Shown here piece by piece: positions 1-64,000 of a stretch of DNA of 64,000 nt; the first letter of the stretch is position 1, and each line of letters starts with the position of its first letter. Below the pieces are notes generated by a model. It saw only the letters and a program-made list of their open reading frames with translations. It did not search any database and was not told the origin of the DNA. Location: NCBI GenBank assembly GCA_964234715.1, contig OZ174291.1; one strand, written 5' to 3'. This DNA is from Podarcis melisellensis. Lineage: Eukaryota. Made by a program: the position numbers and the translations under genes.

Positions 1-608
1 TGCCCCCCCCGATACTTTGGACTCCTAACTTCCAACATTTCCAGCCAGCATGCAAGCTGGAAATTAACAAAGAAAACCTCTAACATTCCGAAAGACAAAC
101 TTGTTTTAGAATGTTACAGCTAAATTTCTGAAATGGGGCTGCTGCTGCATTAATTCGTTTTTTTAAAAGTTGCATGTTATTTTAAGTAATTGCAATCATC
201 ATACAAGGCCCCCTTGTATCTTCTTGTGCCCCCTGCATGACAGGTCTGGAGGATGGCAACACTCTCCCCCCCCCCCCCCCGGGAGGTTCAGCTGGTGCCT
301 TCATTACGTATCTTTAGGTACCAGGAAAAAACCATTCCTCTTCTCCTGGACCTTTTGACTAATTAACCTACCAATGGCCTTTTAAGCTCTCTGTGTGTGG
401 TGTGGTGTGTGTGTGTTGTTGTTTTGCTTGTCATTATGTTATGTAACCTTGTGTTTTTATACTGTAAGCTTCCCAGTGATACCTGGCTGGAGGACGGCAT
501 ATCAAACAAGCAAGCAATGTTGTAGGCCACTTTGCAAATAGGAAAATTTTAAAGAAGTAAAAAGCCAAAAAAGCCAGGGAAACCTTCAACTGAAACACAG
601 CCTCATAC

Positions 609-734
609 CTGGAACGTGTGCGCCGCCTACTCATTCCTGGACTGTTGCTGACACGATATGCAGTTGGGACGCTCCTCTCCTCCCTGCGCCTTTCAGGTGT
701 GTGAGCTCTTCTCCTGGGTGATCTTGAGCGAGAC
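609..734 (-). CDS. SFSWAP: SFSWAP internal exon (RS region: (R)[41 protein letters not shown])
   Basis: Matches the recalled human SFSWAP RS region; acceptor ccctcctgttcAG, donor AG|GTATGA; 126 nt, phase 2 to 2. Confidence 0.95.
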
Positions 735-895
735 CTGAACAGGAGGGAAATGTTCAAAATCCCGAGTGGGAAGGGATGGGCCTTAATTTCATTACCTGAT
801 TGCAGTAGGTGTGCATTATCTTCAAAACCTCATTTCAAGATGTACATCCTGTTACACCACAAATATATATACATATATTTAAAGAACCAGCAGAT

Positions 896-1041
896 AGGTG
901 GCTCAGTTGGTTAAGGTGTGGTGCTGATAATGCCAAGGTCATCATGGGTTCGGATAACCCGTATGGGCCAGCTGATTATTCCTGCATTGCAGGGGGTTGG
1001 TCTGGGTGATCCTCTGGGTCTCTTACAACTCTACAATTCTA
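896..1041 (+). mobile_element. tRNA-head / CR1-tail SINE, degenerate
   Basis: ggtggctcagttggtta A-box, ggttcg B-box, CR1-like 3' end (caactctacaattcta). Confidence 0.6.
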
Positions 1042-1943
1042 AGACAACATATTGTTCACTGGAGATACTGTCAGCTTCCTGAGGGTCCTTCTTCCACACA
1101 CCCACACACGTTTTGAGTTCTCAATTATTTGATTCCAAAGCCATGTGCATTTTAAGATTGATAAGTAGTGATTTGATATGTTAAGTAGGTGAGCAAATGA
1201 AGCTGCCTTATACTGAATCAGACCACTGGTCCATCTAGCTCAAGACTGCCTACCCAGACTGGCAGCAGCACTCCAGAATTTCAGACACGGTTCTCTCGCA
1301 GTCCTAACCTAGAGGTGCTAAGAATTTTTTTTTGGGGGGGAGGGGGAGCTGCTATGTACTGCACTGCAGAGTGACTGCAGTTTGCCTTGAAAATCTGATC
1401 TTATCCCCGATCTTTCACAGAAGGACGGTGATAGCGGTAATAGTAAAGAGGGATAAAAACCAAGACTGAAGAAGCTGGAGATCAGTCAGAACCTTGATGC
1501 TTTAGCAGGATTTTCCTCTAAAGGCTCAGCAGTCGTCTCTTTGCACTAATGAAGCTGCTTGAGAGCTCTTGCACTCAGATGCTGCTCCCACTGATGGGCT
1601 GCTCAGCCATGGCTCCATGCTCTACATCCCTGCGGATTCTGGGATTAGATATGGATGCACACACTTCACCTTCATAATAGTAATAAATAGGCTGCTATGG
1701 GAAGTTAAGAAGGGTCACTAAAAGGGCTCAGATCCCTCAACTGCAGCTGAATTTTTAAAGGAAGTGTGATTACAACTGCTTCAGCCTACAAGGGCTCAGA
1801 CAAATAGGGAAGCTATTTGTTTAAACTACTTTTTAAGTAGCTGTGTCATGTTCTTTAATTTCAAGTGGTTCTACTGTCCTCTGGGGGTGCAAAGGGGTAA
1901 ACATTTTGTGAATCTTTGAACTTTTGTCCATTTACTCTATTAA

Positions 1944-2198
1944 CTGTATTTTTTGCTCTATAAGACTCACTTTTTCCCTCCAAAAAGGGGAAATATGTGT
2001 GCGTCTTATGGAGCGAATGCAGGCTGCACAGCTATCCCAGAAGCCAGAACAGCAAGAGGGATTGCTGCTTTCACTGCGCAGCGATCCCTCTTGCTGTTCT
2101 GGCTTCTGAGATTCAGAATATATTTTTTTCTTGTTTTCCTCCTCCAAAAATTAGGTGAGTCTTGTGGTCTGGTGCGTCTTATAGAGTGAAAAATACGG
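1944..2198. mobile_element. Tc1/mariner-type MITE
   Basis: TIRs ctgtattttttgctctataagac / gtcttatagagtgaaaaatacgg, TA flank. Confidence 0.7.
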
Positions 2199-2289
2199 TA
2201 TTTTTCCCAATCTGAACTATAAAACGGTGATTTTCTTGAGTCAAAATGAGAGTACTGTACCCCTAAACATTTTCTTTACAGAAAAAAAC

Positions 2290-2343
<54 letters not shown>

Positions 2344-2366
2344 ATCTATCTATATCTATCATCTAT
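2290..2366. repeat. (TCTA)n microsatellite
   Basis: Seen directly. Confidence 0.95.
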
Positions 2367-5300
2367 AAACAAACATAGCTTTGACTATGATACTTTCCCG
2401 CCCCACCCCACAGTAATAAATAGAGAAGAGCTGCTTTTACTAGCTTGAATAAAAGCCTTATTTTAACATGATAAATCCTAAGGATATTATTTGATAAGGT
2501 GTGAAATATTAATAAGGCCTTCCCTTTCAATTGTGTTGCTAAACAAGGTCTGTTTAAAGTTCTATTATGTTGGAAAGATTTGGCATATAATCCTACATCT
2601 TAAGCAGCAGCATTGGTGCGAAAAGATGTTGCCTCCAAGGGAAATGAATGGATTTTGAAGCAACGCAGCACACAAATTTGCACCATTTTAACAAAGGGAA
2701 ACCATTTTGCGCCCTAGCCTAGTTGATTCTTTGAAACTGAGACAATAAGCATGTTAACTTTACCTCTGCCAATCAGCTAATCTTAAAAGTAATCCTTTAA
2801 TCATGCCTCTCTCTGCTAATTACTATACAGGGTTTGTTAGCTGGGTAAACAGAGTAGGTGGCTTAGCAAAGTAATCTATTAGTGAAATACATAAAGAAAA
2901 TTAATGTGAAATGAAATTCTTGGCTCAACTGAAATGCAAACTTCGGAGTCTGACAATCCTCCACACCCATTTATCAGGCGCAGCCCGAGACAGATAGGCC
3001 CCCCAGAGAAAGTGTTGTATCTTTCTGTAGGTGGGACTTGGTGAACAAGTGGCCTGAGGATTTTCAGGTGTAAAACCTAACTGCAAAATTAAATCACTCA
3101 CTGTGTAACCACTTATTTTTATGAACTTATCTCTGCCTCCACCCTCCGACATACAATGCCAACCTCATTCAACAAACTTTGTAAGCAAAAATAAAGAACA
3201 TTTACATATTCATAATTAATATGTTCCTTATTTGTATTAACTCTAAGTTTTCTCAACCAGGATACCATGCATTAGGTATTCCAAGACTGACGGTTCACAG
3301 CTACTAAATCACTGCAATATTGAGATCCATTTTATGCTTATGTGTGAGGCCAACCGAGCAAACACAAGGATCAGGTGCTGGATTCAGCTCAACAAAAGGG
3401 GCCCCAAAGTGATCATTTTTTCCTATGTGTTAGGGAAACAGATCCTCCACTGGGGCATGAGTCAATAGGGAAAAGCTGGAATGAATCTAGAAAGCTGACA
3501 AGGAAAGAAAACTTGAGGTTTTCCTCACAGTAATGTATCTGAATCATATTAATATGGCCACCCAACAACAGGACATACTGATACTGTGGAGTATCTTGCC
3601 ATGCTGAAATGCAGAAGGTTCACTTTACCAGCTGGTGAAAGACAAGAGACATTTTTATTCCTGCAGGCTTTTTGCCTGCTAAGTATATTCTGTTTTATAT
3701 AAAGGTTATGCTTTTATCTGTGGTCTGGCTGCATTTTTAATGCTGCCTTGCTAGCATGCTTAATGTGTATTAAAATGCCTTTTATTGTTTTGTTATGACA
3801 TTTTGATTTCAAATAGTTGTAAGCTGCCCTGAGTGGCGCTTCAGCCCTTTAAAGGCAGGACAAAAATTTCTACCAAAATGAATTCATATTTGCTATCCAT
3901 GAATGGCTTTGCTATGCAGCAAAAATCTCTACAGGGAAAAGTTGATTAAAAAGGGCGTACGTATATGCTGCACATGTGGACTGATTTGTAGACCAGCACC
4001 TGGTCTTTGAGAAATATGGTTAATATAATATAGGAATCCAGACCCCATCAAGATTCTTGTCTCTCCCCCCCCCCCCCAATATCCTCCCGCTGGCAACAGG
4101 TCCAAATGGGAACAAGTACTTGTACAGCACTTGTACAGCCATTCCCTAGTCATGCTCTCTTTGTGTCTGGCCCTTTTAGGTACCCTAACCCTAACTTCTA
4201 TCTACAATGGTGTGGTCCTTTAAAAGTTGTAACTGTGGTTCTAAGCTAAGAGCTATCAGGTTTCCAAGGTGCATCTGAAGCTGCACAAGGTTTGAGGAAC
4301 CATTTGCTACCAGAGGCCCTCTAGCCCCATATATGCTAGTGCTGGAACACAGGAAGCTGCCTTTTATTAGGTTGGATTATTTGTCTGACTAGCTCAGGGC
4401 TGTGTACACTAGTCTTTCCCAATTTGATGCCCTCTAGATGATTTGAACTACAACTCCCATCATCCCCGATCAAGGGCCATGCTAGCCGTGGCTGATGGGA
4501 GCTTTAGTCCAAAAACATGAAACACATCTATTTCAGGGACCACAGAGTGGTAAATATATGCTGAGAACACACAAAGCTTTGCTAGGGCTCGGTTATGCAA
4601 GGAATGCCGCTTGCTCCGAATAGCACCACATTCCCACACAACGTTGTTGGGTTTTTTTTAGAACAAGACCATGCCTGCTTTCAAAATTGGCCTGGTAACT
4701 CAGTGAAGAAGGAAAAAAGGAGCAGCAGGATGCCCCTAGACTGACTCTGAATATCACTTTGTGCAAGGTATGAATTGTGCACAGTGCCATTTGTTCCAAA
4801 AGCCCTTTAATCTAATCTGTTAGCGTTCAAACTCACAGACTACCCGAACTTCAATTCATCTTCTTGAGGTAAACGAGTCCTAAAGGTTGTTAACCTTCAA
4901 ATCAAAACAAAGTTTTAACACCAGTTCCTAACAAAATGTGTGCCAACTTATTAGTACAAAACCAAGTTAAGTTGTGCTCCTGAAAGCAAAAGCAAAACTG
5001 CTGGGTGGCTATGCTATGCCCAGTTAAAAAAAAAAAGTTCAATATAGGTTAAGGCTCAGAATATCTCAAGTACTGAGCTTCTGTAATCTTTATAGCAACC
5101 CTGTAAAGCAGGAGGCCTATATTTTAATTCCCATATTACAATGCTGGAGGGTGGGTTTTTTGGGGGGACAGGGAGGCTGAGAAATGGTGGCTTCTCTGAG
5201 GCCACAGAAGTAGTGCTTTATTTTAAAATGACACACCTTGCTTCCAAAACAGCATAAGGTGTGTGTGCCCCATGTGATCAGCTGCAGCTCTCTATAACCT

Positions 5301-5508
5301 TTTAATGTGTGGAAGACAGGGCACAAGTACAAAAACAAAACATGCATTTGCTTGAGACATTACAGTTTTAGGCAATATATCATAAAGATCTAATCTGAAC
5401 CTGGTGAATAGATAGCATGTATGGCAGCCTCACAAAGGCGGCACCGCCGAGGGAAAAGAAATGAGCGTAGAAAAGCACTTAACAATAACATCAGTTCAGA
5501 AAACCCAC

Positions 5509-5780
5509 CTGGAATGCCGGACAGTTCTATAGGCAGTGGGAAGTGAGTGCTTGGCTTTTGAATGTGATCGAACCCTGGATTTAGACGAAGAGTGATATTT
5601 GGAAGGAGGTGACCTTGACCTTGACCGGGATCTTTTCTTGTGCTTTTTTTTCTTTTTCTCCCTCTCTTCTTCTCTGGGCAGATCTCTGCTTCTGCTTGAA
5701 GGCCTTTCAGGTGCCTTTGCTTCCAAGGTCGGCAATGTCCTGATGCCAGTCAACAGGGGACACTGCATGTTACCAACAGT
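5509..5780 (-). CDS. SFSWAP: SFSWAP internal exon ([12 protein letters not shown]...[16 protein letters not shown]...[12 protein letters not shown])
   Basis: Matches human [21 protein letters not shown]; acceptor tttatttcAG, donor AG|GTGGGT; 272 nt, phase 0 to 2. Confidence 0.95.
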
Positions 5781-6149
5781 CTGAAATAAAGCCAGGCAGG
5801 TTTTAGCATTGTGTCAATATGTACACAGTAGATACATTAGTTTGGAGTCTAGGTTAAAATTCAAAAACCCCTCTGCAGTCCCTTGTTAATCTTTGGCCAC
5901 TTATTAACCTAAATCTCTTAACTGTAAAAAGGGATCATTAATGACCTATTGTTACATGGCTGCTCTGAGAATGGAGATGGAGGAAACATTTTGCATATTT
6001 AACAGTGATAAACTGAAGAAGTCAGCCCAGGATTTTTCAGTCAATCATGAATGAAGTCGAGTTCCTGTGCTCATCAAATCAGACTCAATTCAACAATTTG
6101 GCCCATCACATGACCTGTAAAGGAACACCAACTCAATGGTGTAATGTTA

Positions 6150-6560
6150 TCTTTCCACAAGGACTGACATTGATGCCAAAATCCAGCATCACCTGAGCTC
6201 TGCGAGTGTAGCTTTCTCCCAACTGAAGTGCAGAGTGTTTGAGGACCAGGACATTCACAGGGAAACCAAAATGCTTGTTTACAAAGCTACTGTACTACCA
6301 ATCTTACTGTATGCTTGTGAAACATGGACTACATAAACCCCATCTCCAACTCCTTGAAATATTCCATCAACGGTGTCTCCAAAAAATTTTTACACATCAC
6401 TTGTGAAGACAAGCAAACTAATGCCAGTGTACTGGAAGAAGCAAAGATCACCAGTGTTGAAGAAACTATTCTCCAACATCAATTTCTTCCAAAGCAACTA
6501 CTCTATTCCAAGCTTAAAAATGGAAAGCGTAATGCTGATGGTCAACAAGAGGTGTAAAGA
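6150..6560 (+). mobile_element. Degenerate RTE-clade LINE fragment (post-RT region)
   Basis: Translates to DIDAKIQHHLSSAS..ETKMLVYKATVLPILLYACETW. Confidence 0.75.
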
Positions 6561-6730
6561 TTCTCAAGACAAATTTTCAATATGTTTTTGAGAGCTAGAC
6601 AGACTAAAGGGAAAGGACTTTAATAACGTATAAAGTATTGGTAGGCAAGAATGAGAAGTTGTATTTGCTGAATTTTGATCTTTCATTGCTTCTTGACATT
6701 TTATGGGAAGAGACTCAAATACATAAAGAA

Positions 6731-6862
6731 CAGTGGCATAGCGTGGGGGGTGCAGGGGGGCCCGGGCGCACCATCTGGGAGTTAGGGGGCGCAAATCCAC
6801 GGGTTAGGGGGTGCAAATTACTTGCCTTGCCCCGGGTGCTGACAACCCACACTACGCCACTG
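6731..6862. mobile_element. hAT MITE, 132 bp
   Basis: TIR cagtggc(a/g)tag; perfect 8-bp TSD ATAAAGAA. Confidence 0.9.
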
Positions 6863-9800
6863 ATAAAGAAACTGTCACAATTATTATTACTCTGTCCTTT
6901 TTTGCATTTGGATGCAACTTTCTTCTCATTTTCTCAATCCTATTCTAACAAGGTCACTTTCTACAAGGGACTGAAGCACAGCAACATTTATCTGCTGCAG
7001 CAGTCTGCAAGGCTTGGGAAACTTGGGCAATCTTGCTCAGAGCAAGAGCTGACCCAATAAAAAGGAATAATCTGTACTTTATGTGCTGGTTTTGATGAGA
7101 CACCTCACATCCAGCAAGACAGAATATAACTTTCTAATTTTCACAAGCATTGCATACATATTCAGCAGTAATTCTTCAGCCACATAAATGGTCTCATCTT
7201 CAGAAGCCTATGTGATTTCTCACCTGCCCCCCATGTAAAAAAACACCACCAGGTTTCTCAACCACCCTTCACATTCAAATGGGATAGGAATGTAAAGTTA
7301 TACTTGTTTCACAGTGCAGCTGACATATTCCTGATGAAAAAGTAAATTACATATAAAGCTTTTCGACAACGATTCAGACCGTCAGTACTGTCTACACTTG
7401 ATGGTGGGCACCTCTCCAGAGTTTCATAGAAGGGACTTTCCCACTTCTACCTGGAGATGCTAATGATAAGCCTCTCCTCCATCTTGTCCACACATATGGA
7501 CACCTGATGTTCAGCGAATGCAACAAGGTTAAACTTAAGACATAGTACTACCTCAATCAAGTCACTGTTGCCACAATGATCTCCCAACATGAACCTGTGC
7601 TGGTATAAATATATAACAATATGTATGAGAGATACCCTAGAAATGGTTTTATTCAACCAACACCCATGTGAAGTTAAATGAACATTCTAACATTTCTCAC
7701 ACTGGATGCACCGGGACTTCACACTAAACCGTGTTTTACTGCTAGTACACAAACTGGAATGAGTCTACGTAATTAAAAAAACCTAGGGTTTGGTCACTCC
7801 CCCCCCCCCCCAATTCCTTCTGCGTGGCTGGGAACAGCAATTCACTAGCATTTAGTTTCACTTATCTCTGAAATTTTCCATGAACCAAATCCAGGGCATA
7901 TCACAAATTCTGGTTAGTTAAATAAGCCTGCTGAACAGAGACTGGCAAGAGTCTGGATTAAAACCATGGTCTCTGATCATAGGCAGCAAGCCAAGATAAA
8001 CTGAAATCAAAGACCAGCCAAGTTCTTATCCACACAGTGTAGGAGGAGGGAAAAGAGCATGTGAGCACGAGACTTTAGTCTGCCTTGTTCCAGTTTGTGC
8101 ATGCAAGTGATGTAGTGCTATGCGCAAACTGGACCATTAAGGAACACCAAAACCTGGCTTGTCACTGAACATCAACTCAGAGACCTGTAGACAATAACAG
8201 ATCCTTGCCAAGTACACCTGCATAGCAACATGCATTTGTTGCATCATATTTTTCATTTGTAAACTTAAAATAAAGTAGTAATTTATAAAGCGTCCCTAAA
8301 GTTTAGACAATTTAATATAGCATAATGTACCAGGAAATTAGCAAATTGCCATTTTGTGCCTCTACAAAAAGAAAGAAAGAAAGAAAGAAGAAATCTAGCA
8401 CCAGAGGCCTTCCTCCTCCCCCAACAGCCACCTTCCATATGAAATGTTCCATTAAGATCTCATCTGCTATTTTAAGCTGGAGAAATTCTATGCATCTGCT
8501 ATAAACCAGGATTGGGGAACATGTGGTCCCTTTAATTGTTTTTGGACTCCATAGACCCCAGCCAGCCTGGACAACTGTCAAGGATGATGGGAGTTCCAGT
8601 CCAACATCAACTGGAGGGTCACTGGTTCCCAACTTTGCCTATCTTATCCTTGCCTTAGAAGAATTTTAGTAAGAATCTCTTACAATAAAGAAAACCAATT
8701 AAAAATGATGGCTCTAGGTTTGCCTCCTGCCTCTTCAACTGTGATTATGTTGGACAATACACAAAGGTAATGGAAAGCCAAATTTCAGATATGAGGGAGA
8801 CACATCTCTCTTTGAGTGCTAATTGACAGTGTTTTTTATGACCTTGTTTGGAAAAAAAAAGCTCCATACAGTAGTAAAGCTACCCTTTGGTAATTTTGCT
8901 TCAAGGACCATAAAGAATTTTACAGCATTGCCATGTGAGTTAAATGCAACTATCCCCCTCATCTCAGGATGACTGGCTTACTGGAGGCTCCTAGCAAATA
9001 AAACAAGCAAAAATGGAAGGCACAAATGCTAGAAGCAATGAATTAGAACTGAAAGGGCTTCAGTGAAAAGAATATGAGATGCTGACAATGTAAACAGATA
9101 ATTGAGACAGAAGCAGAATTCACGGAATAAGTCCACTGGTGCACATATTATTTTTAGTAGTAACAAATGCTGAAGTTGTCTTTGCATTTACATTTGTTTA
9201 TAAATATCTGGACTGCTATTCATACAAAATTATCAGAGCAGTTTGCAATAATCTTATATAAAACAATGTATTTTAAACTATATAAAGTAAGAGATCATCT
9301 ATTACTTCTCATTCACATGTTTTTTTCTGTCTCAACCATATTTGTATCACCTCAAATGCTTTATATTCCCCTTTCAACTTTAGGATTCCCCCCCCCCAAA
9401 AAAAATACTCTATTACAGTACACATCCTCCAAATCCAAATACAGTTGTACCTTGGAAGTTGAACAGAATCTGTTCCGGAAGAATGTTTGACTTCCAAAAT
9501 GTTCTGAAACCAAGGTGTGGCCTCCGATTGGCTGCAGGAAGCTCCTGCAGACAATCGGAACGCGTGGAGGACTTTGGGTGGTCAGACAGTCCACACATTT
9601 AGAGCAGGAGAATACTGTATCGGCTAGAAAGATGTGTCTAGTTTGTGCTACTGCACTGGCCTGTTAAGCGATGCTCAGGATGAAGCCGTCAGGAAGACAT
9701 GCTTGCTATTGCCAACCTTTTACTGTACACCTGTATCAAAGCAGGCACTTGTAACAACCTTAATACATTGCAAGACATCAGGAATTGCACCCAATGTTAG

Positions 9801-10039
9801 GCCTACTCAGAGAAGACTCCCCAAAATAAATGGACTTGGCCAATTTAGGTGGGTCACTGAGTGTAACTTAGCTGGACAAAAACCTCGGTTGATCTGCTGC
9901 GGCAAACTATTAAACAAAGTGCATTTAATATATTCATAAATGTTTTACCCCGCATTTCCACTGAAAGATTCCCCGCCGCACGTAACATGTGATCTACGGC
10001 AGAACCAGAAATGGGTATGGCATTTATATACAAGGGAAG

Positions 10040-10225
10040 GGCTGTAACTCAGAGCTCCACCTCTGCATGCAGATGATTGCAGGTTCAATTCTTGGCATCT
10101 CCAGGTATGGCTGGAAGTGACTCCTGGCTCTGAAATCCTGGGGAGCTGCTGCCAGCCAGTGTGCACAGTACTAAGCTAGATGGATCAATGGTCTGATTCC
10201 GTATAAGGCACTTCTCATGTTCCCC
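10040..10225 (+). mobile_element. Old tRNA-derived SINE; related fragments at about 1200, 4350, 13900, 23030, 34330, 51660 and 53910
   Basis: ggttcaattcttggcatctcc B-box and ggtctgattccgtataaggca 3' motif recurring on both strands. Confidence 0.55.
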
Positions 10226-12087
10226 TGAAATGAGCTTGTGGTTTTTAAACTTGGAAGGACTGCCTCAAACAAGGAAGCGAATAGGTTGCTTAAGCAAGGG
10301 TTTTGATTCTGAGGAGTCATGCAGCACATGTAGTAGCAGAATTGGTCCTTCCAGACAACTGCCACCAAGCTGGGCAATAACAGAATGTTGTGGCTTAGCT
10401 TTAATATTCAGAGAATGGAAATGCTCTCCAAAGTCAACTGAAAAAAAGGGGGCTGATAGGCAGTCTGTTGGTCTTCTAAGGTGACCTTTTCTAATCTAAC
10501 ACAAATGCAAACGTTCCTGCAATATTCACAAAAAGTGCTGACTTATTCTGATGCGAAAAATCTGAGGGTTGTCAGAAGGAGAACTTCAAAGCGGATATGC
10601 AATTTCCATTACTCTAGCTGTGCCCTGGAATTACTTCAGGCCTATGCTGAAATTCTACCCACTGGTGTGCCTTGAAGCTCTGCAAGACCTCTAAGGTACA
10701 GGATCAATAAGAAATTGTGTTTCAAAAAGCTGCAAGAGGACATGGTAATTGCTGGATGTATTGAACACTTCTAACTTTAGCTGCCTCTTAAGAGGTTCTT
10801 CTAGCACATCCCTACATTGAAAAAAAGTGAAAGGTTCACCTTGCAAAGAAGGGTTAAAACCACAACTGCAAACACACAAAAAGATAACCATGTCATAGAA
10901 GAATTTAACGAATGTTCCATAAGGTTCTGCACAAGAGATGTGAATTGTTGCTATTAATATTATGTTTGCAGTCACAATCAATAATTTTATTATTATTTAG
11001 TATTTCAAAGTCAGCAGGTGATTCTGAGTACCCCAGATAACTCAGTTGGGATGTACGCATCTTGGTTTTATGTGAAATATGAATGAGTCTCAGTGTAATG
11101 AGTCCCAAGACAGCGTCCTGGAGGGGCTGTTTCAACAGGGGGCAGGGACGGGTTGAGGTGCCCAAAGATTACCCTGGGGAAGACTCCAGCAGGTTAAGGT
11201 GAGTCATATCAGGACCCTATGAGTCATCTGAGCTGTTAGGGAATTTGACCTTGATCCTGAGGATGGGCCCACTGGATTGCTATGCTACTGGCCCCCACCA
11301 GCCTCTGCTGTCAAGCCACCACCCACCCAGAAAACGCCCAATGTCCAGAATGAAACTTCCTCCATCGTCTAGAATAGAGATGCAAGCACCACTGTAAACG
11401 GACAGCCCAGCCCCTTAGATGGAGTTCCTGTTTGCAGGCACAAACCCAGGTCTCACCTTGTTTGCTGTGCTGAAGTCATGACCGCCCCTCTCTATTACAG
11501 GAGCCCAGGGGGCATGTCAACTGTTGGAACAATGTTTCAGCTCACCTGGTCATGACCCGTACCTGCTGTGTTGGTGATCCTTGTATTGATTTTGTACAGT
11601 ACTGAGCAATCATATAGTAGTAAATGAGATCCGAGTTAAGAGTCCTTTGTCCTGCAGGGACACTTGGCTACACATTTGCATGGCCTGTTCCCTCCTCAAC
11701 GTGTTGTAATTCAACACTTCTGGATTAGATAATCAGTTTCCCATTACATATGAACCAAGAAACTGTAGATACTATAGATATACATTATAAATGGCATATT
11801 TGGAAGAAATAAAATCAACCATAGCAAAAGAATGCATTCCACCTTTTTATAATACTAAAAACTTCCACTGGACACACGTGCACTCTTAAGGCATACCTTA
11901 AATCGTGCTCTGAATCACAGCCTTTTGCAGTAAGGATGACTTTAATACTACACAACTTGACACACACTCTAGTTTTAAAAGCCCTGGTACATGTGAAATG
12001 TCATATGTCATAAAATTCAATGCTTCGTTTGGGGAATGTTCTTCTATGACAATTTGCAAAAGGTGTGTGGGGGGGGAGGGAGAGACA

Positions 12088-12125
12088 CAGACAGACAGAC
12101 AGACAGACAGACAGACGGACAGACA
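12088..12125. repeat. (GACA)n microsatellite
   Basis: Seen directly. Confidence 0.9.
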
Positions 12126-13455
12126 GTCACAGTGTCAGTTACGGTAATTACTATTCAAAGGAAAGGGAAAATAATTTCAAACTGTAAGATTATTCGTAGT
12201 TCAGACTGATATTGTAAATGCTTTTTTCTGGATGCAACGAGGATGTATTTAATAATCCAGTCATGAAATGTAGTAAAGTACTGTACTGGATTTATTTTCA
12301 TGACCACTATGGTAAAAATGAAAAACATGAGAGATCAAAAGATTAAGACCCTATTTTGAGCACTGTACTAAAGACTTGGACTTGATTAGTAAATTGAAGT
12401 ATTCCTATCAACAGTATTTGCCACAGAGCCCCTTCAGATATTGATATTGTAAGAAACTGGTCAAAGAGAACAGTCCTGAAAACAAAGTCAGATTTTAGAA
12501 ACTTAAAAGGGCAGAAGACCAGAGAAATGGGAAGCTGAGATAAAGTGGTAGAGATTTTCGATATATGAAAGGAGCAGAAAAATTGACCCGTATTTTGAAT
12601 GACATTTTCACAGCTGAATCACAAGGTTTCACAGCTGAATCTCAAGAAAGGCTGGGGCAGGGAATCAAAGTGGGTCCCCAGTGCTGAGATATCTGGCAGG
12701 GGAGCACAGAAGCTCTCATTAAAATGCCAAAATGTTCCCTGAAGTGTAGCTGATAGAACTTGCACAAGAGACAAGTCAGGGCAGAGGAAGTATAAAACTG
12801 CCGGGGGGGGGGGGGCACAATAACAGAGACACATAGAAGCTTTCCATTACTTCTACCACCTGTGGAAATAAGCTGTGACCAGAGTTATCTACGAGGAGAG
12901 GTGTCAAGGAATGCAAAGCAGCTATTTGAACAGTTGCCATGTTAACAAAATGCACTACTGGGTTGCTCTGCTAATACCTTTTCGATCTGATTTTCAGATT
13001 GCAGCAGAGAAATCAGGATTCATCTATATAAAAGTTCAGGGCAACTCCCCCCCCCAAAAAGCCTTCATTTACCCCCCAAACAGCAGAATTCAGAAAATGC
13101 ACTGTGTTAAAACTTCTAAAGAGAAAATGGAACCCTTCCCCACCTTATAATTTTCCTAGAGAAACTGATCTTATAAAGTATGAAAGAAAGTCACCCTTCA
13201 TAGCAAATTCTGATTTTATAGGTTTTCCACTAGTGTGATGAGGCTTTACTGCGCCCCCCCCCCCAAAAAAAACCAAAAACTGGTGCTGGGGTTGGGAGAG
13301 ACAGCACAACAGCAGGCTGGGGAAAGAGAGAGGGGATTGTTCCATATAGTAAGATGAAATGTTTTTGCTGACAGAGCAACTGACCTAGCGTTACACAGAT
13401 CCCCCCCCCCCCCAAATATCTGAAGTTCAAATTGGGTCTAGCTATAAAGGGCAAT

Positions 13456-13816
13456 GGGACGCGAGCAGCGCTGTGGTGTATACCACTGAGCCTTGGGCTT
13501 GTTGATCTTAAAATTGGTGGTTTGAATCCCCGCGATGGGGTGAGCTCCGTTGTTCGGTCCCAGCTCCTGCCAACCTAACAGGTCAAAAGCATGTCAAAGT
13601 GGAAGTAGATAAATAGGTACCATTCTGGCAGGAAGGTAAACCGTGTTTCCGTGCGCTGCTCTGGTTTTGCCAGAAGCGGCTTAGTCATGCTGGCCACATG
13701 ACCTGGAAAAATTGTCTGCGGACAAACGCCGGCTCACTCGGCCAGTAAAGCGAGATGAGCGCCGCAACCCCAGACTCATTTGCGACCGGACTTAACTGTC
13801 AGGGGTCCTTTACCTT
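13456..13816 (+). mobile_element. Sauria SINE, full length
   Basis: gggacgc..gcgctgtgg head, (ACCTTT) tail, 13-bp TSD TATAAAGGGCAAT. Confidence 0.9.
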
Positions 13817-14111
13817 TATAAAGGGCAATAGAGACAGTGGGACTTGCCATTCAAAACATCAAGTTGGGGAAGCCTGATCCCCAACAACTGGCAGCATCTC
13901 TGGGGAGTTTCAGACAGGAGTCTTTCCAAGCCCTACTTAAGAGACTCTGGGGTTTAAACCTGGGACCTTTTGCATGCAAAGCATGTACTCTTCCACTAAG
14001 ACAATCCACTCCTCCTACTACAACTTATAATGCAGAGCAAAGTTCCTATTGAGGGGGCAAGGAGTATATTTGAGAGTCAATCTTGAATTGTGGGTAGTAA
14101 TAAAGGCCATC

Positions 14112-14399
14112 AGAAGAAGAAGAAGAAGAAGAAGAAGAAGAAGAAGAAGAAGAAGAATAGGAGTTTGGATTTGATATCCCGCCTTTCACTCCCTTTACAG
14201 AGTCTCAAAGCGGCTAACATTCTCCTTTCCCTTCCTCCCCCACAACAAACACTCTGTGAGGTGAGTGGGGCTGAGAGACTTCAGAGAAGTATGACTAGCC
14301 CAAGGTCACCCAGCAGCTGCAGGTGGAGGAGTGGAGATGCGAACCCGGTTCCCCAGATTACAAGACTACCGCTCTTAACCACTACACCACACTGGCTCT
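14112..14399 (-). mobile_element. tRNA-derived SINE with (TTC)n tail
   Basis: A/B-box-like head on the minus strand; nearly identical second copy at 40221. Confidence 0.8.
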
Positions 14400-15357
14400 C
14401 AGGAATACTAGCCCCACTTTCTAAGATTAGGGAGCACGTCTTTCAGATGGGGTGGGGCTTCCAGACAAAGTCAAGTCTCAGCACCATTTACAGTTAGTAC
14501 ATATGGTACTCCAAACTTAGTTTTTGCCACTCTAATTATTTAGAGTTCACTTTAGTAGAAGTTTGACAATACAGTAATAACTTGGAAATAAAGCAGCCTA
14601 AAAAAAATTGCTGCAGCCCTTCTTAAAGCCCTGGTTTCAGCTTCTAGTGTAAACAATATATATTTTTTCCTGAGCAGGGGAGCAGGAAAGGCCTACTGTT
14701 GACAAAAATGTGGTGACAGCAAAAGCAAAAACCCAACTATTTTGTTTGGGAAATATTGTTTCAGGCAAGTAGTCCTGAAAATGTCAGAAACTAGAGCACA
14801 GAAACATTTTTATCAGTCGTCTCAGAGGAATCAATATTTTGTTTGAAGGCATAAAAATATTTGACACAGTTCAAACACAAACAACGCTAGTTTTAGTTCA
14901 GTAATACTGTGGTAAGATCTGATAAGAAGTGCTTCATTTTGGCACCTTTCCACACAGCTGTGACATGTGTACCTTTTCACCACATCTGGTGATTTAGAGT
15001 TGGGAGAAGTTATGGGTTAAAAAGAAGTGTCAAAACTATATGGAGTCCAAGAAGAATCCGGATGGTTTTCATATTATAAATACTGTGTGTGTGTAAGACA
15101 GACAGACAGCCACCAAGAATGGATGGGAAGAAGAGAAAGGGATGAGCAACTAGCAATTACATAATTAGCAAGTAAGTTAGCTACAGGATTTCTGAGATAA
15201 TTCCAATGCACTGCTTAGAACATAACTTCTGCTGGTTGCTATGTTAAAAGCGCAATTTTTTAAAAAATCTCCATCCACATGGAGTCATACAGTGTACCAC
15301 AAGCAGACCTGAACTGTTTCAGGTACCACTGCAAATTGACTGCACTTGTGCTTTGTA

Positions 15358-15361
15358 CACA

Positions 15362-15425
<64 letters not shown>
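15358..15425. repeat. (CA)n(GA)n compound microsatellite
   Basis: Seen directly. Confidence 0.95.
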
Positions 15426-15427
<2 letters not shown>

Positions 15428-18385
15428 CAGGATTTTGTGAAGACACAGTTTCTAAGGATGAGGAAATGGGAAGCTGTAGCCACCAGAGTCCAGATGGTCA
15501 ACAGAAAGGATGAATTGAAAACTATTTACTGTTCCCAACCCTAATCCTGCTGAAAGCCATCTAATTAGATTTTAATTTGATCCTGACTTGTTTTTTAGGC
15601 GGTAATTTAATTATTGTTTGATTTTATACCAATGTTATATATTTAATGTTAGCCGCCCTGAGCCCAGTCTCAACCGGGGAGGACGGGATATAAATAAAAG
15701 TTGTTGTTGTTGTTGTCATCACCATCTTAGAGAGGTTAATGAAAAGCAAACACTAGAGAAGCGATAAAATAATAGCAAGAAATTACTGGATTCCCTACTC
15801 ACCTTTGGAAAGTTCCAAGGCTGCCCCATACTTCTGCACAAATATGTTACAAGGGTTATTTCAACAGAAAGTCAGAGGACAGATCTCTCCTGAGCTCTTA
15901 GAGGCATTTATTTAATCAGTTCTCCTCCTCTGAATGTCAATTATTCCTCCTTTATGAGGAATGCAGGCTTTGCTCCAATGCCTATTATGGGCAGAAGCCA
16001 TTTACTGTGGTCTAGTTATCGACGTACCCAGCTGATATACAGTGAATGGAAAGTGTAAGCTAAGCCTCAGATGTGAAGCAGGGTAAGTGCATACTAACAT
16101 TTATAAACCTGTAGCAAATCAGGTTTATTATGACAGACCATTACTGTATTAGAAAATACAAAAGACAAGTTGATAACAAAGACTCCCCCCCCAACAAAAC
16201 AAAACAAACAGATGGTGTAAAGTTTATCCACTGCTGATGTTGGAATTTTAATTCACTGGGTTGATAAGGCAATTGAATACCCTTCCTGAAATAACTGTCC
16301 TGGGCCAGGATCGGTTCCAGACACAGCAGCATATCACGATGAGTAAAGGGATTAAATCAAACATACACCCTGTGGGTGGTAACAAAGACTACCATTATGA
16401 AGGAATACTGAAGGGTGGCAGGTCAAGTCTCTTGTCTACCTTCTCAAAGTGCCTTCTCAGAGAAGTTATGCACTGAATAGCACCACCCTATAAAGATTGC
16501 AGCTGCTGGTGCATGTGGATACACAGTCCTGCTTGGCGTTCACAGCTTACTGTCTCATATCACTGAACTGTTTGATATAAACCTGTTCCAAATCTGAAGG
16601 ACAAGACCAATGCTCCAGTTCTCGGGCCAAGCATGCTAAAGGATGTTGGGTACCACATAATTAACGAAAGGCTTTAATCTGCCTAGGAGGATGGATGTTA
16701 ACGTATAAGCAAAAAGCTTGGGGGGAGAGAAGTGAAATGGACTACATTATTTCCCTCCAGCAAATGTGGTGCAAGGTGCCGTGGGCCACAACCTCTTGCT
16801 TTGCAGTGGAGAGAAAACCCCCCACTACTTCCCTGCCTTCGAAAACTCCCTATGCTCCCTGAAGCAACTCCTTTCACTAGAAAAAAGTTCTATTTGTAGG
16901 AAGAGAATGTACACAATCAAGGAGCTTTGCATTGGGCCATTGAATCCCAATGCCCCCCCCCCCGGCAATAGTCTTTGATCAATATCTGGTAGAGATGGAT
17001 ACAGGGTGTTCGTCTTTCACCATGCAGCTTGCTAATCGCCTGTACCTTTTAAGGAAAATTTTAATGAATGTCACTACTATACCTTTATCGTTTTTAGGTA
17101 AGCCACTTACATGATTTTTTTAAAAAAATTATTAAGCAGAACAAAAAAATATAACACATGCATCCTTTAGATGTTTCAAACTGCACAGTTTGATATCTGC
17201 AAATCATACTAGTAAGTCTGATTTTGCCAGATAAAGCCAGTGCTTTTTATCTCAATTTTCAAAGCCATTCCCACCTTGGAGAACAAGGTGGACTTGACTC
17301 CTTCATAATCATAAGTCCACTTAGGTCTTCATCAGGATGCAGCTTTGCTTGACTTTGTCAGATACATCATGTATCATTCACTCAAAAGCAGAAAGAGAAC
17401 CAGAAAGATCACACTGTGGGTACTGCTGAACTGGGTGATCAAGGAATAAGCTCTCAAAGTACTTTGGAACAAAGCAAAATTGAGGAAGGGGGGGAGAACT
17501 TGAGAGTCGCTGTTGGCTAATAATATACAATTTGCCATGTCATTCACAGCAACCAATTTAATTACAAGTATTGTTGTTCGGGAGCAATTGAAGATATTCA
17601 TTGTCTAACTTTAAATTTGCATTTCCATGTGCTCATTAATAACCATGAACAGTGCTATTAAAAAAACAAAAGCTATTAAGAAAGATTTAAAACAAAGACA
17701 TCTCATTTGCATACAATTCCAGTTATTTTTAGCACAGGCACGGAACATTTCTGAAGTCTCATTCATAGGACTAATTTTTTGTGGGGGTGGGGAGCTGAGC
17801 ACTTAAGGCAACCTATCCCAACCTGGTGCCATCTGTTCTGGTTGGAGCTGATGGGAGTTGTAGCCTAAAACATCTGGCACCAAGCTGGGTAAAGCTGCCT
17901 TGCTTGGAATCGTTACTTGGCTAGGGCATTAACACAAGTCCCAGTTCAGTGGACACATAAGTGCTATGTAACTGGCTGTCACAGATACACCTCTCTTCCC
18001 ACAGTTCAGATATTTTAGTCTCTTTTCTCCCAGGCCATTCACTCTTAAAAGTGAACGGTAACCTCAGGGATGCGTGAACAGTTTCTTGGAGAGACAAAGA
18101 CACATTTATTCCCTTCCTATCTGTTAGCTGATTGAGTCAGGGATCACAGTGCCAGTCTTCTGCCATCTCCTCAAGAGTTCTCTTTCATGCTGGAGGGAAA
18201 TAAGACATCTCTCTCCAGCCCTCCCCCCTGCCCCAAAGCTTTATGCTTCCATTGTAAGCTCTATCCTCCTAGGCACAATAAGATATACTTATGGGCTCCT
18301 GTGAGAACTCAAGAATGTGAGAGCTACCGAGTAAGAACTAAAGTGAGCATTGGCTGTCTTATATACTTCAATTGTACTTCTAGTG

Positions 18386-18717
18386 CAGGGGCCTGCAACC
18401 TTTAAGACAAAAAGAGCCACTTGGACCCGTTTCCGAAGGAAAAAACAACTGGGAGCCGCAAAACCATTGCGACATTTAAAACAAATATATCTCCGGAGCC
18501 GCGATCTGACAGCGGGCGGGAAGGTGACGTTGGGACGGTGCGTGACTAACGCACGCACTGCCCCCATGCGACGCCACAGCCAGTACAGCGCCCGCCACAG
18601 TGGGGAGTGTCGGGGCGCACAATGCACCACCTCCCCTCACTAATATCCGCCCCGGAGCCGCGGCAAAGGTGTAAAAGAGCCACATGCGGCTCCGGAGCCG
18701 CGGGTTGCAGCCCCTTG
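18386..18717. mobile_element. hAT MITE, CpG-rich and young
   Basis: TIR caggggcctgcaacc / ggttgcagccccttg; perfect 8-bp TSD TTCTAGTG. Confidence 0.9.
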
Positions 18718-18905
18718 TTCTAGTGTATTGGAACACATTTGTAAACAGCTAGCTATTCCATATAAAATATGCAGTAGGTCACAAGGAAAGGAGGGGCAAC
18801 AGCTTCATTCTCTGCAGAGTGATGCTGTGTTTTAACAAGGAATATATCCATAGGGTTCAAGGTCCCAACAGGTTAAAAATAAGCAAATACCCCTTTAACA
18901 TGGGC

Positions 18906-19053
18906 TAGAGCTTTCCAAACTTTTCATGTTGGTGACACACTTTTCAGACATGCATTTCATGACACAGTAATTCAGTTTTACTAGCAAACTGGAGGTTAAA
19001 CTAGCTGCAGCCGACACACTAACATGTCATGACACACAGTGTGGAAAGCTCTG
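18906..19053. mobile_element. Small hAT-like MITE
   Basis: TIR agagctttcca / tggaaagctct. Confidence 0.6.
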
Positions 19054-21099
19054 GGCTAGGGCTACTCTTTTAACCCTGATAGCTCAGCTCTGCGTTAAGC
19101 ATGGAGATTAGTGAAAAGGATTCATGCAGGACTGGCATTTCTCTCTCCTAATAAAGGGCTACAAGAGGAGGGAGATGGTGCTAGGGAAAGGAGAAGGTAT
19201 GGCTGAGCAAGGGGAATTCAGGTGGCCAGTCTTATATAGTTAATTTACTGCTTATTTCCAGGAAGGCTTAATCTGATTTGTAGACCGTAGCCTAAATAAC
19301 TGTAAAATGCCATTGTGTTTGTCTTCCAACTTCACCTTCATTCCGAAAGTCGCCATTACTAAACAATAAAAGAATGTCTCTATTTTCCTTGACGTGTAGG
19401 TGGCTTCTGTGAGACTTGAATGCTGGCTGGTAAGCACCCTGAACAGGAGCACTCCCAGGTCCCACTTGTGATCAAAACACACTTCTGGGATTCTACTGGC
19501 AGCCCATAAAACAAGATGACTAAAAATGTGTGCGCTGAGTAGCAAGAGCAGAACCTAGCAGTAAGGAAATTCCACAAACGTTGAAGGAAGCTCTTTTCCT
19601 AGAGCATAAAGAAGTGTTAGCAGAACTGAAGAGCAGAGAACCCTATGACAAGAAGCCAAGCGCTAAAGATTTGTCGTATTTTTTACCATCACACTTCCAA
19701 AGAAACCAAGAATTCTCCCTATTAAGGCTAACCTGATTTGTCAGAAAAAAGCAGGTGGATCAGTGTTTTCCAGACACAGACTTGTAAACTCAAATGCGGG
19801 GGGGGGGGGGGAGAGGAAACCATGTGAACAAAGGCCCAACAGGAGCCTAAAACCTTTGCTTCAAACCCAACAGATTAAGTGACTGCACATGGGTACTAAT
19901 GATTTGCCTTCAAGGAAACATGCCTGCATTTGCAAGTATGCAGACTGTGGCATTATCAGGCACCACAAGGCATATGTTTCCACTGCCACAGCTTCTTCGA
20001 ATGAATGCTTGGAGTTACAGTTCTGCAAGAGTGTCAGGCACCTCTTAGGAACTCTCCTCTGCACCTATGGGAAGTGCAAGAAGGGAAACCATAATACCAC
20101 CCACACCAGCTGCATGCACATCCTTCATCCTCACCACCTAGAGCCATCTCCCGCCTGTGAAAAGCAGAATGGGAAAGGGCATGTGTGAACCTGAGCTGCG
20201 GTTTTGATCAGTCCTCAGAATAATTCCCATGTAAAAATACATCTGGACAGCCGACTGCCTTCAATTATGAGACAGGAGCTGCCCTAGATAAAGGAAGTGA
20301 CATCCTATGGAAAAGGTAGCTTCCACCCCCGCTGTGCTTGCTAGTTAATGTAAGAGAAACACAAAGGTAGTCTACGGACTCTGCCTCAGAAGTATAATTC
20401 TCCGAGGCAGCTCATTAATAATTTTCATCCTTCAGCAAGAAAAGCAACTGTGGTTTAGGTGAATACAAGAAGGGAAGAGAAAGGTTTTCGAAAAAAATTC
20501 CTTGGCATTAATTAAAGACTTAAATCTACTGAACATACACTGTACGGACACAATTAGCAAATTAAAGTGGAAGAAAATTCACTAGCCTACAATGGTTTCC
20601 TTCATTTAAGATAAAACGGCAATATTAGTAATAGTGAGCAATTTTTAAAAGAACTTTAGAGTGTTCAAAACACTTTATACATGTATCTTCCCCATGTTAC
20701 AGATGTTTAACTGTCTTTAGTCAGAAGTTGGCCATTTATTATTGCCAGTCCCACGTTATAAATACTCTTGAAGCAGAGACTGGTTTTGACTTGTGTCTCT
20801 TGAAGGCTTTTTTATGTTGACGTGCCTTTATTATTACCCCCGTATTGCACAGGGAAGATTCAAACCCAAGGAATTCCTTATTTGTACTACAGCCTCTATG
20901 CTACATGAGTTTACAAAGGTACAACTGAAAGTTTAATTTTCCATCACAGAAATACCGGTATGTCAGGGTTTTGGCACAGCTCTACCTTCATTATTGTGAA
21001 ATACAAGTTTGCAGTACAGATTTTCCAGCAACGAATCCCATAAACATCACATTCTGTCCAAAATGATGTTTACTTCTCCATGATGGCAAAAAATCACTA

Positions 21100-21460
21100 T
21101 ACCTCCAGGACTGCCTCTCGCCATATGAACCCCTGCCTGGACCCTGAGATCATCCACTGAGGCCATTCTGCATGTACCTCCTCCGCTAGAGCTCCAGAGA
21201 ATAGCAAAAAGAGAATGGGCCTTTTCTGCTGTGGCTCCCAGTTTGTGGAATCCTCTCTCCAGGGAGGTTCATCTGGCGCCTTCTTTACACACTTTTAGGT
21301 GCTAGGTGAAAACACACCTCTTTAACCAGGCCTTTGGCTGATTGACAATTAATGCCCTTTTAAATGTATTGTGGAAAGGGGGGTTATTGAGTTGTCTTTG
21401 TTGATATTGTAATTTTATGTTGTAAACCCACCCTGGGTGTAGGGCGTTAAATAAATAATA
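21100..21460 (+). mobile_element. L2 LINE 3' fragment
   Basis: gggccttttctgctgtggctccc..tgtggaat L2 3' motif followed by an A-rich tail. Confidence 0.65.
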
Positions 21461-22373
21461 AAATAAAAATTATATTTTGACTGAACCAGCTCAAGACATC
21501 CTTATCAAAAAGGCATACTGGTAGCTTCACCATTTTCTACATTAAAGAAAAAAAGGGGGGGTAGACTATGCCACCAACAGAATGATTAAAAAAGAGAGGG
21601 GCAATATTAAAGAGTAGCTGTAGATTAAATAAGTGCTTGATTATGCCACTGCTGCAACCAGTATTTCATGAAATTGAATTACAGAAATTCTTTACTATTG
21701 ATTTATAGGGCTGTTATTTCAAAATACGTCAGAACTAAAAATATACCTGTACAGCTGTAGACCTTTTTTTTTTTTAGGAGATCATATACTATTTTAAAAT
21801 CAATAAACCAGACGCCGATCTGATTTGGCATACTACACATGCTAAAATACAACACATACTTTCAACATGGGCAAGTGTTTAAAGCTATTTTTGCACAAAA
21901 GATTTTAGGAAAGCAAATGAAATAAAATGGGAATAAAATTAGCCCACAACTGGGTATGGTCAGCAAGATATCCCAAAAGGCATTAGGATTATTGATCACA
22001 AGAAATTCTTTTAATATGGTCCATTAACTACAAGGCAGCTGGCTGTGGCAGCCGCCTGTAAAAATTGTTTAATGATTCAGTTTTAATTGCAGTGTGGTAG
22101 TTCTAATAATCATCATGTTCAGTAATAGAAGGCAACTGCCCTTCTAGAAGACAACTGCCCCTCATTTCACTGACCCATAGTCGCTTAAAAGAGTAAATTG
22201 CCACACTTGTTTTACTGCCCAGAGTTATAATTTTCAAATTCTTGTTCAATACTGCAAACATGTGCAGAATACTGAAAATATATCCCCCCAAATAAACAGG
22301 ATTCTAGAAGCTGCCAGAAATTCTGATGTGAAAATTTGCTTAAGTACCGTACTTAGAACAAGAATTTAGAATA

Positions 22374-22601
22374 CAGTGGTACCTCGGGTTACATACGCAT
22401 CAGGTTACATACGCTTCAGGTTACAGACTCCGCTAACCCAGAAATAGTACCTCGGGTTAAGAACTTTGCTTCAAGATGAGAACAGCGGCACAGTGGTAGC
22501 AGGAGGCCCCATTAGCTAAAGTGGTGCTTCAGGTTAAGAACAGTTTCAGGTTAAGAACGGACCTCCGGAACAAATTAAGTACTTAACCCGAGGTACCACT
22601 G
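22374..22601. mobile_element. Tc1/mariner (Tigger-like) MITE, family A
   Basis: TIR CAGTGGTACCTCGGGTTA, TA TSD. Confidence 0.9.
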
Positions 22602-25494
22602 TACCTTTTAAACCAGGCTTATAAATAAGCCCATAGTCTGCATCTGTATTGGAGCTATTTTTAAATTTTGTTATTGTTTTACATTTATTTTATGGTTGCG
22701 ATAGTTTTGTTCATAGTTGCATACTTTATTGCTGCAACCCATCCTGGGACATTGTGGTGAAGGGTGCATACGAAATCTATTAAAATAAATAAAATAAACG
22801 TTACTAGCCTCAAAAGCAAGAACAATAAACTTTAATTGCCTGTTGGGAGGGGGTGTCGGCTCTGTTCCCTCCTCCAGCAACCTGCCGCATTTCTATGAGG
22901 GATGTGGCGGACAACTCTGGAAGTCCAAGGTATTTCCTTGGTCAATACAAAGCACAGTGTTTAGAGTTTAAAAAAGCAACAGCAATATAATATCCCAGAT
23001 TTTAAAAAAAAATATTCCCATTCAATCTTTATTGAGTAAGACCAACCATCTGTCTAGTTCAGTATTATCTACAGACTGGCGTGGCCCTGCAGAGCTTGAG
23101 ACCAGAAATCTTTCACAGCCCAACCTGGAGATGCTGTGGATTGAACCAAGATGCAAAGCAGATGCTCTATCTCCAAACCACAGCCCTATTAGAACCCCTC
23201 ATGAAAACGGGAGAACATTCCAAGCATTACCTTAAGGAGGAGTGGCCACAGCTCAGAATATGCTTTGCATCAGAGGACCCCAGGTATAAACTCTGCTCTC
23301 TCTGGTCAAAGCAGATCAGGAAACAGGGTTGTGCAACGTATTTGCATGGAGACCGTGGGAGAATTGACTCACCTTACCCAACTTGCAACTTCTAAAGGAA
23401 CTGGATCCCACACTTCATTATTATTTTGATTGGGTGGACCATGTGTCTCAGGTGGAAGATGCTAACACTTACTGGTCAACACTCTCCCCACCCCATAAGT
23501 GGTGATAAACAGCTTGAAAACAGCTTGACCTACCACAGTAATGGCCTTTGCATCTGAGCCCACAAGTGTTCTTCCACACAAATCCTTACATTTTCCCTCA
23601 CCATAATGGTTTTTAAAAAGATATTCTCAAAATGCTCACTTCTGTGTCAGATACTGAGCTTCATGTATGCATAATTAGATACACTGTCCATGAGGAATAC
23701 TCAGAGGAATCTCCTCTTCCCCACAACCTATTGATCTTAGTTATAAAACTGTTTCCTTCCTTCCTGTTTTCTCCTTCTTCAAACAGAAGCCCTTGGATGG
23801 CTGCTGCTAGCCATCCAATATTCACTTGCTCCAAAGACTGAGCAATATGCGGTTTCATCTTCTTACTAATTTAATTTGACTTTGCTAATTTTTTTGCCAC
23901 ATGCTTCCAACTTTCACCAGCTAGGCCTGCTCCAGCCCATTGGATATTTCAGCTCCCAAGGATCTTCTGAGGTTGCTCCTGGCAACCTAGTACATTTAAG
24001 TGCTCATCCTTTGCCACTATCTCAAATATTATTTATTTCATTTAAGAGCCACCCAAACACAATAGTTCTCTGGGTGACACACAAATATATATTTTTAAAT
24101 ACATTTTTGAAAACTCAACAAAAATTAGAGCAACAAACACTTTAATGATACAAAAAAAACCGTTTTGACGCAGATATATCAAGATTGAAACATCACACAC
24201 AATTAATACAGAGTCAAAGCAATAAATTTCACACAGCTGTAGAAGCATGCTAAAACCACAGTGTAATGTGAAGATTAAACGTTTAGAGATTTAAATCTAA
24301 AGATTTAAAAGGCCTGAGAAAATAAAAAGGCCTTTGCCTAGTACCAAGAAGACATTAAGGTGGGCACCAAGTGGAACTCTTGTGAGTACTCTGTACAAAC
24401 AACCTTGGCAGATAAAAGTAATTAATAAAACAAAAGCCAGATGCTTACATCACTCCTGAATGCACAGACACTACTGAAATCAAATGATGTGCAACTGGCA
24501 GAGTGACTGCACCCCCATAGCCTCTCAGACAGCCCCCCTCTCTCACACTACTTGCCTAGGGCCAACTGTGTCCTTATCCTTGTCCAGAAACACCAGCAAA
24601 AGCTTGCATTTTGCCTTAAATACCTTGATTCTGATAAAAGCACTTCTGAATCTTGAATTTAAGTGAAGCCTGAAGGAATTGGGGGGGGGGGTTGTCTCAC
24701 AACATTTGTAGCTTTTAAAAAGAGAGATTCACATAAAATATTCAGTTTACACAACAATGTGAAATCTCAAGTTATTCAGGTACCATTTAGTTATTTGCGG
24801 GAGCGGGTTTTTTTGGGGGGGGGCACGGGCTTATTTTTTTCCTTAGTGCTTTTAAACTACATCAGAATTTCAAACGCTAGATCTAACGTGAGCTAGGCTT
24901 ATTTTATGACACATGAGCATCCACCGTAGTGGTTACAGCACTGAACAAGGGAGAGCAGAGTTCAAATCCCTGATCAGTCATGAAGCTCACTTCAGGTGAG
25001 TCAATATCCAGCTGAAGTTGAACTACAGGATTATTGTAAGGAAAAAATAGAATAGCCCTAAAATCAGCTCCACGGAGGAAGGGTGGGGTACAAATGTTAA
25101 AGAGAATGAGAAATTAACCATGGGTGTGATTCGCGTCAGAACACAAGATGCAAAAGGTGTACACATGGAATCTGGGGGTGCCACTGCTGAAACTTCAAAG
25201 GATGTATAGTGAAGGATGGGGAAGCAAACTTATAACTTTTTTTAAAAAGGGGGAACACTGGAAACAGAGAGTATTGGCCCAATTTGATATTTCTTTTATA
25301 TCATTTCAGCAACTTTGATGTAGCCCAACATGCTATTAATTTCAGATCTATTTTCCCCTCTGGAAAAAGCTTTCATTCAAGTCTAATAAATACTAACATT
25401 TCAAGCAATGCTGGCTTCTCTCCCCTACCCTGCCCCAAGCAAAGTTCTTTGCAGTATATGCTACTATGGTTAAAAACACCTTTGCTTTGCTCAC

Positions 25495-25685
25495 CTCTAT
25501 ATTGAAGGCATGTTCCTCCATTTTCTCAACCTCTGCATCTGCCAGGGGATTCTTCAGGTTCTGCAAGAACAGTGCAGCTTTTCTTTTTCGTTCCGCCTGA
25601 AGCTGCTTTTCTTTCGATTCCTTGGAGGCTTGGGCTAGCTTTTCCCTTGCCGCCGCCGCTAATCTGTCCTCTAGTTTCTGCTTTG
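25495..25685 (-). CDS. SFSWAP: SFSWAP internal exon ([48 protein letters not shown]...FNIE); absent from the ORF track
   Basis: Manual translation nearly identical to human SFSWAP; acceptor ttttttcccctAG, donor GAG|GTGAGC; 191 nt, phase 1 to 0. Confidence 0.95.
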
Positions 25686-26589
25686 CTAGGGGAAAAAAGG
25701 GATACAGAATGTGGAGAGTTTACAAGGAGGTAACTTGCTTACCACATTAGGAGGTCAACAGTTTTTTAGCCTGAGCTGCACCCTTGAGTCTAGAAAATGT
25801 ACATCGATGTAGCTCCTAAAGAGCACCTTGGGATATATATATGCCGTAAAATGCAGTAGAAGCTGTACAAAATGAAAGCAGAGGGGAGAAACCATTTGGC
25901 TGGGAGAGATTAAAAGACAAAACAATGCAAGATTATGAACACTGGACTAGGAAGAAAGGGGGGAAAATGAGGTTTGTAATAGAGTGCAACAGAAACTGAG
26001 AGTTCAGTTCACCAAGAGAGAGAAGTCACAGAAATGAACAACAGAACAGGAGAGGAGGTTTAATAGGAATGTCAGGACCACTGGCTCAGCTAACTCAGAA
26101 ATGTCTATAAAGACAAGCAACAACTATTCAGGGTTTGAGACAGGGATTCTTCCCAGTTCTATGTAGATACCAGAGAATGGCTTTTCAAATGTAAAAAACT
26201 GAACTACAAGCCGTAAATTAGTGTCTGATGAATGGAGAGACTGAGATGGGGAACAGGGAGCATGCAACATAGATAGATAAGGAGGCACAAGACCATGGCG
26301 AGACTTAAAGGTTAAAAGGAAGAAATTGAAACTTAATACAAAACAATAGAGGAAGCCAGTGGAGTGAAACATATAGAGAGTAACATGATTTAAGTAAGAA
26401 GAAGAAAAAGTTAACAGCCTGAGAAATCCTTTTGGATAAAGGTGCATGCTGCAAAATTTTGTGGGGTGCATTCTTGCTTATGAATAGATAGGACTGGATG
26501 TGATCTGCTCTGGTTGGGGTCACACTCCCTCAAAAGTAGCCAATACATAGCCTGTTTTTTTTCTGGGGCTTTTTTTTGTTTGAGGCTCA

Positions 26590-26990
26590 AGTAGCTTTGG
26601 TGGTGTGGAGTGCCTTCCATCAGCTTCGACTGGTGGATCAGTGCACCCTTCTGAACAGGGACAGCCTAACCTCCGTTGTCTATGCCCTGGTAACCACTAG
26701 GTTGAATTACTGCAATGTGTTGTAGGTTGGGTTGCCTTTTAAAACAGTTCAAAAAGTACAGCTGAAGCACAATTTGGCAGCTAGACTGCTGACAGGGGCA
26801 AGGCAGTCTGAAAATACAACACCATTTCTGGTCCAACTAGTTTCGAGGCTAATTTGAGGTGCTGGTTTTGACTGACAGAGCTGTTATGCAGCTCAGTCCA
26901 TTTCAGTGGTGGCACTATGCTTGTGGAATGCACTCACCAGGGAGGCACAACTGGTGGCATCTTTATATCTTTTTGGGTATCCAGAAACAA
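26590..26990 (+). mobile_element. L2 LINE fragment (a second L2 piece on the minus strand at about 26130-26480)
   Basis: Degenerate ALVTTRLNYCN / AARLLTG coding remnant. Confidence 0.6.
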
Positions 26991-29050
26991 CTTTTTTCTT
27001 TACTTGGGATTTTGGCCCTTAATTTGAGATCTACTTGTATATAATTTCATACCCACTGACTCTCCCCGACTACCTAAGATGGTTGGACAAGAATGAGGAG
27101 GGGGGCTCTCCACACAGAGTTTGCAGGGTGTATGTATAAGCCATATGGTTTTAGAAATGTACCTGATGAATTAGCCTAGAAACCAATCATTTCAGAGCAC
27201 AGATTTCTCAAAGCATTGACAGAACCTATCTCTTGCATTATGTAATAGTATTCTGTAATTCCTCAGTGTATACAGAGGCACCTAAATTCTTCACTCTTGA
27301 GTATCTTACAGACCATATGGCTGCAACAGCTTCAATACGTCACCACTGGCATTTCAGAATTATGAGAAAGAGCAGCACCATGTAGGTGCACCTGGAGACC
27401 TGCCACAAGTTAGGTTATAGAATTCCTTGTGGAAATGCTAGCCCCCAACCCTTTTCATTTCTCTTTCAGGGTCATCTTTGCACTGAAGGTGCCCATGGAT
27501 AAAATTATCAGCTCCAAAATCCTTTAACTGAATTAGGATATCTCCCACATCTTGTGCATGTGTCTGCTGTTACCATCCTCCAGGAATAATTACATCCCTG
27601 GTTTATACCTGCACTGTCTACCCCTGCTTCTGCTCTGTCTGTTGTGCTTTTCATTAAACTCTTGTCTTGGCTACTTTTAAATGTGCTTAATGTAATTTGT
27701 GACAATGCCAAACGCTTGCTGAGATGAGGAGGACAAAAGAAAATAGCAAACTCTCCCCTGCCCCTGGGTCTATTTCCAAACCCAGCAAAGAGAAGTCTCT
27801 ATAGGAGTGGTTCCCAAAGTGTAGTCCATCAGCCTCATTCAGGTAGTCTGCTGTGGTGACTAAGTTTTAGCATATATTGTTATAATTGATAAACGAAAGG
27901 TAGAAAAATCAGTAAGTGATCCATTAAGAGCCTCAGTAATTTTGAGGCGGTGGAGGTTAGGGGTTGGGAATACCCACAACTGAAAATATGAGTAACTGGA
28001 ACAAGACATTCAGAATTACTGATGGACAATAGTTTACAGTGGGATGGACAATGTGGTAATTAAGCCACTTGAACAATGGAAAACATGGAACTGTGGGTGG
28101 TGAATCCCAAGCTGTAAAGAGGTAATTGGTCAAATTCAAACCACATGCCAATGAACTTGAACTTATAATGCCTTAAATACCACTATTAGCTGAATGAAAT
28201 AGCTTAATTGATTTGTGGATTATATGTTTCTTGGATTGTGGATCTTGCTATTATGGATTAATGGGATTGCTCTTTTACACTAATTTACATGGGAGTAAGC
28301 TCCAATGAATTGAATGGGACTGAACAGATATGCCTAGGATGTGCAGTTACAGAATAATGGTGTCTTCAGTAGAGTAAACTTTAACATGTTCCATGGATTA
28401 ACAGCTCACATGTACACATTTTCACAGAGGAACAATCATTAACGCCCCAGCAAATAAAATTGAACAAGGAGTAAGGGAAGTGTTTTCAGAAATGCACTGG
28501 GAACAGAGCTATTACCCTACATCCTAGCATTACTTTAAAAGCAAGAAGCACATTTTTACACAAGAACCCAGCGCAAGAGCAGTAAAATATTTCTAATTCT
28601 GTGGCACCACCATCAACATTTCTAAGCAGCTAAATTCCTTCAAGCTCATCATTAAAGTTCCAAATATCACATTTTCCAGCATTTCACACTTTTGATTCTA
28701 TAATGATCAGCTGCGACTAATCAGAAGTATATTATGTCTGTTTCAATTTTCTCATTTCAAGTTTGGGCAAATGCTCACACCTTTTGGGATTTATATACAT
28801 ATTTAAAATGTATTTAATATGAGCATTATATAAAAAAGAAACCACTAAATAGTTCTTTTTTTCACGAAGACCTACCATTTAACCTTGAAAAGTAAACATA
28901 CAGCTTTCCTGACTGTTAGTTCTCTTTCAAGAATGTTATAAGGAGTTTTTACAAAAGATTAGCAAATATATTTAAATATATTATAGATCCATTTTCAGAA
29001 TGAGAAACATTCCTCCTTTAATTTGATGTTTAGCAGTTGTTTTTTTTTAC

Positions 29051-29116
29051 CTGCAGACATGAAATAATGAATTCATAGTTAACTATAGAACCCGACACTC
29101 CAAAAGGAGCGTCTTC
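29051..29116 (-). other. SFSWAP: Candidate 66-nt poison cassette exon of SFSWAP
   Basis: ttctcctacAG|GAAGACG...CTGCAG|GTAAAA; in-frame TAA after GRRSFWSVGFYS. Confidence 0.5.
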
Positions 29117-31269
29117 CTGTAGGAGAATTTTTAATAAATAATTCTATTTGGAAGTGACTTCATATTTTTTTAATTAAAAATCATATCTTTGCATCTCAGT
29201 TAGATGCCTATTTATAGGATCTGAAAGGCAACATATTCTCTGCAGTGACATTATGAATTCTTCATCAAATTTAACTTTTATATTTTGCTGAATTAAGATG
29301 CATAGATGCAGATTAAAAGTATAATCCAATTCAACATAAGGTGTTCAGAAAATTACTGTAAATGAGGAAACAAATGCCCTTTCCCCCAGCTGCTTCCATT
29401 ATTTGATTTCTAATAAATCAAATGTCAAAGTCTGGAGAAGGTAACATAATTTACCAGCCAGAACTTTATAAGAATTTTGTTTGTTTGTTTTTTTAAAAAA
29501 GTCTATGCTAAAACAGAGAATTAATATAATGCAAGCTTTGTTTGGCAGGGGCTTGTTTCTTTCTGTATGTGCTACACACACACAAATATTATGCAACACA
29601 AGGTTACAGGAAAGAAATTAAAAGGTGAAGACATTTCAAAGGGGTCAAGCATTGTAATCTGACAAAACTTGATATAGACACCTCTGGCTGCTGCCAATAC
29701 AATCTTAAGCATCCATGATGAGCAACAACAGGACCAGAAGCACCCCAGGGCTTTTTAGCCATCTAAATGTGCATCTATAATGTGCTTGTGCTTCCCAGGT
29801 CGCAAAGCATGATGACATTATGTCAGCTCCTTCAGTTCAGAATTGTGTTCTCCGACCACACGTTAATGGGAAACGTGCAAGTAGGACACGAGCACAACAG
29901 CAATGCTGTGGAGAAACACAGTGCTTGGTATTCAAAGACATACTGCCTCCAGTACTGGAGGTAGTACAAAGCCATCACAGCCTCCATGAATCTGTCTAAT
30001 TCTGTTTTAACGCTACCCAACTTCGTACCATCCTGTGGCAGTAAATTCCAGTTTAACTTAGTGTTGTGTGAAGAAGTACTTTCTTTTGCCTGTTCTGAAT
30101 CTCCTCATCTTCAGTTTCACTGGATGACCAAAACTTCTCCTTAGCCACTGCCTCATACTCTGCAAAGTTTTGCTTTGCTTTTAAAATACACCTCTCTCAT
30201 ATCTCCCCCTCCTTTTTTCCTAAGCTAAAAATACCTTCACATATGAGTTCTTAAAGAATCTTTCATTTACCTGCATCCAGTACCTGCTATGGACAAACAC
30301 TCACCAGCAGCATCAGGATCAAATTAAAGGCTTTCACAGTAAGGCTGCAATGTGCCCTTATTTTCAAAGTTTCAATATGACGTATATTGCCTCATTTTTC
30401 AAGGATTTACTTCCTTTAAGTCAAAATCTTTTCCAGTAATCCTGGAATGGCTAGATTCCAATCTTGAAAGAGCTCTACTGAATGAATTATTAATAATGAC
30501 CAGTTAGACCCAGGATGATATTCACATGCTGCTGATTGCTGAAAAGTGGGCAGAGAAGACCCAGGTCTCTATAGCAGAAGGCCAAGGACACTGCCCTCAT
30601 CAACAATTTATTTGCCCACAAGTCGAGCATCTCCTCCACATACCTCACTCCTGCCATTTATGTGGCATGTAGATTCAGAAAAGACAAAATGTAAGCATAC
30701 CAGAGTATATTGCTTGAGCCATTACATGATTATATGCTTCTTCTATGCAGCATTAAAGCAAATAGCATTGGAGTACAAAGCACAAGGGCAAGGCCATGGA
30801 TGGCTGCACCAGGAAGATATGCTTGCCAATTCAGGGTCTCTAAATTAAGTGGTATGAGCTAGAATTTGCAGCATGTAAACAGGATGTGCTGCCCTGCTGA
30901 CCAGATAAAGACAGGTGGCAAGGTCTTTGTAGTTTTGCCAGGTTTGGCCAAGTAGAGGCTTCATACTGGTGGTCAGTCATAGGGCCCTTTCTGTACCTCT
31001 GAGCCCTGAGTGTGCAGTGTTCACAGCTGCCAGGTTAGCTCACAATGTCAGAAGTTTCTAACATTCTTAAATGAAGCACTGAGCACTTGCAGGGAGAACC
31101 CACCCACCTGACCTAGTTGCTGAAGGAACAGCACCTAGCCAGGAGAGTAATACATTAATCTGAGTCTGTGCACCCACAACTCCATTGTATTTCATATCAG
31201 CCTGGGATGCAGTACATCCCTGGCCTTACAGATGAGTCCTCCAAAATTTAACATGTACTAAGCACTGCC

Positions 31270-31628
31270 GGTGGCGCTGTGGGTAAAACCTCAGCGCCTA
31301 GGGCTTGCCGATCGCATGGTCGGCGGTTCAAATCCCCGCAGTGGGGTGAGCTCCCATCGTTCGGTCCCAGCTCCTGCCCACCTAGCAGTTCGATAGCACT
31401 CTTAAGTGCAAGTAGATAAATAGGGACCGCTTCCTAGCGGGAAGGTAAAGGCATTTCCGTGTGCTGCGCTGGTGCCGGCTCGCCAGAGCAGCTTCATCAC
31501 GCTGGCCACGTGACCCGGAGGTGTCTCTGGACAGCGCTGGCCCCCGGCCTCTTAAGTGAGATGGGCGCACAACCCTAGAGTCGGACACGACTGGCCCGTA
31601 CAGGCAGGGGTACCTTTACCTTTACCTT
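31270..31628 (+). mobile_element. Sauria SINE (distinct subfamily)
   Basis: (TTTACC)n tail, 11-bp TSD TAAGCACTGCC. Confidence 0.9.
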
Positions 31629-32410
31629 TAAGCACTGCCTCAGAATATTTCAAGACTTTGAAGAAATATGAAGTCTGCATTTTTAAGTTGTGTACTGATG
31701 GCTATAGTAATACAGAGTCTCTGAAGTTATGCTGCCAAAGTGATGGTGGTAATGTATTTTTGTGACAGCTACTACTCCAGACCTGAAGGAACAATTAAAA
31801 CTCAATTTGTTTAATTATGAGAACATTACAACACATATAAAATTGTTGAGTAGGAGTTTACAGACCAATTCTTAAATGTGCTTCCCTGGCACCACACACT
31901 AGATGCACGACTAAGACCACAGCTACTTTGACAATCAGCATCTCTGAAACACAATCCATTTTTAGCAAAGAAAAAAAAAAACCTGAATGAGAAGTCGTTA
32001 TGGTCCAACTCAGCTCAAAGCTTGCAGTGCACGCTGTGGCCAATTCACAGTGGTCCTGGTGCCTTTGTACACCACTGCTGACAAGCCCGTGAGCATGAAA
32101 TACAACATTTCAATAATTACATCTAGTTGGTATACTGTGGATAATTTTATTCACCTCAGAACATCAGCAATTTATTTGTATCAGCCATAGGCCACTGTAG
32201 TTTACAAAAAGAGTTCCGGAATTCAATATTTTTTAAAAAATCAAATCGTAACTATAAAACATAACAAAAAGTAGCAACTCTCTGGTTTTTTTCTGTTTAC
32301 TATCCATTTCCTTCCCTTTAAGCCCACTATCAAAACGAGAAGTCTGTCAACAGTACACATTTACAAGCTCCAAACATTTCCTCTCCTCTCCACAGTGCTG
32401 ATGCATTTAC

Positions 32411-32644
32411 CTTGTTTGGCTTCCAGCTCCTCCTGTGTCAGCTGAGGCCTCTTCTCTTCAGCAGCCCCACTGGACATGGCAAATGCTGAATGGCTGTTTG
32501 AGGTGCTACTGGCATTCTCTTGGCCTTCCTTGCCTTCTTCCCCCTCCTCGTCGCTGTCATCATCAAGTTTCACACGGTTTTTCTCCAAGGGGAGCATGTC
32601 ATTTTCTTTGGCCCTGATTGCAAAGCTTATTGGTGCAAAGGATG
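32411..32644 (-). CDS. SFSWAP: SFSWAP internal exon ([32 protein letters not shown]...[11 protein letters not shown])
   Basis: Matches human; acceptor cctttttaatAG, donor G|GTAAAT; 234 nt, phase 1 to 1. Confidence 0.95.
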
Positions 32645-33032
32645 CTATTAAAAAGGAAGTGACAACTAGTGAGATATTGTTGACTAGGCTATCTATGAAT
32701 CATTTTGCAATGAAAACAGCTGCACCTGTGCAGAAGAGGGGAAGTAGCAGTAGGCTAGAGACAACTCCCAAGATGTGCAGAGAACAACAAATACTTAGCT
32801 AACCTTCTCAATTGAAGACCCCGCCCCCCGAGGCCCAGTGAAAACTGGCTTTGCTCAGTGGTACAGAATGCTATTTGCGGGGTGGGGCAGAATAGAGTAA
32901 CCAGAAAGCAGGCACAACTGGCTGGCTTGAAACCTGAACAGGAGCATTCTACACTGCAACGTGTTGCCCTGGGTCCCATCTGTGCTACATTGTGCAGCTG
33001 GTGTAGCTTTCTAACAGAGGCTGTTAGAATAT

Positions 33033-33077
33033 GTAGTAGTAGTAGTAATAATAAATAAATAAATAAATAATTAATTA

Positions 33078-33127
<50 letters not shown>
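33033..33127. repeat. (TAG)/(TAAA)/(TAA)n tail microsatellite of an L2-like remnant
   Basis: Seen directly. Confidence 0.9.
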
Positions 33128-33128
<1 letters not shown>

Positions 33129-35908
33129 TTATACCCCGCCCATCTGGCTGAGTTTCCCCAGCCACTCTGGGCGGCTTCCAATCAAGTGTTAAAAACAATA
33201 CAGTATTATGGTTTTATCTCCTTGTTTGTCACTTTGTGGATCTTTATGGCTTAAAAGAGGATTGCAAATATTAAACAGAACAAATATTGAAACCAAATAG
33301 TCTTCTATTTACTTCCATAGTCTTAACAATCAAAACCACTGATAAGGGGTGTGGGGGAAGGATTACAGGCTAGGAACTTGGTTTTAGTTCACTCTTGTCT
33401 CTGGAGAAAAGAAAAGAAATAATTTGCAGTGCCCCAACTTCTTGCTCCTTTTCTTCCCCTCTGCTGACTGAATGTTCTGTATAGCACATTCTTTTGAGGC
33501 TGAAAATCATCCTGCTGAACAGGATGGAAGAGCCTGCATGTAAACCAGCACCAATACATCTCTCTCCACCACATTTAAATGGTCCCGTAAAAACAGTGGA
33601 AAAAGAAATGGCCCCCTTAAGTTGGTAGTAGTGAGGGGAATCATTACCTTACCCTCATGGTTAAAGGGTAAATTCTGATCTGAAGATTTGGAACTACTAC
33701 AAAAGCCTTTTAGAAGGTAGGGATAGAATGATGCTCGCTTTTTAAAGATAATGTCACCTGCCCCTCCTTGAATGCATGCAAGCAACTGAAGCTTTCCTTA
33801 TAAGCATTTGTGCTTTGAGCCCTAGCCAAATATAGGCAGCCTGCCTTTGTGTTTTGGAAAAAGAATTATGAACGGACACAAAGCATTTAGAATGGAAACT
33901 TTATAGAAGCCTTAACCGTGGAGGCCGCTAGGGCTAGCTCTATCACTCATTTATATAGCAGTCCTAACGGGCAACTGCTTAAAAAGCTTTCCCTTGTTCA
34001 GGCTTGGTAACGATTCTCAGGCAATTGGTAAAATGGAGCTGACAGAGAGATAAACTGGCCGTGAATGCCTGTAATGCCGTTCTGCTGCTGAAGCTTAAGC
34101 AATTCTGGCCCATCAAACAGCTTGGATGGGAGATTCCCTGGGAACCGTACTTAAGGTACTTGAGCTTTTTGGAAGGAAAACAAGGTATAAAGGTGGTAAG
34201 CTGACCCAGAATATGAAACCAGGTTTTCTAGATTCGTCTTTGATAGTCTAAAGAGATCTAGCCACACGTAACTCCTGCTTTATGCAACCTCTACCATTAC
34301 TGATTTGGAGAGGGCATATACATCAGTGATAACAGAACCTTAATTGCATGTAGAACGTCCCAGGTTCACTCCTTGGCGCTCTAGTTAACAATATGTCAGG
34401 TAGCAAATAATAGAAATAACATTCTTCTGCTGGGGACCCTGAATAGAAGATATCAGGCTAATTGGGCAAATAGTCTAACCTGGTATATGGCAACTTCATA
34501 CATTCCTAATCCTCAAACCTGGATCCATCAGCTGAACTCCCCCCCCCCCCCCGCTAATGCTACAAACCATGTAATTCAATTTTTGGCCCTTTGTGGTTTA
34601 TTATCTTTTCAAAAGGCCATTTTCAAACCTGACCTCTTAATTAGCTAGCCTAACCCACTTGCAACTTTAAAAAAAAACAAAATACTTTTTCACCTTTCCC
34701 CCACTAAATCTGACATCAAGAGGATTTGCTAGCTCACCCAATGGTACTTGGAAGATTTCATTTAATACCAGCCTACAAAAAAATAATTACTTTGAGGAAT
34801 TAATTGAATTGCAGCACAGCAGAAAGAAAGGCGAAGCCTATGCATTTCCTCCTATCTACAGCATTTCACAGCTTGCCTTGCAACTGGCAGAAACTCTTGT
34901 CGTATTGGAACATTTGTTTCCACCCTCTACAGGAAATGAAAACTGATGAACGACTCCTCCATCACTATGATCCCCTCCCCTCCACCACCAAAAAGAAGCC
35001 AAACCATTTTACACAGCTATGGTCTGGCAGCAGCTCCCTCTAAATTAAACACGTGCAAGGGATTGCCTACACAAATTTCTTTCAGTTTAACTGCTGCCTG
35101 CTGTGAAAAGCTCCTGAAATTCAAAGGTTTGATTTTATTGGAACAAAGAATCCAGGAGTTTCGTCTGGCAAGCGTTCTGCTACTTATCAAAATAGAGTTT
35201 CCAGCTCTGTGGTGCTGCAATCTAATCACAGGTCGCATGAATACTTGATGCTACATTGAACCAAGTCAGGCCATTGCCCCCACCCACCCCCACCCCCCAG
35301 GACTTAACAGAAGTTCTCTTGTGTTCAAGGCAGAAAGAAAACAATAATTTCCCAGCCTCGCTACACAACTCTTTAGAAGGACTGAACTTGGGACCTTCTG
35401 TTCCATCAGCAGCTGAGCTATGAGCCTCCGCTAAGCAGCTACACCACAGCCAATTCTCAAGCAGTCACGCTGCACTTGGGGAAATCGTTCTCTGGAATGG
35501 CGTCGATAAAGAACTGAACTAATCCACCCAAGCTTCTGTATCACCCTTCCCCAATCTGGTGCCCTACCTATGTTTTGGACTACAACTCCCATCAAACCCT
35601 GCTAGCACTGCACCAGGCTGAGGAAGGCTGCTCTCTATTCAGCCTTGAATGAAAGACGAGAGATCTTTCAAGCAGGTATGTTGTATTAAGTTGTATGATA
35701 TTGAGAGAACATCAAGACATAAATTTGGATCCATTACTGAGTTCAGAGTTTTTCCTCCACCCTTCAGATGAGTGAAACATTCTTTAATGCTACTTATGGA
35801 TGTATTTATTTGTTACACACAGACACACAGACACACACACACAAACACAAACACACAGACACACAATGTCGGGGTGTGTGTCTCTGGTTCCCACACCTAC
35901 AGGCATAC

Positions 35909-36077
35909 CTTTTATCAGTTTGCCATCATTGGAAATTTTAATGGCCAGTGCATCTTGTTTATCATTTCCTTGGGCAGCAGATTCTACATCTTCAGACATG
36001 TTGTCAGTGGGAAACTGGGCTTCTCCAGGTTCAGTGTTGGCAGTATCAGCAGGAACATCCTCCGATAAAGTTGCTAC
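35909..36077 (-). CDS. SFSWAP: SFSWAP internal exon, poorly conserved acidic linker (VATLSEDVPAD...NDGKLIK)
   Basis: Ends in DGKLIK (human DGKLVK); acceptor tttAAGCAG, donor G|GTATGC; 169 nt, phase 0 to 1, which fits both neighbours. Confidence 0.9.
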
Positions 36078-36634
36078 CTGCTTAAAGGCGGGAAAATACA
36101 AGACAACCTCACTTTCCAGCTAAAAATGAAAGCCTATGGAATACAATTAAAATGGATGACATTTTTAAAAAGCCACAAAGTGGCACCTCTTGGACAGAAC
36201 AACACACAAAGCTCATAAACAACTAGGCTTCAAGCATACAACTGAACATACCACACGAAATCTAGAATATGACATCCCTTTACATTTCATTCAGGTTTCT
36301 ATGTATTCTCAATTGAAAAGAACTCATCCCGGGCTATTTTAAGTACTTCATAACTTTAAAGCACCTTTATAAGAGGTAATTTACATGTTCAGAAGCAGCG
36401 CAAAGTAGTCCTTCAAGGTCCTGTACTATAAAGCAGTACCACCATAGGAGTATGAAACTAGATGCTTCTTCTTGAGCAGTCCCTGGAAAAAGAGTAAGTT
36501 TGCCATCCTACATATACTTATCTTGGAGTAAGCCTCACTGAAGTAAATGAAGCTTACTTCTGAGTTGATATGATAGGATTGCACAGCACACAGAATTCCT
36601 ATTGTGTGGCAAAGCAACAAAAATAACTCACAGA

Positions 36635-36797
36635 TAAAGGACCCCCTGACCATTAGGTCCAGTTGTGACTGACTCTGGGGTTGTGGCGCTCATCTCGCTT
36701 TACTGGCCAAGGGAGCCGGCGTACAGCTTCTGGGTCATGTGGCCAGCATGACTAAGCCACTTCTGGCAAACCAGAGCAGCGCACAGAAACGCCATTT
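36635..36797 (-). mobile_element. Sauria SINE, 3' half
   Basis: Reverse complement of the 3' half of the 13456 and 44381 copies. Confidence 0.8.
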
Positions 36798-38330
36798 AGA
36801 TACCTTAACTCAATTAAAAGTCTGCACTGCATACTAGGTTCCATATTTGATCTTATAAATTTCAAAGCTGTCTCTGTACATCACAAGGAGGAGACTGCTT
36901 CACATGTTACAGCCCCAATTTCTTACGCCAGCAAAATTTTGCCAAACATGCAATGTATGAGAGTGTCTGATGTTACTGAACTACAACTCCCATTAGTTCC
37001 AGCAAATCTAACAACTGCAACACAGTGGCTTCAGTTTTTTGTAATACTGTACTGTAATACTGATATTAGCTGACCTGCCCATTTACTTGCTGTGAAACTT
37101 TCATTTTATGTACCAGTTATTAATGAGCTTGGAGATTTTTAAGAAAGCATAGCAGCAGACAAAAAAGCTTGCGATGATTCAAGTATATTTGACATTGCTA
37201 TTTCATGCCCATTACGGTAGTCAAGAGAGTCATTAAAAAGCACTGTACTAACAGCTTTGCAATAAGAATGTACAATGAAAGTCTAATATACAAAATGGCT
37301 AAGCGTAAAGTTTTTCTTTTCTTAAAAAAATGTTGAAATCTTTAAGGAACAATCTTAAAGTTTAGTTTCACTTATTGGCTGCAGCTAATGATACCAATAA
37401 AATCTAAGAGTATTTTTGGCATGCAGTTTTAAGGGTTAGCAACTCCCACTGTTAGAAAAAAAAGATGAACACATAATAAAACTTCAGTAGTAAGAATTTA
37501 TCTTCAGAAGAGAAAGGGGCACTTGAGTTAATTGGTCTAATTTATTCATGGCAGAGCAGACTTATGCTAGAGATTGTTTAGTGTGTAAAAAAACTCCCAA
37601 ACGCATGATTTGTGAAACACAGGCAATGGAAGCAATTTAAAACTGATTCTGAAAGGGAGTGGGGGGGAAATGTGAATATTGCACAGACCACAGACCACTA
37701 TCGTTTACTCTGACAGCAGCTCTCAAAGGTTTCAGGCCAAAAGCTGGGAAAGTGCTGTTATGCTCAGTTCCTGTTTATAAGCATTCCCATGGACAGCATC
37801 ATAGGTCTCTGCTGCTCCTAGCAGCCTATTTCATCTGTTCACTGAGTAGATTCCTCTAATTTTAGCTGAATATTCAGAGTCCACCTCAAAATGTGCTTCC
37901 TTTGCTGCATGCAGGAGAGCATATAAGCCAGACCTTTTATAATGCCCTGAAAACCTGCCAGCGTCATACGCTGGTAAATCACTTGCTGGTTGGCCTCACA
38001 CTGCAAAATTCTCTACATAACGGGCACATTAGTCATTGCACAAAAAATAATTTAAGGTGCTCCCACCTTTTAAGCAGGTTGTGTGTAAACTTCCCAGCTC
38101 GGTTATCCTGCTTGGAACCATTACAGAGGAACAGCCCAAGTTTATAAACTAATTTAAATAAATGCCTGCAGAATTTATTCATCTACCGATTAATATCCTC
38201 TAATATTCAGACCAAGCCTCTCACTGGCTATTGCACACTCATCATCCATTCCTGCACTGAAATCTCCCAGCACAATCATCAAGAGATGTTGGGAAGCATT
38301 GGTTAATCAATTTTAAATGAGATTCTAGGA

Positions 38331-38652
38331 CGGGGTCAGTAACCTTTTTCAGCTGTGGGCCGGTCCACTGTCCCTCAGACCATGTGATGGGCCGAACTAT
38401 ATTTTGGAAAAAAAAATATGAACCAATTCCTATGCCCCACAAATAACCCAGAGATGCATTTTAAATAAAAGCACACATAGCACTCATGTAAAAACACCAG
38501 GCAGGCCCCACAAATAATCCAGAGATGCATTTTAAATAAAAGGACAAATTGGACTCATGTAAAAGCATACTGATTCCCGGACTGTACGGAGGCCAGATTG
38601 AGAAGGTGTTTGGGCCGCATCTGGCCCCCGGGCCTTAGGTTGCCTACCCCTG
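38331..38652. mobile_element. hAT MITE with an internal tandem duplication
   Basis: TIR cggggtcagtaacct / aggttgcctacccctg; degenerate TSD ttctagga/ctctaggg. Confidence 0.75.
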
Positions 38653-39929
38653 CTCTAGGGAGCCCCATATTGTATACTGAAATTATGATCTTTATAGAGT
38701 CTCTAGGCAGGACATACATATTTATGCAAATTGATTCAGATTCCCTATGTCTTTTCAGGTGGATAAAGCAAGATGAACTGGATTCAGTTACCTGCATATC
38801 TACACTTAAACTACTAACCACCCCTAGAATAAGGCCACCTCTACTTTTTCCTTTCTTGCAAGAACTGATAAAGTGCTAAATCCCAGTAGCTCAATTTCTG
38901 GAGCCTAAGACCCCTGTAAACCAATTAACTGAAATTGGGGGAAACTTAAAAAAGCCAAAACCCCAGATCCTTCAACTTGTAACCCCACCCTGAGATAATC
39001 TGTGACAACAATTTTAATGATATTCTTTGGGGGCCAAAGCATATCTTTTATGCCACCTGAGAAGGCTGCAATGTTTTCTTTGATTGTGCTAGAGAGTGAG
39101 GAGGAAAGGAAGTGGTACTTGAATGAAGCAGATGGATTCATGACTGGCCCTGTGATTTGCTACTCCCACCTAATATTCGCTGGATGAGTTTATCCCCTCA
39201 AAAATCAGGTAACTCACTAATGGAAAACAGCAAGGTGAACTCTGCAGGTTTGTAAATCACAGATGTTTGAGTTTTGAGAAATGCCTGAAGTCAATGGTGT
39301 AAGTGAAATCATTACCAACATACTTTACTAACAAAACTGGAACCCTCTTTCTTAGGAACAATGAATATGAGCCGCCAATGGTATTTTAGAAACTTAAAAT
39401 GTTTTGAAAGTTCTCAATGGAAAGCCCTGTTATAAGAGGCAATAGTGGTTTTACTGTCACTTCAACAAGACTGGTGGAGAAATAAAGCGACTAAGAACCA
39501 TTTAATTACCACAATGCACTGCTCAGAAAAGGCTCTCAGAAACTAAAAAGTTCTTAAGAATTGATGTACGAATTGAAAACTGTACTTTAGAAAAAGTAAT
39601 GTTCCTTTCTTTAAAAGGTTCTTTGACTACCTCTAAGTAGCGATTAAATCCCCCCCCCCCTACAAACAAGGTTTGAGGATTTTCAATTATGGAGAGGGGC
39701 TCATATTACAGGATTTCAGATTGTAGGCACTTAATAATAATTTAAAGAACAGAATAAGCAGAATGCTTAGTTTTAAAGCTCCTGAAAGTGTTTAAATGAC
39801 AGAAAGAAGGCAGCTCATGTTGGCCAGCACCTGGCAGTCAGCAGAAGCAATATTTTGAATGGAGCAACGACTGAAGTATCAAACAACACTGGCTTTGCCA
39901 ATAAAACCCGCTTCTGTGATTGATGATGG

Positions 39930-40620
39930 TGATGATGATGATAATTTTATTATGTATGCCCCACCCATCTGACTCGGTTGCCCCAACCACTCTGGGTTGC
40001 TTCCAACATATATAAAAACTTAAAGAAACATAGCACATTAAAAGGCTTCCCTATACAGGGCTGCTTTTAGAGGTCTTAAGGTTATAGTGCTACTCATCTC
40101 CTTGACATCTGATGGGAGGGCATTCCACAGGGCGGGTGCCAATGCCAAGAAGGCCCTACTTTTCGTAGTGAGAGAACTGCCAGAAGGCCCTTGGCACTGG
40201 ACCTCAGTGTCCAGGCTGAATGAAGAAGAAGAAGAAGAAGAAGAAGAAGAAGAAGAAGAGGAGGAGGAGGAGGAGTTTGGATTTGATATCCCGCCTTTCA
40301 CTCCCCTTCAAGAGTCTCAAAGCGGCTAACATTCTCCTTTCGCTTCCTCCCCCACAACAAACACTCTGTGAGGTGAGTGGGGCTGAGAGACTTCAGAGAA
40401 GTGTGACTGGCCCAAGGTCACCCAGCAGCTGCATATGGAGGAGTGGAGACATGAACCCGGTTCCCCAGTTCACGAGACTACCGCTCTTAACCACTACATC
40501 ACACTGGCTCTGCCAGGTGGAGACGCACACCTTCAGGTATAGAGGGCCAAAGCAGTTTAGGGCTTTAAAGGTGAGCACCAACACTTTGAACTGTGCTCAG
40601 AAATGTACTGGGAGCAAGGA
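39930..40620 (-). mobile_element. L2 LINE 3' fragment split by a SINE
   Basis: RAFLALAPALWNALP and LVLTFKAL remnants on either side of the SINE. Confidence 0.7.
40221..40510 (-). mobile_element. tRNA-derived SINE with (TTC)n tail, inserted in an L2 remnant
   Basis: Same family as the 14112 copy. Confidence 0.8.
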
Positions 40621-41877
40621 AACACACTGGCAAAAGGGTTCTTTAACCCCATCATGCACCTCACCTGCTTACTCTTCAGAATCTGCCAAATAGGGCAAAT
40701 GGGAACAAGCAACTTGAGGAGCACAAGAGTGCAGAGGCTCTGCCAATATATATGGTTACAGGAGGGGAGAAGGAAGCTGTGTAGAAGCTGTCTAGCTGAT
40801 AGGCTGCACAACAGAAAGCTGCTATTTACAAACCAAGGAGAAGGCAGTTGTGGTCACTAGGATTTATATTGAGCTCCCAGGCTGATAGCTTAGAGACAGA
40901 GAAAATCAAATAAATGCATAAAAAATTTCAGAAGTATTTTGATATGTCACTGTGGTTTAAGTTGCCTTAAAAACAAGCCTGCCAGCTGTTTTTGTGTGTC
41001 CACAAGGGATCAACCAGTGTATCTCCACCAGTTCCTCAACCATTTGGTGAGAGGCACGGTCAGGGCCTTGCATTCTCACCCTGCAGTTTAAAGAAGGTGA
41101 AAAAATACAAGAAGCCTCTCATAGTATTCTTAACCAAAATCTCAGCATAGGTGAGAGTAAGGCATTACCTCTCTGCACATGCTAGAGGGTCTCGCTTGTG
41201 CTGGGCTATAGAGAATAAAAGAGCCACAGGAGTCTTCCTACCCCTCCTCATCTTTTCCATACCCCAGCACAAAAAAAGAGAAACCTTCGCCTCCTCCACA
41301 AGCCCTCTATGTGTTTCAGAGGACTTGGAGTGGAAAGCCAAAATTGAAGCCATACCAATGATAGTGGACCTCAGCAAATTCTCTATTCAATTTTAAGGAG
41401 AATGGGCTCATTAATGTTGAGCTTTTTTGCTTTCTTTGTTTTGTAAAAAACCCCCAAAAGTTTTCAATTCCACCTTTGAAATCCCAGTAATGTCTGGGAA
41501 AATCCAGACGTATGGCAGCCCTATATTAATTTTGATAGCTATAAGGAATTCTGTCTGTCTCTTAGTGCAGCTGCAGATCATTGAGCCTGAGCTTCCACAG
41601 CTGCCACACACCATGAACCACCATTGGCAGGGTTGGCAACAGCAGAAGCAGGTATGTACTATGCCTATGCTAATGTTTTATGCTCTTGTTAATAATGCTG
41701 TCTTAAATGTGCATTTTACAGTTGACTTCCTTTAGTAAAATTTTCTTTTGGAATGTTTAAGTTAATTTTTTTGTTAACTTTGCAGTGTTAAATATGCATT
41801 CTGTAGTTGACCTCCTCTGTAATCTTATATTTTGAAACCTTTAAGATATTATTTTAGTTTCTGTTAATTATGAATGT

Positions 41878-42155
41878 GTTGTTGTTATTGCTTAGTTGTT
41901 TAGTCGTGTCCGACTCTTCGTGACCCCATGGACCAGAGCACGTCAGGAACTCCTGTCTTCCACTGCCTCCCGCAGTTTGGTCAAATTCATGTTAGTAGCT
42001 TCGAGAACACTGCCCAACCATCTCATCCTCTGTTGTCCCCTTCTCCTTGTGCCCTCAATCTTTCCCAACATCAGGGTCTTTTCCAGAGAGTCTTCTCATG
42101 AGGTGGCCAAAGTATTGGAGCCTCAGCTTCAGGGTCTGTCCTTCCAGTGAGCAAC
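41878..42155 (-). mobile_element. BovB 3' end fragment with (CAA)n-type tail
   Basis: Reverse complement of the BovB 3' UTR (gtcgtgtccgactcttcgtgaccccatggac). Confidence 0.8.
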
Positions 42156-42157
42156 TA

Positions 42158-42385
42158 CAGTGGTACCTCGGGTTAAGAACTTAATTCGTTTTGGAGGTCC
42201 ATTCTTAGCCTGAAACAATTTTTAACCCGAGGTACCATTTTAGCTAATGGGTACTCCCGCCGCTGTGTGATTTCTGTTCTCGTCCTGAAGCAAAGTTCTT
42301 AACCCAAGGTACTATTTCTGGGTTAGCGGAGTCTGTAATCTGAAGTGTCTATAACCTAAAGTGTCTGTAACCCGAGGTACCACTG
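42158..42385. mobile_element. Tigger-like MITE, family A (opposite orientation to the 22374 copy)
   Basis: Same TIRs, TA TSD. Confidence 0.9.
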
Positions 42386-42814
42386 TATTTGACTTTCTTC
42401 AGTAATGTTTTACTCTGGATGTTTTCTTGTTTTAGAGATATTTTTCTTAAAAATGTAAAGTGGTACAGAAATGAAATGAATAATAATTTTAAAATTCCAT
42501 GTTTCGAGGGAGTGTCTAGTTGCTGGGGGCAGTTACAGCAGGAAAAAAAGCTTTTGTCTTGACACTCTGCCTGTGGCATTTTGAAGGACTGACTGGCCAC
42601 CATATGAAACAGGATATTCAAGCAGAGGGTCAATCAAGTGAAGATGATCAGTCCCCTGATGGTATTATCCTCCAGCGGTTCTCAATTTCTAAAATCAGGA
42701 AGCCTCTTTGCCTAGTGCATAGAGACATTTGTTGAATTGCTACAGGCAACAAACTATTTGCAAGTCTGGCCTAAATCCCCCCTGAGCCCTCTGGCACCTG
42801 GCCATTAGACTTAC

Positions 42815-42935
42815 CTGATCATGTACTAGCACCCTTTACTCAACAGAAAATAAAATCCAGGTGGAAACTAAATAAAGGGCTTTTAAAAAGATCAACATGA
42901 TTAAGTGAAAAATATATTAACTAACTATATTTCAC
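42815..42935 (-). other. SFSWAP: Candidate 121-nt poison cassette exon of SFSWAP
   Basis: ctcctcatgttttcAG|GTGAAATATAGTTAG...GATCAG|GTAAGT; stop after VKYS. Confidence 0.4.
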
Positions 42936-44380
42936 CTGAAAACATGAGGAGTTGTTATACACGGCATTTAATTAAGTAGTGAAACTGTGTACTAATTTAT
43001 TAGTCCACCCACTACTATTTTCAAAACTAACCTCATCCACATGTGTAATGAAAATGTGTAAAATGGTTTCCTAGCAACTTTATTCTGCTTTATAAACACG
43101 AACTTGTACTGCAAACTATTCAGTCCAAATAAACTGAAAATACAAAGGCAACTCATGCACAGGGTTCATTTAATGGAACTCTTTGTGTCAGTATGCCACT
43201 TCAAAACGCTGCCTAAAAAAAGGTTATGCTGGGTATCTTTTCAGAGGGCAAAGAGACAACTTGGGCAATTTTTTTTAGCCTTGAATACAATTCTATAGAC
43301 TAAAACATCACAACTTTGCTGGAAGGGCATATGCAGTTTATTTCAACTAGTGGTTTGCATGGCATCTGTGAGAACATGGAGAGTTAATCATCAGTAGCAC
43401 ATAAGACACCAGGAGAAGCTAGCAAAACTCTGCTCCAGCTGCCCCATAATTTGAGTTTACAAGTGGACACTTCACTCAGAGTGCACAATTAAATCCATCC
43501 TACATCTGCTACAGAACAGGTGGATCAATTCTCATATTCATCCTAGAGTATAGCAGTACCCTTTGAGCTTCTAAGGCACCAGCTATCTGTCCCTAATAAA
43601 CAGGCACCCACCCAAACATTCCCCTATGGCCCAAAGTATGGGACATTTCTGACTTTGTGTTTTCTTTGTGTACAGTATTGTGCAAATCCCAGTGAAGCTT
43701 TCAAATCAATAGAAGGGCTATTTGTATGGGTTTCTATCTTTATCTGCTGCTAACCCATGACTCCAGTTGCTGCTCTTTTAGCGCCAAACCTCTCAACAGC
43801 CATAGGCCAGAAAAACCTGCCACAGAGATATCCATGTATATCCAATATCCACATTATATCATAAGCCACTTTGGGAACAAATTTTGGCTGAAAAGAGTAG
43901 CTATAAACAAAGTGAAACAAAAACATGTCAAGGAATTAAACAGGCTTAACATCTCAATTGCAGCATGTTTCATTTTTGACCAGTACATTGCAATATTTGA
44001 TTCTCTTTGATTTAAGATGACCAGCACCTGTTGGAAACTTGGATTTATGCAATCACATACTAAAGTTTCAGAGTTACGATTTTCTTGTTGTGTCTGGCTT
44101 CTATTTATTTACAGAATTTATATCCCCTCCAACAGAGTGCTCAAGGTGGCTTTACTGTACAATAAAAGCAATACAAAAATACGATTAAAACTAAATCACA
44201 GCGGAACAAGAACACCACACCTGGAAGGCAAAAAAAAATCTAAAGATGAGGCAAGCCAAATGGTTCCTATAAAGAAAGGTGACTGTCTGGGTGTTGTTAC
44301 AGGGAAGGCACTTACTTTTGCTTCACACTAGCTGTAGCTCAGCTGGTGATGGAACATGCAACAGGAGATGGTATTTAATG

Positions 44381-44724
44381 TCTAAACCACAGGGCCTAGG
44401 GCTTGCCGATCAGAAGGTCAGCGGTTCGAATCCCCGCGACGGGGTGAGCTCCCATTGTTTGGTCCCTGCTCCTGCCAACCTAGCAGTTTGAAAGCACGTC
44501 AAAGTGCAAGTAGATAAATAGGTACCGCTCTGGCGGGATGGTAAATGGTGTTTCCGTGCGCTGCTCTGGTTCGCCAGAAGCGGCTTAGTCCTGCTGGCCA
44601 CATGACCTGGAAGCTGTCTGCGGACAAAACGCCGGCTCCCTCAGCCAGTAAAGCGAGATAAGCGCTGCAACCCCAGAGTTGTCCGCAACTGGACTTAACG
44701 GTCAGGGGTCCCTTTACCTTTACC
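44381..44724 (+). mobile_element. Sauria SINE, 5' truncated
   Basis: Homologous to the 13456 copy; ggggtccctttacctttacc tail. Confidence 0.85.
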
Positions 44725-45320
44725 CCTAAATCTATTTAGGAGGTTTAAAAGGTAATGACGAGCATCTTATATGCACATGCAAACAATCCAGCATTGAGTA
44801 AAGATGACACAGAAACCAAGTAATATGCTGCTTAAAATTTGCTCTGATCACCAGCGTTTTGTTTTTTAATACTTTTAAAACATGTTCATGGATGAAGGGC
44901 TAGTAACAGCTGCTACCCATGATGGCCAAGCTCTGCCTCAACAGTTGGAGGCAGCACCCATCTTAAAAACCAGTTGCTGGGAATCACAAATAAAGAGTGT
45001 ATTGCTGCTCTCAGGTGTGCCTTTTGGGCATCCCAGAGGCACCTGGTTGCTGGACTAGATGGGTCTGCAGGCTCTTCTTATGTTCTTAATGGCAGACCCG
45101 CATAAAATGAATTGAAGCAACTTAGCCTTTATTACTGGGTTCATAGTTGCATGTTGCTAGCTCCTGCAAGTTGTTTGGCAAGGAAAAGTGGGATATAATT
45201 TTTTAAAAATAAATTTACTAGAGGTGGTTTCTCTGTTCCTGGCTGCTCTAGTCAGGTTCCTATGTACGTAGCATATAAAGCAAGATGTCCCACTGTTGCT
45301 TCCTACTCTTAGAAGCCTAC

Positions 45321-45414
45321 CTTTGAGCTGTCACTGGCCTCTTTCTGAAGGAAAAACTGTTTCTTAAATTCATAGTAGGCATTATACTGGTGCCAAGGTT
45401 GCAGGAACTCAAAC
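45321..45414 (-). CDS. SFSWAP: SFSWAP exon, C-terminal half of second SURP domain ([32 protein letters not shown])
   Basis: Manual translation; acceptor ttaacAG, donor AAG|GTAGGC; 94 nt, phase 2 to 0. Confidence 0.95.
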
Positions 45415-45773
45415 CTGTTAAGGAACAAAAATGCAATTTGTGGAAAAACACACCACAACATAGCAAACATCAACCATCATTTAATATTCCAGTACCCCAA
45501 GCGCTGAAAAGCTATCTGATATTCTGAAATAGAATAATTTATGCCTAAATGCCCAGAAGGTATACATTCAGAAGCACAAGCTTCAAGATTCTTAGGCAAT
45601 AATGCTTTATCATTAACTTCAAGTAGTCCCTTGAATTTTAATAAAACAAATTACAACACATTACACTCAACAGCTTTCTTTGCAAAACAGACTGTCAATA
45701 AGAGAGGGACAAGCTGCTCACTTATACCACATCATAAAATGAAGTAATTAAGAAAAAAGGCACTTGCACTCAC

Positions 45774-45905
45774 CTTAGATCATTCTTGGCACGGACACTG
45801 GTCTCAAATTTAATCCCATTCCTAGCAACATATTCAGCTAACTTGTCAATCACGGGCTGGATGTCTGGAGGTGGGGGGATGATGGTAACCACAGAAGGAA
45901 TTGTG
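45774..45905 (-). CDS. SFSWAP: SFSWAP exon, N-terminal half of second SURP domain ([37 protein letters not shown])
   Basis: SURP motif; acceptor ttttttcAG, donor AG|GTGAGT; 132 nt, phase 2 to 2. Confidence 0.95.
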
Positions 45906-47054
45906 CTGAAAAAATTAGCATTTTATTATTTACATAGGTAGAGAACATAACATGCAGCCCTATTAAGCCAGAGGCGGCACTTACTTTTTAAAAATCACCA
46001 CTGATTTTTAAGTTATGAAATATTTGATCCCCCAAAACGAGCTTATTAAAGAAGCTAGAGCTATCTCTTTTGCATTAGAAAAATCCAGGCAAACATTTAA
46101 AACTTTTTATAATCTGCCTAACATCACTTTATTTGAACAGTTCATTTTGGGGCACCAAGATTTATGGCTTTACAAGGTTTTAAAAGTTTTTCAACTGCAG
46201 TGCCAGGCAGAATGGAGTGAGAGAAATCTGAAGGCCTCTTTAAAACCATTCCAATTTCACAACTTTCATCAGAAAACAGCTGTATATGTGGAAGTTTTCT
46301 GTGAAATCATAAAGGCCAGCAACTTACTTCAGTCCAAAATATTTTCATGCATGCTGGTTTGCACCATTTATACAATCCTGATCCCATTTTACTATACTAT
46401 CATTTTTAATATATTCCACTGTTATAACATGGTAAGGCATTCAGAGAACCTTCACAATAAACAGGAAGAATAACAGAAGTGTTGGGACACCTTTTACAGA
46501 AGTACTAGCATAACCGCTGGTAGATTGTAAGTTGATGAGAATCTAAACAAAAGCCCACTCCTACTTGCGTAATGTGCTCTTAATGCCACACAGCTTATTG
46601 TTTTGCTAAATTAACACACTGACCAAGCAGAGATCAATTTCAAACAAGAAAACATTAGTGCTTGGAACAGATTTCAGACAACGATTAACTAGCTGAGGAT
46701 TTATAATGGGTCCACAGCTACAATGAACTGAACAAACAAAGCTACAAGCCACCGCGGTCAAGGGAAAAAAATGTTTATGTGTACTGAAAATATTAATTTG
46801 AGAACTAGTAAACATAGAAAACACCCCTGAGTATGCCATGCATGAACCAAAGCAAGACAGCAAGGGTATGCTGACCATTTGGTGCTTTTTTCCTTAGACA
46901 CATACCAAAGCCCAAACATCTTAAGGCAGCAGGGAGACATTCTTACTTCCAATGAACATCAATTAACAGCTACAATTCCCGGGGTTCCCTGTGATGAGGG
47001 ATTGTTAAACCACTCTGGGAACTGTAACCCTGGGAAGTAAATAGCAGTCTCCAA

Positions 47055-47420
47055 AACCACTGAGTCTTTGGGCTTGCCAATCAAAAGGTTGGTGGTTCGA
47101 ATCCCCGCGATGGGGTGAGCTTCCGTTGCTCTTTCTCAGCTCCTGCCAACCTAGCAGTTCAAAAGCATGCCAAAAAGTGCAAGTAGATTAATAGGTACCA
47201 CTCCAGCAGGAAGGTAAACTGTGTTTCCGTGCGCTGCTCTGATGATGTCAGTGTTCTGTTGCGCCAGAAGCGGCTTAGTCATGCTGGCCACATGACCCAG
47301 AAAAACTGTCTGCGGAGTGGACAAACACCTGCTACATTGGCCTGTAAAGCGAGATGAACGCCACAACCCCAGAGTTGTTCACAACTGGACTTAACTGTCA
47401 GGGGTCCCTGTACCTTTACC
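47055..47420 (+). mobile_element. Sauria SINE, 5' truncated
   Basis: Homologous to the 13456 copy. Confidence 0.85.
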
Positions 47421-47593
47421 CCTTAACAAGCTACAGCTCCCGGAATTCCATAATGGTGTAAAGTGGCATCACAGTGCTGTAAATGTGTGGTGTCAATGTG
47501 GCCTTTGTTGAACATGACCTGGGATTACCAGAAACCATAGGAAATGGTTTTGCTCAAAGCCAAACTCAAAGGGACAGGCAAAAAATAGGATAC

Positions 47594-47840
47594 CTTGTTG
47601 AAGTAGTCGTGGCAGGCATTACACCACTGGTGTCATCAGTTGCCTCTGAAGATGGCGGTGGTGTAGTGCCAGGAGGAGGTGGTGCTGTCATTGTGGCTAC
47701 TCCAGTAGTGCTAGACACAGTCACTCCTGCTGGTAGTGCATTGTAATAAGTTGCCATGTCAATTCCTGGGGGTGGAGGGGCGAGGCAATATGATCCATCT
47801 GGCAGCATGTAGTAACTGTAATACATGGCTGCCATAGTTG
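47594..47840 (-). CDS. SFSWAP: SFSWAP exon ([25 protein letters not shown]...TTTST), the most 5' exon in the window
   Basis: Matches human [25 protein letters not shown]; acceptor tttttttacAG, donor AG|GTATCC; 247 nt, phase 1 to 2. Confidence 0.95.
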
Positions 47841-48840
47841 CTGTAAAAAAAGGAGTTTATGATCAATAGATCAATATTTCAGGCAGTTTGAAGAGGGAAC
47901 AAAAAAAAAAAAAAAACCAAAAAGGTCCCACAGCCCATCCCCTGCACTGTTGCTACCACAAGTGGAATATCGCTTAAGTTAAAATTTCCAACTTCCTAAT
48001 GCATTATCCATTTTTCTTGTGCAGAAAATGAGAAATAGCATTTTGTCAACACATTCGGGTGAAATGAGGCAGACACATCCAAGGCCAAATGGAAACAGCA
48101 CTGTAGTGAATGAGGAAGTGGAGAGACGTGCAAAGAATCTAAAGAAATTGCCATTTCCCCCCTTTACAACTTAATTCACTTTCGTGTGCCCTTTTAGGTA
48201 TATTAAAGCCATGCTTGCCTGATTAAAATTAGGAAAATGTAGTAGCTTTCTTTCTGACTGTATAAAGTTATACAGCTAGGATTTGGACTTTTCAGCATCA
48301 TTAACATTCTGCACCGAGTAAAGGTACAATTTGCATACATTGCCCAACATGAACAATTTTGCATATAATCCAGTATGTGTCTATTCTGGAGCCCTGTATT
48401 CAACCACTAGAACTCTCCCCAGCATCAATTTCAGAAGGCCTTTCAAGCATGCCTGCACAGTGCTCAAAACTTGCTTTGTATATGCTTATCTCCTATATAT
48501 TTGCTATGCATTTGGATACCTCTTAAAGGATCAAAACAAAATTTTGCAGGTTGTTTCCTGAGATAAAAAAGCAGGGCCACGCTGATCTGGGGTGAGGGTC
48601 TTAGAATTCCTGAACCATGTTAGGTACAATGCCACTAATACATATAAAGGAATCCAAAATTACTACACAGTTTTTATTACTACTTTCAATTAATCAACAA
48701 TACAGAAATGTAGTAGCTACTCTTGTCAAACCTAGTGATTACCCACGGGACGGTTATGATCCCAGCCCCCATCTGAAAAAAGGAAAGGAAAAAGAACAAA
48801 AAGATTTTGGGTAGCTACTCCCAGCCAACAGGAAGAACAA

Positions 48841-48853
48841 GTTGCTAGGAAAC
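48841..48853. promoter_or_regulatory. RFX X-box-like motif GTTGCTAGGAAAC
   Basis: Close match to the RFX palindromic consensus; 47 nt upstream of a plus-strand donor TAG|GTGAGC. Confidence 0.35.
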
Positions 48854-49474
48854 AAGTGTTAACAGCCAGCCCTTTCTGGTTAGACAGAAATGTTTGTTAG
48901 GTGAGCATTTTGGATGATTATGAGAGGACCTAGAGAAGTAATCAGATTGGGGAGAATAAGGAGTAGGTTAAGAAACAAAAAAGGTGACAGTGCAGGGATT
49001 TGAAACCTACTACTATAGTAACTTTAACAATTGGTACTGCAAACTAGTTTTGACATGAGTTGGCCACCTTAGTGCAAAACAAATTTTGGGAACCCTTTTC
49101 ATGGGTGTCAAAGTCAATTTTGCTAAAATGTCAAGAATGAAATTATAAAAGTGCACTATTCAGTCACTTTGGAACCAGCAAGGGTTTCCAAATAATCCTC
49201 CCTTCCTTGTCTATTATGTCCAGACTTGTATGCATGCTCTGATTCCATGCAGGCACATAAAAAGTGCAGGATTCATTGCTCTAAAAATCCCAGACTTCCC
49301 TTAGCTTTCCAGCCCTTGTGGTTGCCAAAAAAAATGAAATAAATAAAAATTAAGATGCATGGGATGTGCTTTCCAAACTCTCCAAAGCCAGAGGGATGGC
49401 TGATTAACTGTTCTTGTTTTGTGGGTCGAGTCCTGGTGCCCTGCCCTGCTTCCTGTTCCCCTTCTCATCTCTAG

Positions 49475-49534
49475 CAAAACCAGAATAACATATGCTCCAG
49501 GATAAGTAACCTAACCTAAGTAATGACTATGTAG
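49475..49534 (+). ncRNA. Candidate 60-nt non-coding exon, antisense to SFSWAP
   Basis: cttcctgttccccttctcatctctAG acceptor, TAG|GTGAGT donor; stops in all three frames. Confidence 0.4.
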
Positions 49535-50884
49535 GTGAGTAAAATACATTAGAATCATACATTAAACAGACTGACTTTTTATTGTTTTACTTTGGTACCA
49601 GGCATGCCTACTGTACAGCTGTTTCTTCTGACATTAATATTGGTTTGATAAAAGCTAGGTGGCTGAAGCCCTATGATTTGAATCACCAGGAATCATGTAA
49701 GGTATACTTCTCACTAGGAACTTAATTTTCATCCCATGTTGGCTTGTATCCTCAGGTTGCTAAAGCAGCTGATACTGGTGTTAGTTGGTGTTGCCCTCTT
49801 TTCCCACAGGGCAGTTGATTGTGATTTTGTCAGTGAGACAGAAAGTTACCTGTCAAGTTGGTTTGAAAATGTGTTATTCAACTTAGCTTAAGCTAGACTG
49901 CTTAGAAGTCAGAGTGGGAAAATGTTTGATTTCTTCCTAAAAGCCTTGAAATTTTGATGCATCAGCTCTGGATGGTTCTGAAACATGTATTGGGCTTTAT
50001 TTTATGTTTAAGGCTTCAAGGTACCCTTTGTTTGCTTAAAATTCTCATGGAAACCTCACAGATTGGAGAAAGCTTGATTAACAAGCAATAAGATATGTCA
50101 TAAGCTGCCCTGGGAGAAATTTGATGAAGGGCATATAGAAATACTTTAAATAAAAATAGGTAAGTGTGTCAGGTTTGTTGTTGGCATATATAGCCTTTCT
50201 GTGCTATGGCTGCTAGCTTTACTTCAAGGAAAACTGGTTCCCCTGGAATCCAGTAGTTAAAGCATGAAGCCTCATTCCTTTCCAGGCAGAAGTTGTAGCA
50301 TTATTACATTTTGGGGCAAATTGTTTTTGTCTGCATCTTTCCTTGACAAGCTTATGAGCGTAACAGCTGAAGGCTGACCTTTTTCTCATCTCTTAAAATG
50401 AAGTTTCTAGATGACTTGGTACTGGTAAATTCAATTCATTTTAAGATGCTGGGCATGGATCAGTCTCTTGTGACTCCACATTGCTTACTTTAAAGGAATG
50501 TGGTAGAGATGTGATTATCTTTGAGCAGGGAAATCCTTAAGCAGCAATTGGGCTGTTCAGATAAGACAATTTTGAGTGGGAAACTCATCATACTCGATAT
50601 ATGAAAGATAGATAATGTCAGAGTGCGCACAGAAGTTTTAGGTTTCCTGCAGGATTTTTCAGTAACTTGAGTTATATTTGAGTAAAGGATATACTCCTAA
50701 TACCCACCTTCCCCCCTCCCAAAAGCAGCTGCAGCAAAAATTATCATTTGGTAGAGAAAGAGATGTTTGGGTTTTTTAAATGACCAATATGTGGGGAAGT
50801 GCTGATGGCAACAGTCACAAAATGGCTGCGATGGGGAGCATGGCATAATACAAAATCAGAGAGACAGCCACCCATGACGAATTC

Positions 50885-51321
50885 TGGACACAATTTGAGA
50901 AGGATATTGACAACCTAGAACATGAACGGAAGAGGGTGACCAAGATGAAAAAGGGTCCAGAAACCAAGCATCGTGAGGTTGAGGGAACCTGGGTATGTTT
51001 AGTCTAGTAAAGAAGAGTCTGAGAGGAGATTATAGAATCATAGAGTTGGAAAAGACCACGAGGGTCATCTAGTCCAACCTCCTGAAATGCAGGAATCTTT
51101 CGCCAAACATGGGGTTCGAACCCTGAAATTAAGAGTCTCAACAATGGAACAGACTCACACAAGAGGTGATGGACTCTTGTTCCTTGGAGGTTTTAAAGCA
51201 GAGATTGAATGGCCACCTGTCATGTATGATCTAGTTGAGATTCCTGAATCGCGGGGGGGGGGGGGGTGGACTAGCGGACTCACAGGGTCTCTTCCAACTC
51301 TACAATTCTGTGATTCTATGA
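50885..51321 (+). mobile_element. CR1 LINE 3' fragments, with an antisense CR1 end at about 51031-51085
   Basis: gggtatgtttagtctagtaaagaagag and ttccaactctacaattctgtgattctatga CR1 terminus. Confidence 0.7.
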
Positions 51322-51886
51322 GCCTTATCATAGGAAGTCAGCTATGTCCTGTTGGTCCTGATAACATAATATTGATTTTACACGTACACACACACTTGCT
51401 GTAATTGTGTTGTAGCAACACGGAGCTTCCCCACATCCAGGATCACCACATCACACTCATTCTCATTTCACAGAAATCACTTAGAAGGTACCTGCACATT
51501 TCTTTAGGGGCTAGAGATTTACTTTAAGAATCAAATAAAAAGAAAGCTTAGGGTCTGGAGCCCCTGCCCATGATCAGAAGTGAAAGCCTTTGCAGGTCTC
51601 ATTGCATCTATGGGCACTGGGTTGGTGAAAAGTTACTTTCGCACCATGTTTTTGATGATCCCCTTTAACTGGAGATGCCAGGACTGGGCCTGGGACCTTC
51701 TGTGTGCAAAGCATGTATTCTGCCACTGAGAGATGGCTTTGTAATGTCAAGTGACAACGGATTATGAGTGGATATTTGCTGAATGACTGTTATTTAATCG
51801 GGAAACTTTTTTTAAAAAATAGTTTTTGAGTTAATGTTTGTTTGCAGTAGCAGAGTATTGGCTATGTAAGTTATTTAAAAACTGTA

Positions 51887-52094
51887 CAGTGGTACCTTGG
51901 GTTAAGAACCTAATTCATTCCAGAGGTCCGTTCTTAACCTGAAGACCACTTTAGCTAATGGGGCCTCTCGCTGCCGCTGCGCCACTGCTGCACGATTTCT
52001 GTTCTCATCCCGAAGCAAAGTTCTTAACCTGAGGTACTTTTTCTGGGTTAGTGGAGTCTGTAACCTGAAGCGTCTGTAACCTGAGGTACCACTG
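51887..52094. mobile_element. Tigger-like MITE, family A
   Basis: Same TIRs, TA TSD. Confidence 0.88.
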
Positions 52095-55027
52095 TAGTCT
52101 GTTCTCCCTCTTCCACCAACGTTCAGTTTTATTCAATAATTCAGTGTTACTGTGTTTGCACTATAGATGTCAAAGTAGCCAACTCACCATACAAAATTCT
52201 ACTTTTTATACTTTTCTATTGCTAATTCCACTTTTTGTTATATTGCTGTGTGCTCAGTTGTACAGATATCTCACATCTTACGCTTATTTAACTTGCATGA
52301 TCGCAGCTTACATGAAGAAGCGGAAAATAATTAAATGAATGGAGGCTGGAAGAAACCCATTCTCCATTTGCTTGTTTCCACATGCCCCTACAAAGGTACG
52401 ATCACAGGCTTACCCAGCTTAGGGAAGCCAGTGCAAGGGCTCTGGCAAGGTGGGAGGACTCCAGGATGTTGCCTTCTTCCCAAAGCTGGGAAAGCACTTA
52501 CAGGACTTTGGGAAGGAGGTGAGAGGACTCCAGGACGCTGCCAGAGCCTTTACGAATCCTCTCCCAAGCTGAGCATGTGCCTTCCCGAAGCCAGCTAAGT
52601 AGCCCTCCTTGCTGGGGGCAGGAAGGGTGGTTCTGCAGGTTTCAGACTTTAGGCATTTTTGCGAGTATGCATGGCTTCTCATTAGCAAATGGTCACATAA
52701 GATAGAAATTACCTGTACTCAGTTGTTGGTTGTGTTTTTCCAATAGTTGTATTTATTAACTCAGGAACATAATCTTTTTTTTTGGAGGGGGGAGGGTGTG
52801 TCTCCCTGTTGCCCAGTTTGAGAAGCTGTAGTTCAAATGAATCAATTTCCACGAGCAACAACTGCTTTCAGTGACATACTAGTTCACAAATGAGGAATTC
52901 CTACATGCATATTTAATTGAATAGCACGTTAACAGCTGTGAACTTAAAGGTCCTTTTTTTGTCTCAGGAGGGTACATACCTTCATTTCTTTTGTGCCTGT
53001 AAAATGCATGAATTATGCAGACCTTTCGCTACTCATGACAGTAGGGAGATTATTCCATAAACAGCTGGGCTATTTTATATTGGCGTTCCTGTAACAGGTA
53101 GCAGTGATGATAAAATAACAAAATGCTTGCAAACATGGACATTTTAGTCATGTCAAGCTTTGACACTGGGCTCATTTGTACTTTCCCATCCTGTTTGCCT
53201 TCTATCTTTTTGAGTCCTGAGATGCAGCTGCATTTAACTCACCAGGAGGGTGTTAGCTATGCACTTTGTTTTGGAGGTGTATAGTTTCAAATTTCTAGGA
53301 ATTCTGGGGGTACTCCTAGAGCCAGATTGCTTGATGAAAGAACAGCAATGAAAACCTGTGGCCCTCAATATTTTTTTCCTATAGTGCTTAGTTCTAGGGA
53401 AATACTGGACATTTTCTAGAGAGCACACCAGTAGAGCCCAACTTGCCTGGCTGTCATCCCACACAGATTGGGAGTACAACCTTGATCACCTTCAGAATCC
53501 TTGACAGTGTAAACTGTGTTATAGTTTAAACTTTTCGTATGATTGAAAGTTTTATGACTTGCTAGGTCTTCTTTTATTAAATATGCATATATGATGTGGC
53601 CTAGTGACATTTTTTTTTACACCAAAGCATTTGTTAATTGCTCCTTAAAACTACAGGTTTTAAGTTTAAACCCAGATTTCAAGCAGTATTCCTTTACTGC
53701 GGCACACTCTCTATTCCCACCCTCTTTTCTGAAGTATTCTTGAAGAATTTTAAGTCTGAGAAGGTGCCACATGAAAGAGATTGAAGTGTTACAATTTAAG
53801 ATTTCAGTTTCCCATTTGCCATTGAGCAATATTCTCTTAAGTCACTTTTTAAATAGTTTTTGTTTTGTTATTTTTAAAAAATGCAGTTTAACAGAGTGAT
53901 TACTGGAAGATCCCTTGTACTAGGTCAGACTATTAGTCATTCTAGTCCAGGGTTGTCTACTCTGACCACCAGCAACACTTCCAAGTCTGAGGCGGAGGAA
54001 GGATCATTCCCATAGTTTGCCACCTGATCCTTCTACTGGAGGTGCCTGAGACTTAAACTAGTACCTTCTGCAAGGAAAGCAGGTGATTTACCACTGAATT
54101 ATGGCCTCTCTGTTGAAAACACATGCCTTTTGTACAATTCACCATGAATGTTGTAATGTTCCTGATGAAGATGGGTGTGTGCACATGCACAAGAGCTAAG
54201 AACACACCCATTTAATTAAGTGCGCTAAGCAAAACAATTCGCTAGTATGTATACAAATGCTTTGTTCCCCAAATACAGCATGGTGTCAAGCTAAGCTCTG
54301 CAGAGTTAACAGTAGAAGGCAATCTCATGCTGTGCCATGTTGACAAACCTACATCTGCTGAGTTCTGATAAAAATTAAGTCTCAGAAGCAAAATAATTTT
54401 CAAAGAGAGAGAGAGAAAAAATCCCCCTTTGGGCTAAAGTGTGCCATACTTCTAATAGTAAGAAAAAGGTGAACACTGGACAAGAAGCCTTTTACAGGCA
54501 ACAACATACACCAGCAATGAGTTATTGGCACTCGAATGCAACTCTGGGCTGTGAATGATTAGAGACAAAAGGAATTAACAAATACTTATTTGCCCTTTTT
54601 AAGAGGAGGGGCACAACTTAATTTTCAGTGTTTTCATCAAGGAAATCATCAGGGTAAATTGGTTTGAGTACAGCACACTTTAACACCCCATCAAATCCAG
54701 TAAGACATCACCAAAATGTTAACTGAATCCACATAGCAAGTCTTCTTCTTTGGCGATCACTCGTAGCCGAGTAAGGTTGTCTTCCATAAACACAGTTTTA
54801 ACAATGAGTCCGTAAGTGACTGTGGAGGCCAATTCTGGATCTATCAAAATATTACCATTAGGAAGGGGAGATGCTGTAACTTGGTATCTGTGTTTCTATT
54901 TTGTTTCCTCCTCTCTCCCCTTTTTCATTTGGTGACATCTCTTTTAAATTTAACTCTGAGGGAAGGCACTGTTTGCTTTCTATTGATCTCAACTTTTTAT
55001 TAATTTCAACCAGGGAAAAATTTGAAG

Positions 55028-55155
55028 CAGTGCTTCTCAAACCTGGATCCCCAGCTGTTGTTGGACTACAACTCTTATCATCCATAGCTAGAAGACCAGT
55101 GGTCAGAGATGATGTAGTCCAACAATAGTTGGGGACCCAAGTTTGAGAAACACTG
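55028..55155. mobile_element. hAT-like MITE (related remnants at about 4410, 8507, 17810 and 35540)
   Basis: TIR cagtgcttctcaaac / gtttgagaaacactg; ggactacaactc core. Confidence 0.7.
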
Positions 55156-56337
55156 TTTTAAATAAATGAAGCTATTTGAACCATCAGACTGTTTATAATG
55201 GCCTGTGTAAATGAACCAATATCGTGGCAGGAAAGAGTGGGCAAAGCATCAAAAGCATGTTAGCAAAAGCGAGTGAGTGCTTCTTGTTGGGACCTGCAAG
55301 TTTCTTATCTGCACTTGAAACTGAAGAAAGGAATGGAGAAGGTGAAGGACCAAGCCAGAACTTAAGGAAAGGTAAAACTGAATGACCTGGCAGTAGCGAC
55401 TGCACTCCAAATCTTCTGCTATTTTGGTCAAAGAATGAGCAAGGCATTGTTATTTGGGGTTGGGGGGATAACATATACCTCAGTTTCATGGTACCTTACA
55501 CTGTACTTGTGAATGTGCTATGACTGGCTGCACACCTTCAGAAGAACCATTAAATTTAGGAGAGGGGCAAATATTTGACCTCTACAAGTTTGGAATGCAA
55601 AAAAAATTAGAATTTCTAGAGAAAAGAAAATACAAGTTTAGCCCTCTAAATAAATGCTCAAATGTGAATCACACACATAAGCTTTTATAGTTAAAAGAAT
55701 TCAGTGTAGGAATACACAGTAGACTGGAAATTAGAGAAAAGCACCTCTTTGGTTATCCAAATTGGTATTCCAAAATGCATAACATATTCCAGTATGCGCT
55801 GTTAGAGGAATTCTTAGTTTTAAGTCAATCTGAAGAAAATCATATGTTGTATTTATTATTGTGACAAATTATGCATATTTATTACCATCAATCCAAAGAG
55901 TGTGGAGATTGCTTTCTATCTCATGGAGAAACATTGATAATTACCACCCATTGCTTCTGGAAACTTCAACAAACCAACTCTGTACTGAAATGTGGCCCTT
56001 GTCTGTACTGAACCGAACCAGATTAATGTATTTGGCAAGTGTACAGAGAACCAAAACAGAAATCCATTAATTTGAGCTGCCCTGTTCATCTCCAGGTATA
56101 AAGCATTAGCGCAAAAGCCATGTAGGTTTTGATTTTGGATTGAGTTCCTAGGTAGTGTTAAGGAACAAAAAGTCTTGTGATAAAAGAAAATGTACTCTGG
56201 CATTCCAGTGCATTATAATACATTCACAAAAGTTTATGTCAGAATACATCTATTTAGTATTTAAGGTACGGTACGACAATGCTGCTTTTGATGCAACAAA
56301 CATGGCCATTCCTCCAGAATTTAGTAGAAACGATTTA

Positions 56338-56805
56338 CCGTTGTACCTTAGAAGTCGAACGGAATCTGTTCCAGAAGTCCGTTCTGACTTCACAAACCAA
56401 AGCACGGCTTCTGATTGGAAGCCATGGAAGCCCCGTCGGACGTTTGGCTTCCCAAAATAGTTCACAAACCGGAACACTCACTTCCGGGTTTGTGGTGTTT
56501 GGGAGCCAAAATGTTCGAGAACTAAGCTGTTCGAAAACCAAGGTACGTTTGGTTCCCAAAGGTACAGTCGTACCTTGGTTCTCAAACAGAATGTGTTCCG
56601 GGAGTCCGTTGACTACCAGAACCTTTCGAAAACCAAGGCGTGGCTTCCGATTGGCTGCAGGAGCGTCTTGCAGCCAATTGGAAGCCGTGCCAGACATTCG
56701 GCTTCTGAAAATCGTTCAAAAACCAGAACACTCACTTCCAGTTTTTGATCGTTCAGGAGCCGAAATGTACGAGTTTCAAGACATTCAGCAACTAAGGTAC
56801 AACTG
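56338..56805. mobile_element. Two adjacent Tigger-like MITEs, family B (about 56338-56547 and 56565-56805); partial copy at about 9441-9590
   Basis: TIR cagt(c/t)gtacctt; shared ccgattggctgcagga core. Confidence 0.8.
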
Positions 56806-57632
56806 TAGTTACAAACCAGAATGTTTTAACTGCTGTAACCACAAATACCCTTGCTTATCAAGAAAAAGGTAGGAAGTTTTATTCAAACTGTTGATTTAAA
56901 AATACTCCTTTTCCTTGATGATCTGAATCCCCCTCCTTAGAGAGACAGAGAATGTTGCTCACTAGTGGTTTCGAGGGAGGCCAACCATTCCCAAAAGAGT
57001 AAGTATCAATACATGTGCATATGAGTACAGGGGGAAGAGATATGAGAAGGGAAAACAGTAATTTAAATACTTATCATCTTTCATATCTGAATTACTATAT
57101 TTGCAAAAACAGCATATGAAAGACTACTTACGCTGACATACATGTTCAACATGCCAGAAATAGCCATGGAAAAGGGGCTCCAATGTCTGAGCCTAAAACT
57201 GCAAACCAAGCTTGTGGGGAATATTCAATATTTGACTCCATACACAATAGCATTACATGATTAAAAATGTATAAGACCCTATTTGCATGTTTAATTTATC
57301 ATCTGGTGCTGACTGAATCATATTAGATTGCATCTGAAGTTTTTGCCGAGAGTGAGTTGCAGACTGAATTATACAACAGTCTGGCAGGGTTCAGACAGGC
57401 AGTTTTCTATCAAATAACACTGGTTTTAGGCACTGGCTCTGGTAGGAAGAATTTGGACCTTGTTTTGCTTAGTGGCGGTTAAGATAACCTAAACTAAATA
57501 GAGTGATATACCCTGTAATAGTTGGGAGTGTGTGGAAATTGCTCTGTATTATGAGTAATTCAATATGGAGAGTTTAGCATTCTGGGAATCTTAGCTACCA
57601 TATGGTTTGTTAAGCCCTCTAGTATGGGGTCG

Positions 57633-58745
57633 AGGCTGTTAAGGTGCTACACTCAATATGCCAGCAAATCTGGAAAACTCGGCAGTGGCCAGAGGATTGG
57701 AGAAGATCAGTCTACACCCCAATCCCAAAGAAGGGAAGTGCCAAAGAATGCTCCAACTACCGCACAATTGCACTCATTTCACACGCTAGCAAGGTTATGC
57801 TTAAAATTCTACAAGGCAGTCTTAAGCAGTATTTGGACTGAGAACTCCCAGAAGTGCAAACTGGATTTCAAAGGGGCAGAGGAACCAGAGACCAAATTGC
57901 AAACATGCGCTGGATTATGGAGAAAGCTAGAGTTCCAGAAAGACATCTACTTCTGCTTCATTGACTATGCTAAAGCCTTTGACTGTGTCGACCACAGCAA
58001 CCTATGGCAAGTTCTTAATGAAATGGGAGTGCCTGATCACCTCATCTGTCTCCTGAGAAATCTCTATGTGGGACAAGAAGCTACAGTTAGAACTGGATAT
58101 GGAACAACTGATTGGTTCAAAATTAGGAAAGGAGTACGACAAGGCTGTAAATTGTCTCCCTGCTTATTTAACTTTATGCAGAATTCACCATGCGAAAGGC
58201 TGGGCTGGATGAATCCCAAGCCGGAATTAAGATTGCCGGAAGAAATATCAACAACCTCAGATATGCAGATGACACAACCTTGATGGCAGAAAGTGAGGAG
58301 GAATTAAAGAACCTTTTAATGAGGGTGAAAGAGGAGAGTGCAAAATATGGTCTGAAGCTCAACATAAAAAAAACACGAAGATCATGGCCACTGGGCCCAT
58401 CACCTCCTGGCAAATAGAAGGGGAAGAAATGGAGGCAGTGAGAGATTTTACTTTCTTGGGCTCCATGATCACTGCAGATGGTGACAACAGTCAGGAAATT
58501 AAAAGACGCCTGCTTCTTGGGAGAAAAGCAATGACAGGTAAACCTAGACAGCATCTTAAAAAGCATAGACATCACCTTCCTGACAAAGGTCCGTATGGTT
58601 AAAGCTATGGTTTTCCCAGCAGTGATGTATGGAAGTGAGAGCTGGACCATAAAGAAGGCTGATGGCCGAAGAATTGATGCTTTTGAATTATGGTGCTGGA
58701 GGAGACTTTTGAGAGTCCCATGGACTGCAAGAAGATCAAACCTAT
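57633..58745 (+). mobile_element. BovB (RTE) LINE fragment, RT region, frameshifted, with an internal deletion near 58535
   Basis: QQIWKTRQWPEDWRRS, CFIDYAKAFDCVDH, NINNLRYADDTTLMAESEEEL, ELWCWRRLLRVPWTARRSN. Confidence 0.92.
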
Positions 58746-59032
58746 CTACTAGATTACTAGATAGCAAGAAAGTAATGGGAAGTGCCTCTGGCTGAGACCC
58801 TGGAGATCCAATAGACACTACTGGGCTAGATGAGCTGATCCCCATCATGGGCAACTTGAAGCCCATCAATGCACTTCCCATGGTCACCAAGAAGGCCGAG
58901 GTGGGAAGAGAATACTGAACTAAATAGACCCTTGATCTGATCTAAAACGGCTCTTATCTTCTTAATAGGTAAACCTACTATAAGGTTTCCTATGACTCTT
59001 TAGTGATTGCATGTACAAATAGCAAACATATC

Positions 59033-59440
59033 TGTGATGGGACGATGAGCTGCTTGTGCGTAAAATGCAAGTCCCTCAGAGTTTGATCAGGTTTTCAAAC
59101 CTCTGCCTGTGACGGAGCCCCTCCAGCATGGCTGCGTCAATCACTAGTAGAATCCAAAAGTGGCTGCTTTCGGAATCGTTTCCAACATAAAAGCTCTTTA
59201 ACGGAAACACGTCGTCTGGCCTCTCGGCGTGACAGTTTCCGGCGAGGTGTGGGTGTCCCTATAGGAGGTCCTGAGACCTCCCCACTGTTTTCGCTGGAAG
59301 CGTCTCTGAGCCATCCCTCCGACTCACTTTCCCTTGGAGTTCTTGCTCGCCCTCTACTGGTTCCCTCTTCCGCTGCTACTCCTCTCTCAACCTCAGTGAG
59401 CCTTTGCGCCCCCGGCGCTTTAGATGGCAGTTCCCTGACA
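59033..59440 (-). repeat. 3' LTR of the Gypsy element
   Basis: Preceded on the minus strand by the polypurine tract GGAGGGGAGGTGGA (59441-59454). Confidence 0.95.
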
Positions 59441-59886
59441 TCCACCTCCCCTCCAGGGCCCCCTTCACCCCCTCCCGTCTCCTCCCCTACTGGCGGTGAG
59501 GAGGTAAAACCCCTGAAAGAACCTCCTTCGTCTTCCGACGTCGCGAACACTTCCCTCCACTTGTTGCTGTTCCTACTCTCTCGGTAATCTTCGTCATCGG
59601 AGTCCACTCCCTCTTCCAACTCCGACTCCGCGAACCCTTCCATTTCCTCTTCCTCATCGGTGGTGCCGAAATACTCCCTCCTAAACCTTGCTATCGGCTG
59701 AGGTTTCCTCGGGAACCTTTGGTGGAACGTTTCTGTTAAAACCTCGTCATTGACTTCCTCTGCATTCACCCAGGTGTTTTCTGACTCCGGTTCCCCTTCC
59801 CACGCCACCAAATACTCCACCTGATTTCCCTTCCACCTGGAATCGAGGATTTCCGCTACATGGTTGCGGCGTTCCCTCTCTTCCAA
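59137..59886 (-). pseudogene. pol: pol part 3: chromodomain plus acidic FxGF tail plus basic tail, running into the 3' LTR
   Basis: VAEILDSR..VEYLVAWEG.PESENTWV chromodomain; separated from IN by a frameshift near 59890-59925. Confidence 0.85.
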
Positions 59887-59889
59887 GGC

Positions 59890-62309
59890 TGGTCCCCTGA
59901 CGTACTCCCCTTCACGTCCCCCCCGTATGGTGACAGTAACGACCTGTGGAACACTGGGTGCAATTTCATGTGGTTGGGTAATCGGAGTTTGAAAGCTACC
60001 GGGTTGACCTGCTGAATGACCTCAAAGGGTCCCAATCTTCTGGGCCTCAATTTCTTACAACCCCCTTTGAACGGCAACCCTTGGGTTGACAACCACACTT
60101 GATCCCCCACCCTTATGGTTTCACCTTCCCTTCTGTTCTTGTCTGCCTGCTTCTTATATTGTGCCTTAGCCCTTTCTAAGTTGAGCTGGAGCTGATGATG
60201 GATCGCTTCCATCTCTTCTACAAAATGTTCAGCCGCTGGGACGCTCCATCTCTCCCCTCCTTCCCCTGGAAATGCCCTGGGGTGACACCCGTAATTAGCC
60301 AAAAAGGGACTCATCCCTGTGGACACATTCTCCGCATTATTGTAGGCAAATTCTGCCAACGCCAACTTTTCGACCCAATCGTTCTCTCTGTCATTGACAT
60401 AACACCTCAGATATTGTTGAAGAATGCCATTTGCTCTTTCCGCCTGCCCGTTGGTTTCAGGGTGCCGGGCAGTTGAAAAATTGACTTCCACGTGCAGCAA
60501 GCTCATGAGCTTCCTCCAGAACCTGGAAGTAAATTGTTTGCCGCGATCTGAGATCACCCTCAAGGGAGCCCCGTGCAACCTAAAGATGTGTTCTACAAAC
60601 AACTTCGCTGTTTCTTCTGCTGTGACTGCATGTGAGCATGCTACAAAGTGGCACATCTTAGTTAACAGGTCTACTACTACCATGATGGCTGTTTTCCCCT
60701 TGGACTTTGGCAGATCCGTCATAAAATCTATTGATATCGCTTCCCAAGGCCGTTCTGGTGTGGGTAATGGTTCTAATAACCCTGCCGGCGCCCTTCTTTC
60801 CCCTTTGGCTCGCTGACATTGGTCACACCCTCTTACATACTCCCTTACATCTTCCCTCACCTTAGGCCACCAAAATTCCCTGGTAACCAACCACATGGTC
60901 TTGTGTTGTCCAAAATGTCCCGCCGTGGGGCTATCATGCAACTGCTTGAGTACTCTCCCCCTCAATTCACCTTCGGGTATATACAGTGCCCCTTTGTAAT
61001 ACAATGCCCCATTTCTTTCCTCAAAACCTCCGGGGCTCTCGCCCTCCCCCCTGAGACCTCTGAGCTTATCCTGGGCATATTCATCATTTTCCGTTTCCTC
61101 TACCAGTTCTCGTTGCCCCACCAGCGCCGCCCCACACACCCAGCGGTCCTCAGGGATGACATGTCTCTCTTCGATCACCCCCTCCCCTTCCCAATACTCT
61201 GGTTTGCGTGAGAGCGCGTCCGCCCTGACGTTTTCTGGGCCTGGCACATAACAAATTTCAAAGTTGAATTTGGAGAATTCCTGTGCCCATCTCACTTGTC
61301 GTTGGTTGAGCACTCGAGCTGTTCTCCAATACTCTAAATTCTTGTGGTCGGTGCACACTTGCACCTTGTGTTGTGCCCCAATTAATAAATGTCTCCACCT
61401 CCGGAATGCTTCGTGAATGGCAAGTAGTTCCCTGTCATACACCGTGTAATTCCTCTCGGATTTATTCAGCTTCCGCGAGAAGAAGGCACACGGTCTCCAC
61501 TCCGACGCACTCCTCCCCGGTTGAAGAAGGACCGCCCCTACCGCCCGGTCGGATGCATCGGTTTCCACTCTCATGGGTTTTCGTAAATCCACATGCAGAA
61601 GTTGTTCTTCCGAGGCGAAAGCCCTTTTCAGTTCTTCAAAGGCTCGATCCGCCTCTACCGTCCAAACAAATTTCTTCTTGCTGCTGAGGCAGTCGGTGAT
61701 GGGCGCCGTCAAGTGGGCAAAGTTCTTGATGAACTTCCGATAAAAGTTCCCAAACCCCAAGAATCTTTGCGCGTCCTTCTTGGTCTTCGGTGTCTTCCAT
61801 TCCAGTACCGCTTGGACCTTGCCTGGATCCATGGCCAATCCCTTGTCTGACAAGCGGTACCCCAGGAATTCCACCTCCTTGGTATGAAACTGGCACTTCT
61901 CCAGTTTCACCCACAGCTGGTTGGCTTGCAGCCTGCCCAACACTTCTCGAACGTCCCTCACATGCTGTTCCTCATCTTCCGAATACACCAACACGTCGTC
62001 TAAAAAGGCCACACAATTCTTGTAGAGCAAAGGTCCCAGAATGTGGTTTATAAAAGCTTGAAAACACGCGGAGCCCCCTTGTAGACCGAAGGGCATAACG
62101 AGGTATTCAAAGGCTCCCAAAGGGGTAAACATGGTGGTCTTCCATTCATCTCCCTTCCTTATGCGTATCAGATTGTACGCCCCCCGCAGGTCCAGCTTTG
62201 TAAAAATCTTTCCCTTCCTTACTCTGGTCAAAATGTCATCAATTCGGGGCATAGGGAAAGCCAGGGGCTCCGACACTGCATTGAGGGCCCTAAAGTCACA
62301 CACCAGTCT
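59890..62309 (-). pseudogene. pol: pol part 2: RT (FLDD), RNase H (TDASD), integrase (HHCC, D-D-E, GPF)
   Basis: 815-aa ORF 59856-62303 with canonical Gypsy motifs. Confidence 0.95.
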
Positions 62310-63110
62310 CGTTTGTCTGTGTTCTTTTTGTCCACAAAAAACACTGGGCTGCCCCCCACCGCTCGGGACTCTCTGATGAAACCTCGCTTCAGGTTTTTGT
62401 CAATGAACTCCCTCAGCTCCTGCATCTCCCTGTCTGACATGGCGTACAGTTTGCCTACTGGGAGTTGGGCCCCAGGGAGTAGGTTGATTTGACAGTCAAA
62501 GGGTCTATGCGGTGGCAGTTTGTCTGCTTCCCTTTCGCTGAATACGTTGCTCAGATCTGCGTATTGCGGGGGCACCTTCCCTTTGTCCATTACTTCCATC
62601 CCGGCTAGGGTGACTCTGTCTCCTCCCGAAACCTTCCCCTCCTTGCAGTGTTCTAGGCAATGCGCTGACCCAAAGGAGACCACCCTCTGATGCCAGCCCA
62701 CTAGCGGATCGTGTAGCGCCAGCCAGCTCATCCCCAAAATGATGGGCGCTCCTCCCAGGATGGCCACATTAAACGCTATCTGTTCGGTGTGCCTTGCCAC
62801 CCTCATTATCATCGGGACAGTCTGTTGGCTAACTTCTCCCCCCAACAGCTCTCTGCCGTCAATCGTAGTCACCTGCAAGGGGTTACTTAAAGGGATGGTC
62901 TGTATCTGGTGCTCAGCTGCAAACTCCTTACTCATGAAATTACAGGAGCTGCCTGAATCCAAAAGCGCCTTGATCTTTAGTGGGTGTCCGTTTGGCAGGT
63001 CTAGTAACACCTCTATCACTAAAGCGGGTCTGGGAGGTTCCGGCATGGGCACTTTCACTGCTCTTTGGCCTGGCTGCTGTGCCCCGACGGTGGCAGCCAG
63101 GCGTTGGCTT
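62310..63110 (-). pseudogene. pol: pol part 1: aspartic protease (ALLDSGSSCNF) and RT N-terminus, in the -1 frame relative to gag
   Basis: ORF 62228-63226; frame breaks at about 62309 (KKNTDK-R/RLVCDFRALN). Confidence 0.9.
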
Positions 63111-63116
63111 TTACTT
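63047..63116 (-). other. Candidate -1 ribosomal frameshift pseudoknot at the gag/pol overlap
   Basis: 10-bp stem GCCTGGCTGC/GCAGCCAGGC; loop GGGCAC can pair with downstream GTGCCC. Confidence 0.65.
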
Positions 63117-63426
63117 GCTCCTTGCCTTCCTCTTCCTTTCCCCCAACAGCTCCTGCCATCCCTTGCCATTCCTTTCTTTGTGGGCAGACTCTGGCAAAGT
63201 GCCCTGGCTGTTGGCAGAGATAACATCTCTTGGCGCTCCTTCCCTCCTTCTTCCGCCCTTCACTGGGATTTGAAACTGCGCGCGCCCGCGCTGTTCCAAC
63301 TTCCATCGGCTCTGCCGGCGGGAAAGGTGGCTCTGGAATGTCTGGAATGCGGAACTCCCTCCAACGGTCTCCTTTCCCTTCCCGCTTTTCCAAAGCCCTC
63401 GCCTCCTGGCGCGCTCCTATGCACAA
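63055..63426 (-). pseudogene. gag: gag C-terminal remnant with CCHC zinc knuckle (CYLCQQPGHFARVC); capsid region missing
   Basis: Only ~370 nt separate the 5' LTR from the gag stop; no ATG ahead of the remnant. Confidence 0.85.
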
Positions 63427-63440
63427 GCTGGCTTTCGGTG

Positions 63441-63451
63441 ACTTTCGGATT
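63441..63451 (-). promoter_or_regulatory. Self-priming primer-binding site (AATCCGAAAGT), complementary to LTR 63572-63582
   Basis: No TGG tRNA-type PBS; 11-nt perfect complement of an LTR segment, as in Tf1/sushi elements. Confidence 0.75.
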
Positions 63452-63453
63452 GC

Positions 63454-63861
63454 TGTGATGGGACGATGAGCTGCTTGTGCGTAAAATGCAAGTCCCTCAG
63501 AGTTTGATCAGGTTTTCAAACCTCTGCCTGTGACGGAGCCCCACCAGCATGGCTGCGTCAATCACTAGTAGAATCCGAAAGTGGCTGCTTTCGGAATCGT
63601 TTCCAACATAAAAGCTCTTTAACGGAAACACGTCGTCTGGCCTCTCGGCGTGACAGTTTCCGGCGAGGTGTGGGTGTCCCTATAGGAGGTCCTGAGACCT
63701 CCCCACTGTTTTCGCTGGAAGCGTCTCTGAGCCATCCCTCCGACTCACTTTCCCTTGGAGTTCTTGCTCGCCCTCTACTGGTTCCCTCTTCCGCTGCTAC
63801 TCCTCTCTCAACCTCAGTGAGCCTTTGCGCCCCCGGCGCTTTAGATGGCAGTTCCCTGACA
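63454..63861 (-). repeat. 5' LTR of the Gypsy element
   Basis: Direct repeat of 59033-59440; 2 substitutions found by eye. Confidence 0.95.
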
Positions 63862-64000
63862 ATATCCAACCATTTTGATCTTCCAAGCAAAAAATTGTTA
63901 AAGCCTTGAAAACCAAATGTTCACAAACCCACACAAAATACAACTCAATTCTCTACAATGTAGACTGGCATACTGAAATTAAAATATATGCTTTGTGGTG

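Follow-up and report, generated by a model that had tools for sequence, protein, structure and literature searches.

The question raised by this locus is why a retrotransposon integrase should end in two short acidic peptides resembling those by which host proteins dock on chromatin-associated partners. The window analysed here, a stretch of 64,000 nucleotides from the lizard Podarcis melisellensis (contig OZ174291.1), contains on its minus strand a 4.8-kb Ty3/Gypsy chromovirus that houses both peptides, termed modules below, in its Pol tail. Integration-site choice sets the harm that an element does to its host as well as its own persistence. To our knowledge, few integrase-host tethers are understood, these being LEDGF for the lentiviruses, BET for the gammaretroviruses, and Sir4, AC40 and TFIIIB for the yeast Ty elements, and we know of no tether for vertebrate chromoviruses besides the chromodomain.

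The element was delimited by a pair of long terminal repeats, between which lay four open reading frames, the last of which extends into the 3' LTR:

63454..63861, minus strand: 5' LTR of 408 bp, defined as a direct repeat and by alignment with the 3' LTR
63055..63426, minus strand: short Gag-like ORF with one CCHC zinc knuckle (Pfam zf-CCHC)
62228..63226, minus strand: protease ORF (Pfam RVP_2, gag-asp_proteas)
59856..62303, minus strand: RT - RNase H - integrase ORF of 815 aa (Pfam domains)
59918..59924, minus strand: homopolymer run, the frame-break site between integrase and chromodomain (mapping of P0154)
59137-59886, minus strand: chromodomain and tail ORF of 249 aa (PF00385, then the tail)
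59033..59440, minus strand: 3' LTR of 408 bp, TG...CA, defined as a direct repeat and by alignment with the 5' LTR

The LTR pair, with the ends TGTCAGG...CATCACA, differed by 2 mismatches over 408 bp and was flanked by a 5-bp target-site duplication, GATAT, at 63862-63866 and 59028-59032; the near-identity of the LTRs and the presence of this duplication indicate that the insertion is young. The internal part of 4.0 kb was arranged in the order short CCHC ORF, protease, RT-RNaseH-integrase ORF, and chromodomain and tail ORF. Pfam matches within 59856..62303 were to RVT_1, RT_RNaseH, Integrase_H2C2, rve and SH3_Tf2-1, the integrase thus comprising zinc-binding, core and SH3 domains. With its LTRs and target-site duplication, its PR-RT-RNaseH-IN order and a C-terminal integrase chromodomain, the element belongs to the chromoviruses, and its nearest relatives carry annotation as Gypsy Pol proteins of Podarcis. 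The closest comparison was with the Podarcis muralis Pol P0154, to which the C-terminal part of the integrase was 98% identical. As this intact protein aligned to the element in three frames, the copy in the window has two frame breaks, both of them upstream of the tail. One is the protease/RT junction and the other is the homopolymer run at 59918-59924, the length of which varied among copies in four sequencing runs; in this copy the RT-RNaseH-integrase ORF and the ORF for chromodomain and tail occupy different frames. The element is free of N.

Several further observations were made on the element and its surroundings. Approximately 400 nt (63055-63452, minus strand) separate the 5' LTR from the protease ORF and encode some 120 residues with the one CCHC knuckle, and no capsid domain was found in this interval by Pfam. 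As the family is nevertheless abundant and this copy young, the Gag that it needs may come from another element. The Gypsy 3' LTR has as a neighbour, within a few hundred bases, a fragmented reverse transcriptase of the non-LTR (LINE) type at 57624-58417 (plus strand), hence the element sits in a repeat-rich stretch. The interval 59300-60100 (801 bp) was covered by 1711 contig pieces from one organism and 819 from another (public runs X1 and X7), which implies a high copy number of the family in two lizard species or more.

The C-terminal part of Pol was resolved into the following features:

59716..59859, minus strand: integrase C-terminal chromodomain, ORF residues 10-57 (Pfam PF00385, E=9.4e-10)
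59632..59688, minus strand: module 1, 19 residues (R67-F85), with the anchor RFRREYF, the linker GTTDEEEE and MEGF
59563..59631, minus strand: variable acidic spacer between the modules, column identity of about 0.35 among relatives
59506..59562, minus strand: module 2, 19 residues (K109-F127), with the anchor KWREVF, the linker ATSEDEGGS and FRGF
59441..59505, minus strand: purine-rich pre-LTR segment (polypurine tract region), coding for a Gly/Glu-rich stretch
59137..59440, minus strand: LTR-encoded C-terminal extension of Pol, about 100 codons, with a basic LLCWKRF-type end

The methyl-lysine cage of HP1 is formed by Y24, W45 and Y48. Relative to HP1 (1kna), the chromodomain of the element has Asn in place of Y24, retains Trp at W45 and has Glu in place of Y48, and most relatives likewise keep only the Trp of the three cage aromatics. 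With a single cage aromatic left, canonical methyl-lysine reading by this chromodomain is doubtful, and the conserved modules beyond it suggest a second or replacement targeting device.

The initial annotation had quoted two strings lying after the chromodomain. Both were recovered verbatim on the minus strand and in a single frame, that of the ORF at 59137-59886, and the Pfam match to PF00385 placed the chromodomain before them as described. The C-terminal ends that had been given for the two strings were exact, but the starts, at 59676 and 59553, omitted the first three to four residues of each module. Beyond module 2, the Pol frame crosses the polypurine tract and continues through about 100 codons of the 3' LTR to a basic end (RRR..VK.LLCWKRF..). 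This end is kept in the relatives P0160, P0155 and P0002, and a similar one is found in the distant P0014; it would seem from this that U3 is partly coding, and the integrase end encoded there may be nuclear-localisation-like.

To what extent such modules arise from composition was assessed with 200,000 composition-preserving shuffles of the 90-residue tail, scored for a full module with at least four acidic linker residues. At least one module was obtained in 0.02% of shuffled tails and two modules in none, although at this threshold only module 1 of the window qualifies, the linker of module 2 having three acidic residues. At the same threshold, about 154,000 background residues of other proteins contained no module except in the family member P0270, and none was found elsewhere in the six-frame translation of the window. 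The modules are not due to chance or composition.

Relatives were gathered by an exhaustive HMMER search and a word-indexed protein search. They included the Podarcis muralis proteins P0154, P0155, P0156, P0158, P0160, P0003, P0005 and P0013, the Podarcis lilfordi protein P0270 and two further contigs (L001/P0002 and L002/P0014), with integrase identities to the window of 69-98%. When the 249-aa tail ORF was the query, the word-indexed search returned a single truncated match, and with the chromodomain and tail alignment it returned one additional sequence, P0270. No match was found in JGI metagenome contigs scanned with the same alignment, and an ESM Atlas feature search with the tail gave no usable match.

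Every relative that reaches the tail was found to have a module at the same position, and most have both. The initial annotation had named loss of conservation or of frame as fatal to its proposal; in natural relatives both modules proved to be conserved and in frame. The module pattern was used to choose 19 instances for alignment, drawn from 12 natural copies of lacertid and mainly Podarcis origin. In this set the anchor Phe and the Gly and last Phe of xGF were present in 19/19 instances. The first position of xGF was F, L or M, strict FxGF being present in 14/19 instances and [FLM]xGF in 19/19, and D/ExEx[FLM]xGF fitted 12/19. Linkers were 8-9 residues long, of which 3-7 were acidic, and each contained 1-3 S/T-x-x-D/E sites; an aromatic residue or Leu stood 4-5 residues before the anchor Phe. 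In module 2, the W, the F and F-x-G-F were invariant in all relatives extending that far. Mean pairwise identity was 0.78 at the key motif positions versus 0.35 in the rest of the tail (permutation p<1e-5), and the inter-module spacer differed freely among relatives in both length and sequence. Conserved islands of this kind, within a fast-evolving disordered tail, are as expected of functional linear motifs.

Conservation of this kind could reflect constraint on either the protein or the DNA. On the latter account, the modules would have no function at the protein level and would be a by-product of purine-rich DNA near the polypurine tract, or of a cis element, their recurrence being due to descent. 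Purines are indeed abundant in this region, which precedes the 3' LTR by 65-250 nt, and the copy in the window is itself frameshifted. Substitutions relative to L001 were compared between segments, and are given as pN and pS instead of a formal dN/dS, since synonymous sites were saturated among the three lineages for which DNA was available (pS 0.6-0.98). Module 1 gave a pN of 0.21 and a pS of 0.72, module 2 a pN of 0.25 and a pS of 0.90, and the chromodomain a pN of 0.19 and a pS of 0.68, as compared with 0.46 and 0.60 for the segment just downstream. The DNA of module 2 was 59% identical to that of L001, with W, F and FRGF kept by other codons, and 9/12 of the residues common to the two copies differed in codon. 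By contrast, the polypurine tract and LTR start, a true cis element, shared 92% nucleotide identity with L001, which indicates constraint at the nucleotide level there and provides an internal contrast to the modules. The retention of the same residues through different codons indicates that selection acts on the protein.

Differences among genomic copies were in agreement with this. Contigs of four public runs were aligned to 59300-60100, and the 33 best-supported tail-ORF differences listed were mapped to codons, 48 further differences existing beyond these. Among those listed, module 1 had two differences, both synonymous, and module 2 had three synonymous differences along with three linker changes (G to E, E to D and A to E) that retain or increase acidity; none of those listed altered an anchor or xGF. 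The conservation of both modules that the initial annotation had proposed for checking was hence borne out as protein-level purifying selection, by pN/pS, codon usage and copy differences alike. Because the modules keep their residues although their synonymous sites have reached saturation between lineages, because module 2 is far less conserved as DNA than the genuine cis element, and because same-composition shuffles so rarely yield a module, an origin without protein-level function is considered very improbable.

A different question is whether the modules match a known class of motif. TND-interacting motifs (TIMs), the TND being the TFIIS N-terminal domain, have been defined as having an obligate short helix with an F/V/L/I anchor and an acidic linker, 8-16 residues long, in which D/E/G/S/T are enriched and which CK2 phosphorylates; FxGF is optional in the class, yet essential for LEDGF and HRP2, and tandem TIMs are known from host proteins (PMC9987994). 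The consensus of the IBM (IBD-binding motif) is D/ExExFxGF, and in MLL1 a helix with F129/F133 lies upstream of F148-x-x-F151 (PMC8022399). Contact between FxGF and the LEDGF domain is conserved from humans to Drosophila (PMC6877644). The architecture ascribed to both modules at the outset, of an anchor Phe, an acidic linker containing Ser/Thr and F/M-x-G-F, agrees with the published TIM/IBM definition (PMC9987994, PMC8022399).

Structure prediction with AF2 from an 11-sequence alignment gave a pLDDT of about 90 for the chromodomain and of 45-54 for the tail, consistent with disorder, and the only helical turns predicted in the tail were residues 69-72 and 111-113, which fall on the two anchors. 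The linkers, at 8-9 residues, correspond to the lower bound of the published 8-16. In the window, the MEGF that ends module 1 is preceded by a complete acidic prefix, and the FRGF that ends module 2 has Gly at -2. A CK2-type S/T-x-x-D/E site was present in every instance, these being candidate phosphosites by sequence pattern.

A profile of the 19 instances was also searched against 177,635 PDB sequences. The top match, which was not significant (E=0.41), was 5yi9_A. In this chain the LEDGF IBD is fused with JPO2/CDCA7L, and the profile aligned to the JPO2 IBM EDTDSETEDFAGFTQSD. As a control, a profile built from the module of a sister family (described below) gave a spurious match to citrate synthase at E=0.012 in the PDB, hence the E-values of such short profiles are not reliable, and with the control outscoring the test profile only the identity of the top match is informative. 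That this match happens to be among the very few chains with a bound IBM is notable. The raw tail gave only chance MHC matches against PDB sequences.

It is thus highly probable that the modules are functional short linear motifs in a disordered integrase tail: they sit in frame within a disordered segment, show conservation and protein-level selection throughout a lacertid chromovirus clade and fit a published motif definition. The identity of their partner is held with less confidence. The IBD of LEDGF/HRP2 is favoured because of the invariant xGF and the match to JPO2, though at slightly under an even chance. Counting against this assignment are the linkers at the lower bound of the published range, the Met or Leu in place of the first FxGF Phe in module 1 of the window and its closest relatives, the Gly at the consensus -2 position in module 2 of the same copies, and a small taxonomic breadth, the named relatives all being from Podarcis. 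Acidic-aromatic motifs are, moreover, promiscuous.

The modules might be functional and yet have another partner. This could be a different TND protein (IWS1, TFIIS, Elongin A, MED26 or PPP1R10), or something unrelated that recognises acidic-aromatic peptides, for instance a coactivator domain or the surface of a histone, and the consequence for the element (targeting, nuclear retention or transcription) would then differ. Conservation and protein-level selection demonstrate function and not the identity of a partner, and several elongation factors have TNDs with a shared binding logic (PMC9987994). Patterns of other linear-motif classes were scored on the 19 instances. The anchors fitted a generic diaromatic helix, W-x-x-x-F/Y, in 11/19 instances and B56 LxxIxE fitted 6/19, though both leave the invariant xGF unexplained, and the FGDF, gamma-ear, AP2, SIM, FFAT and PIP classes fitted 0/19. 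The x-G-F that invariably follows the acidic linker is the very element singled out as essential and specific for LEDGF/HRP2 (PMC9987994), and the LEDGF-bound IBM was the sole motif retrieved from the PDB. A partner other than LEDGF/HRP2 is accordingly regarded as rather unlikely.

It was also considered that the modules might act without any host tether. Within the proteins of the element itself they could fold onto either of two basic parts, the integrase/chromodomain or the LTR-encoded Pol terminus, as a means of autoinhibition or DNA mimicry; or they could make up a PEST-like signal for stability that depends on CK2. The tail is strongly acidic, rich in P/E/S/T and followed by a conserved basic C-terminal end, and the integrase and chromodomain are binders of nucleic acids and nucleosomes. 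Charge alone, however, leaves the invariant Phe, Gly and Phe at fixed spacing unexplained, particularly as the spacer varies freely, and this possibility is judged improbable.

Each module comprises a predicted short amphipathic helix with an invariant Phe anchor, an acidic CK2-type linker of 8-9 residues and [F/L/M]-x-G-F, which is the architecture of TIMs of the LEDGF/HRP2 type. Under the favoured assignment to LEDGF/HRP2, an integrase multimer, carrying two modules per subunit, would dock on the IBD of LEDGF, which reads H3K36me3, or on that of the paralogue HRP2, in a manner resembling that of the host partners JPO2, MLL1 and IWS1, and so tether the intasome to the chromatin of transcribed genes. 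From the match to the TIM class we infer TND binding and regulation through CK2 phosphorylation, and an effect on integration-site choice would follow if such binding occurs. That docking on the IBD skews integration towards transcribed gene bodies is possible, if somewhat doubtful. The location of a single insertion, which the initial annotation had placed in an intron of a broadly expressed gene and taken as fitting, carries no weight on integration preference. The full proposal, that a lacertid chromovirus evolved tandem host-like LEDGF/HRP2-binding peptides which tether its intasome to H3K36me3 gene bodies, and which may replace its cage-less chromodomain, is likewise put forward tentatively.

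Tail types were compared across a maximum-likelihood tree built from 130 integrase regions. In it the double-module family, with 9 rows, and a second family from Podarcis, with 8, formed one clade with a support of 100, in which the rows without a motif label were truncated proteins. The nearest relatives outside this clade, from Anolis, Rhineura, Gekko and another Podarcis family, were without modules. In the second family within the clade, the sister Gypsy family of Podarcis muralis (P0044, P0152, P0153 and P0162-P0166), a different and nearly invariant module was found directly after the chromodomain, consisting of an aromatic helix-like DYFDDWLF, a Ser/Thr linker, FQGF and then an acidic run, perhaps another form of this device.

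Elsewhere, Anolis carolinensis proteins P0167-P0175 have a conserved DEEENLGF about 45 residues past the chromodomain, which fits the IBM consensus save for Asn in place of the first Phe. Fish and frog lineages had basic RGRP-rich tails, and many chromoviral tails (P0021, P0029, P0041, P0046, P0097 and others) began with APRPRGRPRR, contained AT-hook-like GRP repeats and ended in ..SPEY. Most of the remaining matches, chiefly from metagenome assemblies, stopped within a few residues of the chromodomain. Judged by these tails, separate chromovirus lineages seem to bear separate tail devices. Two of the proteins retrieved were host gene models containing Gypsy integrase segments, namely P0157 (Podarcis muralis, vomeronasal type-2 receptor-like) and P0181 (Rhineura floridana, a TM9SF2 isoform), which are probably intragenic insertions absorbed by gene prediction.

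Full-text searching of about 8.4 million papers and preprints turned up no account of an FxGF, TIM or IBM motif in the integrase of a retrotransposon; the initial annotation had likewise known of none in a chromovirus. The concept is not wholly new, as it has precedents in the contact of the MLV integrase tail with BET, in the reported imitation of a host protein by Ty5 and in the FxGF-LEDGF contact shared from fly to human. The modules plausibly represent a new form of integrase tethering by host mimicry. If LEDGF/HRP2 is indeed their partner, the element would become the first retroelement outside the lentiviruses shown to use that hub, reaching it via peptide mimicry. The TIM/IBM motif class would then extend to mobile elements, a natural and compact gene-body tethering peptide would be available for comparison with lentiviral targeting, and a genome-wide insertion bias would be predicted in lacertid lizards.

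Among known systems, chromodomain-directed chromoviruses belong to the same class of element and share with it a C-terminal integrase chromodomain. These are held to read histone marks through that domain, whereas the chromodomain in the window keeps one of the three HP1 cage aromatics. Short C-terminal integrase peptides that bind host proteins also occur in the yeast Ty1/copia elements, in which the Ty5 integrase targeting domain binds Sir4 and the Ty1 integrase binds the Pol III subunit AC40. The binding of Ty5 to Sir4 depends on phosphorylation and has reportedly been described as imitation of a host protein. Ty1 and Ty5 differ from the lizard Gypsy in the element itself, the motif, the partner and the target chromatin. 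The integrase of the gammaretrovirus MLV similarly has a motif in its C-terminal tail, for the ET domain of BET proteins, but this motif is Trp-centred and not an acidic FxGF, its reader is the acetyl-lysine reader BET, and its targets are enhancers and promoters.

The cellular IBMs/TIMs of JPO2/CDCA7L, MLL1, IWS1, PogZ and ASK, and of JIL-1 in Drosophila, have in common with the lizard modules their disorder, a Phe-anchored helix, an acidic Ser/Thr linker and D/ExExFxGF, and occur as tandem copies within one protein as in the lizard tail. Unlike these, the lizard candidates are part of a retrotransposon Pol, behind a chromodomain; their linkers are at the short end (8-9 residues), with Met/Leu substituted for the first Phe in module 1 of the closest copies. 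Lentiviral integrases would share with the lizard element both the host domain, that of LEDGF/p75, and the expected outcome of integration in transcribed gene bodies, if the proposal holds. The HIV-1 integrase site on the IBD overlaps that of FxGF (PMC8022399). Lentiviral integrase, including that of HIV-1, binds the IBD via a folded catalytic-core dimer, whereas a host-like linear peptide in the C-terminal tail is proposed for the lizard element, and the lizard mechanism would therefore constitute a convergent use of the same host domain.
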